Assembly (NCBI GenBank): GCA_020832825.1
Contig: JAJHRL010000001.1
Span: 1-61,445, forward strand
DNA length: 61,445 nucleotides
Direction of reading: 5' to 3'
From: Candidatus Aenigmatarchaeota archaeon
GTDB lineage: Archaea > Aenigmatarchaeota > Aenigmatarchaeia > CG10238-14 > SpSt-28
The notes below the pieces were generated by a model that was given only the letters and a program-made list of their open reading frames with translations, was not told where the DNA came from and searched no databases. Positions 1-61,445 of this stretch are shown piece after piece; the first letter of the stretch is position 1, and every line of letters begins with the position of its first letter. Made by a program: the position numbers and the translations under genes.

Positions 1-1247
1 CCTTTTATTCCACCCATACTTTTCATGAGTTTTTTCATCTTGAAATATTGGTCTAAAAGTTCTCTAACTTCTTCTTCTTTCGTTCCACTCCCCTTAGCAA
101 TTCTCCTTATTCTACTCTCGTTTATTATTTCTGGATTTTTTCTTTCTTCTGGTGTCATGGATTGCATCATATATTTCCATTTTTTCATTTTCTCTTCTTG
201 CTGCTTTAGCAAGTCTTTCGGTAAACTTAATCCTGGAATCATTGATATTATGTTCGATAGCGGACCCATGCTTCTTATTGATTCGATTTGTTCGATAAAG
301 TCTTCAAGAGTAAATTCCCCTTCTACAATTTTTTCAACCTTTTCAGGCTTAACAACTTCTCTTGCTTTCTCAAGTAAAGTCTCTAGATCACCAAGACCAA
401 GCATTCTAGAAACAAATCTTTTCGGATCATATTTCTCAAAAGCGTCAATTTTTTCACCAACACCTATAAACTTAACTTTTGCACCAGTCACACTACAAGC
501 AGCTATTGCTGCGCCACCTTTTGCTGAAGAGTCCATCTTTGTTATTATAATTCCAGTTATTCCAACAAGTTTATTGAATTCTTCAGCCTGTTTTCTTGCT
601 ACCTTTCCTATGTCAGCAGGTAAAACCAATAGAACTTCATCGGGCTTTATTATCTCTTCTAATTTCTTGAGTTCATTCGCTAATTCTTCGTTTAAGGCAT
701 CTCTACCTGCAGTATCGTAAATAACGTAATCATAGTCTTTGAACTTCTCTAAACTCTTTTTTGCTACCTCAAAAGCGTCTTTACCAATCAAAATTTTTAT
801 ATTTATCTTTTCGGCAATTTGCTTCAATTGTTCAGGAGCTGCTGGCCTATGGTAATCCAATCCAACAAGAGCAACTTTACCTCTCTTTTTTAAATAATAT
901 GCAAGTTTTCCAGCTGTTGTTGTTTTCCCGCTTCCAAAAAGACCAACCAACATTATTTTTTTTCCTTTTATATCTGTTGCTTCTTTTCCAAGAATTGAGA
1001 CTAACTCATCATAAACTACCTTTATCAAATATTCTTTAAGCGTCAATCCTTCTGGAATTTTTTCCTTTAACACCTTTCTCCTTACAGTCTCGATAAAGTT
1101 ATTTGTTATCTCTACATCAACATCAGACTGTAAAAAGATAATTCTTAGTTCTTTTAAAAATTCTTCTACAGCTTTTTCATCGACACTACTTTTTCCAATT
1201 ATTTTTCTTATTGCGTTTTTCAGTCCCTCAGAGAATAGTTCTAACAT
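1..1247 (-). CDS. srp54: Signal recognition particle protein SRP54 (C-terminus cut by window edge)
   Basis: Absent from the ORF track because it runs off the window. Minus-strand translation from ATG (comp. 1245-1247) gives MLELFSEGLKNAIRKI.., G-domain P-loop MLVGLFGSGKTTTAGKLA and a Met-rich M-domain (..KMKKLMKSMGG..) at the edge. The + ORFs 25..720 and 761..1039 are antisense shadows. Confidence 0.9.
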   Translation of the reverse strand, partial: MLELFSEGLKNAIRKIIGKSSVDEKAVEEFLKELRIIFLQSDVDVEITNNFIETVRRKVLKEKIPEGLTLKEYLIKVVYDELVSILGKEATDIKGKKIMLVGLFGSGKTTTAGKLAYYLKKRGKVALVGLDYHRPAAPEQLKQIAEKINIKILIGKDAFEVAKKSLEKFKDYDYVIYDTAGRDALNEELANELKKLEEIIKPDEVLLVLPADIGKVARKQAEEFNKLVGITGIIITKMDSSAKGGAAIAACSVTGAKVKFIGVGEKIDAFEKYDPKRFVSRMLGLGDLETLLEKAREVVKPEKVEKIVEGEFTLEDFIEQIESIRSMGPLSNIISMIPGLSLPKDLLKQQEEKMKKWKYMMQSMTPEERKNPEIINESRIRRIAKGSGTKEEEVRELLDQYFKMKKLMKSMGGIK

Positions 1248-1280
1248 AAATCAACATTTCCTTCTAACAATTTATTCTCT

Positions 1281-2273
1281 TTAAAAACCTAACAAGTTAT
1301 TCAAAAACTCTTCTTTATCAAAATACTTTATGTCTTCATAGTTTTGCCCATCGCAAACAAAAAGTATCGGTTTTTTAAGTAGGTAAGAAACAGATAGTAT
1401 TGCTCCACCTTTTTCATTAACATCAAGCTTCGTGAAAACTACAGCATCAACTCCAATTTCGTTGAAGAACTTTGCTTGATTTACAGCATCATTTCCAGTT
1501 AAACTATCTATAACTAAAACCTTTAAATCAGGCTTATTAACTCTCACAATTTTCTTTAATTCCTCCATAAGGTTTTCATTTGTATAACTTCTGCCTGCAG
1601 TATCAGCGAGAACAACATCTATTTTCTTAGCTTCAGCATACTTTCTTGCATCAAAAATTACTGCAGCAGGATCAGCTCCATACTTTTGCTTTATAATTGG
1701 TACCCCAATTCTTTTAGCATGCTCTTCCAATTGTTCAATTGAGGCCGCTCTAAAAGTATCTCCGGCAGCTAACACACAACTAAATCCTTTTTTTATCAAC
1801 AGATTAGCTACCTTGGCAATTGTCGTCGTTTTACCAGAACCATTAAAGCCAAAGAACACAATTAAATAGGGTCTTTTTCTCCTTATTTCATCTTCTAAAC
1901 TAATTTTTGGCAGGTCTAAGATTTCATTTAAACTTCTTCTTATTGCTTCAATCACTATTTCCTTTTCCCTACCTCTTTTTACCTCTTTTCCGTCTAGTTC
2001 TTTTATTAAACTTTCTTTCAAGTTCCTAGCAATTTCGTAGGCAACATCAGCTTCAATAAGGCTTATTTCTAAATCACTTAATATAGCTTCCAATTCTTCA
2101 CGAGTTAGCTTTTTCTCTATAACTCTTTTTATTATACCTTCTTTAAGCGTTAGAAAAAACCTCTTATCTTTCTCAGCTTTTTTCTCTTCTTCACTTCGAC
2201 TTTCTGCTTCAACACCTTTTCCTAAAATTTTCTCTGTTAATTCTTTCAGTTTCTTTTTCAGAACCTCAAACAT
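1281..2273 (-). CDS. ftsY: SRP receptor FtsY
   Basis: SRP-GTPase motifs GFNGSGKTTTIAKVA, DTAGR and TKLD. Sits directly upstream of srp54 on the same strand. Confidence 0.93.
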   Translation of the reverse strand: MFEVLKKKLKELTEKILGKGVEAESRSEEEKKAEKDKRFFLTLKEGIIKRVIEKKLTREELEAILSDLEISLIEADVAYEIARNLKESLIKELDGKEVKRGREKEIVIEAIRRSLNEILDLPKISLEDEIRRKRPYLIVFFGFNGSGKTTTIAKVANLLIKKGFSCVLAAGDTFRAASIEQLEEHAKRIGVPIIKQKYGADPAAVIFDARKYAEAKKIDVVLADTAGRSYTNENLMEELKKIVRVNKPDLKVLVIDSLTGNDAVNQAKFFNEIGVDAVVFTKLDVNEKGGAILSVSYLLKKPILFVCDGQNYEDIKYFDKEEFLNNLLGF

Positions 2274-2666
2274 TTAACTTCCCTTCTTAATTCCTTCTGC
2301 TAATTTCTTTTGTTGGGAGACAATGTTTTCTATTTCTTTCTCTATTTCCTTTATAGCACTCTTTAGCGTGTCTTCTCTTTTTCTAAGGATGTTAACTACA
2401 TCTTTCTTATCTACCTCAACTAAAACTCTAGCACCTATGCTAACTAAAAATCTCTCTTTCATTACTTTTCCCCAACAGTAAACTCCACTCCCAACAGAAA
2501 ATAGAGAGTCGACATTTTCTTTAAGCTCTTCTAGAGAGGATAGTGTATCTTCTATCTCCTCTATCTTTTCCAGTATTTCATTTCTTTCTTTCAAAAGAGC
2601 TTCTAGCTTTGCTTGTAACTCCGAGTATTTAATTATCATTTCCTTTCTTTCTCTTTCTTCGTTCAT
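2274..2666 (-). CDS. pfdA: Prefoldin alpha subunit
   Basis: 130-aa protein with two coiled-coil arms around a beta-hairpin core (SVGSGVY..VSIGARVLVE). Its stop abuts the ftsY start. Confidence 0.8.
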   Translation of the reverse strand: MNEERERKEMIIKYSELQAKLEALLKERNEILEKIEEIEDTLSSLEELKENVDSLFSVGSGVYCWGKVMKERFLVSIGARVLVEVDKKDVVNILRKREDTLKSAIKEIEKEIENIVSQQKKLAEGIKKGS

Positions 2667-2813
2667 ACAATCACAACTGCTTAAAACATTTTATAAGAAA
2701 GCTTAACTTGTTTACTTCTATTTCCTTGTTATCGTTTACTCTTTTATGGTTCATTTTTTTCTCCATTATAGGAATTGTAAACTTGAAACATATAGCTTTA
2801 CTCTACAGCATAG

Positions 2814-2824
2814 TTTTATAAAAG
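2814..2824 (+). promoter_or_regulatory. TATA-box-like element upstream of 5S rRNA
   Basis: TTTTATAAAAG lies about 20-30 nt upstream of the first nucleotide of the 5S helix, matching archaeal TATA spacing. Confidence 0.5.
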
Positions 2825-2843
2825 CAAGTGATAAAAATATATT

Positions 2844-2963
2844 GGTTGGCGGCCAGATCGGGAGGGAAACACCCGGTCTCGTTCCGATCCCGGAAGTTAA
2901 GCCTCCCGGAGGTGTGGAAAGTACTGCTCCGCATGGAGCGGGAAATTCACGTCGCCGCCAACC
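2844..2963 (+). rRNA. rrf: 5S ribosomal RNA
   Basis: About 120 nt GC-rich island in AT-rich DNA. Terminal helix GGTTGGCGGCC...GTCGCCGCCAACC, with internal CCCGGAAGTTAAGC typical of 5S loop/helix regions. Confidence 0.9.
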
Positions 2964-3016
2964 GAATTTATTTTTTACAAAAGATTTAACTTCGAAGGAG
3001 ACTTAAAATTATAGAT

Positions 3017-3089
3017 GCCCTCGTCGTCTAGTGGCCTAGGATGCAGGCCTGTCACGCCTGAGACCCGGGTTCGAATCCCGGCGGGGGCG
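3017..3089 (+). tRNA. tRNA-Asp (GTC)
   Basis: Cloverleaf read by eye: acceptor GCCCTCG/CGGGGGC, anticodon arm CAGGC-CTGTCAC-GCCTG, T arm CCGGG-TTCGAAT-CCCGG, discriminator G. No encoded CCA. Confidence 0.9.
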
Positions 3090-3091
3090 AA

Positions 3092-3099
3092 TTCTTTTT
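3092..3099 (+). terminator. T-tract, possible archaeal terminator after tRNA-Asp
   Basis: TTCTTTTT lies immediately 3' of the tRNA. Oligo-T tracts terminate archaeal RNAP. Confidence 0.35.
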
Positions 3100-3183
3100 G
3101 GGATATGTACATCTTTTTGACGCTTTTGATAGAGGGCTCAATTTTTATCAGTCTTTAAATCCTTTAAACAAGTACATAATTAT

Positions 3184-3573
3184 ATGTACATAGAGTCATA
3201 TATGTCGGATAATAAACAGAATTATGAGAATAGAAAAAGGAGCGGTGTTTCAGGTAGTATAACACCATATTTAAGTGATTTAAAGAACAATTTAAAAAAA
3301 AGGTTTAAGAAATATGTTGGTACAGGAATAGTATTAGTTGCTATAGGAGCAGGACTTGTATTTTTAAATGCGACACTAGGAGCATTTGTTGGTGCTCTTT
3401 TTGGAGAAATCTTAGATCATATACCATATCTTAATACTGCTATTTCAGATACACTAAATACTATGTTTCACACAAACTATTTCACGGGAAATTTGGACAA
3501 AGTTGGTGCTACTCTAGGATTTGTTGCTGGATTTTTCAAAGGCTACAACATACAATTAAAATATAAAATATAA
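3184..3573 (+). CDS. Hypothetical small membrane protein
   Basis: Gly/Ala-rich hydrophobic segments (GIVLVAIGAGLVFLNATLGAFVGALFG; GATLGFVAGFF). No recognisable family. The start may be the second Met (3202). Confidence 0.45.
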   Translation: MYIESYMSDNKQNYENRKRSGVSGSITPYLSDLKNNLKKRFKKYVGTGIVLVAIGAGLVFLNATLGAFVGALFGEILDHIPYLNTAISDTLNTMFHTNYFTGNLDKVGATLGFVAGFFKGYNIQLKYKI

Positions 3574-3602
3574 CAAAAAAGAAAAAAAAGTAGATCAAGA
3601 TT

Positions 3603-4346
3603 TTACTGTATCGTGTATCCTCCATCACTTATTATAACCTGCCCTGTTATATTGCTAGATTCGTCTGAAGCTAAAAATACTGCCAAGTTTGCTATATCTT
3701 CTGGCTTACCCCATCTTCCAATTGGAATTGTTTTTTTGATATTTTCATAAAGCTCCTTTCCTAGAGCCATGGTTCCAGGAGTTTCTATTGGGCCTGGGGC
3801 TATTGCATTAACGTTTATTCCGTAAGGTGCTAACTCTAAAGCTAAAGCTCTTGTAAAACCACTCATTCCTCCTTTACTAGCGCAATAATGAGTCAATTGT
3901 GGAAATCCAACAACAGTTCCGGCAATTGAAGTTATGTTGATTATTTTTCCATATTTTTGTTTTATCATCGTTTCAACGACAGCCTTTGTGCAATTGAAAG
4001 TTCCTTTAAGATTTACGTTAATAACTTTATCCCAATCGCTTTCTGTCATCTCAACAAAAGGTTTGAATGGATAGATTCCTGCATTGTTTACTAGTATGTC
4101 TATTCTACCAAAAGCTCTTAAAGTTTCTTCAGCCATTTTCTTCGCATCTTCCATCTTAGAAACATCTACCTTTATTGCAATTGCTTCTCTTCCCATTTTC
4201 TTTATCTCTTCAGCCACTTCTTTCTCTTTACCTGTTATATCAGTTACTACAACTTTTGCTCCTTCTCTCGCAAAAGCAAGGGCGATTTCTTTTCCTATTC
4301 CTTGACCAGCGCCAGTTATTATTGCGACTTTATCCTTAAGTTTCAT
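3603..4346 (-). CDS. Short-chain dehydrogenase/reductase (FabG-like)
   Basis: TGAGQGIGKEIA cofactor motif, NNAG, and catalytic YCASKGG (YxxxK). Confidence 0.85.
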   Translation of the reverse strand: MKLKDKVAIITGAGQGIGKEIALAFAREGAKVVVTDITGKEKEVAEEIKKMGREAIAIKVDVSKMEDAKKMAEETLRAFGRIDILVNNAGIYPFKPFVEMTESDWDKVINVNLKGTFNCTKAVVETMIKQKYGKIINITSIAGTVVGFPQLTHYCASKGGMSGFTRALALELAPYGINVNAIAPGPIETPGTMALGKELYENIKKTIPIGRWGKPEDIANLAVFLASDESSNITGQVIISDGGYTIQ

Positions 4347-4375
4347 AGGTTGTTTTTATTTCTCTTAATTTAAAG

Positions 4376-5536
4376 CTAAAGCTTCCTGTAGCATTTTCCG
4401 TCTTTTCCAACGTAGAAACCTTCAGGACAAGTTACGCAGATATTATTATAAGTTTGATAACCTGGAGGACATTCTAAACAAGTTTTGTTATCTGAAGCAA
4501 GCCCAGTTCCAATAGGACAAGCGTTAACACATTTGTTATTATAAGTGAAGGGATACTCATTTGAACATTCTAAGCAAAGATAATTTTTACTTCCAATTCC
4601 CGTACCTCCTGGACACCTAGAATAACAAGAGCCATTGTAGTAAAATGGGTACTCTTTTTTGCATGGATTCTTGCAATAGTATTTTACTGTTGAAGTGTTT
4701 AGTGCATTTAAACAATCATCAACAATTCTTCCAACTTTGTATGTGGTATCGAATGGTATCCAAATTCCATCTTCAACTTCAAAATATTGAAATTCTTTTT
4801 CGTTTGAATAGAATGAAAGCTCATTGATCACCTCTTCAACATTTCTTGTCGGGAAGAAAACTTCGCTCCAAGCATGCTGACAACCTTCAACATATCTTAC
4901 TCTAACAACGCTTCCAATTGATGCACTCATAGAAGCAAAAAGTATAGCTTGATCGTCGCACTTCCCAGCTTTCAACTCGAGAGTTTTTGTTGGTAACATA
5001 GCTTCTGAATAGCTTCCTGGCAAGTATCTTATGTTTTCTTTTATCCAATTGTAAATTTTAAAGTTGTATAGAAGGTAAGGAAAAGCCGAAGCTCCGTAAT
5101 TTGGCAAAATAGAAATTGTAAAACTTTTCAAGCTTTCTGAGTCTATTTTATCCTCACAATCATAATTTACAAAAGCTTTGATTAGTTTATCGTATAGATA
5201 GCTGACATTTGGCTGATAATATATACATTTTCCAGTTTTGTTCTCGTAGCATTCCAAATATCCAATTTCACATTTTTGGTAACAAGAACCTCTGCAAAAT
5301 ATTGGATAATTTTTTGGGCAAATTTCAGATTTATATGAAATTAAAGTTGCTTCTGCTTTCTTTAAACTCTCATTTTCTATTTTAAATTCTATAAGTGGAG
5401 AAAATTCTTTTACCGTTTGATTGAATTGATATTCTTCTTGAGTTGGAAATAAATTGCTGAAGTTCTGAAATAAAAAGAATAAGGATATTATTGCAAGAGA
5501 AGAGAAAATTAAAAGAACAAGTATTTTGTTTGTCAT
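4376..5536 (-). CDS. Secreted/anchored transglutaminase-like protein with cysteine-rich (furin/VSP-like CxxC) repeats
   Basis: N-terminal hydrophobic signal/anchor (ILVLLIFSSLAIISLFFLF). Putative Cys-His-Asp core (KAGKCDDQAILFA .. CQHAWSEVFF .. IPFDTT). C-terminal repeats such as CLECSNEYPF..C..CPIGTG, CLECPPGY..CVTCPEGF. Confidence 0.6.
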   Translation of the reverse strand: MTNKILVLLIFSSLAIISLFFLFQNFSNLFPTQEEYQFNQTVKEFSPLIEFKIENESLKKAEATLISYKSEICPKNYPIFCRGSCYQKCEIGYLECYENKTGKCIYYQPNVSYLYDKLIKAFVNYDCEDKIDSESLKSFTISILPNYGASAFPYLLYNFKIYNWIKENIRYLPGSYSEAMLPTKTLELKAGKCDDQAILFASMSASIGSVVRVRYVEGCQHAWSEVFFPTRNVEEVINELSFYSNEKEFQYFEVEDGIWIPFDTTYKVGRIVDDCLNALNTSTVKYYCKNPCKKEYPFYYNGSCYSRCPGGTGIGSKNYLCLECSNEYPFTYNNKCVNACPIGTGLASDNKTCLECPPGYQTYNNICVTCPEGFYVGKDGKCYRKL

Positions 5537-5539
5537 CCT

Positions 5540-6622
5540 TCATCCCTTTACAATTAACCCAAGTTCTCCAGCTTTATCTAATGTCTTTTCATGCTCTTCT
5601 TTCGTTATCCTTCTGTTTATCTTTTCGTTTTCTAAAGCTTTGAAACAAGGGTAGTACTGATCCATTATGTTAACTATGCAATTTCTACCTAGATTCTTTG
5701 AAATCCACTCTAAAATGGGAAAAGTGCAGCATTCAACGTGGCTTGGCAAAATTAAATGTCTTATAACAACTTCAGCTTGCCTACTAGCAATTAAATGATT
5801 TCTTGTTACAACACTCCAATAATTTTTCACTTTAGTTAGCTCTTCAGAACATTTTCCAGGTCCAAATTTAAAGTCTGTCAAATAAACATCGACGAAACCG
5901 TCCAAAAGCTTCATAGAAATTTCACTCATATACATGTTGCTATTCCAAACGATTGGAACATTTTCGTTTACATGCTCAAAAACTTCTAAAATTTTGTTTA
6001 AATATGGAGTAGGTTCCCCACCGACTAAATTCACATTTCTACACCCTTCTCTTCTTCTCTTTTCTATAATCTTTGCTAATACTTTCGGTTCAATTGTCTC
6101 GCCTTTTTCTAATCGATAACTTATGGTATAATTTTGGCAGAAAATACATTGCATATTACAAGACCAAAAGAATATTGTGTGAGAAGGAGTAATAAAACTC
6201 TCTTCTCCCATGTGGATGAATTCTGAAGAAATTCTAATTTCATTTCCAACTTGACAAAAACCTTTTTGCCCTTTAGTTCTATCAACTTTGCATTTCCATT
6301 CACATAGTTGACATTCTTTTACGATTTCATTTGCTATGAGTTTTTTAAGAGTTAAGAGATTTGTTTTATAAAATCTCATTCTTTCAATTTTGCCTTCTTT
6401 AAATTCTTTTATTAGATTATCATGCAGCTTCCAAAGTTCTTCTAAACTTGCGCTCTTTGGTATTTCTACTTCAAAACTTTTTAAAAGAAGAAAATTGGCA
6501 GGGAGCTTATTGTTAACAATATTAATATATCTCTTCAAAACTTTTTTTACGTTCTCATCTTCGAATGCATAAATTGCATCTGGTCTTAGGTATAGTAGTT
6601 CAGGATTTATTTTCTCCACCAT
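5540..6622 (-). CDS. Radical SAM protein, PflX-like (pyruvate formate-lyase activase homolog family)
   Basis: CNMQCIFC (CX3CX2C) cluster motif and GGEPTP. The track ORF extends to 6721, but MVEKINPE.. (6622) is the likely start because upstream residues are low-complexity and overlap the divergent gene. Confidence 0.75.
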   Translation of the reverse strand: MVEKINPELLYLRPDAIYAFEDENVKKVLKRYINIVNNKLPANFLLLKSFEVEIPKSASLEELWKLHDNLIKEFKEGKIERMRFYKTNLLTLKKLIANEIVKECQLCEWKCKVDRTKGQKGFCQVGNEIRISSEFIHMGEESFITPSHTIFFWSCNMQCIFCQNYTISYRLEKGETIEPKVLAKIIEKRRREGCRNVNLVGGEPTPYLNKILEVFEHVNENVPIVWNSNMYMSEISMKLLDGFVDVYLTDFKFGPGKCSEELTKVKNYWSVVTRNHLIASRQAEVVIRHLILPSHVECCTFPILEWISKNLGRNCIVNIMDQYYPCFKALENEKINRRITKEEHEKTLDKAGELGLIVKG

Positions 6623-6631
6623 ATCTAATTT

Positions 6632-7741
6632 ATGAGTGATGAAAATTTTTCGTTTTTCAGAAAGCTGTATGAAGAATATAAAGGGTTTGGAAAAGAGCAG
6701 CTGAAAGAAAATTATAAACATTGGATAGGGAATGTAAAGTTACCAGAGAAAAAAGTAGAGGAAATATTTCTCAACTTCAGACTAAAGACATTTTTCACTT
6801 TCTTGGATATTCTAAGAACTCTTTACTTTAGCAGAAGCGTTTTCGAGGTAATTAAGAAGTATAATGAAGATATTTGGTTTGGTTTTGAAATCTTAAGTTT
6901 TCTTTTGAATAAGAATTTAATCAAGCTAAGAAAAGATAAAGTAATTTTTAGGGAAAAATTTGATTCTTTTTTCATTAAACCGCTAAGCGAGAAAGAGATA
7001 ATAACCAAGCTTCAAAGAGGCTTAAGAATGAAAATTGATTTGAGTAAGCCTTTACTTTATAATTTGAATAGAAATAGCAAATTCAAATGGAAGGCAAATT
7101 ATGACCAAATTCCTATAACAACAAAATCTGCAGTCTCATTGCTATCCAAAATATCTTACTATTTTCCTGCAAAGCTAAATTTCGCTTTTCTCGGTGATGA
7201 CGATTTTCTCTCCATTCCTTTTAAAATAATCTTTAACGTGCCAACATTTTCTCTTGACAAAGATAAAGACTTACTTTCTGAGATTGAGGAAATATGTAAA
7301 AAAAGAAATATAGACATCGTTACATTGGAGGCGGATGTTTTAAAACCAAAAAAAATTGGAAGCTTTTACGGTTGTTATACAAACCCACCTTATAATCTTC
7401 CTGGTTCCACTCAATTTGTTAGGTTTGCATCGAAACTTATGGGAAAGGAAGGAGGAATTATTTTTCTGGTTCTAGGAAACGATGCTATTGGAAAGAGATT
7501 CGTTCATCTTCAAAGAGAAATTGCTAACTTAAATCTTGTAATAAAAGAAGTCCTTCCTTCTACCATCTCCTATGGTTTTTATCCTTATCATAAAGAGGAT
7601 AAACTTATTTACAAGAAAATGAAGAGATTGGGCGTTAACATTAGAGGGAAAGAAGTATCCTTTGCAGCGCTTTATGTATTAGAGTATGTTGGAAAAGTTA
7701 AGAAAACTTTAAGAGAGAAAAGTATTTACTCTTACGTGTGA
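6632..7741 (+). CDS. BpsA-like (DUF43) branched-chain polyamine aminopropyltransferase
   Basis: YDQIPITTKS..FLGDDDFLS..LDKDKDL..CYTNPPYN parallels, from memory, the Thermococcus BpsA FDQAYVTPET..VLGDDDLTS..LDIDERL..ITDPPET. Followed by SAM decarboxylase. Exact start uncertain. Confidence 0.65.
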   Translation: MSDENFSFFRKLYEEYKGFGKEQLKENYKHWIGNVKLPEKKVEEIFLNFRLKTFFTFLDILRTLYFSRSVFEVIKKYNEDIWFGFEILSFLLNKNLIKLRKDKVIFREKFDSFFIKPLSEKEIITKLQRGLRMKIDLSKPLLYNLNRNSKFKWKANYDQIPITTKSAVSLLSKISYYFPAKLNFAFLGDDDFLSIPFKIIFNVPTFSLDKDKDLLSEIEEICKKRNIDIVTLEADVLKPKKIGSFYGCYTNPPYNLPGSTQFVRFASKLMGKEGGIIFLVLGNDAIGKRFVHLQREIANLNLVIKEVLPSTISYGFYPYHKEDKLIYKKMKRLGVNIRGKEVSFAALYVLEYVGKVKKTLREKSIYSYV

Positions 7742-7814
7742 AAGAAAAAATTTAAGTTAAGAAATTTAATAAAAAATTAGGAGACTTTGGGAGCCATGGG
7801 CAGTTCACAAGAAA

Positions 7815-8168
7815 ATGAAGGTAAAACACCTAAATGCAAAGTTGGAAAACTGCAGAATAGATAAAAGTTTGTTTAGTGATGAGTCTTTTGTTAAAAAAGT
7901 TCTTGATGAAATCGTTAAAAAATTGAGCATGACGTTTATCGATAAACTATCTTTCAAATTCAATCCGCATGGCTTAAGCATGCTTTATTTGATTGCTGAG
8001 AGCCATATAGCAATTCACACCTGGCCTGAACATGAATTAATAGATTTAGAAATAGTGACATGTAAAGAAGAATCAGATGTTATGGAAGGTCTGAAGGTTG
8101 CGATGAAGTACTTCAAACCTGAAAAAATAGAAACTAACTACTGGGAATATACGTATGAGGAAAAATAA
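7815..8168 (+). CDS. speH: S-adenosylmethionine decarboxylase proenzyme (pyruvoyl, SpeH type)
   Basis: Self-cleavage/active-site motif AESHIAIHTWPE. Size of 117 aa is typical. Confidence 0.88.
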   Translation: MKVKHLNAKLENCRIDKSLFSDESFVKKVLDEIVKKLSMTFIDKLSFKFNPHGLSMLYLIAESHIAIHTWPEHELIDLEIVTCKEESDVMEGLKVAMKYFKPEKIETNYWEYTYEEK

Positions 8169-8171
8169 TTT

Positions 8172-8954
8172 ATGGAATTTCCTTTTAATCCAGTAGAAAG
8201 AGCTGAAGCCGTTGAAAAAATTGTGATGAAGAATAACAAAAGAAAGTATTATCGTTTTAGATTTGCCCCATATTATGGAGGAATTGTAACTGCAGACACA
8301 ATTGGTTGTTGCTTTCTTTGTGCTTATTGTTGGAACTATTTTAGAAATTTAAAACCGGAAAATTTTGGAGAGTTTTTCTCTCCAGAAGAAGTTGTTGAAA
8401 AGTTAATTAGAATAGCTGAAAGAAAGAATTGTAATAAATTTAGAGTAAGCGGAGGAGAGCCAATACTTGGCAGTAGCTCATTTTCTCATCTTTTAAGAAT
8501 TCTTGAGTTAATAAAAGAAAAGTTTAGAAAGTTTAGAAGGTTTGAATTCATTATAGAAACAAATGGATTAATTCTCGGATATTATCCTGAGCTGATAAAA
8601 AATTTAAAGGAATTCAAAAACTTCATTTTCGTAAGAATTTCGATTAAAGGTTGGGATGAAGATTCTTTTGAAAAGGTTTCTGGTGCTAAGAAAGAGTATT
8701 TTACTTACCCTGTTGAAGCTCTTAAGAATTTGAAAAAGAACGGTATAGTAGCTTGGCCTGCTATTATGTATGAAATTTTTGGGGACAATGGTCTAAGAAA
8801 AATTAAAGAGAAACTAAAAAATGAAGGAATAGAAACAGAGGTCGAAGTCGAATATTTAGAAAGATATTCATTTGTAGAGGAAAATCTAAGGAAAAGAGGT
8901 TTTGGCGTTTATAAAGCTTCGCGATTGAGTTACGACTGTATAACAAAGCTTTAA
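8172..8954 (+). CDS. Radical SAM protein of unknown function
   Basis: GCCFLCAYCWN (CX3CX2C) and SGGEPIL. Starts 3 nt after the speH stop. Confidence 0.7.
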   Translation: MEFPFNPVERAEAVEKIVMKNNKRKYYRFRFAPYYGGIVTADTIGCCFLCAYCWNYFRNLKPENFGEFFSPEEVVEKLIRIAERKNCNKFRVSGGEPILGSSSFSHLLRILELIKEKFRKFRRFEFIIETNGLILGYYPELIKNLKEFKNFIFVRISIKGWDEDSFEKVSGAKKEYFTYPVEALKNLKKNGIVAWPAIMYEIFGDNGLRKIKEKLKNEGIETEVEVEYLERYSFVEENLRKRGFGVYKASRLSYDCITKL

Positions 8955-8978
8955 AAAAATATAGGTAAATTATCTATT

Positions 8979-9212
8979 ATGTTTGAAAAATTTTTTAGAT
9001 GGTCTTTTGCTATAGGAAAATCTATAATAGAGGCAAAATGTGGTGAAGAAAAGAGAAAGGATCTTCTAAGAAAACTTATTTTTGATATAAGAGGAGAGGA
9101 TACTCCTGGAAGATTTCTTGAAAGACTTAGTAAAAGATTGACGGAGTATAGAACTAGCCCTCAGTTACATGACCCAAAAAATTATGAAATTTTTGAAGGT
9201 GGTGTCGAATGA
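8979..9212 (+). CDS. Hypothetical protein (77 aa)
   Basis: ORF with ATG. Its stop overlaps the next start (ATGA). No recognisable family. Confidence 0.45.
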   Translation: MFEKFFRWSFAIGKSIIEAKCGEEKRKDLLRKLIFDIRGEDTPGRFLERLSKRLTEYRTSPQLHDPKNYEIFEGGVE

Positions 9213-9691
9213 ACATGAAGCATTATAGGGTTGGAGTTCATACATTAGTTGACCTGCTTTATTCTCCTGAAAAGATACTAACACAAACACATTACAGAAA
9301 AAACTATGAAAATGGAAGCGCGATACATCTAAAACTTGGGTATACTGGCGGGGAAACGTTCAAAAGGTATTACACGATTGGAAACTACTTGATAGAAGTG
9401 ATAGGAACTCCAGATAAGATTAATTACAAAGAAGCTTGTGTTGAAGAGTTAAAAACGTACAAAACGGAGAGAACAAGAGAGATACAGAAAGAAAGGGGAA
9501 GACTGCAACTACTTATCTACAGCGAGCTAACTGGATTGAGCTGCGCGAAATTAATACTTCACGATGCTGTAAACAATAAGACAGAAACAATTTATTTCAA
9601 CTTTACAGAAGAAGAAGTCCGAGAAACTGTTAATGAGGCGCTGAGGAGATTCATAAAACTCAGAGAATTTGGAGAAGCCCTGCGTGGTTAG
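9209..9691 (+). CDS. Cas4/RecB-like PD-(D/E)xK nuclease lacking the Fe-S cysteine cluster
   Basis: Motifs in Cas4 order: LLYSPEKIL (Cas4 has Y-C-P-R here), GSAIHLKL, GTPDKI..VEELKTYK (D..ExK), QLLIYSEL (QxxxY). Only two scattered Cys and no C-terminal CxxC..C. Confidence 0.6.
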   Translation: MNMKHYRVGVHTLVDLLYSPEKILTQTHYRKNYENGSAIHLKLGYTGGETFKRYYTIGNYLIEVIGTPDKINYKEACVEELKTYKTERTREIQKERGRLQLLIYSELTGLSCAKLILHDAVNNKTETIYFNFTEEEVRETVNEALRRFIKLREFGEALRG

Positions 9692-9692
9692 T

Positions 9693-9893
9693 ATGGCTGT
9701 CGAAGCTGTCAAAAAGATTTTGAAAAAATATGAGAAGCAAATTGAGAAGTCAACTGAAGTAATAATAACAGATATAGAATATCACGACAGCGATACTGGG
9801 GAGATAAGAAGGGAAATAAAAATAAACTACCGAGTTGGCTACTATGAAGGGAAAGAGAAGAAAGGAGGAAGTCACAAAGAATACATAAGGTGA
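9693..9893 (+). CDS. Hypothetical protein (66 aa)
   Basis: ATG lies 1 nt after the preceding stop (the track lists an upstream alternative start at 9669). No recognisable family. Confidence 0.4.
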   Translation: MAVEAVKKILKKYEKQIEKSTEVIITDIEYHDSDTGEIRREIKINYRVGYYEGKEKKGGSHKEYIR

Positions 9894-9897
9894 TTTA

Positions 9898-10078
9898 ATG
9901 GCTCAAGGAGATATTTTGAAAATTCTTAAGCGAAAAACAACAAGCAACAATTAGAGAAATCTTCCAATTAACAAACGTAAACATTTACAGCATTTACAAA
10001 AACCTCAAGAGGCTTCAGAAACAAGGCATCGTTTTTTATAATAACGGTATAGTTCGATTAATTCGTAAACAAAAATAA
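9898..10078 (+). pseudogene. Small winged-helix DNA-binding protein, interrupted by a +1 frameshift
   Basis: Frame 1 gives MAQGDILKILKRKTTSNN* (9898-9954). The +1 frame continues ..KQQATIREIFQLTNVNIYSIYKNLKRLQKQGIVFYNNGIVRLIRKQK* (to 10078), an HTH-plus-wing pattern. Removing one A from the A5 run at 9933-9937 restores a 59-aa ORF. Confidence 0.55.
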
Positions 10079-10350
10079 CAAAAAACATCGTGAAAAAAAC
10101 TCGAGGCGAGAGCTAAATATTGGTAGAGCAAATGAACTCTTTCCATTTCCGCTCTTGTTATTTTTACCTCGTTCGCTGGAAATGATAAAAAATCAGGCTT
10201 GAATTTTTCTTGCCAAAACTTATCAATTTCATTTTGGATTTTCCCAAACCAAACGAGAAATAGCAAACCCAGATCGGCTAAAAATATAATAATCGCGAGT
10301 TGCTTATCTAAGAGAGGGATGGAGCTTAAAGAGGCTTAAGAAAGCACTTG

Positions 10351-10380
10351 GTTGAAATCAGACTAATGTAGGATTGAAAG
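10351..10380 (+). CRISPR. Solitary CRISPR repeat unit (no array)
   Basis: GTTGAAATCAGACTAATGTAGGATTGAAAG is 30 nt and ends in the ATTGAAAG crRNA 5'-handle. It matches 23/30 positions of the Pyrococcus-type repeat GTTCCAATAAGACTAAAATAGAATTGAAAG as I recall it. No second copy was seen in the window. Confidence 0.7.
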
Positions 10381-10405
10381 AAGAGAGGCTTGAGTGCTAT
10401 AGGAA

Positions 10406-11278
10406 ATGTATAAAATTGCCAATATCGGATTCTTAGATATGATAAAGAAATTTAGAATCATTTTAGATGAAATTCTACCGGAATTTAAAGAAATCCTACC
10501 AAGAGGCTACCAAAAAATTGGAGATATAGTTGTAATATCTTTACACCCAAATCTCATAAAATACGAGAAAAAAATTGGAGAGACAATTCTTAAAAATCTT
10601 CCGAATGTTAGGGTTGTTTGCAGAAGAATAGGTCCCGTGAAGGGAGAAATGAAAGAGCCTCAACTAAAAGTGATAGCTGGAGAGGAAAATACAGAGACAA
10701 TTCACAAAGAAGGGAAGTGTATTTACAAACTTGACGTAAGAAAAATAATGTTTTCAAAAGGAAATATAAACGAAAGACATAGGCTTCAAAAACAAGTGAA
10801 GGAAGGAGAGGTTATTGTTGATCTTTTTGCAGGCATTGGTTATTTTTCAATTGGAATAGCAAAATTTTGCAAACCGAAAATAATTTATGCTATTGATGTT
10901 AATCCAACTGCAATAGAGTATTTGAAGGAGAACATAAGATTAAATAAAGTTGAAGGGAAAATAGTTCCGATAGTTGGAGATTGTAGGGAAGTTGTTAGAA
11001 AATTAGGTAAAATTGCAGACAGAGTTATAATGGGATTTTTACCTGGAACTTACAGATTTCTGGATTCCGCTTTTTCTGTTCTGAAGGAGGAAGGGGGAAT
11101 AATTCATTATCATGATACTTTTAAAAAGGAAGAGTTATTCGAAAAGCCTATAGAAATACTTAGAAATGCTGCTGAAAGGAATGGGTATAAACTTTCTGAA
11201 ATCTTGTATAAAGGAATTGTAAAATCTTATGCCCCAAGAATATATCATATTGTCATAGATGCGAAATTCTCTAGGTAA
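10406..11278 (+). CDS. Trm5/Taw2 (Met-10+) family tRNA G37-modifying SAM-dependent transferase
   Basis: VIVDLFAGIGYFSIGIA SAM motif, AIDVNPTAIEYLKENIRLNKV, MGFLPG. The start may be the Met at 10439. Confidence 0.8.
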   Translation: MYKIANIGFLDMIKKFRIILDEILPEFKEILPRGYQKIGDIVVISLHPNLIKYEKKIGETILKNLPNVRVVCRRIGPVKGEMKEPQLKVIAGEENTETIHKEGKCIYKLDVRKIMFSKGNINERHRLQKQVKEGEVIVDLFAGIGYFSIGIAKFCKPKIIYAIDVNPTAIEYLKENIRLNKVEGKIVPIVGDCREVVRKLGKIADRVIMGFLPGTYRFLDSAFSVLKEEGGIIHYHDTFKKEELFEKPIEILRNAAERNGYKLSEILYKGIVKSYAPRIYHIVIDAKFSR

Positions 11279-12113
11279 TTTTTGCATCTATACAAACTTT
11301 ATGCATCCTAACTCCAAACCTTCCAACTATTCTTTTGGATAGAACTTCAACTTTTCTTCCCAATTTTTCAGCCTCCTTCATCAAAATTTCTATAGCATCT
11401 TGAAAAAGTCTTTCTTCAGAAGAGATAAAATAAAAGTGTAAGATGCCATTCTGCTTCAAGCATTTAATTGCAGTTTCTAAATACTTCCATCCTTCTATCG
11501 CGAAAGGCATTATAACTCTATCGCAGCATCCAAAATAATCTTTGCACTTTTCTTCGACATCACCAAGTATTGGGATTATTTTATCTGATAACTTATTTAT
11601 CCTTATGTTTTCCTGCATGTAATAAAATGCATCCGGGTTTATTTCTATTGCTATTACTTTTCCCACATTTGGTTGTTTCTTACAAATTGCAATCCCATAA
11701 ACTCCTGTACCTGCAAACATTAACATTACAATTTCATTTGGCTTAACTTGGGATGCTATTCTTTGTCTTTCAGTTGCTTCTCGTGGCGAAAAATAGGCTT
11801 TTCTGGGATCTACTTTAATAAGATATCCGTACTCTTTATGAATTACTTCCGTATTTTCGTCGCCTGCTATTAATTCAAGATTATAAAGTCTGTATTTTCC
11901 TACTCTTCCTGAAAGCTTTTTTAAAACGCTTTTAACGTTTTTATTAAGCTTCATTATAGCTTCTGCTATTAACTTATCCTTAGATTCAAGCTCTCTTCTA
12001 ATTTTAACTATAGCTACAGCTTTTCCTTTAGAACCAATTATATCAAAACTCCTGGGAACTAATTTCAATTCTTGTTCGTTCAACTTTTCTTTTAACAGCT
12101 CTATAAGCTTCAT
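11271..12113 (-). CDS. Trm5/Taw2 (Met-10+) family paralog
   Basis: IVMLMFAGTGVYGIAIC, AIEINPDAFYYMQENIRINKL, VIMPFA. Convergent with the paralog and overlaps its 3' end by 8 nt. Confidence 0.8.
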   Translation of the reverse strand: MKLIELLKEKLNEQELKLVPRSFDIIGSKGKAVAIVKIRRELESKDKLIAEAIMKLNKNVKSVLKKLSGRVGKYRLYNLELIAGDENTEVIHKEYGYLIKVDPRKAYFSPREATERQRIASQVKPNEIVMLMFAGTGVYGIAICKKQPNVGKVIAIEINPDAFYYMQENIRINKLSDKIIPILGDVEEKCKDYFGCCDRVIMPFAIEGWKYLETAIKCLKQNGILHFYFISSEERLFQDAIEILMKEAEKLGRKVEVLSKRIVGRFGVRMHKVCIDAKIT

Positions 12114-12243
12114 ACAATTTTTAGTTCTGTTATAATTTGCTTGAAGACTCTTCTTATAACTTATCTAAAAACTCACATGAAGTAATGGCTAAAAGTTTAC
12201 ATTTACTAAAGGCTGCGAGCGATTGATGCATTACCTATAACTA

Positions 12244-12516
12244 ATGAAGCCCATGGTAGCTCTCTCTGTAAAAACTTGGATTATTGTTAGCTATTCTAGA
12301 ATTCAGCATGTTATAATACGAGAATCTTTCTGGCAAAGAATTTTAGAATTGGCTTCTGTTTCTATACAAACTGCAAGAGAAATTGAAACATCTACAAGTT
12401 ATTGGTGGCGTAACACTCCGACAGTTCCAGATTTAAATTTAGAAGATGCTAAAAAATTGAGAGATCAAATAATCTGTATTTCCAACAAAGCATACAGACC
12501 AATTGCAGGAGTATGA
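12244..12516 (+). pseudogene. Fragment of a bPH2 (DUF304/YdbS-like) domain protein
   Basis: VSYSRIQHVIIRESFWQRILELASVSIQTA...LNLEDAKKLRDQI fits the bacterial PH-domain pattern. The N-terminal strands and the usual transmembrane helices are missing, and stops lie upstream. Confidence 0.4.
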
Positions 12517-12976
12517 TTATTGTGTAAACGCAGTTTTTAGTATTTAATTTAATTAACGTCTTTTAACTTCTATAGACTTGCTTCCATTGTATATAAAGGA
12601 AAGATTCTTAAATCTATAGCTTTCGCTCCTTACCTCCCTTGCGTGTTTGGAGTTGTTTCCAAGCTATGTTAGTTCTTCAGTTTAATTATGCAATTAACTT
12701 CATACTTCTAATCTCTCACGGGTTTGATTCATTGTAGGCATCAAGAAATTTTATAATGAAAGCTAATAGCGTTCTTTCACAGTTCTAATGAAATTAAAAA
12801 TTTAGCGGTGATCATAAAATTCTAAGAAGAAGAGGTTTAAAAGAAGAAACAGGAAATAATAGAAAATTTATGAAATCTTCCTGATCTACTTGGAGAAATC
12901 AATAACAAGAGGTTTTACCAGTTTCTGAGTGAAAGAAAAAATCTATAACTGGATAGCTCACAAAAAATAAGTTACA

Positions 12977-15295
12977 TCACTTTAATTTCTTTTCTAATTT
13001 TTGCTCTGTTTCATAAACAAGCTTTCTCGTTTTTGATACAACATCTGGATTTACCGATACAGAATCAATGCCATGTTTAACTAAAAATTCCGTTATTTCT
13101 GGGTATACTGATGGCGCCTGACCGCAAATTGATACCGTAACATTTTTTCTGTGAGCTTTTCTAATGAGCTCTTTTATTGCTCTCAAAACGGCTTCATTTC
13201 TTTCGTCGAAGTATCCCATATTCGCTAAAATACCAGAATCTCTATCAATTCCTAATACTAGTTGAGTCAAATCATTGCTACCTATGGAGAAGCCATCACA
13301 ATATTTAGCAAATTTATCTGCTAAGAAAACTATACTTGGAACTTCGGCCATTAACCAGACTTTAAAGGTTTCGCTTCTTTTCAATCCCTCTTCTTCCATT
13401 ATTTTTAAAGCTTTTTCAACTTCCCAAGTTGTTCTAACGAAAGGCAACATAACCCAAACGTTATCAAGCTTATACTCCTCTCTAACTTTTCTAATTGCTC
13501 TACATTCTAGTCTGAAGGCTTTTTCAAATTGCGGCGAAATATAACGAGAAACTCCACGCCATCCTATCATAGGGTTTGCTTCTAGAGGTTCATATTTTTC
13601 CCCACCTACCAACTCTCTGTATTCATTTGTCTTGAAGTCGCTAAATCTAACGACAACAAATCTTGGATAAATTGCTCTTGCAACCATTGCTATTCCTTCT
13701 GCAAGTTTATCAATATACTTTTGTTCTTCTCCTTTCTCAATCAAGTAATTAGGATGTTCCTTAATCCATTCTGCAATTATAAATTCAATTCTCATCAAGC
13801 CAATTCCATCGAATGGTAAGTCTTTGTATTTCTCAATTTCCATCGGGACTCCAAGATTCATCAAAATTTTTGTCCTTGTTTTCAGCTTTGCTGCTTCCTC
13901 TGGCGGAACTTCAAGCATTTTTTCTCTTTCTAACAGCTCTTTAATTTCTCCTTCATAAACTAATCCATTTCTTGAATCAAGAGTTATCAGCATGTTATCT
14001 TTTAAAACTTCTAATGCATTAGAAGCACCTACTACGCATGGAATGCCAAGTTCTCTTGACACAATTGCAGCATGCGACGTCATACCCCCCTCAGTTGTTA
14101 TTATTCCGCTAGCAATTCTCATGAATGGGACCCAGTCTGGAGAAGTCATCTTTGTAACGAGTATATCTCCTTTTTCAAGTTTTTGCCTCGCTTCTTCTAT
14201 TGTTAAACAAACTTTAACTTTTCCAATAGCTACTCCAGGAGAAGCTGGTAAACCTTTTAAAATTGGCGGTTTTTCAACTATTACCTTAGCTTCTTTCTTC
14301 TCATAAAATACAGTTACTGGCCTAGATTGCACTAAATAAACTTTTCCATTTTCACTAGCCCATTCAAAATCTTGTGGGAACTGGTAATGTTCTTCCAATT
14401 TTCTTGCTAAATCCCAAAGCTGTTTTATTTCATCTTCGGTTAAACACAAAACTTTTCTCATTTCTTCAGGAACTTCCGTTTCTTCTAGTTCTCCACCTTC
14501 TTTTGTTACTTTCATTTTTTCTTTAGTACCAATACGAGTTTCTAGGAGCTTTCCACTTTCTTTATCAATAATGTAAGTATCTGGATTAACTTCTCCACTA
14601 ACAATAGCTTCTCCTTGACCGTAAGAAGCTTCTACAACAATTTTATTTTTCTCTCCAGTAACAGGATGAATTGTAAAACCTATGCCCGCTTTGTATTTTC
14701 CTTGCAAATATTCTTCTTTGCTTAAAACTCCGAGCTGTTTTTGAACTACAACTGCAATATAAACTTTTTCATGCTTGAAGCCTTTTTGTTGTCTATAGAA
14801 TGTTGCTCTTGCGGTAAACAAACTCGCCCAACATTTTTGGACAGCCTTAACCACATTTTCCTTACTTTTTATGTTTATCAAAGTTAGTTGTTGCCCAGCA
14901 AAACTAGCATCAGGAACATCTTCAGCGGTAGCAGAACTTCTTACAGCAACATGTTCTTCTTCTTTCCCAAATTCTTTTGACAACTTTTCATAAGCTTCAA
15001 TTATTTCTCTTTCTATTTCTTCAGGCATCTTAGCGTTTTCAATTAATTCTCTAATCTTTTTTGTATTTTCTTCAAGATTTGTTGGATTGTCGAAATCAGT
15101 TTCTTTCAAAATCTTCAAAATTTTTCCTTTAAGTTTTGTTCTCTTCAAAAACTCTTTGTAAGCTTCAGCAGTAACAACAAAAGCTTGGGGAACAGGCAAG
15201 CCAGCATTATACATTTCTCCTAGATTAGCAGCTTTTCCTCCAACTAGAGGCAAATCATTTTTTGATAATTCCTTTAACCATCTTACGAATTTCAT
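12977..15295 (-). CDS. ppsA: Phosphoenolpyruvate synthase
   Basis: ATP-grasp N-terminus (LPLVGGKAANLGEM), phosphohistidine swivel motif GGMTSHAAIVSRELGIPCVVG, and a C-terminal PEP-utilising TIM barrel (SIGSNDLTQ). Confidence 0.95.
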   Translation of the reverse strand: MKFVRWLKELSKNDLPLVGGKAANLGEMYNAGLPVPQAFVVTAEAYKEFLKRTKLKGKILKILKETDFDNPTNLEENTKKIRELIENAKMPEEIEREIIEAYEKLSKEFGKEEEHVAVRSSATAEDVPDASFAGQQLTLINIKSKENVVKAVQKCWASLFTARATFYRQQKGFKHEKVYIAVVVQKQLGVLSKEEYLQGKYKAGIGFTIHPVTGEKNKIVVEASYGQGEAIVSGEVNPDTYIIDKESGKLLETRIGTKEKMKVTKEGGELEETEVPEEMRKVLCLTEDEIKQLWDLARKLEEHYQFPQDFEWASENGKVYLVQSRPVTVFYEKKEAKVIVEKPPILKGLPASPGVAIGKVKVCLTIEEARQKLEKGDILVTKMTSPDWVPFMRIASGIITTEGGMTSHAAIVSRELGIPCVVGASNALEVLKDNMLITLDSRNGLVYEGEIKELLEREKMLEVPPEEAAKLKTRTKILMNLGVPMEIEKYKDLPFDGIGLMRIEFIIAEWIKEHPNYLIEKGEEQKYIDKLAEGIAMVARAIYPRFVVVRFSDFKTNEYRELVGGEKYEPLEANPMIGWRGVSRYISPQFEKAFRLECRAIRKVREEYKLDNVWVMLPFVRTTWEVEKALKIMEEEGLKRSETFKVWLMAEVPSIVFLADKFAKYCDGFSIGSNDLTQLVLGIDRDSGILANMGYFDERNEAVLRAIKELIRKAHRKNVTVSICGQAPSVYPEITEFLVKHGIDSVSVNPDVVSKTRKLVYETEQKLEKKLK

Positions 15296-15332
15296 GAGAA
15301 TTTATTTCACATTACTATTTAAAAAGATTTCT

Positions 15333-16052
15333 ATGAAGGCTGGAGTACTCTTTAGCGGTGGGAAAGACTCAACTTTGGCTCTGATCAAAGCTAGTAGGGA
15401 GCATGAGATAAGGTGCTTAATCTCTGTGATACCAGAAAACCCAGAGAGCTACATGTTTCATGTTCCAAATGTTTCATTAACTAAATACCAAGCAGAAGCA
15501 ACGGAGATCTCTATAATTCAAAAATTTACAAAAGGAGAAAAGGAGAGAGAATTGAATGATCTAAAAAATGCTATTGGAGAAGCAAAAGAAAAATTTGGAA
15601 TTGAAGGTATCGTTACAGGAGCTATTAAATCAAATTATCAGTATTCGAGAATAAAAAGAATTTGCGATGAATTAAAACTTGAACTAATATCTCCGCTTTG
15701 GCAAATGGATGAGATAGAGGAATTAAAAGAAGTTTTAAAAGAAGGAATAAAAGCGATAATTGTTTCAGTTTCTGCTTATCCTTTGACAAAGGATTTTCTT
15801 GGAAAAGAAATAGATGAAGCAGTTGTAAGAAAATTTATCGAATTTAGAGAAAAAGTTGGTTTTAATCCTTCTGGCGAGGGAGGGGAATACGAAACTTTCG
15901 TAGTAGATGCACCTATTTTTAAGAAGAAGATCTTTATCGAGGATTTTGACGTCGTTTGGGAAGGGAATTCTGGGTATTTAAGAATTAGGAAGGTAAGCCT
16001 ATTGGACAAAAATTTAACGCCGGGGGTGGGATTCGAACCCACAAGGGCGTAA
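15333..16052 (+). CDS. Diphthine-ammonia ligase-like PP-loop ATPase (MJ0570/Dph6 family)
   Basis: MKAGVLFSGGKDS PP-loop, GAI.SNYQ, GEGGEYETFV. The track ORF starts at 15294 but the Met at 15333 fits the family N-terminus. The last ~35 nt run antisense into tRNA-Ser. Confidence 0.8.
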   Translation: MKAGVLFSGGKDSTLALIKASREHEIRCLISVIPENPESYMFHVPNVSLTKYQAEATEISIIQKFTKGEKERELNDLKNAIGEAKEKFGIEGIVTGAIKSNYQYSRIKRICDELKLELISPLWQMDEIEELKEVLKEGIKAIIVSVSAYPLTKDFLGKEIDEAVVRKFIEFREKVGFNPSGEGGEYETFVVDAPIFKKKIFIEDFDVVWEGNSGYLRIRKVSLLDKNLTPGVGFEPTRA

Positions 16053-16126
16053 AGCCCACCGGTTTTCTTCATATCTCAGATCTCGATAACTCGAGACCGG
16101 TGCCATACCAGTTAGGCGACCCCGGC
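16018..16126 (-). tRNA. tRNA-Ser (CGA) with a 25-nt canonical (37/38) intron
   Basis: Acceptor GCCGGGG/CCCCGGC, discriminator G, anticodon stem CCGGT/ACCGG, loop CT-CGA-G[intron 16065-16089]A. Long variable arm GGGC-TTTAC-GCCC and T arm GTGGG-TTCGAAT-CCCAC. Confidence 0.85.
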
Positions 16127-16152
16127 TCATAATAAGTTATTATTAGCAAAAT

Positions 16153-16830
16153 TTAGAAAACTTCGGTTCCCGAATGTTTACCTTCTATTGCTTTTACTAT
16201 TTCTTTCGGATTTCTACCATCAATTACTATGAGTTTTATTCTCTTTTCTTTCAAGAGCTTTGCTGCTTTTAAGTCGAAAAGCCTATATTCTCCTGGTTTT
16301 TGTGGATTCTTAGAAATTATTTTTATAAATTCATCATAGCTTAACCTATCAAACTTCTTTGCATCTGTAAACTTATTCGGATCTTTATCATAAATTCCAT
16401 CCACATTTGTAGCGTTAACAACAAGATCAGCATTAACTAGAGAAGCAAAGTAAGCCGAATCAAAATCTGTAGAACAGCCAATATCATACCCGGCGCAAAC
16501 AAGAACTTTCTTTCCAAAATATTTCTTGACTTCTTTTGAAGCTTCCTTTAAACTCTTCCATTTAACAAGGTAGGAATTTTTTATTAATGTAGAAAACGTT
16601 GCAGCGTTTATGTGAGTTGCCATTATTCCTATAAAATCAAGCATTTCATTACTTGCTTTAGCTTTTCTAGCTATGCTTTGATAAGTTCTTGCTGTTGTTC
16701 CACCGCCACAAACAACGATAACTTTATGCTTTTTTGAAATTTTGTTAATTACATCTGCATACTTCTTAAAATTTTTATAACTCAGCTCTCTTGTAAGTAA
16801 GGAGCCGCCAATTGAAATCACAACCTTCAT
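16153..16830 (-). CDS. pyrH: Uridylate (UMP) kinase, archaeal type
   Basis: MKVVISIGGSLL amino-acid-kinase N-terminus, VVCGGG, and NATNVDGIYDKDPNK. The track ORF begins 12 codons upstream. Confidence 0.88.
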   Translation of the reverse strand: MKVVISIGGSLLTRELSYKNFKKYADVINKISKKHKVIVVCGGGTTARTYQSIARKAKASNEMLDFIGIMATHINAATFSTLIKNSYLVKWKSLKEASKEVKKYFGKKVLVCAGYDIGCSTDFDSAYFASLVNADLVVNATNVDGIYDKDPNKFTDAKKFDRLSYDEFIKIISKNPQKPGEYRLFDLKAAKLLKEKRIKLIVIDGRNPKEIVKAIEGKHSGTEVF

Positions 16831-16866
16831 TTTATTTCTATTTTCTCGAATAAAAATTTTTATCAA

Positions 16867-17444
16867 CTAATTAAAGTACCTCTTTAGCCACTGTAATGTA
16901 ATTCTAATAACACGCATTTTTACACTTTCTCCACTAAATGTGTGGTATAAATCTTTTATTATTACAATCTTTTTTGAAATTTGATTTTTTTGTAAAACTT
17001 TATTCCTTCGGAAGGTAGAACCAAACCATCTGATTCTCCATAAATAAATAAAGTTGGTATCTTTATTCTTTTGCAAATTTTTGATACTTTGCTATTATCT
17101 ACTTCTGGATATTTTTCTGAAACTTGTGTAATAACAGCATCTAAATCTTTTAACATTGAAGTTATGGTTTGGTCTTCAAATCTTCCTTCAGAGTCTCCAC
17201 TGCCTCTAAAATCAAACCTTAAAACAGCAAACCCATTTTTAGAAAACTCTCTAGCGGCTTTCACGAAGAATGCACCCCAAGTACCTAGTTTATTTGCACT
17301 CCATCCACGCATTAATATGACTAAAGGAACCTTTCTCCTTTCCCTTGGAAGATGAAGAATTCCAACTATTTGCTGGTTTTCACACTTAAACGTTAATGGA
17401 ATCTCATTGCTCCACTCTTCATAATTTCTAATATTTAAGTTCAA
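16867..17444 (-). pseudogene. Decayed alpha/beta-hydrolase (internal deletion plus frameshift)
   Basis: The N-terminal part is normal (PLVILMRGW.., FDFRGSGDSEG). The GxSxG nucleophile segment is absent between EVDNSKV and IKIPTLFIYGESD. The C-terminal His segment (KKIVIIKDLYHTF..WLKRY) is in another frame (ORF 16867..17076). Confidence 0.6.
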
Positions 17445-17452
17445 CTTAAATT

Positions 17453-17866
17453 ATGAAGATTTTCCAAAAAGAGATAAAAGTTAGGACAAAAGGAGCGAAC
17501 GATTTTATTGATATTACTGAAAAAATTGAAGAAATTGTTAGAGAGACGAAAGTTAAGAACGGAATTGCAGCTTTGAATTCTTTACACAATACTGCTTGTT
17601 TGATAATACAAGAAAACGATGGAACAATTTTCGAAGATATGAAAAAACTATTTGATAAGATTTTGCCCTTAAATGAAAAATATAGCCATAGCTATGAAGG
17701 AAGTTTAAATGCAACAGCTCACTTAAAATCAAATTTGCTATCTCAATCAATAACACTTCCAATAAAGAATGGAAATCTTGTACTTGGAACATGGCAAAGA
17801 ATAATATTTGTTGAGCTTTTTGAGCCAAGAGAAAGAACGGTTTTTGTTACAATATTGGGTGAGTGA
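17453..17866 (+). CDS. YjbQ/UPF0047 family protein
   Basis: Typical YjbQ length and motifs (FIDIT.., HTTA-like NSLHNTACLIIQEN, GTWQRI..VE). Its stop abuts the next ATG (TGAATG). Confidence 0.75.
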   Translation: MKIFQKEIKVRTKGANDFIDITEKIEEIVRETKVKNGIAALNSLHNTACLIIQENDGTIFEDMKKLFDKILPLNEKYSHSYEGSLNATAHLKSNLLSQSITLPIKNGNLVLGTWQRIIFVELFEPRERTVFVTILGE

Positions 17867-19390
17867 ATGCAGTTAAAAAATATAGAGCTAAGAGAATATC
17901 AAAAAAACATAGCCAATACTTGCTTGAAAGGAAATACTTTAGTCGTTTTGCCAACTGGTTTAGGTAAAACTATAATTGCAATTTACGTTGCAGTTAAAAG
18001 AATAGAACAATTTCCAGACGGTAAGATATTGTTCATGGCCCCTACTAGACCGCTAAATGCACAGCATGTTAGATCTTTTCTTCAATTTACAGATTTAAGT
18101 AACGAGGAGGTGGTTTTACTAACAGGAAAAACAAAGCCAGAAAAAAGAATTGAATTATACAAAAAAGCGAGAGTAATAGTTGCTACTCCACAAACGATAG
18201 CAAACGATTTAAAAGAAAATAGAATACATCTAGAAAATTTCGTTCTTGCGGTTTTTGATGAGGCACATAGAGCCGTTAAAGATTATTCATACACCGAAGT
18301 TGCAAAAGCGTATTTGATACAATCAAAAAATCCGTTGATAATTGGTCTAACAGCTTCTCCAGGTGGAGAAGAGGAAAGAATAAATGAAGTAATGAAAAAC
18401 CTTTTTATCAAGTTTGTTGAGATAAGAACAGAGAATGATCCAGACGTAAGACCTTATGTCAAGGAAATTGAAAGAGAATATGTCTATGTTGAATTGCCTC
18501 CGGACTTAGAGGAAATAAGAAAGAAACTGCTTGAAGTTTACGATGAAATTTTAGAATGGCTAAAAGAACACATGTTCATAAAATCTAAAGATGTTAAGAA
18601 AAAAGAGCTATTGAACCTTCAAAATTCATTGATAGCTAGTTATGAGAGAGGAATGGAAAATCCGATAAACATTTGGGGAATGATAAAAGTTTCGCAAGCT
18701 TTGAAAGTATTATATGCTATAGAACTTCTTGAAACACAAGAAATAAGCGTTTTTGCAGAGTATTTGAGAGAACTTCAAGCTAGCAAAAAAAGAGCTGAAA
18801 AACTTTTGATAACTCACAAGAATTTGAGAGAGATTTTCAGCAGATTAGATGAGATAGAGAAAAAGTATAAAGTACATCCTAAAATGGAGAAATTGCTTTC
18901 GGTAATAAAAGCTATTTTAAGAGAGAATGAAAAAAATAGGGCTATAGTTTTTGCAAATTATAGAGATACTGTCGAAAAAATAAAAAATTTTCTTCTTGAA
19001 AATGGAATAAAATCTGAAATGTTAATAGGTCAAGCAAGAAAGCGTGGAAAAGGCTTAAGTCAAAAAGAGCAAATTGAGATCGTAAGAAGATTTGCCAATG
19101 GTGAATTTAACGTGTTAGTTTGTTCTAGCATTGGTGAGGAAGGACTTGACATAGCTTCTGTAAATTATGCTATATTCTATGATGCTGTTCCAAGTGAGAT
19201 AAGGGCAATTCAAAGGAGAGGTAGGGTTGGCCGCCAAGCAGAGGGTAAAGTGATCTTTATTCTAACAAGAGGAAGCAGGGATCAGGCTTATTTCTTTTCT
19301 TCCTTAATGAAGGAGAAAAAAATGAAAAAAATGTTGAAAAACATGAAAGTTGTAAGAAGGAAAGGAAGTTTAATAGAATGGTTGAAGTGA
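17867..19390 (+). CDS. hef: Hef/FANCM-type SF2 helicase (helicase part only)
   Basis: LVVLPTGLGKT (Walker A), VFDEAHRA (DEAH), GLTASPG, and helicase-C QRRGRVGR, with an inserted helical domain between the RecA lobes. Confidence 0.85.
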   Translation: MQLKNIELREYQKNIANTCLKGNTLVVLPTGLGKTIIAIYVAVKRIEQFPDGKILFMAPTRPLNAQHVRSFLQFTDLSNEEVVLLTGKTKPEKRIELYKKARVIVATPQTIANDLKENRIHLENFVLAVFDEAHRAVKDYSYTEVAKAYLIQSKNPLIIGLTASPGGEEERINEVMKNLFIKFVEIRTENDPDVRPYVKEIEREYVYVELPPDLEEIRKKLLEVYDEILEWLKEHMFIKSKDVKKKELLNLQNSLIASYERGMENPINIWGMIKVSQALKVLYAIELLETQEISVFAEYLRELQASKKRAEKLLITHKNLREIFSRLDEIEKKYKVHPKMEKLLSVIKAILRENEKNRAIVFANYRDTVEKIKNFLLENGIKSEMLIGQARKRGKGLSQKEQIEIVRRFANGEFNVLVCSSIGEEGLDIASVNYAIFYDAVPSEIRAIQRRGRVGRQAEGKVIFILTRGSRDQAYFFSSLMKEKKMKKMLKNMKVVRRKGSLIEWLK

Positions 19391-19394
19391 TTTT

Positions 19395-20048
19395 ATGGAA
19401 AAGCAACTTAGCCTAGCAACGAATGCTATTTTAGTAGATTATAGGGAAGAAAAAATTGCCAAACTGCTTGAAGAGATGAAATGTAAAGTAGTGAGAGTTA
19501 GCCTGCCAATTGGAGATTTTGTAATAAATGAAATTGGGATTGAAAGAAAAAGCATCGATGATTTCGAATCTTCGATAATAGATGGAAGAATTTTTGAGCA
19601 AGCCGGCTTGCTGTCCTCCTCGTATCACAAACCAGTTATAATAGTTGAGGGTTTCAGATCCCCAAATAGGATTCACGAAAATTCGTTCTATGCTACCATA
19701 GCATACTTACTTTCAACAGTCAATGTTACAATTCTCAGAACAAGAGATGAAAAAGAAACAGCAAAGATTATTTTTTGGTTAGCGAGAAAGGAGTTCGAGG
19801 AAGATAGAGTAGCAGGATACAAAGTAAGAGAAAAAAAGCTTTCTCTAAGAAATATTCAAGAAAGAATAGTAGCGGCATTTCCAGGGATTTCAACCGTGTT
19901 AAGCAAGAGAATACTTCGAAAATTTAAAACTTTGCGGAAATTCTTTAATGCAACCGAGAAAGAATTAATGGAAGTTGATGGTATAGGGGAGAAACTTGCG
20001 AGAAGAATTAGAAGAATAATAGAAGAAGAATATCAGGTGGTAGATTGA
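19395..20048 (+). CDS. XPF/ERCC4-type nuclease with C-terminal (HhH)2 (Hef nuclease part as a separate gene)
   Basis: ILVDYREE, GDFVI, IERKSIDDFESSIIDGRIFEQ (ERK motif), and C-terminal ELMEVDGIGEKLARRI HhH. Confidence 0.85.
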   Translation: MEKQLSLATNAILVDYREEKIAKLLEEMKCKVVRVSLPIGDFVINEIGIERKSIDDFESSIIDGRIFEQAGLLSSSYHKPVIIVEGFRSPNRIHENSFYATIAYLLSTVNVTILRTRDEKETAKIIFWLARKEFEEDRVAGYKVREKKLSLRNIQERIVAAFPGISTVLSKRILRKFKTLRKFFNATEKELMEVDGIGEKLARRIRRIIEEEYQVVD

Positions 20049-21076
20049 GAAATGTAATAGTTGGCATAGATGCTGGATTGAACTCCGGAGTTGCCATACT
20101 CTCTACAGAGGGGGAACTCCTCTTGCTTAACACTTTTAGGGGGTATAATAGAGGTACAATAATAAGGGAGATTTTAAAGATTGGTAGGCCAATCCTTTTA
20201 GCGACAGATAGAAAGAAGGCTCCGAAAGCAATAAAAGAGCTGGCAAGTTCTTTTGGCTGTAGAATTTTGCGACCAAAAAGAGATTTAAATAGGGAAGAGA
20301 AAGAAGAAATAACAATAGGATATAAGGAGAAGATAAAAGATGATCATCAACTCGATGCCTTATCTTCTGCACTTTATGCTTATAGGAAAGTAAAAAGAAA
20401 AATAGAAACAGTTAAACACTTTTTAACAAAAAAAGGATTAATGGAATATTTTGATGAAGCTCTTTATTATCTCTTTAAACTTAGAGATGTGAACTTAGAA
20501 TGGATAATAAATGAACTTGCTAAAGAGGAAAAAGAAGAGGAAATTGTTCAAAAGAAAGAGAAAAAGAAAGAAGGATTTGTAGAACTTTTTAAAGAGAGGA
20601 TTGAGTTAGAAAAGGAATTAGAAAGGCTAAGAAAAGAGTTAAACTCTTACAGGAAATTGAAGTTACAGTTTGATGAGTTATTGAAATATAAAGATGGTTT
20701 TGAAAAATTGAGTCACTATTTTGAGATTATTAAGAGCATGGAAAAAGCTAGGGGCTTAGGATTAGTACCAGTTTTGCCTCTTGAAAAGATAGAAAACTTG
20801 GAAGAACTTGATAGCCATTTATGCCTTGAGGGAAGAGTTGTTTTCTCAAATGATACTTCTGGATTCAAGCTTCTAAACAACTACGGGATAAAATGTCTCC
20901 TTACAGAGGTTTCATTCGAGGGAAAAACAAAATATCCTGTATTAAAGATAGAAAAAGGTGAACTAAAGAAAATAGGAAATATTTACGCTATAGAGGAGAA
21001 GACACTTGATGAAAAATTAAAAGAAGTAATGAAGGAGGAGATTAGGAGATGGATAGAAGAGGAAAGAGAGAGATAA
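20045..21076 (+). CDS. DUF460 protein (predicted RNase H/RuvC-fold nuclease, COG2433-like)
   Basis: N-terminus VIVGIDAGLNSGVAIL...LLATDRKKAP..DDHQLDALSSALYAY resembles the RNase-H-like DUF460 signature. Central coiled coil. TTG start overlaps the preceding stop. Confidence 0.6.
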   Translation: MRNVIVGIDAGLNSGVAILSTEGELLLLNTFRGYNRGTIIREILKIGRPILLATDRKKAPKAIKELASSFGCRILRPKRDLNREEKEEITIGYKEKIKDDHQLDALSSALYAYRKVKRKIETVKHFLTKKGLMEYFDEALYYLFKLRDVNLEWIINELAKEEKEEEIVQKKEKKKEGFVELFKERIELEKELERLRKELNSYRKLKLQFDELLKYKDGFEKLSHYFEIIKSMEKARGLGLVPVLPLEKIENLEELDSHLCLEGRVVFSNDTSGFKLLNNYGIKCLLTEVSFEGKTKYPVLKIEKGELKKIGNIYAIEEKTLDEKLKEVMKEEIRRWIEEERER

Positions 21077-21597
21077 TAATATCGCTTTTGGATTTTGTCG
21101 TGACTTTGAATTTACTTTCACTTCCATTTTACTTGATTCTTCACTTCAAGCTAGAGTGGCGTTATTTAAAAATTGTTGAGGCTTTTCTTGTTTCTAAAAT
21201 TCTAAGAATTATCGGATTAAACTCGTCCACAATTGAAAATCTAATAGTAATCGGCGACAGATTTTATGAAGTTTCTTGGGATTCCACAGGCTGGAAAAGC
21301 CTTTACGTGTTTTTTTCCCTGGTAGTTTCCCTTCCCGTTTCTTTTAGAAAGAAAATAAAACCTTTAGCAGTTTGCCTTACGTTGATATTTATTTTCAATT
21401 TGGCTAGACTTGTTATCACAATCTACCTTTCATATTTATATCCGCAATCCTTCGACTTCCTTCATCTTGGATTATGGAGGTGGGGATCTTTAATGTTTCT
21501 ACTCCTACTTTGGTTTATATTTCTCTATTTCCAAAAAAATAATATTGGAGAAGCCAAAAATGTTGTAGGTCTCATGTATGGTCGAAGAAAATCTTAA
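21049..21597 (+). CDS. Small exosortase/archaeosortase-family-like membrane protein
   Basis: Polytopic hydrophobic protein. VSWDSTGWKSLYVF aligns by eye to the family's ..C-S-G..s motif (Ser where Cys is expected), followed by FNLARLV (Arg) and FLHLGLW (His). Confidence 0.45.
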   Translation: MDRRGKREIIISLLDFVVTLNLLSLPFYLILHFKLEWRYLKIVEAFLVSKILRIIGLNSSTIENLIVIGDRFYEVSWDSTGWKSLYVFFSLVVSLPVSFRKKIKPLAVCLTLIFIFNLARLVITIYLSYLYPQSFDFLHLGLWRWGSLMFLLLLWFIFLYFQKNNIGEAKNVVGLMYGRRKS

Positions 21598-23032
21598 GTT
21601 AAAGTTGCTTGAATTAGAAAAAAGGTTTGTTGAATTAGAAATGAATGTTTCTAAAATAACTGAAATGCTGAAAAAACTCGAATCGGTAAAAGTAGACGAG
21701 ATACTTGAAAGATTTGAGGAGATAGAAGATTTAGTAATGATAGAGAATGCTGCAGTAACTGAGCTAAAAGAGTTATTAGAAAGGAATGATACGGCTGAGC
21801 TAAAAAAGGATGTAGAGGAAACAAAGAGATACTTTGAAGAAAAGATAACTAATCTAAACTCTTCTCTTTCCACTTGTTTGAACGAAATTAGAGAGACTGT
21901 TAACAAATCAGTTGCGGATCTCCAAAAATTAAAGGAAATAGAAAAGAAAATAGGAGAAATTGAAGCTCAGCTGTCTTCCTTTCAGAGATTATTAGAAGAG
22001 GAAGAGGTATTAAAAGGTCTTGGGATGATTGTAAAGAATCATGATGAGGTTTTAGAAAGTGTTAAGAAGGAAATAGAAGATATAAGGAAGATAAAGGAGA
22101 AAATAGAGGAAGAGTTAAGTAAAAGGATACCATCAACTTTACTAGAGGATTTTGTTAAACTTGGAAATGAAGTTTCACTACTAAAAGTTAATATTTCATC
22201 ACTTTCTAAGCAGGCAGAAGAGATGTACAGGGAGATAAAGCTATTAAAACCAGAAATGATTAGAGAAGCAATAGCTAAGATGAGCGAACTAAAAATTGAA
22301 ACAGAGGAAAGAATCAAAGAAATAAACGAAATTGTTGCATCTATCTCTTCACAAAGAGACGAAATAAGAAAGATAGGGGCAATAGAAGCCAAGATTGGTA
22401 TTGTAGAAAAAAAGATTAATGAAATATCAGCAGAAATGGAAATTTTAAGGAACTCTCTTTCACTTTTCTCCAGCAGGAAAGATTTAGAAAATCTAAAGGA
22501 AGAAGTCGAAAACCTTTCCGCAACGCTAAAGCTCTTTGAGAAAGAGTCTGTAAAAAAAGAAGAAATTAGTACATATTCAAGAGAGCTTTCTTCGTTAAAA
22601 GAAGATTTTAATAAAATAAGATCTTCCTTAGAAAAACTCAACTTCGAAATCGAAATGACTAAAAACTCTATTCAAGCTATAAGCATGAATATAGAAGGGA
22701 AAAAAGTGGCTACAAAAGATGATATAGAAAACATAAAAAGAAAATTCGTAAATCTGGAAGATTTCTCTTCATTACTCTTAGATTTTAGAAAACTACAAGA
22801 TGAATTTGAGAAATGTAGGATGAATTTGTTAAGTAGTGTAAGTAGAGAAGAAGTACAAACACTACTTAAGGAAATAGAAAATATAAAAGGCGAAATAGAA
22901 AGGATGAAAAAAGAGCTAATTTCACATGAAATTATACAGCAGATTGCAAATAAACTTTCATTACTAGAAGTTAGAATAAGCGAGTTAGAGAAAGAACTTG
23001 AGGCAAAACCACGTCCGGTTATCCTGGAATGA
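21578..23032 (+). CDS. Long coiled-coil protein (E/K/L/I-rich)
   Basis: 484 aa of almost uninterrupted heptad-like sequence with no enzymatic motif. Its start overlaps the preceding gene by 20 nt. Confidence 0.6.
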   Translation: MVEENLKLKLLELEKRFVELEMNVSKITEMLKKLESVKVDEILERFEEIEDLVMIENAAVTELKELLERNDTAELKKDVEETKRYFEEKITNLNSSLSTCLNEIRETVNKSVADLQKLKEIEKKIGEIEAQLSSFQRLLEEEEVLKGLGMIVKNHDEVLESVKKEIEDIRKIKEKIEEELSKRIPSTLLEDFVKLGNEVSLLKVNISSLSKQAEEMYREIKLLKPEMIREAIAKMSELKIETEERIKEINEIVASISSQRDEIRKIGAIEAKIGIVEKKINEISAEMEILRNSLSLFSSRKDLENLKEEVENLSATLKLFEKESVKKEEISTYSRELSSLKEDFNKIRSSLEKLNFEIEMTKNSIQAISMNIEGKKVATKDDIENIKRKFVNLEDFSSLLLDFRKLQDEFEKCRMNLLSSVSREEVQTLLKEIENIKGEIERMKKELISHEIIQQIANKLSLLEVRISELEKELEAKPRPVILE

Positions 23033-23048
23033 TTCAAATTACTAGTGT

Positions 23049-23822
23049 CTAAATAATCTTAAATTTTCCCTTTAAAAACTCAATTAATCCTTTTTTTATC
23101 TCATTCAAAAATCCAACTTTTTTTATCTCTTCCACACCAAAAAGTTTGTTCGCTAGTCTTTTTATTGCGAGACTTGCTTTTGTTTCAGGAAAAATTTCAA
23201 TAAACGGTTTTCCAAGTGAAAGAGAATATTCGACATTTTCGTCGTAAGGAACGCATTCAACAACTTTAATTCCCGTTATAGCTTCTATCTCTCTTTTACT
23301 TAACTCATAGTTTTTCCCCTTTACCATGTTTACCACAATCCCTAATGTCTCAATATTCAGTTCGCTTACTATTTTCCTCATTCTTAGAATATCTGCAATT
23401 GAGCACATGAATGGAGTAGTTACTATAAGTACAGCATCGACTGAAGTTAGAACACTCATTGCTTCTCTTCCAAATCCTGGGGCAGAGTCCAAAAAAACAA
23501 ACTCAGATTTTATGTTTCGTATTGCTCTTGGTAATGCTGCTAAATCTATATAATTTAAATCCTCCAATCTCAATGAAGCAGGTACGATATTTAAATTCCT
23601 GTACTTATAGGTAACCTCCCATAACTCAGCTTCACCTCTTAACACATTATTTAAAGTTTTAACAAAGCCATAAAAACCGAAGTTAAAATTTAGATGCGAT
23701 GTCGTAACATTACAGTCTACAAGCGTAACATCTCGTCCCATCTGAGAAAGATAGTAACTCAAGTTAGAGGCAATGGTAGTTTTACCTACGCCTCCCTTAC
23801 CAGAAACAATTCCTACTATCAT
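23049..23822 (-). CDS. minD: MinD/ParA-family P-loop ATPase
   Basis: Deviant Walker A SGKGGVGKTTIASNL, and DSAPG. Confidence 0.85.
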   Translation of the reverse strand: MIVGIVSGKGGVGKTTIASNLSYYLSQMGRDVTLVDCNVTTSHLNFNFGFYGFVKTLNNVLRGEAELWEVTYKYRNLNIVPASLRLEDLNYIDLAALPRAIRNIKSEFVFLDSAPGFGREAMSVLTSVDAVLIVTTPFMCSIADILRMRKIVSELNIETLGIVVNMVKGKNYELSKREIEAITGIKVVECVPYDENVEYSLSLGKPFIEIFPETKASLAIKRLANKLFGVEEIKKVGFLNEIKKGLIEFLKGKFKII

Positions 23823-23825
23823 AGT

Positions 23826-25061
23826 TCAAATTAAGCTTTCGTAGATTTTTAATGTTTCTTTTGCAGTTCTTTCTATTGTAAAATTTTCTATAACCCTTTT
23901 CCTTCCGTTTTTCCCCCACTTTTTGGCCTCTTCATAATTTTCTAGTACCACTCTAATCCCCCATGCGATATCATGGGGGTCCTCTCCATTGACATGTACC
24001 CCGCATCTTTCCTCACCACTTGGAATGACCTGTTCTCTTAACCCACTTATTCCTCTAGCCCCCACAACAACAGGTCTTTCCATGCTCATAGCCTCCAGGC
24101 TAACAATCCCAAAAGGTTCGCTAATACTCGGGAATACACAGACATCAGCAAGGGCATAGTGTGCTATCCTTTCTTCTTCACTTACCCATTCGCTCCTTAT
24201 TTCTACTTTTTCGCCTAGTCCCAAAGATTGTTTTAGCTGTATCAAGTCCGAGTAACTTTCTCCCTTTCCAAGAATTACCAGTTTAACATTCGGGAAATCT
24301 TTTACTATCTCAGGCATTGCTCTTATTAAGTTCGTTACACCTTTTATCCATGTCAATCTGCCTATGAAGAGGATTACTCTTTCTTCTTTGATCTTATACC
24401 TCTCTTTTAGCTTGTCAACAAGTCTCCAATTAACATTCTTTAAAGAATATTTTTCCACGTCTATACCGTTATACACCACATTTAGCTTTTCTCTTGGATA
24501 TCCTAGATTCTCTAAGAATTCTTTCATAGAGTAAGAGACTGTTATTATTTTGTCGGCCTTTCTTGCAGCCTCCCTTTCAATTTCCTTTACGACTTCCGAA
24601 CCACCACCCAGAGATCTTTGCTCCTCAATAGAATGAATATGAAAAACAGTTGGTAATTGTGTATTGTCTTTAATCATAATTCCAGCAAACCCGGCTAGCC
24701 AATCGTGAAAAGAGACGATGTCAAAATTCCTTTTCTCCTTTCTCACAAGCTGGTTAACAAATTTCGATGCAGAAAGGTAGTTAAAAGCGAAAATATCTGA
24801 GAAAAATTTTATATGATGACCCCACCTTCTCAAATCCTCCTTAACGAAAAGTGGGAAGATTCTGCTACTATCTAAGATTAAGGGCCGATGAATCTCTATA
24901 CCATTCCAATCTTCTCTTGATGGAAGATTTCCGTCATTTAAAGTAAATACCACAACCTCATGTCCCATTTCTACAAATTTCTTCGTTATTTCTATTGCAT
25001 ATGTTCCTAAACCGCCTACAAGCCATGGCCAGAACTCCCAGCAAAAAAAAGCAATCCTCAT
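23826..25061 (-). CDS. Glycosyltransferase family 4 (GT-B, group 1)
   Basis: N-terminus LVGGLGTY, and C-terminal FPSISEPFGIVSLEAM (E-x7-E region). Confidence 0.8.
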   Translation of the reverse strand: MRIAFFCWEFWPWLVGGLGTYAIEITKKFVEMGHEVVVFTLNDGNLPSREDWNGIEIHRPLILDSSRIFPLFVKEDLRRWGHHIKFFSDIFAFNYLSASKFVNQLVRKEKRNFDIVSFHDWLAGFAGIMIKDNTQLPTVFHIHSIEEQRSLGGGSEVVKEIEREAARKADKIITVSYSMKEFLENLGYPREKLNVVYNGIDVEKYSLKNVNWRLVDKLKERYKIKEERVILFIGRLTWIKGVTNLIRAMPEIVKDFPNVKLVILGKGESYSDLIQLKQSLGLGEKVEIRSEWVSEEERIAHYALADVCVFPSISEPFGIVSLEAMSMERPVVVGARGISGLREQVIPSGEERCGVHVNGEDPHDIAWGIRVVLENYEEAKKWGKNGRKRVIENFTIERTAKETLKIYESLI

Positions 25062-26555
25062 TTACATCTTTAAAGCCTGCAAATAAACCTTTGATACATA
25101 TTCCTTTGCTGTATATTTCATGTCTACTTCTGTTTTAAAGGCATTCCACATCACTTTCTTCCATTTTTCTTTGTTCCAAAAAATTCTGTTAATTTTCTCC
25201 ATTTTTCTCATAAAGGCTTCAGGCGAGTATTCTTCTTTCCAAACTAGAAAACCATTTCCAGTTTCTAATATTTCATCAAATTCTTTTATTACCTCGGCCA
25301 GCCCACCAGTCTTAGTTCCTAGACAAGGAGTGGCATTTACCATGGACATCATATAGCCGGTTCCACAAGGTTCTTTATTGGGTATTGACGGATATAAAAG
25401 AAGGTCGCCACCCGCATACATCATCTTTGCTAACTCTTCGTCAAATGAATAAATGAAAACAAAATTTTCAAGCTTTTTGTGTAACTCAAAAAATTTTCTT
25501 GCCCAGGCTTGTCCTACATCATCATTCGGATGAGCCATTCCCAATACTACGAACTGAATTCCAAGTTTATTATGCATCTCCTCTATTAGTGGCATTATCG
25601 TATCAAATCCTTTCTGACTGCTAAGTCTTCTTGGCATTATTACTATCATTTTGTTCTCGTCTAATTTCTTTCCTGTTCTCGCCTTTATCTCTCTTATTAA
25701 CCTCTTCTTTTCCTCCATTTTTAGCTCCAATATGTTCTCTGGAGTTGCATTTCTGTAATTTTGAGACCTCCAGTATTCGACGTCAATTCCATTTAGAATT
25801 CCAAATACATTTTTTCTTACGAAGACTTCTCTCATTCCTTCTCCTTCTACTTTTAGATTTATAGCATAATCTTCACTAACTGTGTTAACTATCTCGCTGT
25901 TACTCACGCCCGCGTATAAGAGGTTGATGTTCCCGTTCCAAATCAATCTTTCGAGAGAAAAAGAATGAAGGTTTAATATGTTTCTCCTCTCAATAGGATG
26001 AATTTGTTGATATGCTAGGCCGGCATTATGAATTGTAAAGACAAATTTGGCTTTCGAAAAGGTTAAATAGGAAGGATCATCCTTGACGTAGATTGGTATC
26101 AAACTTGTTAGCGCATCATTTAAGTGTATGATAGACGGCTTAATATCTAATAGTTTTAATGCCTCGAGAAGACCTTTCGCGAGGAAGATTGCAAACTTTA
26201 GAAGATCACCAACATAAAGTGCTTCCGTTAATTCTTCGTTAAAGAGGAAGATGAACTTTGCACCATATTTCTCTGTTGTAAAGACTTTAACTTTGTACTT
26301 TTTCCCTATTTCTATCTCAATTTCTCCAATTTTCTCTAAGTTTAAATCAGAATAATCTATTTCTTTTTTGTATGAGTCAAATACAAGATATTTGTATAGG
26401 CATGAACCAACTACCATGTTTAGGCCAAGTTCACTCAAGGCTTTTACGAGTTCTTCGGCCACTTGGCCTAAACCGCCTGCTCTTGATTTAAAAGTTTTCA
26501 ACTCGGGGGAAACAAAGAAGATCACTTTATCTTTAAGTTCTTTAAGTTCATTCAT
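25062..26555 (-). CDS. glgA: Glycogen/starch synthase-like GT5
   Basis: N-terminal SRAGGLGQV (K-x-G-G-L type motif), C-terminal YPSIPNKEPCGTGYM, and the typical archaeal GlgA architecture. Confidence 0.7.
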   Translation of the reverse strand: MNELKELKDKVIFFVSPELKTFKSRAGGLGQVAEELVKALSELGLNMVVGSCLYKYLVFDSYKKEIDYSDLNLEKIGEIEIEIGKKYKVKVFTTEKYGAKFIFLFNEELTEALYVGDLLKFAIFLAKGLLEALKLLDIKPSIIHLNDALTSLIPIYVKDDPSYLTFSKAKFVFTIHNAGLAYQQIHPIERRNILNLHSFSLERLIWNGNINLLYAGVSNSEIVNTVSEDYAINLKVEGEGMREVFVRKNVFGILNGIDVEYWRSQNYRNATPENILELKMEEKKRLIREIKARTGKKLDENKMIVIMPRRLSSQKGFDTIMPLIEEMHNKLGIQFVVLGMAHPNDDVGQAWARKFFELHKKLENFVFIYSFDEELAKMMYAGGDLLLYPSIPNKEPCGTGYMMSMVNATPCLGTKTGGLAEVIKEFDEILETGNGFLVWKEEYSPEAFMRKMEKINRIFWNKEKWKKVMWNAFKTEVDMKYTAKEYVSKVYLQALKM

Positions 26556-26574
26556 AAGAGGAATTGTTTTTATT

Positions 26575-27894
26575 CTAAATAAATCTGCTAAAAAACCTCT
26601 CGATCTGTTTCTTGAGTCTTTTTAAACTGTTCTTTGTTTCCCCCTGAATATAAACTCTGATAGCAGGCTCTGTATTTGATGCTCTGATAAGAAACCAATT
26701 TTTTTCGTTTATGATTACCTTAATTCCGTCCGTAGTAATAATTTCGAATTCCCTACCTATAGTCTCCTTAAGTTTTTCGATTATTTGATATTTTCTTCCT
26801 TCTGGAACGGTTACTTTGAAGGTTTCGGAATGGAGTTCAGGATATTCTGATGCTAGCTCAGAAAGTTTCTTTCCTTCTCTTTTAATAATTCTTATCATCA
26901 AGAGAAATGAATAAAAAGCATCTTCCATAAAGTTTGTAGACTTGAAATAGAAATGTGAAGAAATCTCCCCACCCACATCCGCGTTGTTCTTTCTCATTTC
27001 ATTTATTATGAAGGTTCTACCGACTCTACTTTCTATTCCTTCTATGTTGAGGGTTTTGAGTAAAGTCTTGAAAAAAGGAGGGAAAGAAACTTCATATACT
27101 ACTTTCCTAGGTAACATAAACTTAGAGAAAATGTAAAGAATCTTATCTCCACTCATTATTTTTCCATTTTCATCTAGAAACACGATCCTATCTGCATCTC
27201 CGTCAAAAGCAACACCCATTATGCATTTTTTCTCTCTTACTATTTTGGCTAGCTTCTTTAGATTTTCCTTTGTCGGTTCTGGGGGATGGGAGGGAAAGTT
27301 ACCATCAATTTCTTTGTTTACTTCGATTGTATTTACTCTATTTTTTATGATTTCTGAGAAGACTATACTCCCGCATCCATTCGAGTAGTCTATACAAACG
27401 TTTTCGTCAAATTCTTCTACATATGCTTCAAGAAACATTCTATGCTCATTTTTCATTTCAGAAACATCTATATAGCTTCCTTTCCTTTCTCCCTTTCTTC
27501 CTCCTACTTTTTTAAAGATTCTTTCTATCTCTTCTAAACCAAACCCCATCCCAATGCTATTCCCAAGCCCATCATAAACTTTTACTCCATTGAACTCTTT
27601 CGGGTTATGAGATGCGGTAACTAATAGACCGAAGTCGAATTTTTTGCTTGAAATTAAAAAATTGAAAGTAGAAGTAGATACGATACCTAGGTCATGAACA
27701 TTTATTCCTTCTTCTATTAAGCCATTTATCAACGCTTTTTTAAGCGAAGGGGTAGAAAGTCTTCCGTCTCCACCAACTAGTGCATCTCTTCCGTTGAAAT
27801 ACTTCGCACAAGCTCTTCCTATTCTATAGCATACTTTCTCATTAATCTCTGTAGGATAAATACCTCTAATATCATACTCCTTGAAAATACTCAT
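26575..27894 (-). CDS. Phosphoglucomutase/phosphomannomutase
   Basis: Active-site TASHNPKEFNG, metal loop FDGDADR, sugar loop GGEISSH. Confidence 0.92.
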   Translation of the reverse strand: MSIFKEYDIRGIYPTEINEKVCYRIGRACAKYFNGRDALVGGDGRLSTPSLKKALINGLIEEGINVHDLGIVSTSTFNFLISSKKFDFGLLVTASHNPKEFNGVKVYDGLGNSIGMGFGLEEIERIFKKVGGRKGERKGSYIDVSEMKNEHRMFLEAYVEEFDENVCIDYSNGCGSIVFSEIIKNRVNTIEVNKEIDGNFPSHPPEPTKENLKKLAKIVREKKCIMGVAFDGDADRIVFLDENGKIMSGDKILYIFSKFMLPRKVVYEVSFPPFFKTLLKTLNIEGIESRVGRTFIINEMRKNNADVGGEISSHFYFKSTNFMEDAFYSFLLMIRIIKREGKKLSELASEYPELHSETFKVTVPEGRKYQIIEKLKETIGREFEIITTDGIKVIINEKNWFLIRASNTEPAIRVYIQGETKNSLKRLKKQIERFFSRFI

Positions 27895-27929
27895 ACTACA
27901 ACTTAAATTTCTCGCTTAAAAAAGAAATT

Positions 27930-28766
27930 ATGATAAATGTTACCTCAATTGGAGATGTAAACGTTGATATTCTTAGCGAGGCTGTAGAAAAGTTTGAAGA
28001 AAATAACGAACAAAAAATTGTTGAGCAAATTAAGTTAAAAGTTGGAGGGGGAGCAGCAAACTTTGCTTGTTGGCTAAGAAAACTCGGTATGAAGGTCAGA
28101 CTAATAGGAGCAGTAGGAAACGATATGTTTGGAGAGTTTATAAAAGAGGAGTTGAAGAAAATTGGAGTTGATGCGAGATTAGTTACGCTTAAGGAGAGAA
28201 CGGGGATAACTATTGGTATTCAGTTTAAGGATGGGAGCAAAAGGCTAGTGACATTTAGAGGAACAAATAGGTTGCTCTCTTTTCAACACATAAACATATC
28301 TGAAATAGATGGCGACATTGTATATTTTAGTGGCTACAATCTGTTAGAGAATTTAAGAAAAGAATTGCCTAAACTTTTTGAGAAGATAAAGAGAGAGGGC
28401 AAAATTATATCTCTCGATCCAGACTTAAAAGCAGGTATCACCTTCGAAAAGAGTGAGTTTTTCGAGGTTGCAAAGTACGTTGACATAATGTTTTTGAACG
28501 AAAAAGAAGCACGCCTTATTTCAAATAATTTTAAATGGTTCAAAGGAAGAACACTTGTAATAAAGAGAGGAAGGAAAGGAGCAATTGGTATAGAAAATGG
28601 AGAACGCGTCGAAGTAAGTGGGAAAGAGGTTGAGGTAAAAAATCCAACGGGTGCTGGCGATGTGTTTAACGCGGCTTTCATTCACCATTACTACTATGGC
28701 TATGAGCTGAGAGAATGCCTCGAATTTGCCAACAGTGAGGCTGCAGAATATATCCAAAACTTCTAA
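27930..28766 (+). CDS. PfkB-family carbohydrate/nucleoside kinase
   Basis: GGGAANFA and the C-terminal NPTGAGDVFNAAF signature. Confidence 0.85.
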   Translation: MINVTSIGDVNVDILSEAVEKFEENNEQKIVEQIKLKVGGGAANFACWLRKLGMKVRLIGAVGNDMFGEFIKEELKKIGVDARLVTLKERTGITIGIQFKDGSKRLVTFRGTNRLLSFQHINISEIDGDIVYFSGYNLLENLRKELPKLFEKIKREGKIISLDPDLKAGITFEKSEFFEVAKYVDIMFLNEKEARLISNNFKWFKGRTLVIKRGRKGAIGIENGERVEVSGKEVEVKNPTGAGDVFNAAFIHHYYYGYELRECLEFANSEAAEYIQNF

Positions 28767-28787
28767 ATTTCGATTCGAAAAATATGA

Positions 28788-29150
28788 ATGAAACTGAAAA
28801 TTTTACTACCTACTTTAAGAAGGAAAAGAAGATATATTCTCTTCAAAGTAATCTCTGAGCAAAAAATTGAATATTTATCCTTTAAAGAGCTTTTGATTTC
28901 AACTTTTCTAAAGTTTTACGGAGAACATACTTTTGCTAGGTTCGATTTTAGGCTACTAGATGAGAGATGGAATGAAAATGAACAAATTGGAATAGCGAGA
29001 TGTGCTCATAACTTTGTTCCAAATACTATAGTAGTGTTTGGCTTGCTACAAAGGCTAGGCGACATTAGAATAAATGTTAAAATTTTAAAAATATCTGGAA
29101 CTATTAACTCTTTGCTAAAGAATTTAAGGACAAAAGATAAAAGAAAATAG
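28788..29150 (+). CDS. rnp2: RNase P protein component 2 (Pop5)
   Basis: LPTLRRKRRYILFKVISE N-terminal signature. Occupies the standard position upstream of psmA. Confidence 0.8.
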   Translation: MKLKILLPTLRRKRRYILFKVISEQKIEYLSFKELLISTFLKFYGEHTFARFDFRLLDERWNENEQIGIARCAHNFVPNTIVVFGLLQRLGDIRINVKILKISGTINSLLKNLRTKDKRK

Positions 29151-29161
29151 TTGGTGAGTGT

Positions 29162-29869
29162 ATGCCTGAAGAAGGTTTTCCCGAAGCTATGGGCTATGAT
29201 AGAACTATTGCTATGTTTTCCCCAGATGGAAGACTTTTCCAAGTTGAGTACGCAAAAGAAGCTGTAAAAAGAGGAATAACTGCACTAGGCATAGTATTTA
29301 ACAAGGGCGTAATTTTAGCAACAGCTAAAGTTCTCGATGAACTAATGGCACCAACATCAATCGAGAAAGTATTTCAGGTAGATGATCACATTGGTGCTGT
29401 AGCTTCGGGCTATCTCGCTGACGCTAGAGTACTAGTTGATTTTGCAAGAATAGTTGCTCAAAGACATCAGATAACCTATGAAGAACCAATAGATGTTTGG
29501 ACATTAGCCAAAGAGGTTGGAAATAGAATGCAACTTTTAACACAATATGGTGGTTTAAGACCTTATGGTGTAACAATAATTTTTGGTGGAGAGGATCATA
29601 CTGGAGCTCATTTAATTGAGGCCGATCCATCTGGGATGCTTTTCGAGTGGTATGCTTACGCAATCGGAAGGGGTGCACCTACTGCCATGAAAATGTTCAG
29701 AGAAGAATGGAAACCGTCTATAACTAAAAAAGATGCAATAAAATTGGCAATGGATGTATTGGAAAAAACGGAGAAGATAAAAGAAGGGAAAAAAATAGAT
29801 TTGGCTGTTATAGAAAATCGGAAGTTTAAGATTCTTGAGGAGGAAGAAATAAAGAAAATTCTAAAGTGA
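29162..29869 (+). CDS. psmA: Proteasome alpha subunit
   Basis: YDRTIAMFSPDGRLFQVEYA signature. Confidence 0.95.
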   Translation: MPEEGFPEAMGYDRTIAMFSPDGRLFQVEYAKEAVKRGITALGIVFNKGVILATAKVLDELMAPTSIEKVFQVDDHIGAVASGYLADARVLVDFARIVAQRHQITYEEPIDVWTLAKEVGNRMQLLTQYGGLRPYGVTIIFGGEDHTGAHLIEADPSGMLFEWYAYAIGRGAPTAMKMFREEWKPSITKKDAIKLAMDVLEKTEKIKEGKKIDLAVIENRKFKILEEEEIKKILK

Positions 29870-29876
29870 TGTCTTT

Positions 29877-30584
29877 ATGATAAGCATTGACAAGGCTGTA
29901 GTAGCAAGATTGAAAGTTAGAGGGATGAATTTTGAAGTCCTTGTAGATCCAAGGAAAGCGTACGAACTGAAAAAAGGAGCGAATGTTAATATTCAAGATA
30001 TTCTTGCATATCCAGCTATTTATAGAGATGCTAGAAAGGGGGAAACTGTAAAAAATGAAGAGCTTCAAAAAGCTTTCGGAACAATTGATGTTTATAAAAT
30101 AGCAGAGGAAATAGTAAAGAAAGGAGAGTTTTCACTAACTACAGAACAAAAAAGAGAATTGATAGAAGAGAAAAAGAATCAGATAGCAACTCTCATTTCT
30201 AAAAGAGCAATCAATCCTCAAACTAATACCCCACATCCTCCACAAAGAATTCTTAATGCTATGGAAAAAGCAGGAGTAAATATCGATCCGTTTGTAGATG
30301 CTGAAGTTCAAATAGAGAAAGTTCTGAAAGCGATAAAACCCATTTTACCAATAAAGTTTGAAAAATCACTTCTGCAATTAAAAATTCCACCTGAATTTGT
30401 TGTAAAAACTTATAACATTATAACAAAGGCAGGAGAAATTAAAAAAGAAGAATATTTAAACGATGGAAGTTTAGTTGTTCAAATCGAAATATTTAGCGGT
30501 GTTCAAGATGAATTCTTTAAGAAAATAGCAGAGATTACAAAAGGAAACTTTGAATCGAAGATTTTGAAAAAGGTGGAAGTATGA
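29877..30584 (+). CDS. sdo1: SBDS/Sdo1 ribosome maturation protein
   Basis: VVARLKVRGMNFEVLVDP FYSH-domain N-terminus. Conserved exosome-operon position. Confidence 0.9.
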   Translation: MISIDKAVVARLKVRGMNFEVLVDPRKAYELKKGANVNIQDILAYPAIYRDARKGETVKNEELQKAFGTIDVYKIAEEIVKKGEFSLTTEQKRELIEEKKNQIATLISKRAINPQTNTPHPPQRILNAMEKAGVNIDPFVDAEVQIEKVLKAIKPILPIKFEKSLLQLKIPPEFVVKTYNIITKAGEIKKEEYLNDGSLVVQIEIFSGVQDEFFKKIAEITKGNFESKILKKVEV

Positions 30585-31237
30585 CGCAGAGAGAAATCGT
30601 TTTGCCAGGAAGTTATATAGGAGAGAGAAAAGGTAGAAAAATTGTAAATTGTTACGTAGAAGGAGAAAAGGTTTATTCAAAAGTTTTAGGAGTCCTTAAG
30701 ATTAGTGATGAAGAAATTTGTGTTGTTCCTCTAGCAGGCAAATATTTTCCTAAGGTGGGAGACAGGATTATAGGAAGGATAGAAGAGATAGAGGTTTCTG
30801 GTTGGTGGGTGGATATAAATTCTCCTTATATGGCTTTTCTACCACTTAGCGAAGCTGTAGATGAGTTTGTTGATGTTAGAAGAGTTGATTTGAGCAGATT
30901 TTATGATATCGATGACATAATATTTTGCAAAATAACGAAAGTAACTAAAAACAAAATAATTCAAGTTAGCATGAAGGATGTGTTAGCAAGAAAACTGTTC
31001 GGTGGAATAACAATAAAAATTACTCCTTATAAAGTTGCTAGAGTTATAGGAAAAGGAGGGAGTATGATAGAGTTGATTAAAGAAAAAACTGGTTCTGAGA
31101 TTTACGTTGGACAAAATGGAGTGATTTGGATAAAAGGAGGGAAAAAAGAAAAAGCTATAGAAGCTATCTTAACGATTGAAAGAGAAGCTCATACAATAGG
31201 GTTAACTGAAAAAATTGCAAAAATGTTGAGTGGTTAG
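30581..31237 (+). CDS. rrp4: Exosome RNA-binding subunit Rrp4
   Basis: N-terminal domain, S1 (GDRIIGRIEEIEVSGWWVDI) and KH (VIGKGGSMIELI). Confidence 0.92.
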   Translation: MTQREIVLPGSYIGERKGRKIVNCYVEGEKVYSKVLGVLKISDEEICVVPLAGKYFPKVGDRIIGRIEEIEVSGWWVDINSPYMAFLPLSEAVDEFVDVRRVDLSRFYDIDDIIFCKITKVTKNKIIQVSMKDVLARKLFGGITIKITPYKVARVIGKGGSMIELIKEKTGSEIYVGQNGVIWIKGGKKEKAIEAILTIEREAHTIGLTEKIAKMLSG

Positions 31238-31238
31238 T

Positions 31239-31967
31239 ATGAAAAAACCAGAAATACCGCTTATAATTAATGGAAGAAGAATTGATGGGAGATTGCCTGA
31301 TGAAGTTAGAGAAATAAAAATGTCAATTGGTGAAATTTTAAATGCCGATGGTTCTGCTAGAGTTAGTTTTGGAAATACAGAAGCGATAGTTGCTGTTTAT
31401 GGACCTAGAGCACTATTTCCTAAATTTTTGCAAGAAACAGATGTTGGTTTAGTTAGAGTAATTTATTCCATGTCACCATTTTCTGTCGATGAAAGAAAAA
31501 ATCCAGCTCCAGATAGAAGAAGTATAGAAATTTCAAAAGTGACAAAGGAAGCTTTGAGTGCCGCGATTTTTATCGAAGATTTTCCTAAGGCAGTTGTAGA
31601 TGTTTATGAAAACATTATCCAGGCTGATGGTAGCACAAGAGTAGCGGCAATAAATGCAGCATCGCTAGCTTTAGCTTCAGCCGGCATACCAATGAAAGAT
31701 TTGGTTGCTGCTTGTTCCGTCGGAAAAGTTGATGATACTTTAATTGTTGACTTAAACGGAAAAGAAGATAATTACTCAGAATCCGACATGGCAGTTGCCA
31801 TGATGCCTTCCAAAGGTCTGATAACATTTCTGCAAATGGATGGAAGATTAACTAAAGAAGAAGTTTTGGAGCTTTTAAAGAAGGCGGAAGAAGTTTGTAA
31901 AAGAATATATGAGCTGCAGAAAAAAACTCTGCTTGAGAGATACAAAATGGAGAAAGAGGAGGAGTAA
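31239..31967 (+). CDS. rrp41: Exosome exonuclease Rrp41 (RNase PH)
   Basis: RIDGR, ADGS and the RNase PH fold pattern. ATG at 31239 (the track uses GTG at 31230). Confidence 0.92.
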   Translation: MKKPEIPLIINGRRIDGRLPDEVREIKMSIGEILNADGSARVSFGNTEAIVAVYGPRALFPKFLQETDVGLVRVIYSMSPFSVDERKNPAPDRRSIEISKVTKEALSAAIFIEDFPKAVVDVYENIIQADGSTRVAAINAASLALASAGIPMKDLVAACSVGKVDDTLIVDLNGKEDNYSESDMAVAMMPSKGLITFLQMDGRLTKEEVLELLKKAEEVCKRIYELQKKTLLERYKMEKEEE

Positions 31968-32720
31968 ATGGAAGAGTTTGTTAAAGAGTACTTGAACCAA
32001 GGAAAGAGAATTGATGGTAGAGGCTTTAGGGATTATAGACCAATAGAAATAAAACATTCTGTGGTTTCAAAAGCAGAAGGTTCTGCTTTTGTTAACCTTG
32101 GTGGAACAAAAGTTTATGCTGGAGTAAAATTGGATATAGGCGAACCCTTTCCAGACTCTCCTAATGAAGGGATTTTGATCGTAAACGCCGAATTTACTCC
32201 ACTATCTTCTCCAGAAATAGAGCCTGGTCCTCCTGGAGAAGACGCCATAGAGTTGGCTAGAATTGTAGATAGAATAATTAGAGAATCACAAGCAATAGAG
32301 TTGGAGAAACTTTTCATAGAGGAAGGAAAAGTTTGGGTTGTTTACGTAGACTTGGCAGTATTCGACATGAGAGGAAATCTTATGGATGCGTCAACGCTTG
32401 CTTCTATTAAGGCGTTACTTCATACTCGAATTCCAAAAGTAGAGAACGGAAAAATAATAAGAGGAGAATTTGTGTCTAAGTTGCCAGTAATTTATAAACC
32501 AGTAAGTGTAACAATCGGCAAGTATAACAACAATTTGCTTGTAGACTTAAGCAAAGAGGAAGAGGAAGTCATCGATACTAAGCTCGTAATTGGAGTTAGA
32601 GATGATGATAAAATTTGTGCGATGCAAAAGCAAGGAATTGGTGCTCTTAGTTTTAAGGATATAGAAGGGGCTCTAGATTTGGCAATTGAGAAATCGAAGG
32701 AGCTAAGGAGGTTGTTATAA
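31968..32720 (+). CDS. rrp42: Exosome subunit Rrp42 (inactive RNase PH)
   Basis: GKRIDGRGFRDYRPIEI and GSAFV..GGTKVYAGV. Confidence 0.9.
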   Translation: MEEFVKEYLNQGKRIDGRGFRDYRPIEIKHSVVSKAEGSAFVNLGGTKVYAGVKLDIGEPFPDSPNEGILIVNAEFTPLSSPEIEPGPPGEDAIELARIVDRIIRESQAIELEKLFIEEGKVWVVYVDLAVFDMRGNLMDASTLASIKALLHTRIPKVENGKIIRGEFVSKLPVIYKPVSVTIGKYNNNLLVDLSKEEEEVIDTKLVIGVRDDDKICAMQKQGIGALSFKDIEGALDLAIEKSKELRRLL

Positions 32721-32885
32721 ATGTCTATAAATCATATAACTAAGAAAATAAAGCTTGCTGCAATAGCAAAAATAAGGAGAGCGCCAATATGGGCTAGTAT
32801 AAGGAAATTTGGACTGAAAAGAGCAAGAACAAGAAGGATAGTTACGTATCCAAAAAGATGGAGAAGAACCAGAATTAGAATTTAA
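32721..32885 (+). CDS. rpl39e: Ribosomal protein L39e
   Basis: Below the ORF-track size cutoff. My translation: MSINHITKKIKLAAIAKIRRAPIWASIRKFGLKRARTRRIVTYPKRWRRTRIRI, with the L39e pattern KK.RLA...R.P.W......PKR.WRRT. ATG abuts the rrp42 stop. Confidence 0.8.
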   Translation: MSINHITKKIKLAAIAKIRRAPIWASIRKFGLKRARTRRIVTYPKRWRRTRIRI

Positions 32886-32951
32886 TTTACATCTATTTTC
32901 AATTTCAAAAACAACAATACTAACATATATTTTTTCCCTCCAAAATTTAAG

Positions 32952-33227
32952 ATGGAAGAGTGGGTAATGAAACGGCCAAAGAAAATTGAGAATTTAAAGA
33001 TAATCGAACATGTTGGTGGTCTTTACGCAACATTTGATGGAGAACGATATTGGAGAATAGAGAAATGGGCTTTTGAGATTTTAAAGTTGTGTGATGGAAG
33101 GAAGAGTATTTCTGAAATTGCAAGAATACTAGCTGAAGAGCTTCAGATGAATTGGGAGGACGTACTCAAAGGTCTTAAACCAATAATAGAGGAATTTGAG
33201 AGGGTTGGATTTATAAAATATGTCTAA
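32952..33227 (+). CDS. PqqD-family (RiPP-recognition-element-like) small protein
   Basis: WAFEILKLCDGRKSISEIARILAEELQMNWEDVLKGLKPIIEEFERVGFI fits the PqqD wHTH pattern. Confidence 0.6.
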   Translation: MEEWVMKRPKKIENLKIIEHVGGLYATFDGERYWRIEKWAFEILKLCDGRKSISEIARILAEELQMNWEDVLKGLKPIIEEFERVGFIKYV

Positions 33228-33978
33228 CTTTTATCACATTTCCATGAATTTCTAGGAGCGCTGCTTTCCCGTTGTAGACACGCGTAGAGCTTATTGTTAC
33301 AACTTTTCCTCCATGTTCCTCAAAAACACCATTAATAGCTTTTTGAGGTTGATGAGCTCTTATTAGTTTATTTGCCGATAATAAACTTAGAACTTTATCC
33401 GTAATGTCCTTACCGAAGAGAACTCCAGCCCCCCTAGGGTTAGGATATTCACCATATCCCTCAAACGGATCACTCCATAATATATCCTCCTCTATCTCTT
33501 TACTTGGAAACATTAAATCTTCTAAACTTTTTACCTTTGATGAAATCCCACCATGTACAAATAGTATTGACCTGTATTTTGCTGCTATTGGCAAAGAGCT
33601 AAAAAACTGGCTAAGATTTCTCTTAAAATACTCATGCCAAGTACCTCTTTTACTAACGACTTCATGTATTAAATCAGAAGGTCTAAACTTAGGATTACCG
33701 TTTTCGTCATAATCTTCATGATTACCTTTTAATGCGACAACCTTTGTTGGATGCTTTTCAATTAATTCTTTTAATCCCTCTATAACTTCTAATCCATAAT
33801 CGCCCCTATCAGCATAATCTCCAAGAAATAGCAGAAGAACATCGGAGGATTTTCTCCATTCTTCATTCACAATTTTTACTATTTCTTGAAAAACACTCAG
33901 ATCTCCATGTATGTCTCCAACAACGAAAAGTTTTTCGCAATTTATTACCTCAACTAGCTTCCCATTCTTTTTTATCAT
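33211..33978 (-). CDS. PPP-family Ser/Thr (metallo)phosphatase
   Basis: GDIHGD, GDYADRG and GNHE motifs in order. Confidence 0.88.
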   Translation of the reverse strand: MIKKNGKLVEVINCEKLFVVGDIHGDLSVFQEIVKIVNEEWRKSSDVLLLFLGDYADRGDYGLEVIEGLKELIEKHPTKVVALKGNHEDYDENGNPKFRPSDLIHEVVSKRGTWHEYFKRNLSQFFSSLPIAAKYRSILFVHGGISSKVKSLEDLMFPSKEIEEDILWSDPFEGYGEYPNPRGAGVLFGKDITDKVLSLLSANKLIRAHQPQKAINGVFEEHGGKVVTISSTRVYNGKAALLEIHGNVIKVRHIL

Positions 33979-33993
33979 TATTGTAATTTACCG

Positions 33994-35268
33994 CTACGGA
34001 TAAATTCTAGTTCTGGTTCTTGGAAACATTGTTACTTCTTGGATGTTTTCCTTACCACAAATCTTCATTGTTAATCTTTCTAGTCCAATGCTCCATCCTG
34101 CATGAGGAGGGGCCCCGTATCTGAATGCGTTTATGTAGTATTTAAAATCAGCTGGGTTTAACCCCTTTTCTTTGATTCTCTCTTCTAAGAGATTTGGCAA
34201 ATGTATTCGTTGAGTTCCAGAAGAAACTTCTAAACCTCTATAGATTAGGTCAAAAGCTTTTACCAATTTCGGATTATCTTCTCGCGGCATAGCATAGAAT
34301 GGTTTTAATTCTTGTGGCCAATCTTTTAGGATGAATGCATCTCCAAATATTTTTCCTAGCTTCTTTTCTTGTGTTTTCGAGAAATCTTCTCCAAACTCAA
34401 TTTTTTCCCCTTCCTCCTTAAGTGCCTTTATCGCCTCTTCGTACTTTACTCTCCTCAAAGGTAGAGATGGAATCGAAAGCTCTTGATTTAGAATTTTTAA
34501 TTCTTGTTTACAATTTTCCCTAACATTCCTCAAAATATAAACGAAAACTCCTTCTAACTCTTTTATTGCTTCCTCATCATCAGCAAAAGCCATTTCTATA
34601 TCCATCTGTCTAATTTCATTTAAGTGTGTTGGTTGATCAAACTTTTCCGCACGAAAGACGGGAACTATCATAAACACTTTTTCAAACGATATGGCACCCA
34701 TTTGCTTGTAAAGTTGCGGGGACTGAGCAAGATAGGCTTTTTTCTCGAAATAAGACAATTCAAAAAGTTCTGCCCCTCCCTCACTTGCCGAACTAATTAT
34801 TATCGGAGGTTGCATTTCTATAAATCCCTTGCTAAGGAAGTACTCCCTAAAAGACCTAATTATCTCCGTTTGGATCCTAAAAATTGCTCTTCCTTCTTGG
34901 GTTCTAAAGTACAAGAACCTCCAGTCTAGCTTCGTTTCCAAATTAGTTTTCGTTACCTCTCGAGGATCCAATGGTAGTTGAGGCTCTGACTTATTTATTA
35001 TACTTATTTTCTTGGCTTCAACTTCATACTTAAACTTTTCAGATCTAGATCTTCTTACCATTCCTTCGACTTCGATTACATCTTCCAAATGCAAACTCTT
35101 GACTAGTTCCTTGAATTTTTCGTCCTTCAAAACTATCTGAGCAAATCCATTACAATCTCTTAATATTATGAAATTGAGTTTGCCAATGAGTCGAAGGTCA
35201 TGAACCCAACCTTTTAGTAGCACATTTCTGCCTTCATTTTCCTCTAATTGGTTAGAATAGATTCTCAT
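33994..35268 (-). CDS. aspS: Aspartyl-tRNA synthetase (archaeal type)
   Basis: N-terminal OB fold, AspRS signature QSPQLYKQ, class II motifs FRAE and GLERL. Confidence 0.88.
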   Translation of the reverse strand: MRIYSNQLEENEGRNVLLKGWVHDLRLIGKLNFIILRDCNGFAQIVLKDEKFKELVKSLHLEDVIEVEGMVRRSRSEKFKYEVEAKKISIINKSEPQLPLDPREVTKTNLETKLDWRFLYFRTQEGRAIFRIQTEIIRSFREYFLSKGFIEMQPPIIISSASEGGAELFELSYFEKKAYLAQSPQLYKQMGAISFEKVFMIVPVFRAEKFDQPTHLNEIRQMDIEMAFADDEEAIKELEGVFVYILRNVRENCKQELKILNQELSIPSLPLRRVKYEEAIKALKEEGEKIEFGEDFSKTQEKKLGKIFGDAFILKDWPQELKPFYAMPREDNPKLVKAFDLIYRGLEVSSGTQRIHLPNLLEERIKEKGLNPADFKYYINAFRYGAPPHAGWSIGLERLTMKICGKENIQEVTMFPRTRTRIYP

Positions 35269-35306
35269 TTCATCTTATTTGCTGTGATATTTTTTATGTT
35301 TGATTA

Positions 35307-36377
35307 CTATTTTATGAAAGCGTAAAAAACAATACAGCCAAGTGGCAATAAAAGATTTTCATACTTTCTCAGAACACTCTCTAACAGCGTTGAAAAAATT
35401 GATAATAGAAAAGATGTTTCGAAGCTGAAAAAGAAAAGTAAAGCTATGAAAGTTGAAGCAAAGAATGTTAGACTTCCCTCCACCGATTTAATTTTATTGT
35501 AAGGTAGTTTGTGAGAACCAAATCTATAACCAATTAATCCGGCTAAGGCATCACCAATTATTAGAGGTAAACTTCCAGCTAAGAAAAAGTCTAACGAGAA
35601 AAGCAATAATATACATAGGGAAAAACCGAATAGAAACGGTTCTATCAAGAATCCTTTTTCTTCCTTTTTCTTACAAAACATTGAAATATCACAAAAGATT
35701 GGTAAACAAATTCTCCTTAACCTTAAGATTTCAGATGCGAAAAACATTGCTGTCAAAAGTGCTGTGAAGCTAAAAACATATTTTACCTCGATGCTTAAGC
35801 GAAGGAGAATTATGAATACGCCTCCAAGATGAATAAATTTTCTAAAGTAAAAATGCAAAGACTTCTTACGGGTTTTAATCACTTTGAAAAAATAGTACCA
35901 GATTAGTGAGAGCATTACTCCAATTGCGCTACCACCAATTATGTCAGAAAGGGTATGCACCTGCAAGGCAAGTCTAGAGTAGCAGACAAGAAGAGCAAGG
36001 AGCAACATAGGTAAATAAATGTGTGGTCTTCTTTTGAATTTTAGAAAAACTACTGTAAAAAACGCGAAAGCTATTGAGGCGTGACCTGAAGGGAAGGCAT
36101 AAGTTTGAGGACAGTAGGCTAAAGCTACACATGCTCTCGGTACTTTAAAAATTAGTTTTAGGAAAAAAGAAGATAGGTAAGAGAGTAGAACAGCTGGTAA
36201 AAGATAATGCAAAATCCACACGTGCTTTCTCTTTTCTTTCTTCTCTAGAAATGGATAAATGAATGAAAAAGAAATAGCAAAGCCGAGCCAGTATGCAATA
36301 TCTCCAAAATAACTTAAAAGAACCCAGAGATATGTAATCGGTTCCATTCTTAAAATTGGGCTTCGAAAATAAATCAA
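35307..36377 (-). CDS. Membrane fusion protein: PAP2 phosphatase domain plus dolichol-kinase/CTP-transferase-1-like domain
   Basis: N-terminal half carries PAP2 motifs KLIFKVPRA, PSGHAS, SRLALQVHTLSD. C-terminal half carries IIGDALAGLIGYRFGSHKL..KSVEGSLTFF, typical of the dolichol/polyprenol kinase-CDS family. Start uncertain (alternative Met at 36347). Confidence 0.65.
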   Translation of the reverse strand: MIYFRSPILRMEPITYLWVLLSYFGDIAYWLGFAISFSFIYPFLEKKEKRKHVWILHYLLPAVLLSYLSSFFLKLIFKVPRACVALAYCPQTYAFPSGHASIAFAFFTVVFLKFKRRPHIYLPMLLLALLVCYSRLALQVHTLSDIIGGSAIGVMLSLIWYYFFKVIKTRKKSLHFYFRKFIHLGGVFIILLRLSIEVKYVFSFTALLTAMFFASEILRLRRICLPIFCDISMFCKKKEEKGFLIEPFLFGFSLCILLLFSLDFFLAGSLPLIIGDALAGLIGYRFGSHKLPYNKIKSVEGSLTFFASTFIALLFFFSFETSFLLSIFSTLLESVLRKYENLLLPLGCIVFYAFIK

Positions 36378-36416
36378 CCAAGCTCTTTAATTTTAATCTT
36401 CAGACTTAATATTTTA

Positions 36417-37832
36417 ATGGAAGGAATCAAACCAGAGAGACTTCCTCCTAGGGAAAACTTTATAGAATGGTATAACAGCTTATTACAATTAGCTGAAATT
36501 GCAGATAGAAGATATCCTATAAAGGGAACTTTTGTATGGATGCCTTATGGCCTTAAAATAATGAGGAAACTGATAGAGATATGGGATAGAATTTTTGAGG
36601 AGAATGGAATAGAAGAGGTTTATTTTCCTCTTTTTGTTCCACTAGAGTTTGCGAAGATTAATGAAGAATGGTTTGAGGGATTTAAAGCTGATGCATTTTA
36701 TGTCGAAGGAGAGAACGTTATTCTAAGGCCCACAGGAGAACCGGCTATGTATCCTATTTTTAAATACTGGATAATGGAAGGAAGATTACCAATAAAAATT
36801 TACCAAACTGTTTCTTCTTTTAGGAATGAAGGAAAGACTACTCATACTATGATTAGAGATAGAGAGATCACATTTTGGCATGAGATTCATACTGTTCATA
36901 AAACCAAGGAAGAGGCTAAAGAAGAAATGGAAAGACACAGAAAGATTTACGAGTACATATGGAAGGAAATACTAAACATACCTCCAATCTGTGTAGAGAA
37001 ACCAAAGTATGAAATTTTTCCTGGAGCAGATTCTGCTTACGAGTTTTACATCATTTTACCAAATGGAAGGTTGTTAGAGAACGGAAGTATTAATAATCTA
37101 GGGCAAGCATATGCTAGGAAGTTTGATTTGTTTTATGTGGACGAAAAAGGAAACAAACAATACGTTTGGCAGGTGTGCACAGGCAATGGTGCAAGGTTTT
37201 TAGTAGCAGTATTTGCTTTACATGGAGATGAAAGAGGTCTGGTTCTACCACCAAAACTAGCACCAATCCAAGCTGTTATAATTACGATCCCAAAAGAAGG
37301 AAAAAATTACTTGGAAGAGGCAAAGGAATTAAAGAAAAGATTAGAAAATGTTGGAATTAAAACATTTGTTGATGAAAGTGAAAAAACTCCTGGAGAGAAA
37401 TTTAACATTTGGGATATAAAGGGAGTTCCAATAAGAATAGAAATTGGAGAAAAAGAGATTGAGGGAGGTTTTTACTCAATCTATAGGAGAGATTTAAAAG
37501 AAAGGATAAAAGTTAACAAAGAGGAAGTAGAAAAAGTGGTGAAAAGCCTTCTAGAGGATGCCATTCCGAGAAACTTATACAGAAAGGTAGAAACTCATTA
37601 TCAAGAAAAAATAAAATACTTCGATAACATAGAAGAGGCAAAAAGATGGATAGAAGAAGGAAACGTTGTAAAGACTAACTGGTGTGGTAAAAGAGAATGC
37701 TTTGAAGAAATTAAAAGACTAGGACCTTCTATTGAAGCTGTAGGACTTCTAATTGATGAAAGAAAAGATGGAAAATGTATAGTTTGTGGAGAGTCAACGA
37801 ATAGATTGACGTTGATCGGTAAGACGTATTAA
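36417..37832 (+). CDS. proS: Prolyl-tRNA synthetase (archaeal/eukaryotic type)
   Basis: FIEWYN..AEI.D, SSFRNE, and a C-terminal zinc-binding domain (CIVCGE). Confidence 0.92.
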   Translation: MEGIKPERLPPRENFIEWYNSLLQLAEIADRRYPIKGTFVWMPYGLKIMRKLIEIWDRIFEENGIEEVYFPLFVPLEFAKINEEWFEGFKADAFYVEGENVILRPTGEPAMYPIFKYWIMEGRLPIKIYQTVSSFRNEGKTTHTMIRDREITFWHEIHTVHKTKEEAKEEMERHRKIYEYIWKEILNIPPICVEKPKYEIFPGADSAYEFYIILPNGRLLENGSINNLGQAYARKFDLFYVDEKGNKQYVWQVCTGNGARFLVAVFALHGDERGLVLPPKLAPIQAVIITIPKEGKNYLEEAKELKKRLENVGIKTFVDESEKTPGEKFNIWDIKGVPIRIEIGEKEIEGGFYSIYRRDLKERIKVNKEEVEKVVKSLLEDAIPRNLYRKVETHYQEKIKYFDNIEEAKRWIEEGNVVKTNWCGKRECFEEIKRLGPSIEAVGLLIDERKDGKCIVCGESTNRLTLIGKTY

Positions 37833-40285
37833 TGTTTTGAATTCTTTAGCCACATTCCCAATCCAGGAGTTTTAGGCTTTAATATATTTTCTTCTGTGTA
37901 ACCAAGAGCTTTAAGCACCCTTAGCGCAGCAGGCAAGATCTGATGTTTTATGTAATAATCAGCATCGTAATCGTTCCTTGTTACGAACTCGACTGGCATT
38001 GCTCTATCAGAAATACTTCCGCTGCCTTTTGTTATTACAAAAGCTATAATTGAACCTTCGGTGACTATTTTTCCTTTTTCTCTTGCTTTCATTGCTGCTT
38101 TTACATGCGGACCAATTTGTTCATATTGATTTAAAGGTTTTGTTATTTGTTCATAGATGGTTAACTCTTCAATATCCACTTTACCTTCTTTAAGTCTTTT
38201 AATGGTTTCTGTAACAAACTGAACAGCTTTTTCAGGATCTTTTTCTTTTAAAACTATTTCCAGAACTTTTCTTTGAGTTTCTTTTGCTAGTTTACACCAA
38301 TCCCTCCTCACAGTTTCAAATCCTCTTATTTCTAAATTCCCACTCAAATCTAGCAACGCATATCTTTTCTTTGCACCACTTTCACCTTTTTCTCTTGCAA
38401 CGAAGATTCCTCGTGTATATACTCCTCTAAATTCTAGTTCTATAATTCCAGGCAATTCTTTGTTAACCTTTTCTACAAACTTTTTTGCCTCTTCTTCTAT
38501 CTCTTTCAAGTTTAATCCTTCTTTTTTCACGAAAATACTATCAGTATCACCATAGATAATTTCTAGTCCAGCTTCTTGTGCCATCTGCATAATTTTTCTA
38601 ATATAAAATCTCCCCCATGCGGCGGTTGCTTCTCCGCATTCTTTCTTATACCATCTAGCTCCTACAAAACCGAAATAGCCATACATAGCATTGCTAATTA
38701 TCTTTGTTGCATATTGTTCATTATCCAAAATTTTATATTGAGGAGAATTTTTTGGAAGCTTTTTCATTTTTTCTTTTAGCTCTTTTCTTCTATCAATCAA
38801 AAATTTCAAGTGTTTTGGAATAAAACCAACTTTTTTTATGCAAAAATGATTCCTTGTTTCAGGTGCTGTATTTTTTTCTTTACATTCTTCATGTCCACAA
38901 TTTAACAGTTCAGGGGAAATGGAGTGAGAAATAATAATTGTTGGATAAAGTGATCTAAAGTCCATTACGGCAATGTTTTCATGTATTCCTTTCTTAGGCT
39001 CAACTACCACTGCACCCTTGTATGGCAACTCTCTCATTCTACTTTCTTTTTCTTCAGTTTTTGGAGAATTTGGTATTAGCACGTTATCTTCAACAGCTTT
39101 TTTCATTAAATAAGCTTCAACGAGCTGAGAATAAGTGTATCGAGAAGTGTCAAAAGGAATTTCTCCAACTAACCTTGAGAGAGAAAAAATTTGTGGTAAA
39201 AGTATTTGACTAAGTAAATAAGTTAGATGCGCATCCCACATGCTATATTCTGCTATTCTATTTAACTCCTTTCTTTCTTTCCAAAACTCAACCATTTGTT
39301 TGTATTCTAACTCTTTTTTACCTTCTCCAATTAGTTCGCTTGCCACTTCATCTAACGTTAGTATTTCGCTCTTCAAGCTAGCGGATAAAATCTTGTCAAC
39401 AAAAACGTATTCATCTATATGAACTACACCAAAACATCTCGCTGCAGACGCTCTACCTCTTCTAACGAATTCAAGTTCTTTGCCATCTATTCCAAAACCG
39501 AACTTTATTTTTAGCTGCTTAGCTTTTTCTCTCAGCTTTAAAAAATCAAATCCATCACCATTATAAGTTACAATTATATCTGGCCTTTCTTGCTTTACTA
39601 TTTCCAAAAATCTTTTGATTAACCTCTCTTCACTCGCATAGCTTTCAACGAATTCTTGCTTTCCTTGCCATTCACTTAAAGCCAAAACTTTTCTCAACTT
39701 CTCCGAGGCTAGACTTATCATTATGAGTTTTTCCTTATCTTCTATTTCTACCCATTCAGTATCTACAGCCAAAACTTTAATTTGTGGTTCTTCGTTTTCA
39801 TCAAGTTGTTTTATTTCCTTTGCTTCTATCGTTAAATCAACATCAAATTTGTTTTCAACTATATTGCCTTCAACTTCAATCCAGCTACACGGTTTTATTC
39901 TATAATCCATTAGAAACCTTTTGTAGAAAGAAATATTATACTCGAATGTATTTTCTACTTCTTCCCAATCTTTTATGGCGTCTCTAACATCTTTTAATTT
40001 TCTCGGATTTTGAATGGTTATTTTTACCAATCTTCTTTCATTTCCCATCCAATTCTTTGTAATTATATCAACAGAAAGAATTTTTGTTGGCAAGTTTTTC
40101 AAGCTTTCAATTTTTTGCTTCAATATTTCTTCTTTTCCCTCTTTCGGCATTGCAAAGAAGTAGGTGTAGAATTCTTTTTTTACAAGAATTCTTTTTCCCT
40201 CCTTATTTTTACCAAATAAGAAAATTACTCCTCTTTCGTTTTCTACATCGTAATCAACATCAAGTAGAAAAACTTTCTCTCTCAT
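37829..40285 (-). CDS. polB: Family B DNA polymerase
   Basis: Exo I LAVDTEW, motif A DFRSLYPTII, motif C YGDTDS, KKRYA. No intein-sized insertions. Confidence 0.95.
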   Translation of the reverse strand: MREKVFLLDVDYDVENERGVIFLFGKNKEGKRILVKKEFYTYFFAMPKEGKEEILKQKIESLKNLPTKILSVDIITKNWMGNERRLVKITIQNPRKLKDVRDAIKDWEEVENTFEYNISFYKRFLMDYRIKPCSWIEVEGNIVENKFDVDLTIEAKEIKQLDENEEPQIKVLAVDTEWVEIEDKEKLIMISLASEKLRKVLALSEWQGKQEFVESYASEERLIKRFLEIVKQERPDIIVTYNGDGFDFLKLREKAKQLKIKFGFGIDGKELEFVRRGRASAARCFGVVHIDEYVFVDKILSASLKSEILTLDEVASELIGEGKKELEYKQMVEFWKERKELNRIAEYSMWDAHLTYLLSQILLPQIFSLSRLVGEIPFDTSRYTYSQLVEAYLMKKAVEDNVLIPNSPKTEEKESRMRELPYKGAVVVEPKKGIHENIAVMDFRSLYPTIIISHSISPELLNCGHEECKEKNTAPETRNHFCIKKVGFIPKHLKFLIDRRKELKEKMKKLPKNSPQYKILDNEQYATKIISNAMYGYFGFVGARWYKKECGEATAAWGRFYIRKIMQMAQEAGLEIIYGDTDSIFVKKEGLNLKEIEEEAKKFVEKVNKELPGIIELEFRGVYTRGIFVAREKGESGAKKRYALLDLSGNLEIRGFETVRRDWCKLAKETQRKVLEIVLKEKDPEKAVQFVTETIKRLKEGKVDIEELTIYEQITKPLNQYEQIGPHVKAAMKAREKGKIVTEGSIIAFVITKGSGSISDRAMPVEFVTRNDYDADYYIKHQILPAALRVLKALGYTEENILKPKTPGLGMWLKNSKH

Positions 40286-40300
40286 AAAGATAATTGGGTT

Positions 40301-40966
40301 TTATTGCAGTAAAATCTTTTTGTCTTTGTGCTTTGGAAATGGACAGATGCTATTAATTGGGCATTCTCTGCACAAAGGGTTAATTGGTTTGCAAATATTC
40401 TTTCCAAAATTCACAAGCAAGTTGTTAACTTTTCTCCAAAGCCTTTTTGGTAATTTTTTTCTTAGCTCTTCCTCTGTTTCTTCTGGTCTTTTTGTTTTTA
40501 CGAATTTCCAGCGATTAAAGATTCTATGCACGTGCGTATCGACAGCTATAGCCGGCTTATTAAATGCATACGCTAAAACTATATTTGCTGTTTTCCTTCC
40601 CACACCAGGTAACTCTAAAAGTTCTTCCATTTTTTCTGGAACTTTTCCGTTATATCTCTCTAATAAAACTTTCGCAAGCTTTATTAGGTTTCTGGCTTTA
40701 GTCCTATAAAAGCCAACTGGATAAATTTCATTTGCAAGTTCCATTTCACTGAAATTCAATAGATCCCTCGGCTCTTTAACCTTTTGGAAAAGTTTTCTTG
40801 AGATTTTTTCACTTTGCTCGTCTTTTGTTCTCGCACTTAAGATTGTTGCAACAAGTATTTGAAAGGGGTTGAAGTTTTCGTCCACAAATTTTTGAATCAT
40901 GCTTTTTTCTTCTAAATATTTTTCGAGAGTTCCAAAGATTTTCTCTATATTCTTCTCATTAATCAT
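40301..40966 (-). CDS. nth: Endonuclease III (HhH-GPD glycosylase)
   Basis: HhH LPGVGRKTANIVL, VDTHV, and Fe-S loop CKPINPLCRECPINSIC. Confidence 0.92.
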   Translation of the reverse strand: MINEKNIEKIFGTLEKYLEEKSMIQKFVDENFNPFQILVATILSARTKDEQSEKISRKLFQKVKEPRDLLNFSEMELANEIYPVGFYRTKARNLIKLAKVLLERYNGKVPEKMEELLELPGVGRKTANIVLAYAFNKPAIAVDTHVHRIFNRWKFVKTKRPEETEEELRKKLPKRLWRKVNNLLVNFGKNICKPINPLCRECPINSICPFPKHKDKKILLQ

Positions 40967-41079
40967 AGCGAATTTTTTGAATCGTGTTTTTAATTTTTAA
41001 AGAGTCACACAAGAATTTTAATTGGGTTGAGAAGTATGGCAAAGAAGTGTGGAAAGAAGAAAAAGGAGAAATAACTTAC

Positions 41080-42018
41080 TCATTCTTTCATCTTCTCCTT
41101 TATTTTTTCGTTCAGTCTTTTAAAATATTCCTCTACATTCACAATTCTCTTCCCTTCTTTAATTTCCTTTCTCCATGCCTCAAGAAAGAAATTCTCAAGT
41201 CCAAGAAATTCTGCAGCCGTCAAGATTTCTTTTTTCATACTTTTTCCTAATTCAAAGATGTCCATCATTTTATCTTTATAATTAATATCTCTAACAACAT
41301 GATGATCCAAAATGATTTTTTCCGCATCAGTATCTCTAATCGCTTCTTTCAAATTTTCTTTTGCGTTCAAGAAACTCTTTTCTTGCATTTTCCATCCAAC
41401 AAAGATTGTTGGATAACCATCTACTATTAAAAGTTTCGGGTTCTTCTCTTTGACGAACTTTAACGCTTCTTCATCAGCCAGGCTTTGTGCATCACTACCA
41501 AATAAAATAGAATCTTTGCCTTCTTCAATATGAACCATTATAACTTTTCCAACTTTGCTTCCGACATCGCCATGCCAAACAGCCTTTGAGAAAGATATAA
41601 AAGTATTTCCAAACTCAAATGATTTCCCATCTGCGTATTCTATTTTTGAATATCTCTTAATTTTATTTTCGAATATCTTTCCTCTAGTTTTTCCAGATTG
41701 GTTTATTTCTTCGTTTATACTTTTCGCCAATATTGTTTTCCTCTTATAAATTGAGTAGAGATCTTCATCCCAAGGATACGGATGATGGTCATAGTGATAA
41801 TGAGTCACTATTAAAACATCCGCAAGTTTACCAATCTCAATTATATTTTTCTTACATATTTCTAAGGCATCAAACTCTTCTTTCGTCGGAGATAAACCGT
41901 ATCTTCTTGGTCCTAATGCCGCAGCACCATCTATAAGTATGCTGACGTCTTTTGTTTTCACAAAAGTTGCCATGCTTCTAACTCCAAAAGAATCAAATGC
42001 TAATGGAAGTATTAACAT
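41080..42018 (-). CDS. Metallo-beta-lactamase-fold protein (UPF0282-like)
   Basis: THYHYDHH metal motif and the archaeal UPF0282-like N-terminus LAFDSFGVRSMAT. Confidence 0.7.
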   Translation of the reverse strand: MLILPLAFDSFGVRSMATFVKTKDVSILIDGAAALGPRRYGLSPTKEEFDALEICKKNIIEIGKLADVLIVTHYHYDHHPYPWDEDLYSIYKRKTILAKSINEEINQSGKTRGKIFENKIKRYSKIEYADGKSFEFGNTFISFSKAVWHGDVGSKVGKVIMVHIEEGKDSILFGSDAQSLADEEALKFVKEKNPKLLIVDGYPTIFVGWKMQEKSFLNAKENLKEAIRDTDAEKIILDHHVVRDINYKDKMMDIFELGKSMKKEILTAAEFLGLENFFLEAWRKEIKEGKRIVNVEEYFKRLNEKIKEKMKE

Positions 42019-42031
42019 CTTATCTACTTTT

Positions 42032-42661
42032 CTACTTTAAAAGATTATTTTTTCTAAGAAATTCTTCTACTATTTCTACTATTTTTATTTTTGCATCTTC
42101 TGCACTCCAATTGCTGTTATCAATAATAATATGGTAAATGGATAAGTCATTCAAATCTATTCTATACAAACTTTTATATCTTCTTTCATCTGCTTCATCT
42201 CTTCTTCTCACATTTTCTAGAGCAGTCTTATAATCTACTCCCTCTCTTTCTGCGTATCTTCTAGCTCTAACCTCTGGGGGCGGATTGTAAAAAATTCTTA
42301 ATTCAGCCCAATTGCCCGCTATATATCCTGTTAATCTTCCATCTAAAACAACACCTCCAACTATTGCTAGTTCCAAAGTTCTTTGATCTGCCATTATGTC
42401 AATTCTGTCATCTCTTTTCTCAGCAAATTCTTCTATTGGAATGCCTTCTTTTGCCGCAAGCTCTCTAAAAATAGCTCCAGTTGAGTAATACCTTAATCCA
42501 AGACCATATTTATTATTTAGGTATTCTACTATGGCTTTTGCACCGGTTGTTTTTCCAGATGAAGCACGACCAGAAATTGTTATAGTCAGTCCTGTGTGTG
42601 GATGATCTTTTGAGTATTCCTTTTCATATTCTTCAAAAAACTTAACAAATGTTTTTGACAT
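42032..42661 (-). CDS. cmk: Cytidylate kinase, archaeal type (putative)
   Basis: P-loop ISGRASSGKTT, STGAIFRELA, and the NMP-kinase fold pattern. Confidence 0.7.
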   Translation of the reverse strand: MSKTFVKFFEEYEKEYSKDHPHTGLTITISGRASSGKTTGAKAIVEYLNNKYGLGLRYYSTGAIFRELAAKEGIPIEEFAEKRDDRIDIMADQRTLELAIVGGVVLDGRLTGYIAGNWAELRIFYNPPPEVRARRYAEREGVDYKTALENVRRRDEADERRYKSLYRIDLNDLSIYHIIIDNSNWSAEDAKIKIVEIVEEFLRKNNLLK

Positions 42662-42705
42662 ATCAAAGTGTGTTAATTTTAATATTTAAACGTTTTTACT
42701 GAGTC

Positions 42706-43026
42706 TCAACTTATCAATTTTATTTCAACGTGTATATCTTGAGGAATTCCAATCCTTAAAATTTGCTTTAATGTTCTCTCATCGGCTTGAACATCAACAA
42801 TTCTTTTATGAATTCTCATTTCAAACTTATCATAAGTTGCATTTCCATGTCCTGTGCCATCTCCGCATGGTGTTTTCAGCGTGGTTATCCTTAGTATTTT
42901 TGTGGGTAATGGTATAGGCCCTTTATGAGCTACTCCAAATTTTTTCGCTATCTCGATTATTTCTCTAGCTATTTCATCTAATTTTTTCGGATCTCTTCCA
43001 ACTAGTTTTATTCGTGCAATTTGCAT
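42706..43026 (-). CDS. rps10: Ribosomal protein S10
   Basis: ARIKL.G.D...LD, GPIPLPT, H.R.I motifs. Follows tuf as in the archaeal str cluster. Confidence 0.93.
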   Translation of the reverse strand: MQIARIKLVGRDPKKLDEIAREIIEIAKKFGVAHKGPIPLPTKILRITTLKTPCGDGTGHGNATYDKFEMRIHKRIVDVQADERTLKQILRIGIPQDIHVEIKLIS

Positions 43027-43223
43027 TTTTCACACCGTATGTATAGTTATCTGGCTTCGAATTTTTAAGTTTTCACCTTCCTTAAAGTTGGGTGGATATA
43101 AAGTGCAGAAGTATAAAAGAGAACCAACTAACAAATTTTTTATACTCGAGAATTTTATTGCCTGTAGAATCTCTACTACAAGAGAATATTCAAGAGAAAA
43201 GAGACAAAAAATAAGAGAAAAGA

Positions 43224-44495
43224 TTACTTTGCTTTTACGACATCCAAAACTACTCCGGCAGCTACTGTAATTCCCATATCTCTTATTGCAAATTTTCCTA
43301 ATGCTGGGAACTCGGATTGCTTTTCTACAACGGTTGGTCTAGTTGGTACTATTCTGACCTTAGCTGCATCTCCTGTCTTCAAAAACTCTGGATGTTCTTG
43401 AATCACTTGACCGGTTCTTGGATCTATCTTAGCTATTATTTCCTCGATTCTAGCTGCAACTGTTGCTGTATGGATGTGAAGTACTGGCGTATATCCGGGA
43501 GCTATTACAGTAGGATGTTGTAGCACTATTATCTGTGCTGTAAACTCTTTAGCAACCGTTGGAGGATTATTAGGATGACCGGCTACATCTCCCCTTCTGA
43601 TATCAGTTTTACTTATTCCTCTCACATTGAATCCAATGTTATCGCCCGGCATTGCTTGCTGTATTGGTTGATGATGCATTTCTATCGACTTAACTTCTCC
43701 TTTAACTCCACTTGGCTCAAACACAACAACATCGTTAACTTTCAGAATACCACTTTCTACTTTACCAACAGGAACTGTACCAACGCCAGTAATTGAATAA
43801 ACATCTTGTATTGGTATTCGTAATGGTTTATCTACAGGTCTTGGTGGTACTTGTAAAGAATCTAATGCTTCAACTAAGGTAGGTCCACTGTACCATGGCA
43901 TCTTATCGCTTCTTTTTGTGATGTTTTCACCAAATTGAGCGGCAACAGGAATAAAAGGTATCTTATCTACGTTATATCCAATACTTTTTAGAAGTTTACT
44001 TGTTTCTTCCTTAAGTTTTTCATACACTTCTTTTTTGTATCCGGCTAAATCCATCTTGGAAATGGCAACAATTATTTGGTTAATTCCTAAAACTCTTGCT
44101 AGGAATGCATGTTCTTTAGTTTGCTCCTGAACACCTTCTCCAGGCCTAGCAGAAACAACTAATATTGCTGCATCTGCTTGAGAAGCTCCTGTAATCATGT
44201 TTTTTACGAAATCTCTGTGACCAGGAGCATCAATAATTGTAAAGAAGTATTTTTGAGTCTCGAAAGGTCTATGCATAATGTCTATAGTCATTCCTCTCAT
44301 TCTTTCTTCTTTTTCTCTATCCACAATGTAAGCGAATTCTCCACCTTCTATCTTAAATTCCTTAGCTAATTCCTGGAGCTTCTTTAACTCTTCCTCCCTA
44401 ACTGCACCACTTTCGTACAACAATCTACCTATTATGGTTGATTTTCCATGATCTACATGTCCAATTACTACCAGATTTAAGTGAGGTTTTGCCAT
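43224..44495 (-). CDS. tuf: Elongation factor 1-alpha
   Basis: [21 protein letters not shown]-like SKMD. Confidence 0.97.
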
Positions 44496-44555
44496 TTTTC
44501 TCCCTCCTTACTTTTGCTTTTACAATTTAAATAGTTGTCTTGAACATTTAAAAGT

Positions 44556-46763
44556 TTAAGCAAGAGCTTGAGTTTCTGGTTTTGGAATTTCTTCGGGTAA
44601 TCCTTTCCTTTTCCTTATGGATTTAATGGTATACTCTTTTAGTTCATCAGGCAATCTCTCAAACACAATATCAACAAGACTATAAAATCCTCTACCACTA
44701 GTTAAAGATTTCAACTTCGCATCAAATCCGAAGAGCTCTGATACTGGAATTTTAGCTATTATAATCATAGTCTCTCCCTCCTCTTTCATTTCCAAAATAC
44801 TTCCTCTTCTATTCTCTATCTCTCTTGAAACAACACCCATGCTCTCATTTGGGATATCAACTCTCAGTATCTGTTTCGGTTCATAAAGCACAGCACCTGC
44901 TAGCAGCATTGCTTGTCTTATAGCATATCTTACTGCTGGCATTATTTGACCAGGACCTCTATGTACAGGATCTTCGTGCAATTCAGCATCTACTAGTTTT
45001 ACTTTGAGTTTCATGCAAGGCTCTCTTGCTAATGGTCCATCATCCATGACTTCTTTAAATGCATCTTTAATCATTTCTATTGCTTCAACTAAAAATTGAA
45101 CTCCTTTCGTTTGATCTATGAAAACGTTTTTGTTGTAAATTAGGAGAACATTTCTTGCTTCTTCTCCTTTCATTCCAGCCTTTTCCAACTTTTGGAACAA
45201 TTCTAAATTCTTCTTCTTAACCTCCATTGTACTGGGAATTTCGCCCGATCTCATAGCTTCATAGACTCCATCTTCTAATGGTTCTACAATGAAATAAAGC
45301 TTGTTATGTTTGTTTGGTGATTTGCCTTCAACAACCGGGGAGGGTTTAAGTATTGTTTCTCTGTAAACAACGATAGGCGGAGATAACTCAACATCTATTC
45401 CCATATCCTTCAGCTTATGTTCTACTTTGATTTCCAAATGAAGTTCACCTAAACCAGAAACAAGATATTCTCCAGTTTCCTGATTGATTTTAACAACCAA
45501 AGTCGGGTCTTCCTTTCCAATTTTTCTCAAAGCCTCGACAAGCTTTGGTAGATCCATAGGATTCTTAGGTTCGATAGATTTGGTAACTACTGGTTCGAAA
45601 ATATGTTTTATTTCAGCAAAAGGTTCTATAGGATAGTCAGCATCGCATAACGTTTCACCGGTAAATGCTTCAGGTATTCCAACAATTGCAACAACATTCC
45701 CTGCTGTTACTTCATCAACAGGAATTCTATTTATTCCTTTATAAACAGCAACTTGCTGTACCTTTTCTCTCTTTCTCAAGTTAACTAAATAGATTTCCTT
45801 TCCTTTAAATATTTTCCCAGAGAAAATTCGCGCAGTTGCTACAAAACCAACGTGTTCGTCAGGAACCATTTTAGTTACTATTGCTGCAAGCTTCCCATTG
45901 GCATCGCAAGCCAACATTTGCCTGCCTATTTCACTTTCAATATCCCCTTTCCAAATTTTTGGAACTCTATACTTTTGAGCTTCTAAAGGAGATGGTAAGT
46001 GTCTAACAATCATATCCAATACGACTCTATGCAGTGGTGCTTTTTTCGCAAGTTCGTCTTCCCTTCCTTCTAAAGTTAATTGAATGACTTCCTTCAATGT
46101 TACTCCAGTCTTCTGAAGAAATGGAATGGATATTGCCCATCTTTTCAATGCACTACCAATTGCTACGCTTCCATCTTTTACACTTACATACCATTTTCCT
46201 TTGAACTCGGGTGGACAGTACTTCTCGATCAAAGCATTGACATCTTTAATTATTCTTTCAAATCTTTCCATCATTTGTTCTGGAGTTAGTTTTAACTCTT
46301 TTATCAGTCTATCAGTTTTATTAATAAATAATACTGGCTTAACATACTCTCTTAAAGCCTGTCTAAATACAGTTTCGGTTTGGGGCATTATTCCCTCTAC
46401 TGCATCTACTAAAACTATTGTACCGTCTGCAGCTCTCATAGCTTTTGTAACGTCGCCACCAAAATCTACGTGACCAGGAGTATCTAGCAAATTTATCAAA
46501 TAGTCTTGGCCTTCATATTCGTGTACCATGCTAACGTTTGCTCCATAAACAGTCAATTGTCTCTTTCTTTCCTCCGGATCAAACCAAGTATACATTACTT
46601 TACCGGCCATCTCTTCTGCGAGCATTCCTGCACCAGCCATTAGGTTGTCAGTCAAAGTTGTTTTTCCATGGTGAACATGAGAACTAGTAGCAACGTTTCT
46701 TATTCTCTCCGGATGTTGCATACATTCTTTGATTCTTTCAATCATCTCTTTTTTCATACTCAT
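44556..46763 (-). CDS. fusA: Elongation factor 2
   Basis: HVHHGKTTLTD, DTPGHVDF, and the diphthamide loop HEDPVHRGPGQ. Confidence 0.97.
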   Translation of the reverse strand: MSMKKEMIERIKECMQHPERIRNVATSSHVHHGKTTLTDNLMAGAGMLAEEMAGKVMYTWFDPEERKRQLTVYGANVSMVHEYEGQDYLINLLDTPGHVDFGGDVTKAMRAADGTIVLVDAVEGIMPQTETVFRQALREYVKPVLFINKTDRLIKELKLTPEQMMERFERIIKDVNALIEKYCPPEFKGKWYVSVKDGSVAIGSALKRWAISIPFLQKTGVTLKEVIQLTLEGREDELAKKAPLHRVVLDMIVRHLPSPLEAQKYRVPKIWKGDIESEIGRQMLACDANGKLAAIVTKMVPDEHVGFVATARIFSGKIFKGKEIYLVNLRKREKVQQVAVYKGINRIPVDEVTAGNVVAIVGIPEAFTGETLCDADYPIEPFAEIKHIFEPVVTKSIEPKNPMDLPKLVEALRKIGKEDPTLVVKINQETGEYLVSGLGELHLEIKVEHKLKDMGIDVELSPPIVVYRETILKPSPVVEGKSPNKHNKLYFIVEPLEDGVYEAMRSGEIPSTMEVKKKNLELFQKLEKAGMKGEEARNVLLIYNKNVFIDQTKGVQFLVEAIEMIKDAFKEVMDDGPLAREPCMKLKVKLVDAELHEDPVHRGPGQIMPAVRYAIRQAMLLAGAVLYEPKQILRVDIPNESMGVVSREIENRRGSILEMKEEGETMIIIAKIPVSELFGFDAKLKSLTSGRGFYSLVDIVFERLPDELKEYTIKSIRKRKGLPEEIPKPETQALA

Positions 46764-46796
46764 AAATATCCACCTCTCTCTTAAAAATAATCAAAT

Positions 46797-47399
46797 TTAT
46801 CTTGCTCCTTCTGCTTCTTTTTCTATTCTCTCTTTTTCTCTTATAGCTTCACTTTTTGTAGGATTGTTTTCATAAGCACCAATAATTTCTTCAACTAATG
46901 CATCAACCATATTTGCTTTTTTTCCAAAAGCCTTCCTATATGCCGCTTGTGCTATATGCCTTAAGGCTAAATCAACTCTTCTTTGGGGCGAGGTAACTAC
47001 AGCTTTTCTAACTATTATTCCACCAACTTGATAAGCAGCAATTTCTTCTCTGATTGCGGCATTTTCTATGGCTCTAACAAAAACTTCTAAAGGATTTTTC
47101 TTTGTAATTTCGTATATTTTATCAAACGCTTTTTCCACAATTTTATAAGTTGTTTGCCATCTCCCAACAACTCTCCCAGAAGTTAAAACATGTTTTTTAC
47201 CTTTATGGCCAGGAACCATTAGATGTGTAATAAGTCTTTCAACAATATTCATTTTTGACTTATGAAATTGATACTTAGCATGTCTTCCACAAGATTTTGG
47301 AATTATTTTTGGAGTTAGGTTAATATATCTTTCTAAACCTTTATCCAAAACCTTCACATCATAAGGCCATTTGCCAAACAACTTTATTTCCTCACTCAT
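46797..47399 (-). CDS. rps7: Ribosomal protein S7
   Basis: Archaeal S7/S5e pattern (..LMV.G...GKK.., AIENAAIREE..). Confidence 0.93.
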   Translation of the reverse strand: MSEEIKLFGKWPYDVKVLDKGLERYINLTPKIIPKSCGRHAKYQFHKSKMNIVERLITHLMVPGHKGKKHVLTSGRVVGRWQTTYKIVEKAFDKIYEITKKNPLEVFVRAIENAAIREEIAAYQVGGIIVRKAVVTSPQRRVDLALRHIAQAAYRKAFGKKANMVDALVEEIIGAYENNPTKSEAIREKERIEKEAEGAR

Positions 47400-47404
47400 A
47401 AGCT

Positions 47405-47827
47405 CTACCTAGCAGGTTTTTGTTTTTTACCTTTAAGAATTTCACTCAATGCAACTCCATTAACAGCTATGACCCTGTACTTTATACCAACCATACTGCC
47501 TTTTGATCCTCCTTGGCCTCCACCAACCTTTTCTATAAGCACTTCATCATGTTCACTAATCTTATCAATTGCTCCAACTCCGGGAACATGAGCAGTAACT
47601 TGGATATTATTTTTAATCAATTGGACTCTAACACATTTTGTTAAACCAGATGCAGGTTTTCTCTGTTCGACTGCTCTCTTTTCTATTACTATACCTCTTG
47701 CCATTGGAGCTCCTTCCAATGGGTCTTTTTTCCAAAGTTGTAAAACTCTTCTTTTATACGATTGGCTAGACCATCTAAACTTTTTCCTTCTTTGTTTCAA
47801 TTTTCTTCCAGCAAATTCACCTGGCAT
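47405..47827 (-). CDS. rps12: Ribosomal protein S12
   Basis: [27 protein letters not shown]. Confidence 0.95.
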
Positions 47828-48240
47828 TACTTTATCACCAGGTTATCAATGTTATAATTTCTCTTTAAAAACTGTCTTAAGGCTTTTATATTTTTACCGT
47901 CCTTTCCTATGGCTAAGCTCTTAAACGCATTTTCCACACTGATTTCTATCGTGGTTTTCTCTTTTTCGTTTCTAATTCTTATCTCCCTTATTCCTTTTAC
48001 GCTATTTTTTAAGAAAGTAGAAACATCTTTCGAATACTCGAAAATTATTATTTTCTTTTTTAACATTTTTTCTAAGCTTTTCAAAATATAGCCATTCTCC
48101 CCAACTTTTTTCAGTTCCCCTTCTCTTGCGAGTATATAAATTCTATCATCCATTATGATACAATCTTTCACATTAATCTGGCTTGCTGTTTCGAAAAGAT
48201 TGATAACTTTAATGGTTTCTGTATCAAGTATGAATGTCAT
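47827..48240 (-). CDS. nusA: Archaeal NusA-like transcription termination factor (two KH domains)
   Basis: [14 protein letters not shown] motif, in the conserved position between L30e and S12. The Met at 48240 overlaps the L30e stop (ATGA); the track ORF starts 16 codons upstream. Confidence 0.85.
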
Positions 48241-48494
48241 TGTTCCCCCTTTACTGCGAGTGTTGTTATTGGATGTGGCCTTCCACAAATAGTGCCCAAA
48301 TCTTTGCTACTTCCTTCAAATATTAAAACATTGACGTTGCTATTCATTATAACCTTTTTTATGTGCTCTGGTGCATTTTTAGCAATGATAACAGCTTCTG
48401 CTTTATTGTTCCTTATGTATTTTAGTGTCCTCCTAAATCCAAATACAATCTTATTCTCTCTTATCGCTTTCTTTATCATTTCTTCTATGCTCAT
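48237..48494 (-). CDS. rpl30e: Ribosomal protein L30e
   Basis: [28 protein letters not shown] pattern, in the conserved position after rpoA''. Confidence 0.9.
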
Positions 48495-49581
48495 TTTCTT
48501 CTCCCCTCATTATTAACTCAAACATTCCTGTACCTACGGGAGCAGGCTGACCTACCATTACATTTTCGAATAAACCTTTAAACTCATCAACTTCATTCTT
48601 AATAGAGGCACGGATCAAATGCTTTATAGTTTCTTCAAATGCTGCCCTTGAGAGAACGGAAGCTTTAGCACCTGCAACGCCGTACCTTCCTATAGAGCTA
48701 ATCTCGCCACTCCATGTCATTACATCGGCTAACAACAGTAAATATCTTATATCTACATCTAGCCCTTGCTCCTGCATAGTTTTATATGCTTCTTTTACAA
48801 TAACGTTCCTTGCCGCTTCTATACCTAAGACCTCATAAACTTCGTAAATATCATTTGAGATAGTTTTACGTTCATTAACTTCCTCTAATTTCAAAACTTC
48901 TCTTAAATTGGAGCCTACTGTCTGTAGAACCCAATTCTCTCCCTCTTTTCTAATAATTGCTGCTGTTATACCTTCTATACCTTCAACGAGGATATTGCCA
49001 ACCTCTACTTTTAACTTTTGTAGATCAGAAAAACTTAGCTCCTCTTTCGGGCGGATAATAATTGAGTTCTCTTTTACCTTTACTTCCACTTTCCTTGCTA
49101 TATGCTCTTTAATTGCCTTCTTCACTTTTTCTAACTCTTTTTCCTCCCCTATCTCAACTATCAAAGTGTTCTCCCCTATGTCAATAGATATGGACTTTGC
49201 AACATCTTTTATTCTTCTCTCAACTATTTTAAAAGCAAGTCTTTCTGCGTCTTCTTTAGTGTTATACTCTTTCTTGAGATATACAGTCATCATAGGAGTT
49301 TCTATCTTCCTCTTTGCATCAAAGATTTCTATTAAGCGTGGCAGACCGAAAGTAACCTTGATGCCAGCGGCTCCAGCCAAATGATACGTTCTCATAGTTA
49401 GTTGAGTCGCAGGCTCGGAAATACTTTGGGCGGTTAAAATTCCTATAGCTTCTCCCGGTTCAAATCTGCTATTTAGATACACTCTTTCTACCTCTTTTTC
49501 TAGTCTTTTTCTTTCTTCCTCCCCAAGTTTTAACTCCTTTGCTACCTTGTCTATTTCCTCAACTATTTTCTTAGGAAGCAT
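48451..49581 (-). CDS. rpoA2: RNA polymerase subunit A''
   Basis: [17 protein letters not shown], and GQPAPVGTG near the C-terminus. ATG at 49581 is preceded by GGAGG (comp. 49589-49593); the track uses a TTG at 49599. Confidence 0.95.
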
Positions 49582-52500
49582 AAAACAACCTCCTTGCAAT
49601 TTCTCTTACGTTTATTCCTTCTCTAGTAATTTTAGAGGGATCTAAACCATCTTCGCATGGAAGGAATTGAATTATTCTATTGGCCGCATCTCTTACTGTA
49701 CCATCGTACGCAACTTTCAAATCTTGTAATGCGCCTATAAGCCTTCTCTCCATGTATCCAGAATGTCTAGTTTTAAGACTTTTATCCATTAGACTTTCTC
49801 TGGAATTCATGCTATCAAAGAAAAATTCAAACACATTTAAACCATCTCTAAACCCACGTGCAACAAATCCTTTCGAAGCTAGACTTCTGTCATCTCTTTT
49901 GAAGTGCGGGAAGGTTCGTTTGTAATATCCTCTTTCTATTCTTTCTCCCATTATCATTTCTTGGCCTATCAGCCCGACAATTTGCAAAAGATTAATAAGA
50001 CTGCCTCTTGCACCACATTTAACCATGTCTAGTGCAAACGACTGCTTTATGCCTTTCTCTATTACGCTCATGCTTTCGTTTAAGCATCTCGCTATTCTTT
50101 CTTTTATCATGTTTTCAAGGGTCTCTTCGGTAGTTCTTCCTACCATCGGTAAAAGTTCGCCTTTATTAAATTTTTCAATCATCTCGTTTACATCTTTCTC
50201 AGTTTTCTTAATAATTTTTGCTATTTCCTCTTTTACTATCGGATCTACATCCAAGTCAGAAATACCAAGCGTAAATCCTTTCATATCGAGGTAGTTAATT
50301 CCTAGCAATCCAATTTTGTAGATGAAGTCTTTTACAAATTCCCTTCCGTAGTTTTTCTCAAGCTTATCGAGAATCTTGCCGCCTTCGGCGCCTATTCCGT
50401 TCTTTTCTATTTCACCCTGGATAAGCATACCATTTTCAATTTTCACAATACCAGTCTTTCCTTTATATTCTATAGAGAAATCTTTTGGCAAAAATAGGCT
50501 GAATATTTCTTTTCCGCTGAATTCTTGTTTTTCTGGGATTTGAATTTCGGTATCCACACTTCTTATAAGTCTGATAGCATCTTTCCTATTAATTTTAGTG
50601 TCATCTTTCGTTAACAAGTAAAGGCCTGTAATCTCATCTCTTATTGGTCCTATTATTGGTGCGGAGTATCTTGGACTTCTTATGTTTTTCTCAACAACAG
50701 CAAGAAGTTCAGCTTCAGCTCTCGCCTCTTCCGTTTGAGGTACGTGAAGATTCATTTCATCTCCGTCAAAATCAGCATTGTAAGGGGGACACACCGCAAC
50801 ATTTAAACGAAATGTTAAAAATGGCATTACTCTTACTTTGTGTGTCATCATACTCATTCTATGAAGGCTTGGTTGTCTATTGAAAAGAACGGGATCACCA
50901 TCTATCAAGTGTCTTTCAACAATGTAGCCTACGCTTAACTCTTTTGCTATTTCCTCCTTATTAGTTTCTAGTATTCTCTTTCTTTTACCATCAGGTCTAA
51001 TCACGTAGTTTGCCCCAGGCCAAACTGTCGGACCGTTTAATACGAACTTTCTTAACTCTTCTATGTTTCTTTCGTCTACTCTAACTGGAATAGTTAAATC
51101 TTTTGCTACAACCTCTGGAACACCGACTTCATTGATTGCAATTCTAGGATCAGGTGAGATAACAGTTCTTGCGCAGAAATTAACTCTTTTTCCTAATAAG
51201 TTTCCTCTAAACCTTCCTTCTTTAGTTTTTAATCTTTGCGTTAAAGTTTTTAGCACTCTTCCAGATCTATGTCTGGCAGGAGGAACTCCAGTTAATTCGT
51301 TATCAAAATAAGTCGCAACATGATATTGTAAGAGTTCCCAAAGATCGTTAAGTAAAAATTCTGGCGCCCCCAATTCTAAGTTCTCTTTAAACCTATCGTT
51401 TATTCTAACAATTTCAACTAGTTTATGAGTTAAATCATCTTCACTTCTTTCTCCTGTTTCTAGTGTTATAGAAGGTCTCACTGTTACTGGTGGTATGGGT
51501 AGAACGGTAATAACAAGCCATTCCGGTCTTATCTTTAGATTTAAAATCTTCAAATCCTCATCAGGAATTTTTTCTAGTCTTTCTCTCACGTCAGCAGGAG
51601 TTAGTACTTTGTTTCCTTCTACAAATGTATATGGTTTAACAAATTTTATTTCCTTCTGCTCAGTCTTGCAATATGGACACTTCTTCAATGCAATTTTTTC
51701 GATTTCTTTCCAGGATATTTTCTCTTTTTTTCTTGCTTCCTCATCTATGAGCAATCTTCCACATTTTCTACATGTTATCTTTAGTAAGAAATGTATAAAC
51801 TTCGTATAATGAGGATGAATTACAGGCTTAACTAATTCTAAATGACCAAAATGGCCAGGACATTCTCCAACGCTAGCGCCACAAACTCTACATCTTATTC
51901 CAGGTTCGACTGTTCCAAGTCGCGGGTCCATTACTCCGCCTTCGATTGGGTATCCTTCTTCATCATAAATATCTATCTTGGTTATGCTTGCAAACGACAT
52001 TTTTCTTATAGTTTCCGGATCGAGAATGCTAAATTCAATTTTGCTGATTTTGCCTTCTTCATTTATAACAAGCTTAGGATAAATGAGTAAACTTTTTAAT
52101 TCATCAAGCATAAGCTTGAAAGCATGGCTCATTTCTACATCGATTATTTCTGCATCATCTTTACAAATAGGGCAAAAGTATCTATTTTTAATTTTATCAT
52201 GGACTGCTATCATTCCACATCTATTGCATACAGGTAAGACAATTTTGTCTGAATCAAACCTTTCTTTAAGAGCTAACACAGCACCATGGGCCAACAAACA
52301 ATCTTTTTCCATCTCTCCAAGTCTTAAACCCCCCTCTTTACTTCTTCCTTCTGTAGGCTGTCTAGTTAGGAGAGTTACAGGGCCCCTAGCTCTTGACTGA
52401 AGTTTATTAGAAACAAGATGATCAAGCTTCATATAGAATGAACAACCTATAAATATCTTCGCTTCGAATTTCCTTCCAGTTTTCCCATCGTACATAACCT

Positions 52501-53854
52501 CTTTTCCACTCTCTTCAAATCCCAATCTCTTTAATGCTTCTCTTAACTCTTTCTCGTTGGTTGGATTAAAAGCAGGAGCTTTAATATACCTAGCTGAAAT
52601 AGCAGCAACCTTACCTGCTAAAATTTCTAGAAGTTGTCCTACTGTCATTCTGGAAGGTAGTCCATGAGGATTAAAAATAATATCAGGAACTATACCACTT
52701 TCCGTAAATGGCATGTCTTCATGCGGAACAAGTAAGCCAACAACTCCTTTTTGGCCATGACGTGATGCAAACTTATCACCAATTTCCGGTTTTTTCAAGT
52801 CTCTAACAACAACCTTCACAAGCTTCGTACCATCTGCAGTTTGCGTTAAATATACTCTATCAACTATTCCTTTATCTCCATGTCTTAGTCTTACCGAGGT
52901 CTCCCTTAGATTTTCTCCTGTTAAGAAAATATCCGCCTTGCCTAAGAAACGAAGTGGCGAAACTCTTCCGATAAGTACTTGGTCTGATTTAACCTCTGTC
53001 TCAGGGTTAACAATTCCATCTTCCGGCAGATGTTTATATTCGTCTTCGCCAGCATACCCTCTTATTCCAGGCTGAGGAATACCAATTACGTCTTCTTGCC
53101 CGCCAAGATATTTCTTTTCTTCAGCTTCATATGTTCTATACATGTAACTCCAAAACATTCCTCTTTCAATTGAAGATTTATTGATCACGATTGCATCCTC
53201 AATATTATAACCTTCGTAGGTTGTTACTGCGATAACAACGTTTGTACCATGTGGATAGTTTTCCGTCATTTCACAGATTTCATGAATATAAGCCTCTACT
53301 AATGGTCTTTGCGGATAGACTAAAATGTTAGATTTGCTATCAACCCTGTTTAAAAAATTGAGTGCATAAATCCCGATTGATTGATCTCCCATTTTCGCTC
53401 CATAGTTGACTCTATCTCCTCTGTTAAACTCAGGATATGGAACAAACTGCGCGGAAAACCCAAAAATTACGGCAGGGTCAATTTCTAAATGTGTATGTTC
53501 TTTAGTAACTTCTTCTGGTCTTGTTGCAATGTATGCGTTTTCTTCTTCTTCAGCATCAAGATATTCTATTATTCCATTCTTTATCAAATCCGAAAAAGAA
53601 ATTTCTCCCTTTTTCACCTTTTCAAGGATCTCATTTGTTAATTTAGGAACACCATTTTCTACAACTATCAACGGCCTTATTATTCTTCCTGCTGATGTTA
53701 GAATTCTTACCTCATTCAAATGTTCATGGTAAGCAACATTAACATAGTAAGGGATTTTACCCTCTCTTCTCATCTTCCTTACTTTTTCCACAAATTCTCT
53801 TGGGTTTTCCACGCTTCCAACAAGCTCTCCATCTATGAATACGCTAGCTTTCAT
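49571..53854 (-). CDS. rpoB1/rpoA1: RNA polymerase subunits B' and A' encoded as one continuous ORF (fusion)
   Basis: Residues 1 to ~597 are B' ([13 protein letters not shown], zinc ribbon [28 protein letters not shown]). Residues ~600-1427 are A' ([40 protein letters not shown]). There is no stop at the junction (comp. ~52055-52070). Confidence 0.9.
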
Positions 53855-55331
53855 TTTTAACCCCCAACATTTCCAGTATCGGCTTTATTTCTTTCCTATC
53901 AACTTTTGTTGTTATGGTTGCTGAGATGGCAAGATACTTTCTTAACCCTATGTTTGCTCCTTCTGGTGTTTGTGTAACGCACAACTTACCAAAGTGAGTA
54001 GGATGAAGCTCCCTTGCTTCAAAATGTTCTTGAGTAGAGGATAAAGGAGAAACCACATTTCTCATATGTGTGATTGTTTTATTCCAGCTACTTCTATCCA
54101 ACCTTTGTGTTACTCCTGTTCTCCCTCCTATCCAAGTTCCAACAGCCATAGCGGAAACAATCTGGTTAGTGAGAATAGCGTTTTCAACTACAGCCTGCAA
54201 GGGTGGTAATTTTCCCCTTCTCGTAAGTTTTTGATAATTATAGTTCATCCTTACTATCAATCCCCACTTTCCTAATAAGATTGATCTAAGCAACAATTCC
54301 AATAGATCGCCAGCCATTTTAATTCTTTTGTTAGCGTAATGATCTACGTCATCTTCTTCTATTCTTCCAAGATGAAGTTTCAAAAGCTTTTCAATGGCTT
54401 TAGCAATGAAAAGAGCTTTTGTTAATCTGTTTTCTGGTTCCTGACCCAAATGAGGCAATAAATACTTGTCTATCATTCTAATTGCCTGTTTCTTCCTTAC
54501 AGATTTCTGGGGAATGCGTAAATGTTTTCCTAACTCATCTATTGCTTCTTCCGCGTTTCTTATTGGATATTCAAGTATGTTGATTAAAAACAACTCCTGG
54601 ATTTCTTCATCTAAAGAAATAGCCTCCAATATTTCCTTATCCTTTTCTAAACCTAAAGCTTTCAAAATCACAACTATCGGAATTCTTAGCACGTTCGCAA
54701 AAGTTATATATATTTCCCCGCTTCTTTTCCTTTCTATTAAATGTTTTTGAACAAAACCCTCTTTCTCTGAGTGTATTCTTGCAATCTCAGGAATTGTTGG
54801 GTCATTTGTTTTCTCAACTATTATTCTATCGGTTGCAATTTCCTCAACTAGCATTAAGATTCGTTCAGTTCCATTAATTATGAAATAGCCGCCTGGATCA
54901 TCAGGATCCTCACCAGCCTGTATAAGTTCATTTCTACTCATCCTAGAAAGAGGACAGAATTTAGATTTTACCATTACGGGTAGATCCCCTATCTCAATCA
55001 TCATGGGTTTGCTTTCTATACCATTAAGTACTTGTGTCATTTCGACGTACATGGGAGCAGCGTATGTTAAATTTCTTATCCTTGCTTCCATAGGAAGAAT
55101 CTTTCTTATTGAACCATCAGCCTCCCTAACTCTTGGTTCACCTAATTCAAATTTTCCAAGCCTTATCTCTAGCTCTCCTATTTCTGGAATTTCAGGTTTT
55201 ATTTTCCCTATACTCTTGATAAGCCGTGGTAGTCTTCTCTCTACGAACTCGTTAAAAGATTCGATTTGAAAGTTGACAAGACCTTTCTCTTTCAAGTATG
55301 CTTTCATCAATATAGTAAATGCATTCTCCAT
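53844..55331 (-). CDS. rpoB2: RNA polymerase subunit B''
   Basis: The N-terminal half of subunit B (..GGYFIINGTERIL.., ..HPTHFGKLCVTQTPEGANIGL..). Overlaps the B' start by 11 nt. Confidence 0.95.
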   Translation of the reverse strand: MENAFTILMKAYLKEKGLVNFQIESFNEFVERRLPRLIKSIGKIKPEIPEIGELEIRLGKFELGEPRVREADGSIRKILPMEARIRNLTYAAPMYVEMTQVLNGIESKPMMIEIGDLPVMVKSKFCPLSRMSRNELIQAGEDPDDPGGYFIINGTERILMLVEEIATDRIIVEKTNDPTIPEIARIHSEKEGFVQKHLIERKRSGEIYITFANVLRIPIVVILKALGLEKDKEILEAISLDEEIQELFLINILEYPIRNAEEAIDELGKHLRIPQKSVRKKQAIRMIDKYLLPHLGQEPENRLTKALFIAKAIEKLLKLHLGRIEEDDVDHYANKRIKMAGDLLELLLRSILLGKWGLIVRMNYNYQKLTRRGKLPPLQAVVENAILTNQIVSAMAVGTWIGGRTGVTQRLDRSSWNKTITHMRNVVSPLSSTQEHFEARELHPTHFGKLCVTQTPEGANIGLRKYLAISATITTKVDRKEIKPILEMLGVKNES

Positions 55332-55333
55332 TT

Positions 55334-55579
55334 CTACCCTTCCCCCTCCACAACAACTCTATAATAAACGGACTCTCCTGTAACCTCATTAAATCTGGTT
55401 ATTTTTATCACATCACCAGGTTTAGCATTTAGTATTTTTACCTGAGGATCAGTGGTATAAATTCTAGGGAAATTTTTTAAGCTTCCATATCTTCTTATAA
55501 GTTCCTCTTTCTCTTTTTCGCTAATTATTTCGTGTTTAGGTACTAACTCATGTTTAGAAACATCTATCTCTTTCTTCAC
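55334..55579 (-). CDS. rpoH: RNA polymerase subunit H
   Basis: HELVPKHEIISEKEKEEL..., PGDVIKITR. GTG start with GAGGTGG upstream. First gene of the rpo cluster. Confidence 0.92.
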   Translation of the reverse strand: MKKEIDVSKHELVPKHEIISEKEKEELIRRYGSLKNFPRIYTTDPQVKILNAKPGDVIKITRFNEVTGESVYYRVVVEGEG

Positions 55580-55668
55580 TGCCCCACCTCAATCATAAAA
55601 TGATACTTTTCTTTATTGATTTCTAAACTTTTAAACTTAACTAGTGGCAAAATAGAAAGGTACTCATG

Positions 55669-55742
55669 AGCCCTGGGCGGGATTTGAACCCGCGACCCCC
55701 TCATTACCAGTGAGGTGCTCTACCAGACTGAGCTACCAGGGC
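55669..55742 (-). tRNA. tRNA-Thr (GGT)
   Basis: GCCCTGG/CCAGGGC acceptor, anticodon arm CCTCA-CTGGTAA-TGAGG, T arm GCGGG-TTCAAAT-CCCGC, discriminator T. Confidence 0.9.
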
Positions 55743-55854
55743 ATAATTCCTGCTCTTCATTACCGCATTTATTTCTTTTCTTTTAGCAAAAAGAGCGTAA
55801 GAAAGTTATTCCTTCACAACTTCTAGTAGTTTTTAGACCTTTGTGCTATTGGGC

Positions 55855-56112
55855 TTATTCAACAATCTTGTAAATCTTATCACCCTCTCTTACTCTACCC
55901 TCGACCTTTAATCCTATTACCTGACCGCTTTGGGCGACTTCAATGTCAACATGATTTAATTGCATCGACGTCACAGTCTGAGCCAGCTTTGTGGTTTTTC
56001 CCTCAATCTCTATCTTATCTCCTTTTGCTAGTTTCTCTTGCAGTTCAACTACTGCAACACTAATTCTCGGGTAATAATGTGTAACCTTACCGACTAGTAT
56101 TTTTTCTGCCAT
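55855..56112 (-). CDS. Small EF-Tu domain-2-like beta-barrel protein
   Basis: VGKVTHYYPRISVAVVEL..GDKIEI.G....Q.V.SMQ.....V..A..G..IGLKV...VREGD.IY fits the translation-factor domain II barrel pattern. Confidence 0.5.
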   Translation of the reverse strand: MAEKILVGKVTHYYPRISVAVVELQEKLAKGDKIEIEGKTTKLAQTVTSMQLNHVDIEVAQSGQVIGLKVEGRVREGDKIYKIVE

Positions 56113-56145
56113 ATGTGTAGTTTGCGAGTATCTTTATAAATAGCA

Positions 56146-56281
56146 TGCCGGGGGTGGGATTTGAACCCACGAAGGGACTAACCCAGCAGGTTTCTTCATT
56201 TTTTCAGAGCTTATGTGCCTAGCCAGCACTTAAGCTTCAGCGATGGCACTGCCGCCATCGACCAGGCTAGGCGACCCCGGC
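56146..56281 (-). tRNA. Class II tRNA, most likely tRNA-Leu (TAA), with two introns
   Basis: 136 nt. Acceptor GCCGGGG/CCCCGGC, discriminator A, D arm GCC-TAGCCTGGTCGAT-GGC, long variable arm, T arm GTGGG-TTCAAAT-CCCAC. Removing 56236-56248 (13 nt) and 56192-56228 (37 nt) yields anticodon arm GCAGG-CTTAAGA-CCTGC and an 86-nt tRNA. Confidence 0.65.
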
Positions 56282-56315
56282 ACTATACATGAAATAAACA
56301 GCGAAACTTATAATT

Positions 56316-56936
56316 TTAATCGAGTTTGTCAATTTGACGCTCAAATTCCCTAAGTTTTTTTTCAAAAATCTCAGTCGCTGTTAATACAATTTCTTCTGCA
56401 GAAAGACCAGAGCACGATTCCACCTCAAATGTAATCCTCCCCTCTTCATCAATTCCGTAACCAACAATTGCTCCCTGCCATTTTATATGTTCTTTACCGT
56501 ACCCCAATCTTGCGTATGCAATTAATTCAAGTTCTTGTCCTTCTAACAATTCAACAATAGGAATTCTATCAAACACTGGTTTTACACTTTCATCTTCTGA
56601 CTCTAAATCTCCAGAGTAAACTGTACAAGGCCCCCTTTTCTTTAATTTTAATTTAGCAAAACATTGCGAATCCTTGATGCTAGCTTCTTTACACTCTTCT
56701 GGCAATTTATATGCTCTTCTATCAAAAGTGAGAGGAATTAAAGCAAGCCTATGAGCAATGAGCTCGTCGTATAAAGCAGAATCGTTCTTCTTAAAATCAA
56801 CCCACTCTATTGCCATAGTGGGAATCTCAGAAATCATTATTCTTCGAAGAGCGTTAGCGAAGGACGGGCCTATCCCCTCAACACGAAATTTTATTCTTTC
56901 TTTTGACTTCTCTAGTATTTCAACTTTTATCGACAC
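56316..56936 (-). CDS. rpoD: RNA polymerase subunit D
   Basis: FANALRRIMISEIPTMAIEWV, YDELIAHRLALIPL. Confidence 0.92.
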   Translation of the reverse strand: MSIKVEILEKSKERIKFRVEGIGPSFANALRRIMISEIPTMAIEWVDFKKNDSALYDELIAHRLALIPLTFDRRAYKLPEECKEASIKDSQCFAKLKLKKRGPCTVYSGDLESEDESVKPVFDRIPIVELLEGQELELIAYARLGYGKEHIKWQGAIVGYGIDEEGRITFEVESCSGLSAEEIVLTATEIFEKKLREFERQIDKLD

Positions 56937-56940
56937 AAGT

Positions 56941-57282
56941 CTAACCTCTCTGAATCTTAGCGTATCCAGGTGTTAAGAGCAAGTAGTTCTCATCCACACC
57001 TACTATATCTCCGTCCATTGCTGAAACAGTGTTTTTTAATCTGTCAACAGCTTTTTTTAGTTCACTTAAGTTAGAGTTTTTCAACTCTTTTATGTTGAGA
57101 AAAACTATTTCTCCTTCTCTTAAAAATTCTTGAATTTTGACAACGTCGCTATAGTTCGTTAACTTTTCTATTCTTATTTTCGGTCTTATCTCTTCTTTAA
57201 ATGCTTCCTCTTTAATTTCAACCTCTTCCTTTATCTTTGTTTTCTTAGGTTTTATTACATCTATCAACTTCCTAAATAGCAT
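56941..57282 (-). CDS. sepF: SepF-like cell division protein
   Basis: C-terminal core EIVFLNIKEL......LKKAVDRLKNTVSAMDGDIVGVDENYLLLTPGYAKI matches the SepF/DUF552 pattern. Confidence 0.7.
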   Translation of the reverse strand: MLFRKLIDVIKPKKTKIKEEVEIKEEAFKEEIRPKIRIEKLTNYSDVVKIQEFLREGEIVFLNIKELKNSNLSELKKAVDRLKNTVSAMDGDIVGVDENYLLLTPGYAKIQRG

Positions 57283-57309
57283 AATACTTACTTAAAACTG
57301 AAGCTTAAA

Positions 57310-57573
57310 TTATTTTCTTTTCTTCTCTTTTGCTCTTATTTGCTCAAGTAACGTTACAGCATTCCATATTTGTGTTCTTGTATAAAGTGGCATGTTTGGA
57401 TCGTTTGAAATTTCGTCTAGCGTTACTATCGCTGCATTTATCTTCAGTTCTTCATCCTTCTCTTTACTGTTAAGGGCATTTTTTGCTTTTTCCACAGCTT
57501 CTCTTATATTCCTAGGTACTGTCCTATCGTTAATTATTCTCTCTAATATTTCCAATACTGGTTTATAATCCAT
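57310..57573 (-). CDS. UPF0147-family small helical protein
   Basis: DRTVPRNIREAVEKA...LDEISNDPNMPLYTRTQIWNAV is typical of archaeal UPF0147. Confidence 0.65.
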   Translation of the reverse strand: MDYKPVLEILERIINDRTVPRNIREAVEKAKNALNSKEKDEELKINAAIVTLDEISNDPNMPLYTRTQIWNAVTLLEQIRAKEKKRK

Positions 57574-57894
57574 CTAACCACCCCTCTCCTTTAACCTCTC
57601 CTCTATTTTTCTAATTTTCTCTACTAAATCTTTTTCGATGTTTTCAAGACTTACTATTTTTATTTGCATGTCTTCCTTCATTTCTTTTAATTCTTTCTCA
57701 ACCTCTTCCTTCCTTTTTTTTACCATCACGTTTCCAACAACCTTATAAGTGTTTTCTTCCTTATACTGTGACAGCTCATTCAACGCAGCCTCTATTTCTG
57801 AAATTTGCAACTTTAATGCCTCTTTTTGAAGTAGCACATTCCTTAATTGTTGTTCTAGCAAAAAATACTCCTCCTCAGCGCTTTCCACAACCAT
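57574..57894 (-). CDS. pfdB: Prefoldin beta subunit
   Basis: 106-aa coiled coil with a central hairpin (YKVVGNVMVK), downstream of L37ae-RpoP as in other archaea. Confidence 0.8.
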   Translation of the reverse strand: MVVESAEEEYFLLEQQLRNVLLQKEALKLQISEIEAALNELSQYKEENTYKVVGNVMVKKRKEEVEKELKEMKEDMQIKIVSLENIEKDLVEKIRKIEERLKERGG

Positions 57895-57919
57895 AATATC
57901 TTTAGGTCAATAAATATAA

Positions 57920-58051
57920 CTACCTTGCCTGCACTCTCTTAACTATCTCAGGTCTCATTTTCATTAGAATTCTGTAACCACAGTAAGGACACATTACTTT
58001 TCCTTCAATAAGCTCCGTCACAACTTTTTTACATCTTAAACATTTATACAT
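57920..58051 (-). CDS. rpoP: RNA polymerase subunit P (Rpb12 homolog)
   Basis: Below the ORF-track cutoff. My translation: MYKCLRCKKVVTELIEGKVMCPYCGYRILMKMRPEIVKRVQAR, with a CxxC..CxxC zinc ribbon and the R.L.K.R tail typical of RpoP. Confidence 0.85.
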   Translation of the reverse strand: MYKCLRCKKVVTELIEGKVMCPYCGYRILMKMRPEIVKRVQAR

Positions 58052-58061
58052 AAACCCACCT

Positions 58062-58292
58062 TCAACTTACTCTCGGCGGATAATAAGCTTGACCTGCAAA
58101 CTTTGCCCCGCATTTCTTGCATATCCATATTCCAGTTCCTTCTCTTTTTAAATATCTCATCTTACAATTTGGACATATATGTCTTTGCTTTTCTATTTTC
58201 TCTATTTCTGCTACTTTTTCTCTAATTTTTTTACCATACCTAGCTCCAAATCTTCCTGCAGTCCCGACTTTTTTCTTTCTTCCCATCTTCAT
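58062..58292 (-). CDS. rpl37ae: Ribosomal protein L37Ae
   Basis: GTAGRFGARYG, and zinc ribbon CPNC..CKKCG. Confidence 0.93.
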   Translation of the reverse strand: MKMGRKKKVGTAGRFGARYGKKIREKVAEIEKIEKQRHICPNCKMRYLKREGTGIWICKKCGAKFAGQAYYPPRVS

Positions 58293-58519
58293 CCCTTCGA
58301 GCTTAAAAGTTTTAGTAGTTTAACTATTTCCTCTTCACTTAACATCTTCTTAATCCTTCCGTTTATATAAAGTTTTATAAGATATTCCTCTATCTCGGAT
58401 ACAAGCTCTGGCTTAACAAGTCTTACTCTAGCTAATCTTTCTCTGCCCTCTGGAGAGACGATTCTCCTTAAGATTTCCTTCCTTTCTTTACTTTCCAACC
58501 CTTCCACTAATCTCACCAA
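58289..58519 (-). CDS. PDCD5/TFAR19-like dsDNA-binding protein (short form)
   Basis: ILRRIVSPEGRERLARVRLVKPELVSEIEEYLI matches the family core. Non-ATG start (TTG/GTG) overlaps the rps19e 3' end. Confidence 0.65.
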   Translation of the reverse strand: MVRLVEGLESKERKEILRRIVSPEGRERLARVRLVKPELVSEIEEYLIKLYINGRIKKMLSEEEIVKLLKLLSSKG

Positions 58520-58913
58520 TTATTCTATCTACAAACCTTCTGCCTTCAGGAGTTAAGACTCTTCCCTTTTTTTCTTTTTTCACAAGTCCAGCCTTCTCGA
58601 GTTGTTGAAGAATTTTTCTTATTATTGATCCTCCAGCTTTGTAGGTTTTCGCTGGTCTTCTTCCCCTTCTTTTTCTTCCACCGTAGTACGTTCTTAGTCT
58701 CGAAACACCAACTGGACCGTCAATATAAATTCTTCTTAAAATAGAAGCGGCTCTTATATACCAGAAATCTGGTTGTTGAGGTGGTCTTTCCCTATGTGGC
58801 CCGCTTTTAACCATTTGTGCCCAGAGAGGAGGCTTTATAACTTCAATCTTCTTTAGTTCCTCTTTCAACCTTTCTATTAGCTTGTCAGCAGGAACCTCAA
58901 ATATACTTACCAT
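58488..58913 (-). CDS. rps19e: Ribosomal protein S19e
   Basis: PDFWYIRAASILRRIY..GPVGV..LR..YGG, IIRKILQQLEKAGLV. Confidence 0.93.
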   Translation of the reverse strand: MVSIFEVPADKLIERLKEELKKIEVIKPPLWAQMVKSGPHRERPPQQPDFWYIRAASILRRIYIDGPVGVSRLRTYYGGRKRRGRRPAKTYKAGGSIIRKILQQLEKAGLVKKEKKGRVLTPEGRRFVDRIIGEISGRVGK

Positions 58914-58966
58914 ACAATCCTATTAAAAACCAATAGTTAAAAAGTTATAGTCATGAGCTTAGTTTA

Positions 58967-60652
58967 TTATCCTGCCTTACCTTGTGATTTATATAACTCA
59001 ATTAGTCTGTTGATGGTGTCGACATCTTCCGGCCCTTTATCCTCTCTTAACCTAACAAAAGCGGGAAATCTTAAAGCATATCCAGATTCATAATTTGGTG
59101 ATTTCTGAATTTCTTGGTATTTGACTTCAACTACGATTTTTGGCCTTACCTTAACTTCTTTTCCTTTTTCTTGTATAATCAAAGGTTTTAACAATTCAGT
59201 CATCATTTCATATTCTTCTTCTGTTAAACCAGTAGACATCATTCCACATCTTAAGAAATTTCCAGTGTCAGGATCCCTTACAGCTAACTCGAATGATGTT
59301 AGCCAATTTGCTCTAGCTCCTTCACCCCATGTAGCACCAACTATAACTAAATCTAAATTCTCCATTGTTGGTTTAATTTTATACCAACCACCAACATGTC
59401 TTCCAAATCTATAAGGAGAATTTAAAACTTTCAGCATTAATCCTTCTTGTTTAGCGTTTAATGCTTCATTATAAAACTCTTCTATTTTCTTCACATCTTT
59501 TGTTATTAATTGTTTTGCTAACTCGAATTTACCAGGGATAACTTCTATAGCGCTTTCTAAAATTTTTCTTCTTTCAATCAAAGGCTTGCTTATTAACATT
59601 TCTCCGTTCAAATAAATTATGTCAAAAAGATGGATTTGAACCGGAATTTTTTCAACCATTTTTTCAATATCATACTTTCTATGAATTCTTTGTGATAAAA
59701 CTTGAAACGCCATTGGTGTATTAGTTTTCGGGTCTACTGCTATTGTTTCTCCCTCAATAACACATTCATCTACCTTAATTCCTTTTTTACATAATTCTAC
59801 AAGATCTGGAAACTGTTTTGTGACATCTTCTTGCCTTCTCGTAAACAACCAAATCTTATCCGCTTTCTTCATTATAATCGTTCTCATTCCATCATACTTC
59901 CATTCTGCTGCAACTTCTCCATATTCTTTAACAACTTCTTCTATACTTTCTGCTTTTTCTCCAAGCATCACTTGTATCGGTCTACCAATCTCTATTTTAA
60001 CACTCTTTAATCCTTCAATTCCCTTTTCTTTTGCGATTTTTGCAACAAGAGAAAAATCGGAAAGAATAGACCAAGCGTAATCAACAGCTTCAGCTGCTTC
60101 TTCTTTTGATGGGAGAAAAGCTTCGACTATTGCATCTCTTATAAGACCTTCAGCAACACCTATTCTCAATTCTCCCAAAATCGTTCTAACTAAATATTTT
60201 GCTTCTTTAGGTTCTGCAATAAGCAAAAGATGATATATTGTCATTATTTTCTTCTCTTGTGATCCTTCTCCAGATAGCAAAGGAAGTTTTCTTAATTCTT
60301 CGAAAACTTTTTCAACCATCAATGATTTTTTAAATAAAGTAGCTTGTTTTTTGTTTTTTGATAATTTTTCAGCGACCAAACCTAAATCACCAAGCTTGGC
60401 AAATTCTTCTTCGATTTTCTCCTCAGAAAGACCATATGCTTTTGACATAGCTCTAATCATAAGTTGAGTAGCAATACCAAGCTCTAATTGAGTGTATTTT
60501 GGATAGACAATACCTTGGACCAAAAACACGACTCTTTCCAAATCTTCCGCAGAACATTGAGAAAATAGTTTAGCTAAAATTTTTGTTTTTTCTATTTTTG
60601 AGGATTCTTTTTCCAACTTTTCGTAATATTCGCAAAGAACTTTGTATTCCAT
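58967..60652 (-). CDS. lig: ATP-dependent DNA ligase
   Basis: Adenylation motif EWKYDGMR, EGLMLK, and an OB domain with a C-terminal LRFPAFVRLREDK-type motif. Confidence 0.95.
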   Translation of the reverse strand: MEYKVLCEYYEKLEKESSKIEKTKILAKLFSQCSAEDLERVVFLVQGIVYPKYTQLELGIATQLMIRAMSKAYGLSEEKIEEEFAKLGDLGLVAEKLSKNKKQATLFKKSLMVEKVFEELRKLPLLSGEGSQEKKIMTIYHLLLIAEPKEAKYLVRTILGELRIGVAEGLIRDAIVEAFLPSKEEAAEAVDYAWSILSDFSLVAKIAKEKGIEGLKSVKIEIGRPIQVMLGEKAESIEEVVKEYGEVAAEWKYDGMRTIIMKKADKIWLFTRRQEDVTKQFPDLVELCKKGIKVDECVIEGETIAVDPKTNTPMAFQVLSQRIHRKYDIEKMVEKIPVQIHLFDIIYLNGEMLISKPLIERRKILESAIEVIPGKFELAKQLITKDVKKIEEFYNEALNAKQEGLMLKVLNSPYRFGRHVGGWYKIKPTMENLDLVIVGATWGEGARANWLTSFELAVRDPDTGNFLRCGMMSTGLTEEEYEMMTELLKPLIIQEKGKEVKVRPKIVVEVKYQEIQKSPNYESGYALRFPAFVRLREDKGPEDVDTINRLIELYKSQGKAG

Positions 60653-60744
60653 AAAATTTATTTTGTTAGAGAGTGTAAAAGTTTTTATAGGAAAACTTTA
60701 AAAGCTCTAATTATCATAATTATTGTTGTAGTAGTTTTCGATTA

Positions 60745-60933
60745 ATGATAAGAGGAGAAGAAAAGAAGATGGGCCATATACTTTACGATAGAAGTTGGAA
60801 ATACAAGGTTTGTGAGATTTGTAGAAAGAATTCTCACGAAGAGGTAGAAATGGTTAGAGAAGTCATTGAAGTTAATGGTAAGAAAGAAGAATTTTGGGTT
60901 TGTCCTGTTTGTGGTTCGACTAAAAAATATTAA
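60745..60933 (+). CDS. Small zinc-ribbon protein
   Basis: CEIC...(26 aa)...CPVCG. The start may be the internal Met (MGHILYD). Confidence 0.45.
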   Translation: MIRGEEKKMGHILYDRSWKYKVCEICRKNSHEEVEMVREVIEVNGKKEEFWVCPVCGSTKKY

Positions 60934-60947
60934 AAACAATTAAAGAA

Positions 60948-61163
60948 ATGGAAGAGATTAAAAGAGAACAGGAGAAAAAAATCTCTCCAGAATGGCTATT
61001 AGATTGCGTTTGTTTAGAAGACAACGGTCATACTCTTGTAATTTCACCAAATGAGTGTTTTAAGCGTGGAATAACTACAATAAAAATTACTCTTGGAAGA
61101 TTTAGCTCTCCAACAGTTCTTACTTATAAAATAAGCGAGATTTACAAAGAGAAAAAGGAATAA
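60948..61163 (+). CDS. Hypothetical protein (71 aa)
   Basis: ORF with ATG close behind the previous gene. No recognisable family. Confidence 0.35.
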   Translation: MEEIKREQEKKISPEWLLDCVCLEDNGHTLVISPNECFKRGITTIKITLGRFSSPTVLTYKISEIYKEKKE

Positions 61164-61185
61164 ATGCATTAAACAAAAATAAAAT

Positions 61186-61445
61186 ATGGATGTTTTTGAA
61201 GCAATTGCAAAAAGAAGAAGCATAAGAAAATATCAGGATAAAGATGTTGATGATAAATTGATCGGAGTTCTGCTCTGGGCTGCGGCTCAAGCTCCTTCTG
61301 CCGGAAATTTGCAAGATTGGAGGTTTATTGTTGTTAGAGATAAGAAAACTAAAGAATTGCTTTATAATGCCGCATTAAAACAGGAACACGTTAAAGAAGC
61401 ACCAGTTTTAATTGTTGTTTGCTCGGATTTAGAAGTTTTAAGCTT
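61186..61445 (+). CDS. Nitroreductase-family protein (N-terminal part, cut by window edge)
   Basis: My translation: MDVFEAIAKRRSIRKYQDKDVDDKLIGVLLWAAAQAPSAGNLQDWRFIVV.., the classic nitroreductase N-terminus (RRS.R.Y...., APSAGN.Q.W.F.VV). Confidence 0.8.
   Translation, partial: MDVFEAIAKRRSIRKYQDKDVDDKLIGVLLWAAAQAPSAGNLQDWRFIVVRDKKTKELLYNAALKQEHVKEAPVLIVVCSDLEVLS

Follow-up and report, generated by a model that had tools for sequence, protein, structure and literature searches.

In a lineage of Candidatus Aenigmatarchaeota, the RNA polymerase (RNAP) genes rpoB' (Rpo2C) and rpoA' (Rpo1N) are joined in one reading frame. The join is observed at the level of the gene, as are its replication, conservation and recurrence and the mutational routes into it, and we put the probability that this is a genuine, vertically inherited fusion in one Aenigmatarchaeota lineage at about 85%. 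The carriers are uncultured MAGs, in which the product would be translated as one stable, enzymatically active chain and may benefit assembly or stoichiometry.

One reading frame for B' and A'

The fused gene lies on the minus strand of the window (the whole 61,445-nucleotide stretch of DNA that was analysed) as a single 1427-aa open reading frame (ORF) with an ATG start, seen in the ORF listing and translation, and a calculated product mass of 162.3 kDa. An identical ORF is called on ENA contig k141_132892. The locus is organized as follows:

55334..55579 (-), rpoH (Rpb5 C-terminal domain, PF01191), first gene of the conserved H-B''-B'A'-A'' operon
53844..55331 (-), rpoB'' (Rpo2N), separate gene, 495 aa; Pfam Rpb2_1/2/3
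49571..53854 (-), fused rpoB'-rpoA' gene (Rpo2C-Rpo1N), 1427 aa; stop codon 49571..49573
52055..53854 (-), B' module, residues 1-600; Pfam Rpb2_4-7; C-terminal Zn ribbon (CNRCG..CPIC)
52040..52069 (-), B'-A' junction, residues 596-605; no stop codon, no ATG/GTG/TTG
49574..52054 (-), A' module, residues 601-1427; Pfam Rpb1_1-4 complete plus Rpb1_5 positions 1-66
48451..49581 (-), rpoA'' (Rpo1C), separate gene, 376 aa from the ATG at 49581; Rpb1_5 positions 67-265
44556..48494 (-), downstream context (ORF listing and annotation): L30e/L7Ae-family gene, NusA-like KH protein, S12, S7 and EF-2

Pfam domains run in the order Rpb2_4/5/6/7 (residues 5-596) then Rpb1_1/2/3/4/5 (residues 602-1403), all far above gathering scores, which together with the ORF listing confirms the first-pass annotation in describing RpoB' and RpoA' as one 1427-aa polypeptide ORF. 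The B' module has the features of Rpo2C, namely Rpb2 domains 4-7 in order, the clamp Zn ribbon and a ..YPK.. tail. It matches Pfu B 914-1115 and Sso B 916-1118, ending 2-6 residues short of their C-termini, and is 66-74% identical to 598-aa Aenigmatarchaeota B' proteins over its C-terminal 200 residues. The A' module, whose alignment begins at residue 3-8 of solved A'/Rpo1N chains, likewise has the make-up of Rpo1N: Rpb1 domains 1-4, the start of domain 5, and, in the translation, the clamp Zn sites (CRVCG..CPGHFGH) and the catalytic metal-A motif that the first-pass annotation had quoted. All catalytic and Zn motifs of the fused ORF are intact.

The gene does not combine a complete second-largest with a complete largest subunit, B'' and A'' being separate genes in the window: rpoB'' shares 11 nt with the start of the fused gene and rpoA'' 11 nt with its end, each in a different frame. 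A natural tether between B' and A', with B''/B' and A'/A'' still split, had been proposed from the first reading of this DNA; at the gene level this holds, and the single stable chain that it implies is predicted. The order rpoH-B''-B'-A'-A''-L30e-NusA-S12-S7-EF2 is the standard one of the archaeal rpo-'streptomycin' operon, which places the fused gene at its usual chromosomal position.

At the junction, the minus strand reads tta ctc att tat cct aag ctt gtt ata aat gaa gaa ggc aaa atc agc aaa att gaa ttt, matching the codons first reported exactly; the translation opens L-L-I-Y592 and runs to residue 608. One uninterrupted frame crosses the B'/A' boundary, as in beta-beta'-type fusions. A start-codon scan found no in-frame ATG, GTG, TTG or stop between residues 583 and 618, in keeping with the earlier statement that neither a stop nor a Met separates the modules; the nearest canonical in-frame starts are M582, inside a B' helix, and M619, in the conserved A' N-terminal block. 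Stop-codon readthrough or recoding is irrelevant, the ORF having no stop codon to recode. In alignments to solved archaeal B and A' chains the two matches meet at about residue 600, so the join is built from native tails with no added linker, which replaces the 3-5-residue linker of the first-pass annotation. Relative to the unfused sister clade, the native termini are joined with a net loss of one residue.

Fit to the clamp and to known fusions

The B' C-terminus adjoins the A' N-terminus in the clamp of every multisubunit RNAP, and a tether at this point should therefore leave the fold undisturbed. An engineered Pfu rClamp (3QQC), consisting of B 1053-1115, a short Gly/Ala/Ser linker and A' 3-318, folds, binds Spt4/5 and has been crystallised (Martinez-Rucobo et al. 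2011, PMC3094117). It too connects the B C-terminus to the A' N-terminus, with a two-residue spacer at its junction (..PKLNLSE-GG-KVIGSIEF..); unlike the window gene, this is an artificial construct of 381 residues, into which part of A'' was also built; it is not a natural subunit at full length and lacks catalytic function. A phmmer comparison aligns the window to 3qqc_A across the junction, interrupted by only one gap of one residue (E = 1.3e-81), the 3QQC sequence at this point being ..PKLNLSEGGKVIGSIEF.., and the window junction is compatible in both length and sequence with this solved B-A' clamp fusion. We used an AlphaFold (AF2) model of residues 530-905, built from a 27-row alignment and of low global confidence (pLDDT 67, pTM 0.47), for local junction confidence only. 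Within this globally low-confidence model, the junction blocks reach pLDDT 84-86, with beta-strands flanking an NEEG turn, and Foldseek returns 3qqc_A as best match, but at a TM of only 0.27.

Beta-beta' (rpoB-rpoC) fusions occur in Helicobacter/Wolinella and in Wolbachia. These, and an engineered E. coli beta::beta' tether, were reportedly described by Severinov and co-workers (J Biol Chem, 1997), by Zakharova and co-workers (J Bacteriol, 1999) and by Raudonikiene and co-workers (Mol Microbiol, 1999). At the gene level, the Aenigmatarchaeota B'-A' fusion is their archaeal counterpart: in both, the join is made inside the clamp, where the second-largest subunit ends and the largest begins, between genes that were neighbours in one operon beforehand, and the fusion is lineage-specific in an otherwise standard polymerase. 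The window differs from the bacterial cases in being archaeal and in joining the C-terminal half of B to the N-terminal two-thirds of A, giving a large-subunit set of three chains (56 + 162 + 43 kDa, predicted from the genes) that has no bacterial equivalent. Fusion has also happened many times in Aenigmatarchaeota, against once in the bacterial comparison.

We found no description of an archaeal B'-A' fusion in the open-access literature. Known polymorphisms of the archaeal large subunits comprise a split rpoB (Euryarchaeota/DPANN), a split rpoA and a secondary A'-A'' fusion in Pacearchaeota (Da Cunha et al. 2017, PMC5484517). The B'-A' fusion resembles these in that a boundary between adjacent genes is gained or lost while the enzyme core is unchanged, and in its occurrence in DPANN with small, fast-evolving genomes; it differs in joining two different subunits, whereas the other events rejoin or split one ancestral subunit.

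Replication, conservation and alternative readings

Near-identical ORFs are present on 17 other independently assembled contigs from other samples, four with 1427-aa ORFs at 99.2-99.8% identity and 13 with 1428-aa ORFs from a neighbouring cluster; over the junction segment, that cluster's representative shows 91% identity. The first-pass annotation had suggested comparing the junction in related genomes. On doing so, we find that of the 80 GTDB species genomes with the best matches, 43 (most labelled Candidatus Aenigmatarchaeota) have the in-frame fusion too; this frequency is inflated, since ranking by tblastn score gives an advantage to loci that are fused or in the same frame. A JGI contig adds a further fused locus; these loci stand at 51-90% amino-acid identity and derive from SPAdes, MEGAHIT and other assemblies in many studies. 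The fusion is thus both reproducible and conserved among relatives.

In the window's own clade, the junction motif (V/I)(N/D)(E/D)EG(K/R/E)(I/V) is found in the window and in eight of nine related species genomes; the exception (L004, IINEEGKI) differs at the first motif position only, and EEG(K/R)I is common to the whole clade of 10 fused taxa. Across all 45 fused loci the YPK-to-xF spacing is 12-15 residues, with linker sequences that vary between clades and a linker length that is fixed.

Loss of a stop codon (or frameshift) from the contig through sequencing or assembly error, in an organism that really has two genes, was the alternative raised at first reading. The window is indeed a contig from a short-read metagenome (MEGAHIT k141), separate B' genes of 598 aa are present in many Aenigmatarchaeota relatives, and a single base change would suffice where B' and A' share a frame. 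The full-length ORF nevertheless recurs on 17 other contigs and in 43 species-level genomes from unrelated projects, which refutes this alternative; in addition, the junction motif is kept across the 10-taxon clade at 77-91% identity, and what separates the clade from its sister is an indel of several bases together with substitutions, not one miscalled base. We regard the chance of an artefact as negligible. Only 61 kb of the genome is visible, so one might also imagine the fused ORF as a decaying, pseudogene-like relic, with a functional split set elsewhere. This is very improbable: the gene occupies its place in the canonical operon, its catalytic and Zn motifs are undamaged, its Pfam scores are as high as those of normal subunits, and the 1426-1465 aa kept among B-split fused species are incompatible with neutral decay. 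A pseudogene or second copy was rejected on operon context and conservation.

Whether a fused gene could still yield two proteins, through a second translation start at a non-canonical codon or through specific proteolytic cleavage of the linker, bears on the chain and not on the gene; we consider this unlikely. NCBI protein MCC5994029.1 is a separate 837-aa A' modelled from the ATT codon of I591, a call that hides the fusion in the NCBI annotation (the JGI annotation labels the entire fused ORF A'). The ATT start looks like a product of homology-driven annotation; it lies inside the conserved B' motif L-I-Y-P-K, and its product would carry B' residues. An in-frame ATG, GTG or TTG is kept at the junction in 23 of the 45 fused loci, with a relic ATG or TTG at the old A' start position in about half of the fused lineages, and in the unfused genomes whose junction was read, gene overlaps tightly couple downstream to upstream translation. 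Internal initiation could, to judge from these codons, produce free A' in lineages that keep them. Against this, 22 of the 45 junctions have no in-frame start codon at all, the A' start codon is lost altogether in the window's clade, where GTG/TTG occurs in only three of 10 loci at conserved L/V positions of the B' tail, and in several lineages the relic ATG has decayed to CTA, CTG or TTA, indicating that it is no longer needed. The clade-variable linkers of the fused loci also hold no conserved cleavage motif.

Routes and recurrence within the phylum

Our preferred reading of a genuine, inherited gene fusion is accompanied by traces of how it arose. Unfused relatives have B' proteins of 598-602 aa ending ..KEE/REE. 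In the unfused sister clade the junction reads GAA GAA TAA TG CCG.. or ..GAA TGA TGC.., and with these TAATG or ATGA overlaps an indel is needed for fusion in the window's clade. A second clade instead shows GGT TAA ATG replaced by GGA AAA ATG or GGA AGA ATG. Two routes are visible, an indel in the window's clade and TAA -> AAA/AGA in another. For the window, we propose that ancestral rpoB' and rpoA' lay side by side with an out-of-frame overlap of 1-4 nt, and that a small indel deleted the B' stop and A' start codons, putting both genes in one frame. The product would be a 162-kDa chain in which the B' C-terminal clamp element runs straight into the A' N-terminal clamp core through native tails. 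Assembly of the polymerase from B'', B'A', A'' and the small subunits would be expected, with the function usual for an archaeal RNAP, and the tether would enforce 1:1 stoichiometry and pre-assemble the clamp. The selective effect of the tether is probably small: a single point mutation or indel suffices to reach the fused state, reversal is easy too, and transitions are repeated in the phylum.

Fused genes also come in a longer form. In 13 genomes B'' is joined too, giving complete B''-B'-A' ORFs of 1910-1932 aa (complete B fused to A' in L032, L082 and others), and wherever A'' could be inspected it is a gene of its own. The first-pass annotation had called the window's combination unusual; its B'-A' tether with split B is real, but fusion is common in Aenigmatarchaeota and split-B is one of two fused architectures. 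Fitch parsimony of the fused and unfused states requires 14 changes on a neighbour-joining (NJ) tree and 10-15 over 100 bootstraps, compared with about 41 for shuffled states, on trees of a single protein (B' sequences, 191 taxa). These trees show a fusion that is heritable but recurrent, gained or lost at least about 10 times in the phylum.

The archaeal RNAP clamp would accordingly seem to tolerate, and repeatedly acquire, a covalent B-A' tether on top of the splits in archaeal B and A. RNAP splits and fusions have been called rare, and are treated as rare genomic changes in arguments on deep archaeal phylogeny (PMC5484517); at least 10 transitions in a single phylum, and a secondary re-fusion of B'' to B' besides, counsel caution against their uncritical use as phylogenetic characters. 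We offer more tentatively, as the less probable reading, that the B/A' boundary is an evolutionary hotspot at which tethering has been repeatedly selected in genome-reduced, host-dependent archaea, culminating in B-A' chains of about 1,920 aa with both double-psi beta-barrels. If so, split and fusion characters of RNAP, used as deep phylogenetic markers, would be highly homoplastic; and if the tether truly benefits assembly or stoichiometry, these lineages would offer natural experiments in how a multisubunit RNAP might be reduced towards an enzyme of one chain. On the practical side, mislabelling of the kind seen here (all A' at JGI, an ATT start at NCBI) can disturb rpoB/rpoA marker extraction for DPANN phylogenomics and completeness estimates, and in work on recombinant archaeal RNAP the natural junction sequences may be taken over directly to design large-subunit constructs of a single chain.

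Protein-level searches gave a narrower picture of distribution. A word-indexed search with a 401-aa junction segment listed one fused match (P0001) among 120 matches, and the near-unique feature that this suggested was overturned by the genome scan and a cluster look-up. An exhaustive representative search is uninformative on distribution, as every fused form from Aenigmatarchaeota falls into a single 50% cluster (P0121). Two unrelated Rpb2-Rpb1 fusions, P0160 and P0193, surfaced in the same exhaustive search.

A fused B'-A' gene in the RNA polymerase operon

The window carries the B' and A' modules of archaeal RNA polymerase in a single minus-strand ORF of 1,427 residues, with no stop codon between them.

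53844-55331, minus strand: rpoB'' (Rpo2N), separate 495-aa gene (Pfam Rpb2_1-3), with an 11-nt out-of-frame overlap with the fused ORF
49571-53854, minus strand: fused rpoB'-rpoA' (Rpo2C-Rpo1N); B' module residues 1-600, A' module residues 601-1427
52040-52069, minus strand: junction, residues 596-605 of the fused ORF
48451-49581, minus strand: rpoA'' (Rpo1C), separate gene of 376 aa from its ATG (matching positions 67-265 of Pfam Rpb1_5), with an 11-nt out-of-frame overlap with the fused ORF

Rpb2 domains 4-7 (residues 5-596) are followed by Rpb1 domains 1-5 (residues 602-1403) in the Pfam assignment, and the catalytic and zinc motifs are intact; ORF, codon reading and domain order all confirm the fusion that the first-pass annotation had described. 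Its transcription of the junction, with neither stop nor methionine between the modules, is reproduced on re-reading the minus strand: the codons are identical from L-I-Y592 through residue 608. Scanning residues 560-640 for in-frame canonical starts yields only M575 and M582, both in a conserved B' helix, and M619, in the conserved A' N-terminal block, so that the nearest flanking starts are M582 and M619. The gene order, rpoH-B''-B'A'-A''-L30e-NusA-S12-S7-EF2, is that of the canonical operon, with B''/B' and A'/A'' still split as first proposed; this is a conserved gene fusion at its native locus.

Conservation and database representation

Loss of a stop codon through sequencing or assembly error, the alternative raised at first pass, is refuted by replication. 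ORFs of 1,427 aa that are 99.2-99.8% identical to that of the window occur on four other contigs (10.6-71 kb; JGI, Logan), and a further 13 contigs have 1,428-aa ORFs from a neighbouring cluster (91% identity between its representative and the window over the junction segment), giving 17 contigs besides our own. The exact fused protein is also encoded on a 96-kb ENA contig (ERZ27247216:k141_132892). Searching one genome per GTDB species with a 401-residue junction segment (tblastn), we retained the best 80 of at least 457 matches, walked the B' frame beyond the end of each B' match and then aligned the junctions. No stop separates the modules in 43 of these 80 loci, nor in a further JGI contig (L002), and the fused ORFs terminate at the usual A' end. 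This share is inflated, because tblastn ranking favours fused and same-frame loci; the existence and conservation of the fusion are unaffected by that bias. The carriers, mostly labelled Candidatus Aenigmatarchaeota and 51% to 90% identical to the window, span many projects and assemblers (SPAdes NODE_ and MEGAHIT k141_ contigs, and scaffolds from studies of hot springs, groundwater and sediments). All 45 fused loci keep a spacing of 12-15 residues between the B' YPK motif and the A' xF motif, and 22 of the 45 have no in-frame ATG, GTG or TTG in that interval.

Some individual loci have peculiarities of their own. At the end of L002 (positions 1-222), the first ~150 bases mirror bases ~150-222 in reverse complement; this hairpin-type assembly artefact shortens B' but is well away from the fused junction (~950-985). 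In an unfused Aenigmatarchaeota locus (L045:6207-6312), the B' match lies in two reading frames with about 100 nt between them; possible causes within B' are a frameshift, a small insertion and an assembly error. Four MAGs are titled 'uncultured bacterium' (L004), 'Heimdallarchaeota' (L016), 'Micrarchaeota' (L040) and 'Methanosarcinales' (L073); their RNA polymerase operons nest in Aenigmatarchaeota or other DPANN clades, suggesting mis-binning or mislabelling.

Public databases contain the fusion, but annotation masks it: JGI names the entire 1,427-aa ORFs 'subunit A'', and NCBI protein MCC5994029.1 ('subunit A'', 837 aa) is modelled from the ATT codon of I591 (52082-52084), inside the B' motif L-I-Y-P-K. 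The position of that start, within conserved B' sequence, bears on the main rival reading, in which free A' is made through internal initiation or cleavage; as the window's clade has also lost the A' start codon, this is unlikely there.

Junction structure and predicted product

When the junction segment is compared with solved archaeal polymerases (phmmer), B-chain alignments end at residues 1115-1121 of 1,117-1,131-residue chains and A'-chain alignments begin at residues 3-8, the two abutting at about window residue 600. The top match, 3qqc_A, aligns across the junction, interrupted only by one gap of one residue. This is an engineered Pyrococcus furiosus clamp (rClamp), in which B 1053-1115 is joined through a short Gly/Ala/Ser linker to A' 3-318, and this in turn through another linker to A'' 334-371; the construct folded, bound Spt4/5 stoichiometrically and crystallized (PMC3094117). 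Its junction (..PKLNLSE-GG-KVIGSIEF..) and the native one agree in length to within one residue, and judged by sequence the B'-A' tether should be structurally harmless. Modelled with AlphaFold, residues 530-905 reach only low global confidence (pLDDT 67, pTM 0.47); the junction blocks, predicted with β-strands either side of an NEEG turn, have pLDDT 84-86; Foldseek again ranks 3qqc_A first, at a TM score of only 0.27.

At the gene level, the data support the natural B'-A' tether proposed at first pass, and we infer a single chain. The ORF would be translated as one 162-kDa polypeptide (computed mass 162.3 kDa, 67.7 kDa from B' and 94.6 kDa from A') and would join B'', A'' and the small subunits in an otherwise ordinary archaeal RNA polymerase, the tether pre-forming the clamp and setting the B':A' ratio at 1:1. 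Enzyme function is most likely unchanged. Severinov et al. in 1997 reportedly found an Escherichia coli β::β' tether to be functional, and Helicobacter pylori is said to have been viable with β and β' artificially separated, in the 1999 work of Raudonikiene et al. Taken together with the frequent gains and losses described below, these results suggest that the fusion brings no new function and is nearly neutral or mildly beneficial.

The closest known cases are rClamp and the bacterial rpoB-rpoC fusions, which make the same join. A full-text search of the open-access literature found no description of an archaeal B'-A' or B-A' fusion; according to Da Cunha et al. (PMC5484517), RNA polymerase genes are rarely split or fused, and A' and A'' have been secondarily fused in Pacearchaeota. 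The B'-A' fusion is thus apparently undescribed in archaea, though its join is known in bacteria; here it occurs in a new three-chain arrangement, and the join recurs with unusual frequency. A replicated, apparently unreported fusion of this kind has consequences for annotation and for the use of such fusions as phylogenetic characters.

Recurrence and other large-subunit boundaries

A neighbour-joining tree of B' alone (191 taxa) comprised 45 fused taxa (B' parts of fused loci plus P0121, representative of a 50% cluster containing fused Aenigmatarchaeota forms) and 146 unfused taxa (unfused loci plus 598-aa B' proteins). Fused and unfused forms are intermixed. The window's clade holds ten fused taxa (L001, L003-L009, L042 and P0121); the unfused taxa P0004, P0009, P0011, P0014 and P0072, whose B' and A' genes overlap out of frame, form its sister group. 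One sister-group junction reads ..GAA GAA TAA TG CCG CTG ATA GAT AAA ATA GAA.., the A' ATG using the last A of the stop TAA; in another, ..GAA GAA TGA TGC CG.., the overlap is ATGA. At the equivalent place the window reads ..GAA GAA GGC AAA ATC AGC AAA ATT GAA.., a net shortening of 5 nt that removed both stop and start and made A' continuous in frame with B'. In a second fused clade the route was different: comparing unfused L054 (AGT GGT TAA ATG ATA) with fused L047 (AGC GGA AAA ATG ATT) and L050 (AGT GGA AGA ATG ATT) indicates conversion of the stop to Lys or Arg through one substitution, and in other members of that clade the old ATG has been degraded to CTA, CTG, TTA or TTG. Fitch parsimony requires 14 changes of state on this tree (10-15, median 13, over 100 bootstrap trees) against about 41 for shuffled states; fusion is therefore an inherited character, yet one with strong homoplasy.

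B' and A' are likewise fused in frame in a MAG labelled Candidatus Nanohaloarchaea (L077:5310-5341). The junction there is not the one seen elsewhere: it is longer (..PENESGGNMKEIKF..) and retains a relic ATG. This fusion probably arose independently, outside the main fused clades.

The A'/A'' boundary is split in all loci where it could be examined. B'' and B' form one ORF in a subclade, where the B split has thus been secondarily closed; B and A' are separate in nine of these loci. B'', B' and A' share one ORF in 13 loci, of which eight are complete at 1,910-1,932 aa (L032 (3301-9051), L038, L039, L044, L052, L053, L057 and L082 (3295-9093)) and five are cut by contig ends (L046, L047, L050, L062 and L071). 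Pfam finds Rpb2_1-7 and then Rpb1_1-5 in L032 (1,916 aa) and L082 (1,932 aa). With slashes marking gene boundaries, Aenigmatarchaeota have four architectures: B''/B'/A', B''/B'A' (the window's type, 31 loci), B/A' and BA'.

The A'' gene of L082 (9169-11631, 820 aa) contains an intein (Pfam Intein_splicing and LAGLIDADG_3). About 1.5 kb of extra sequence separates the A' end from the A'' match at the same place in L019, L030, L039 and L071, probably the same insertion. Two divergent, unrelated and perhaps viral or eukaryotic proteins from the representative library, P0160 (1,665 aa) and P0193 (2,214 aa), likewise combine Rpb2 and Rpb1 domains, in that order, in a single chain, at 35-38% identity to the window junction; one of them bears the JGI name 'RNA polymerase II subunit RPB2' and occurs on contigs of up to 79 kb.
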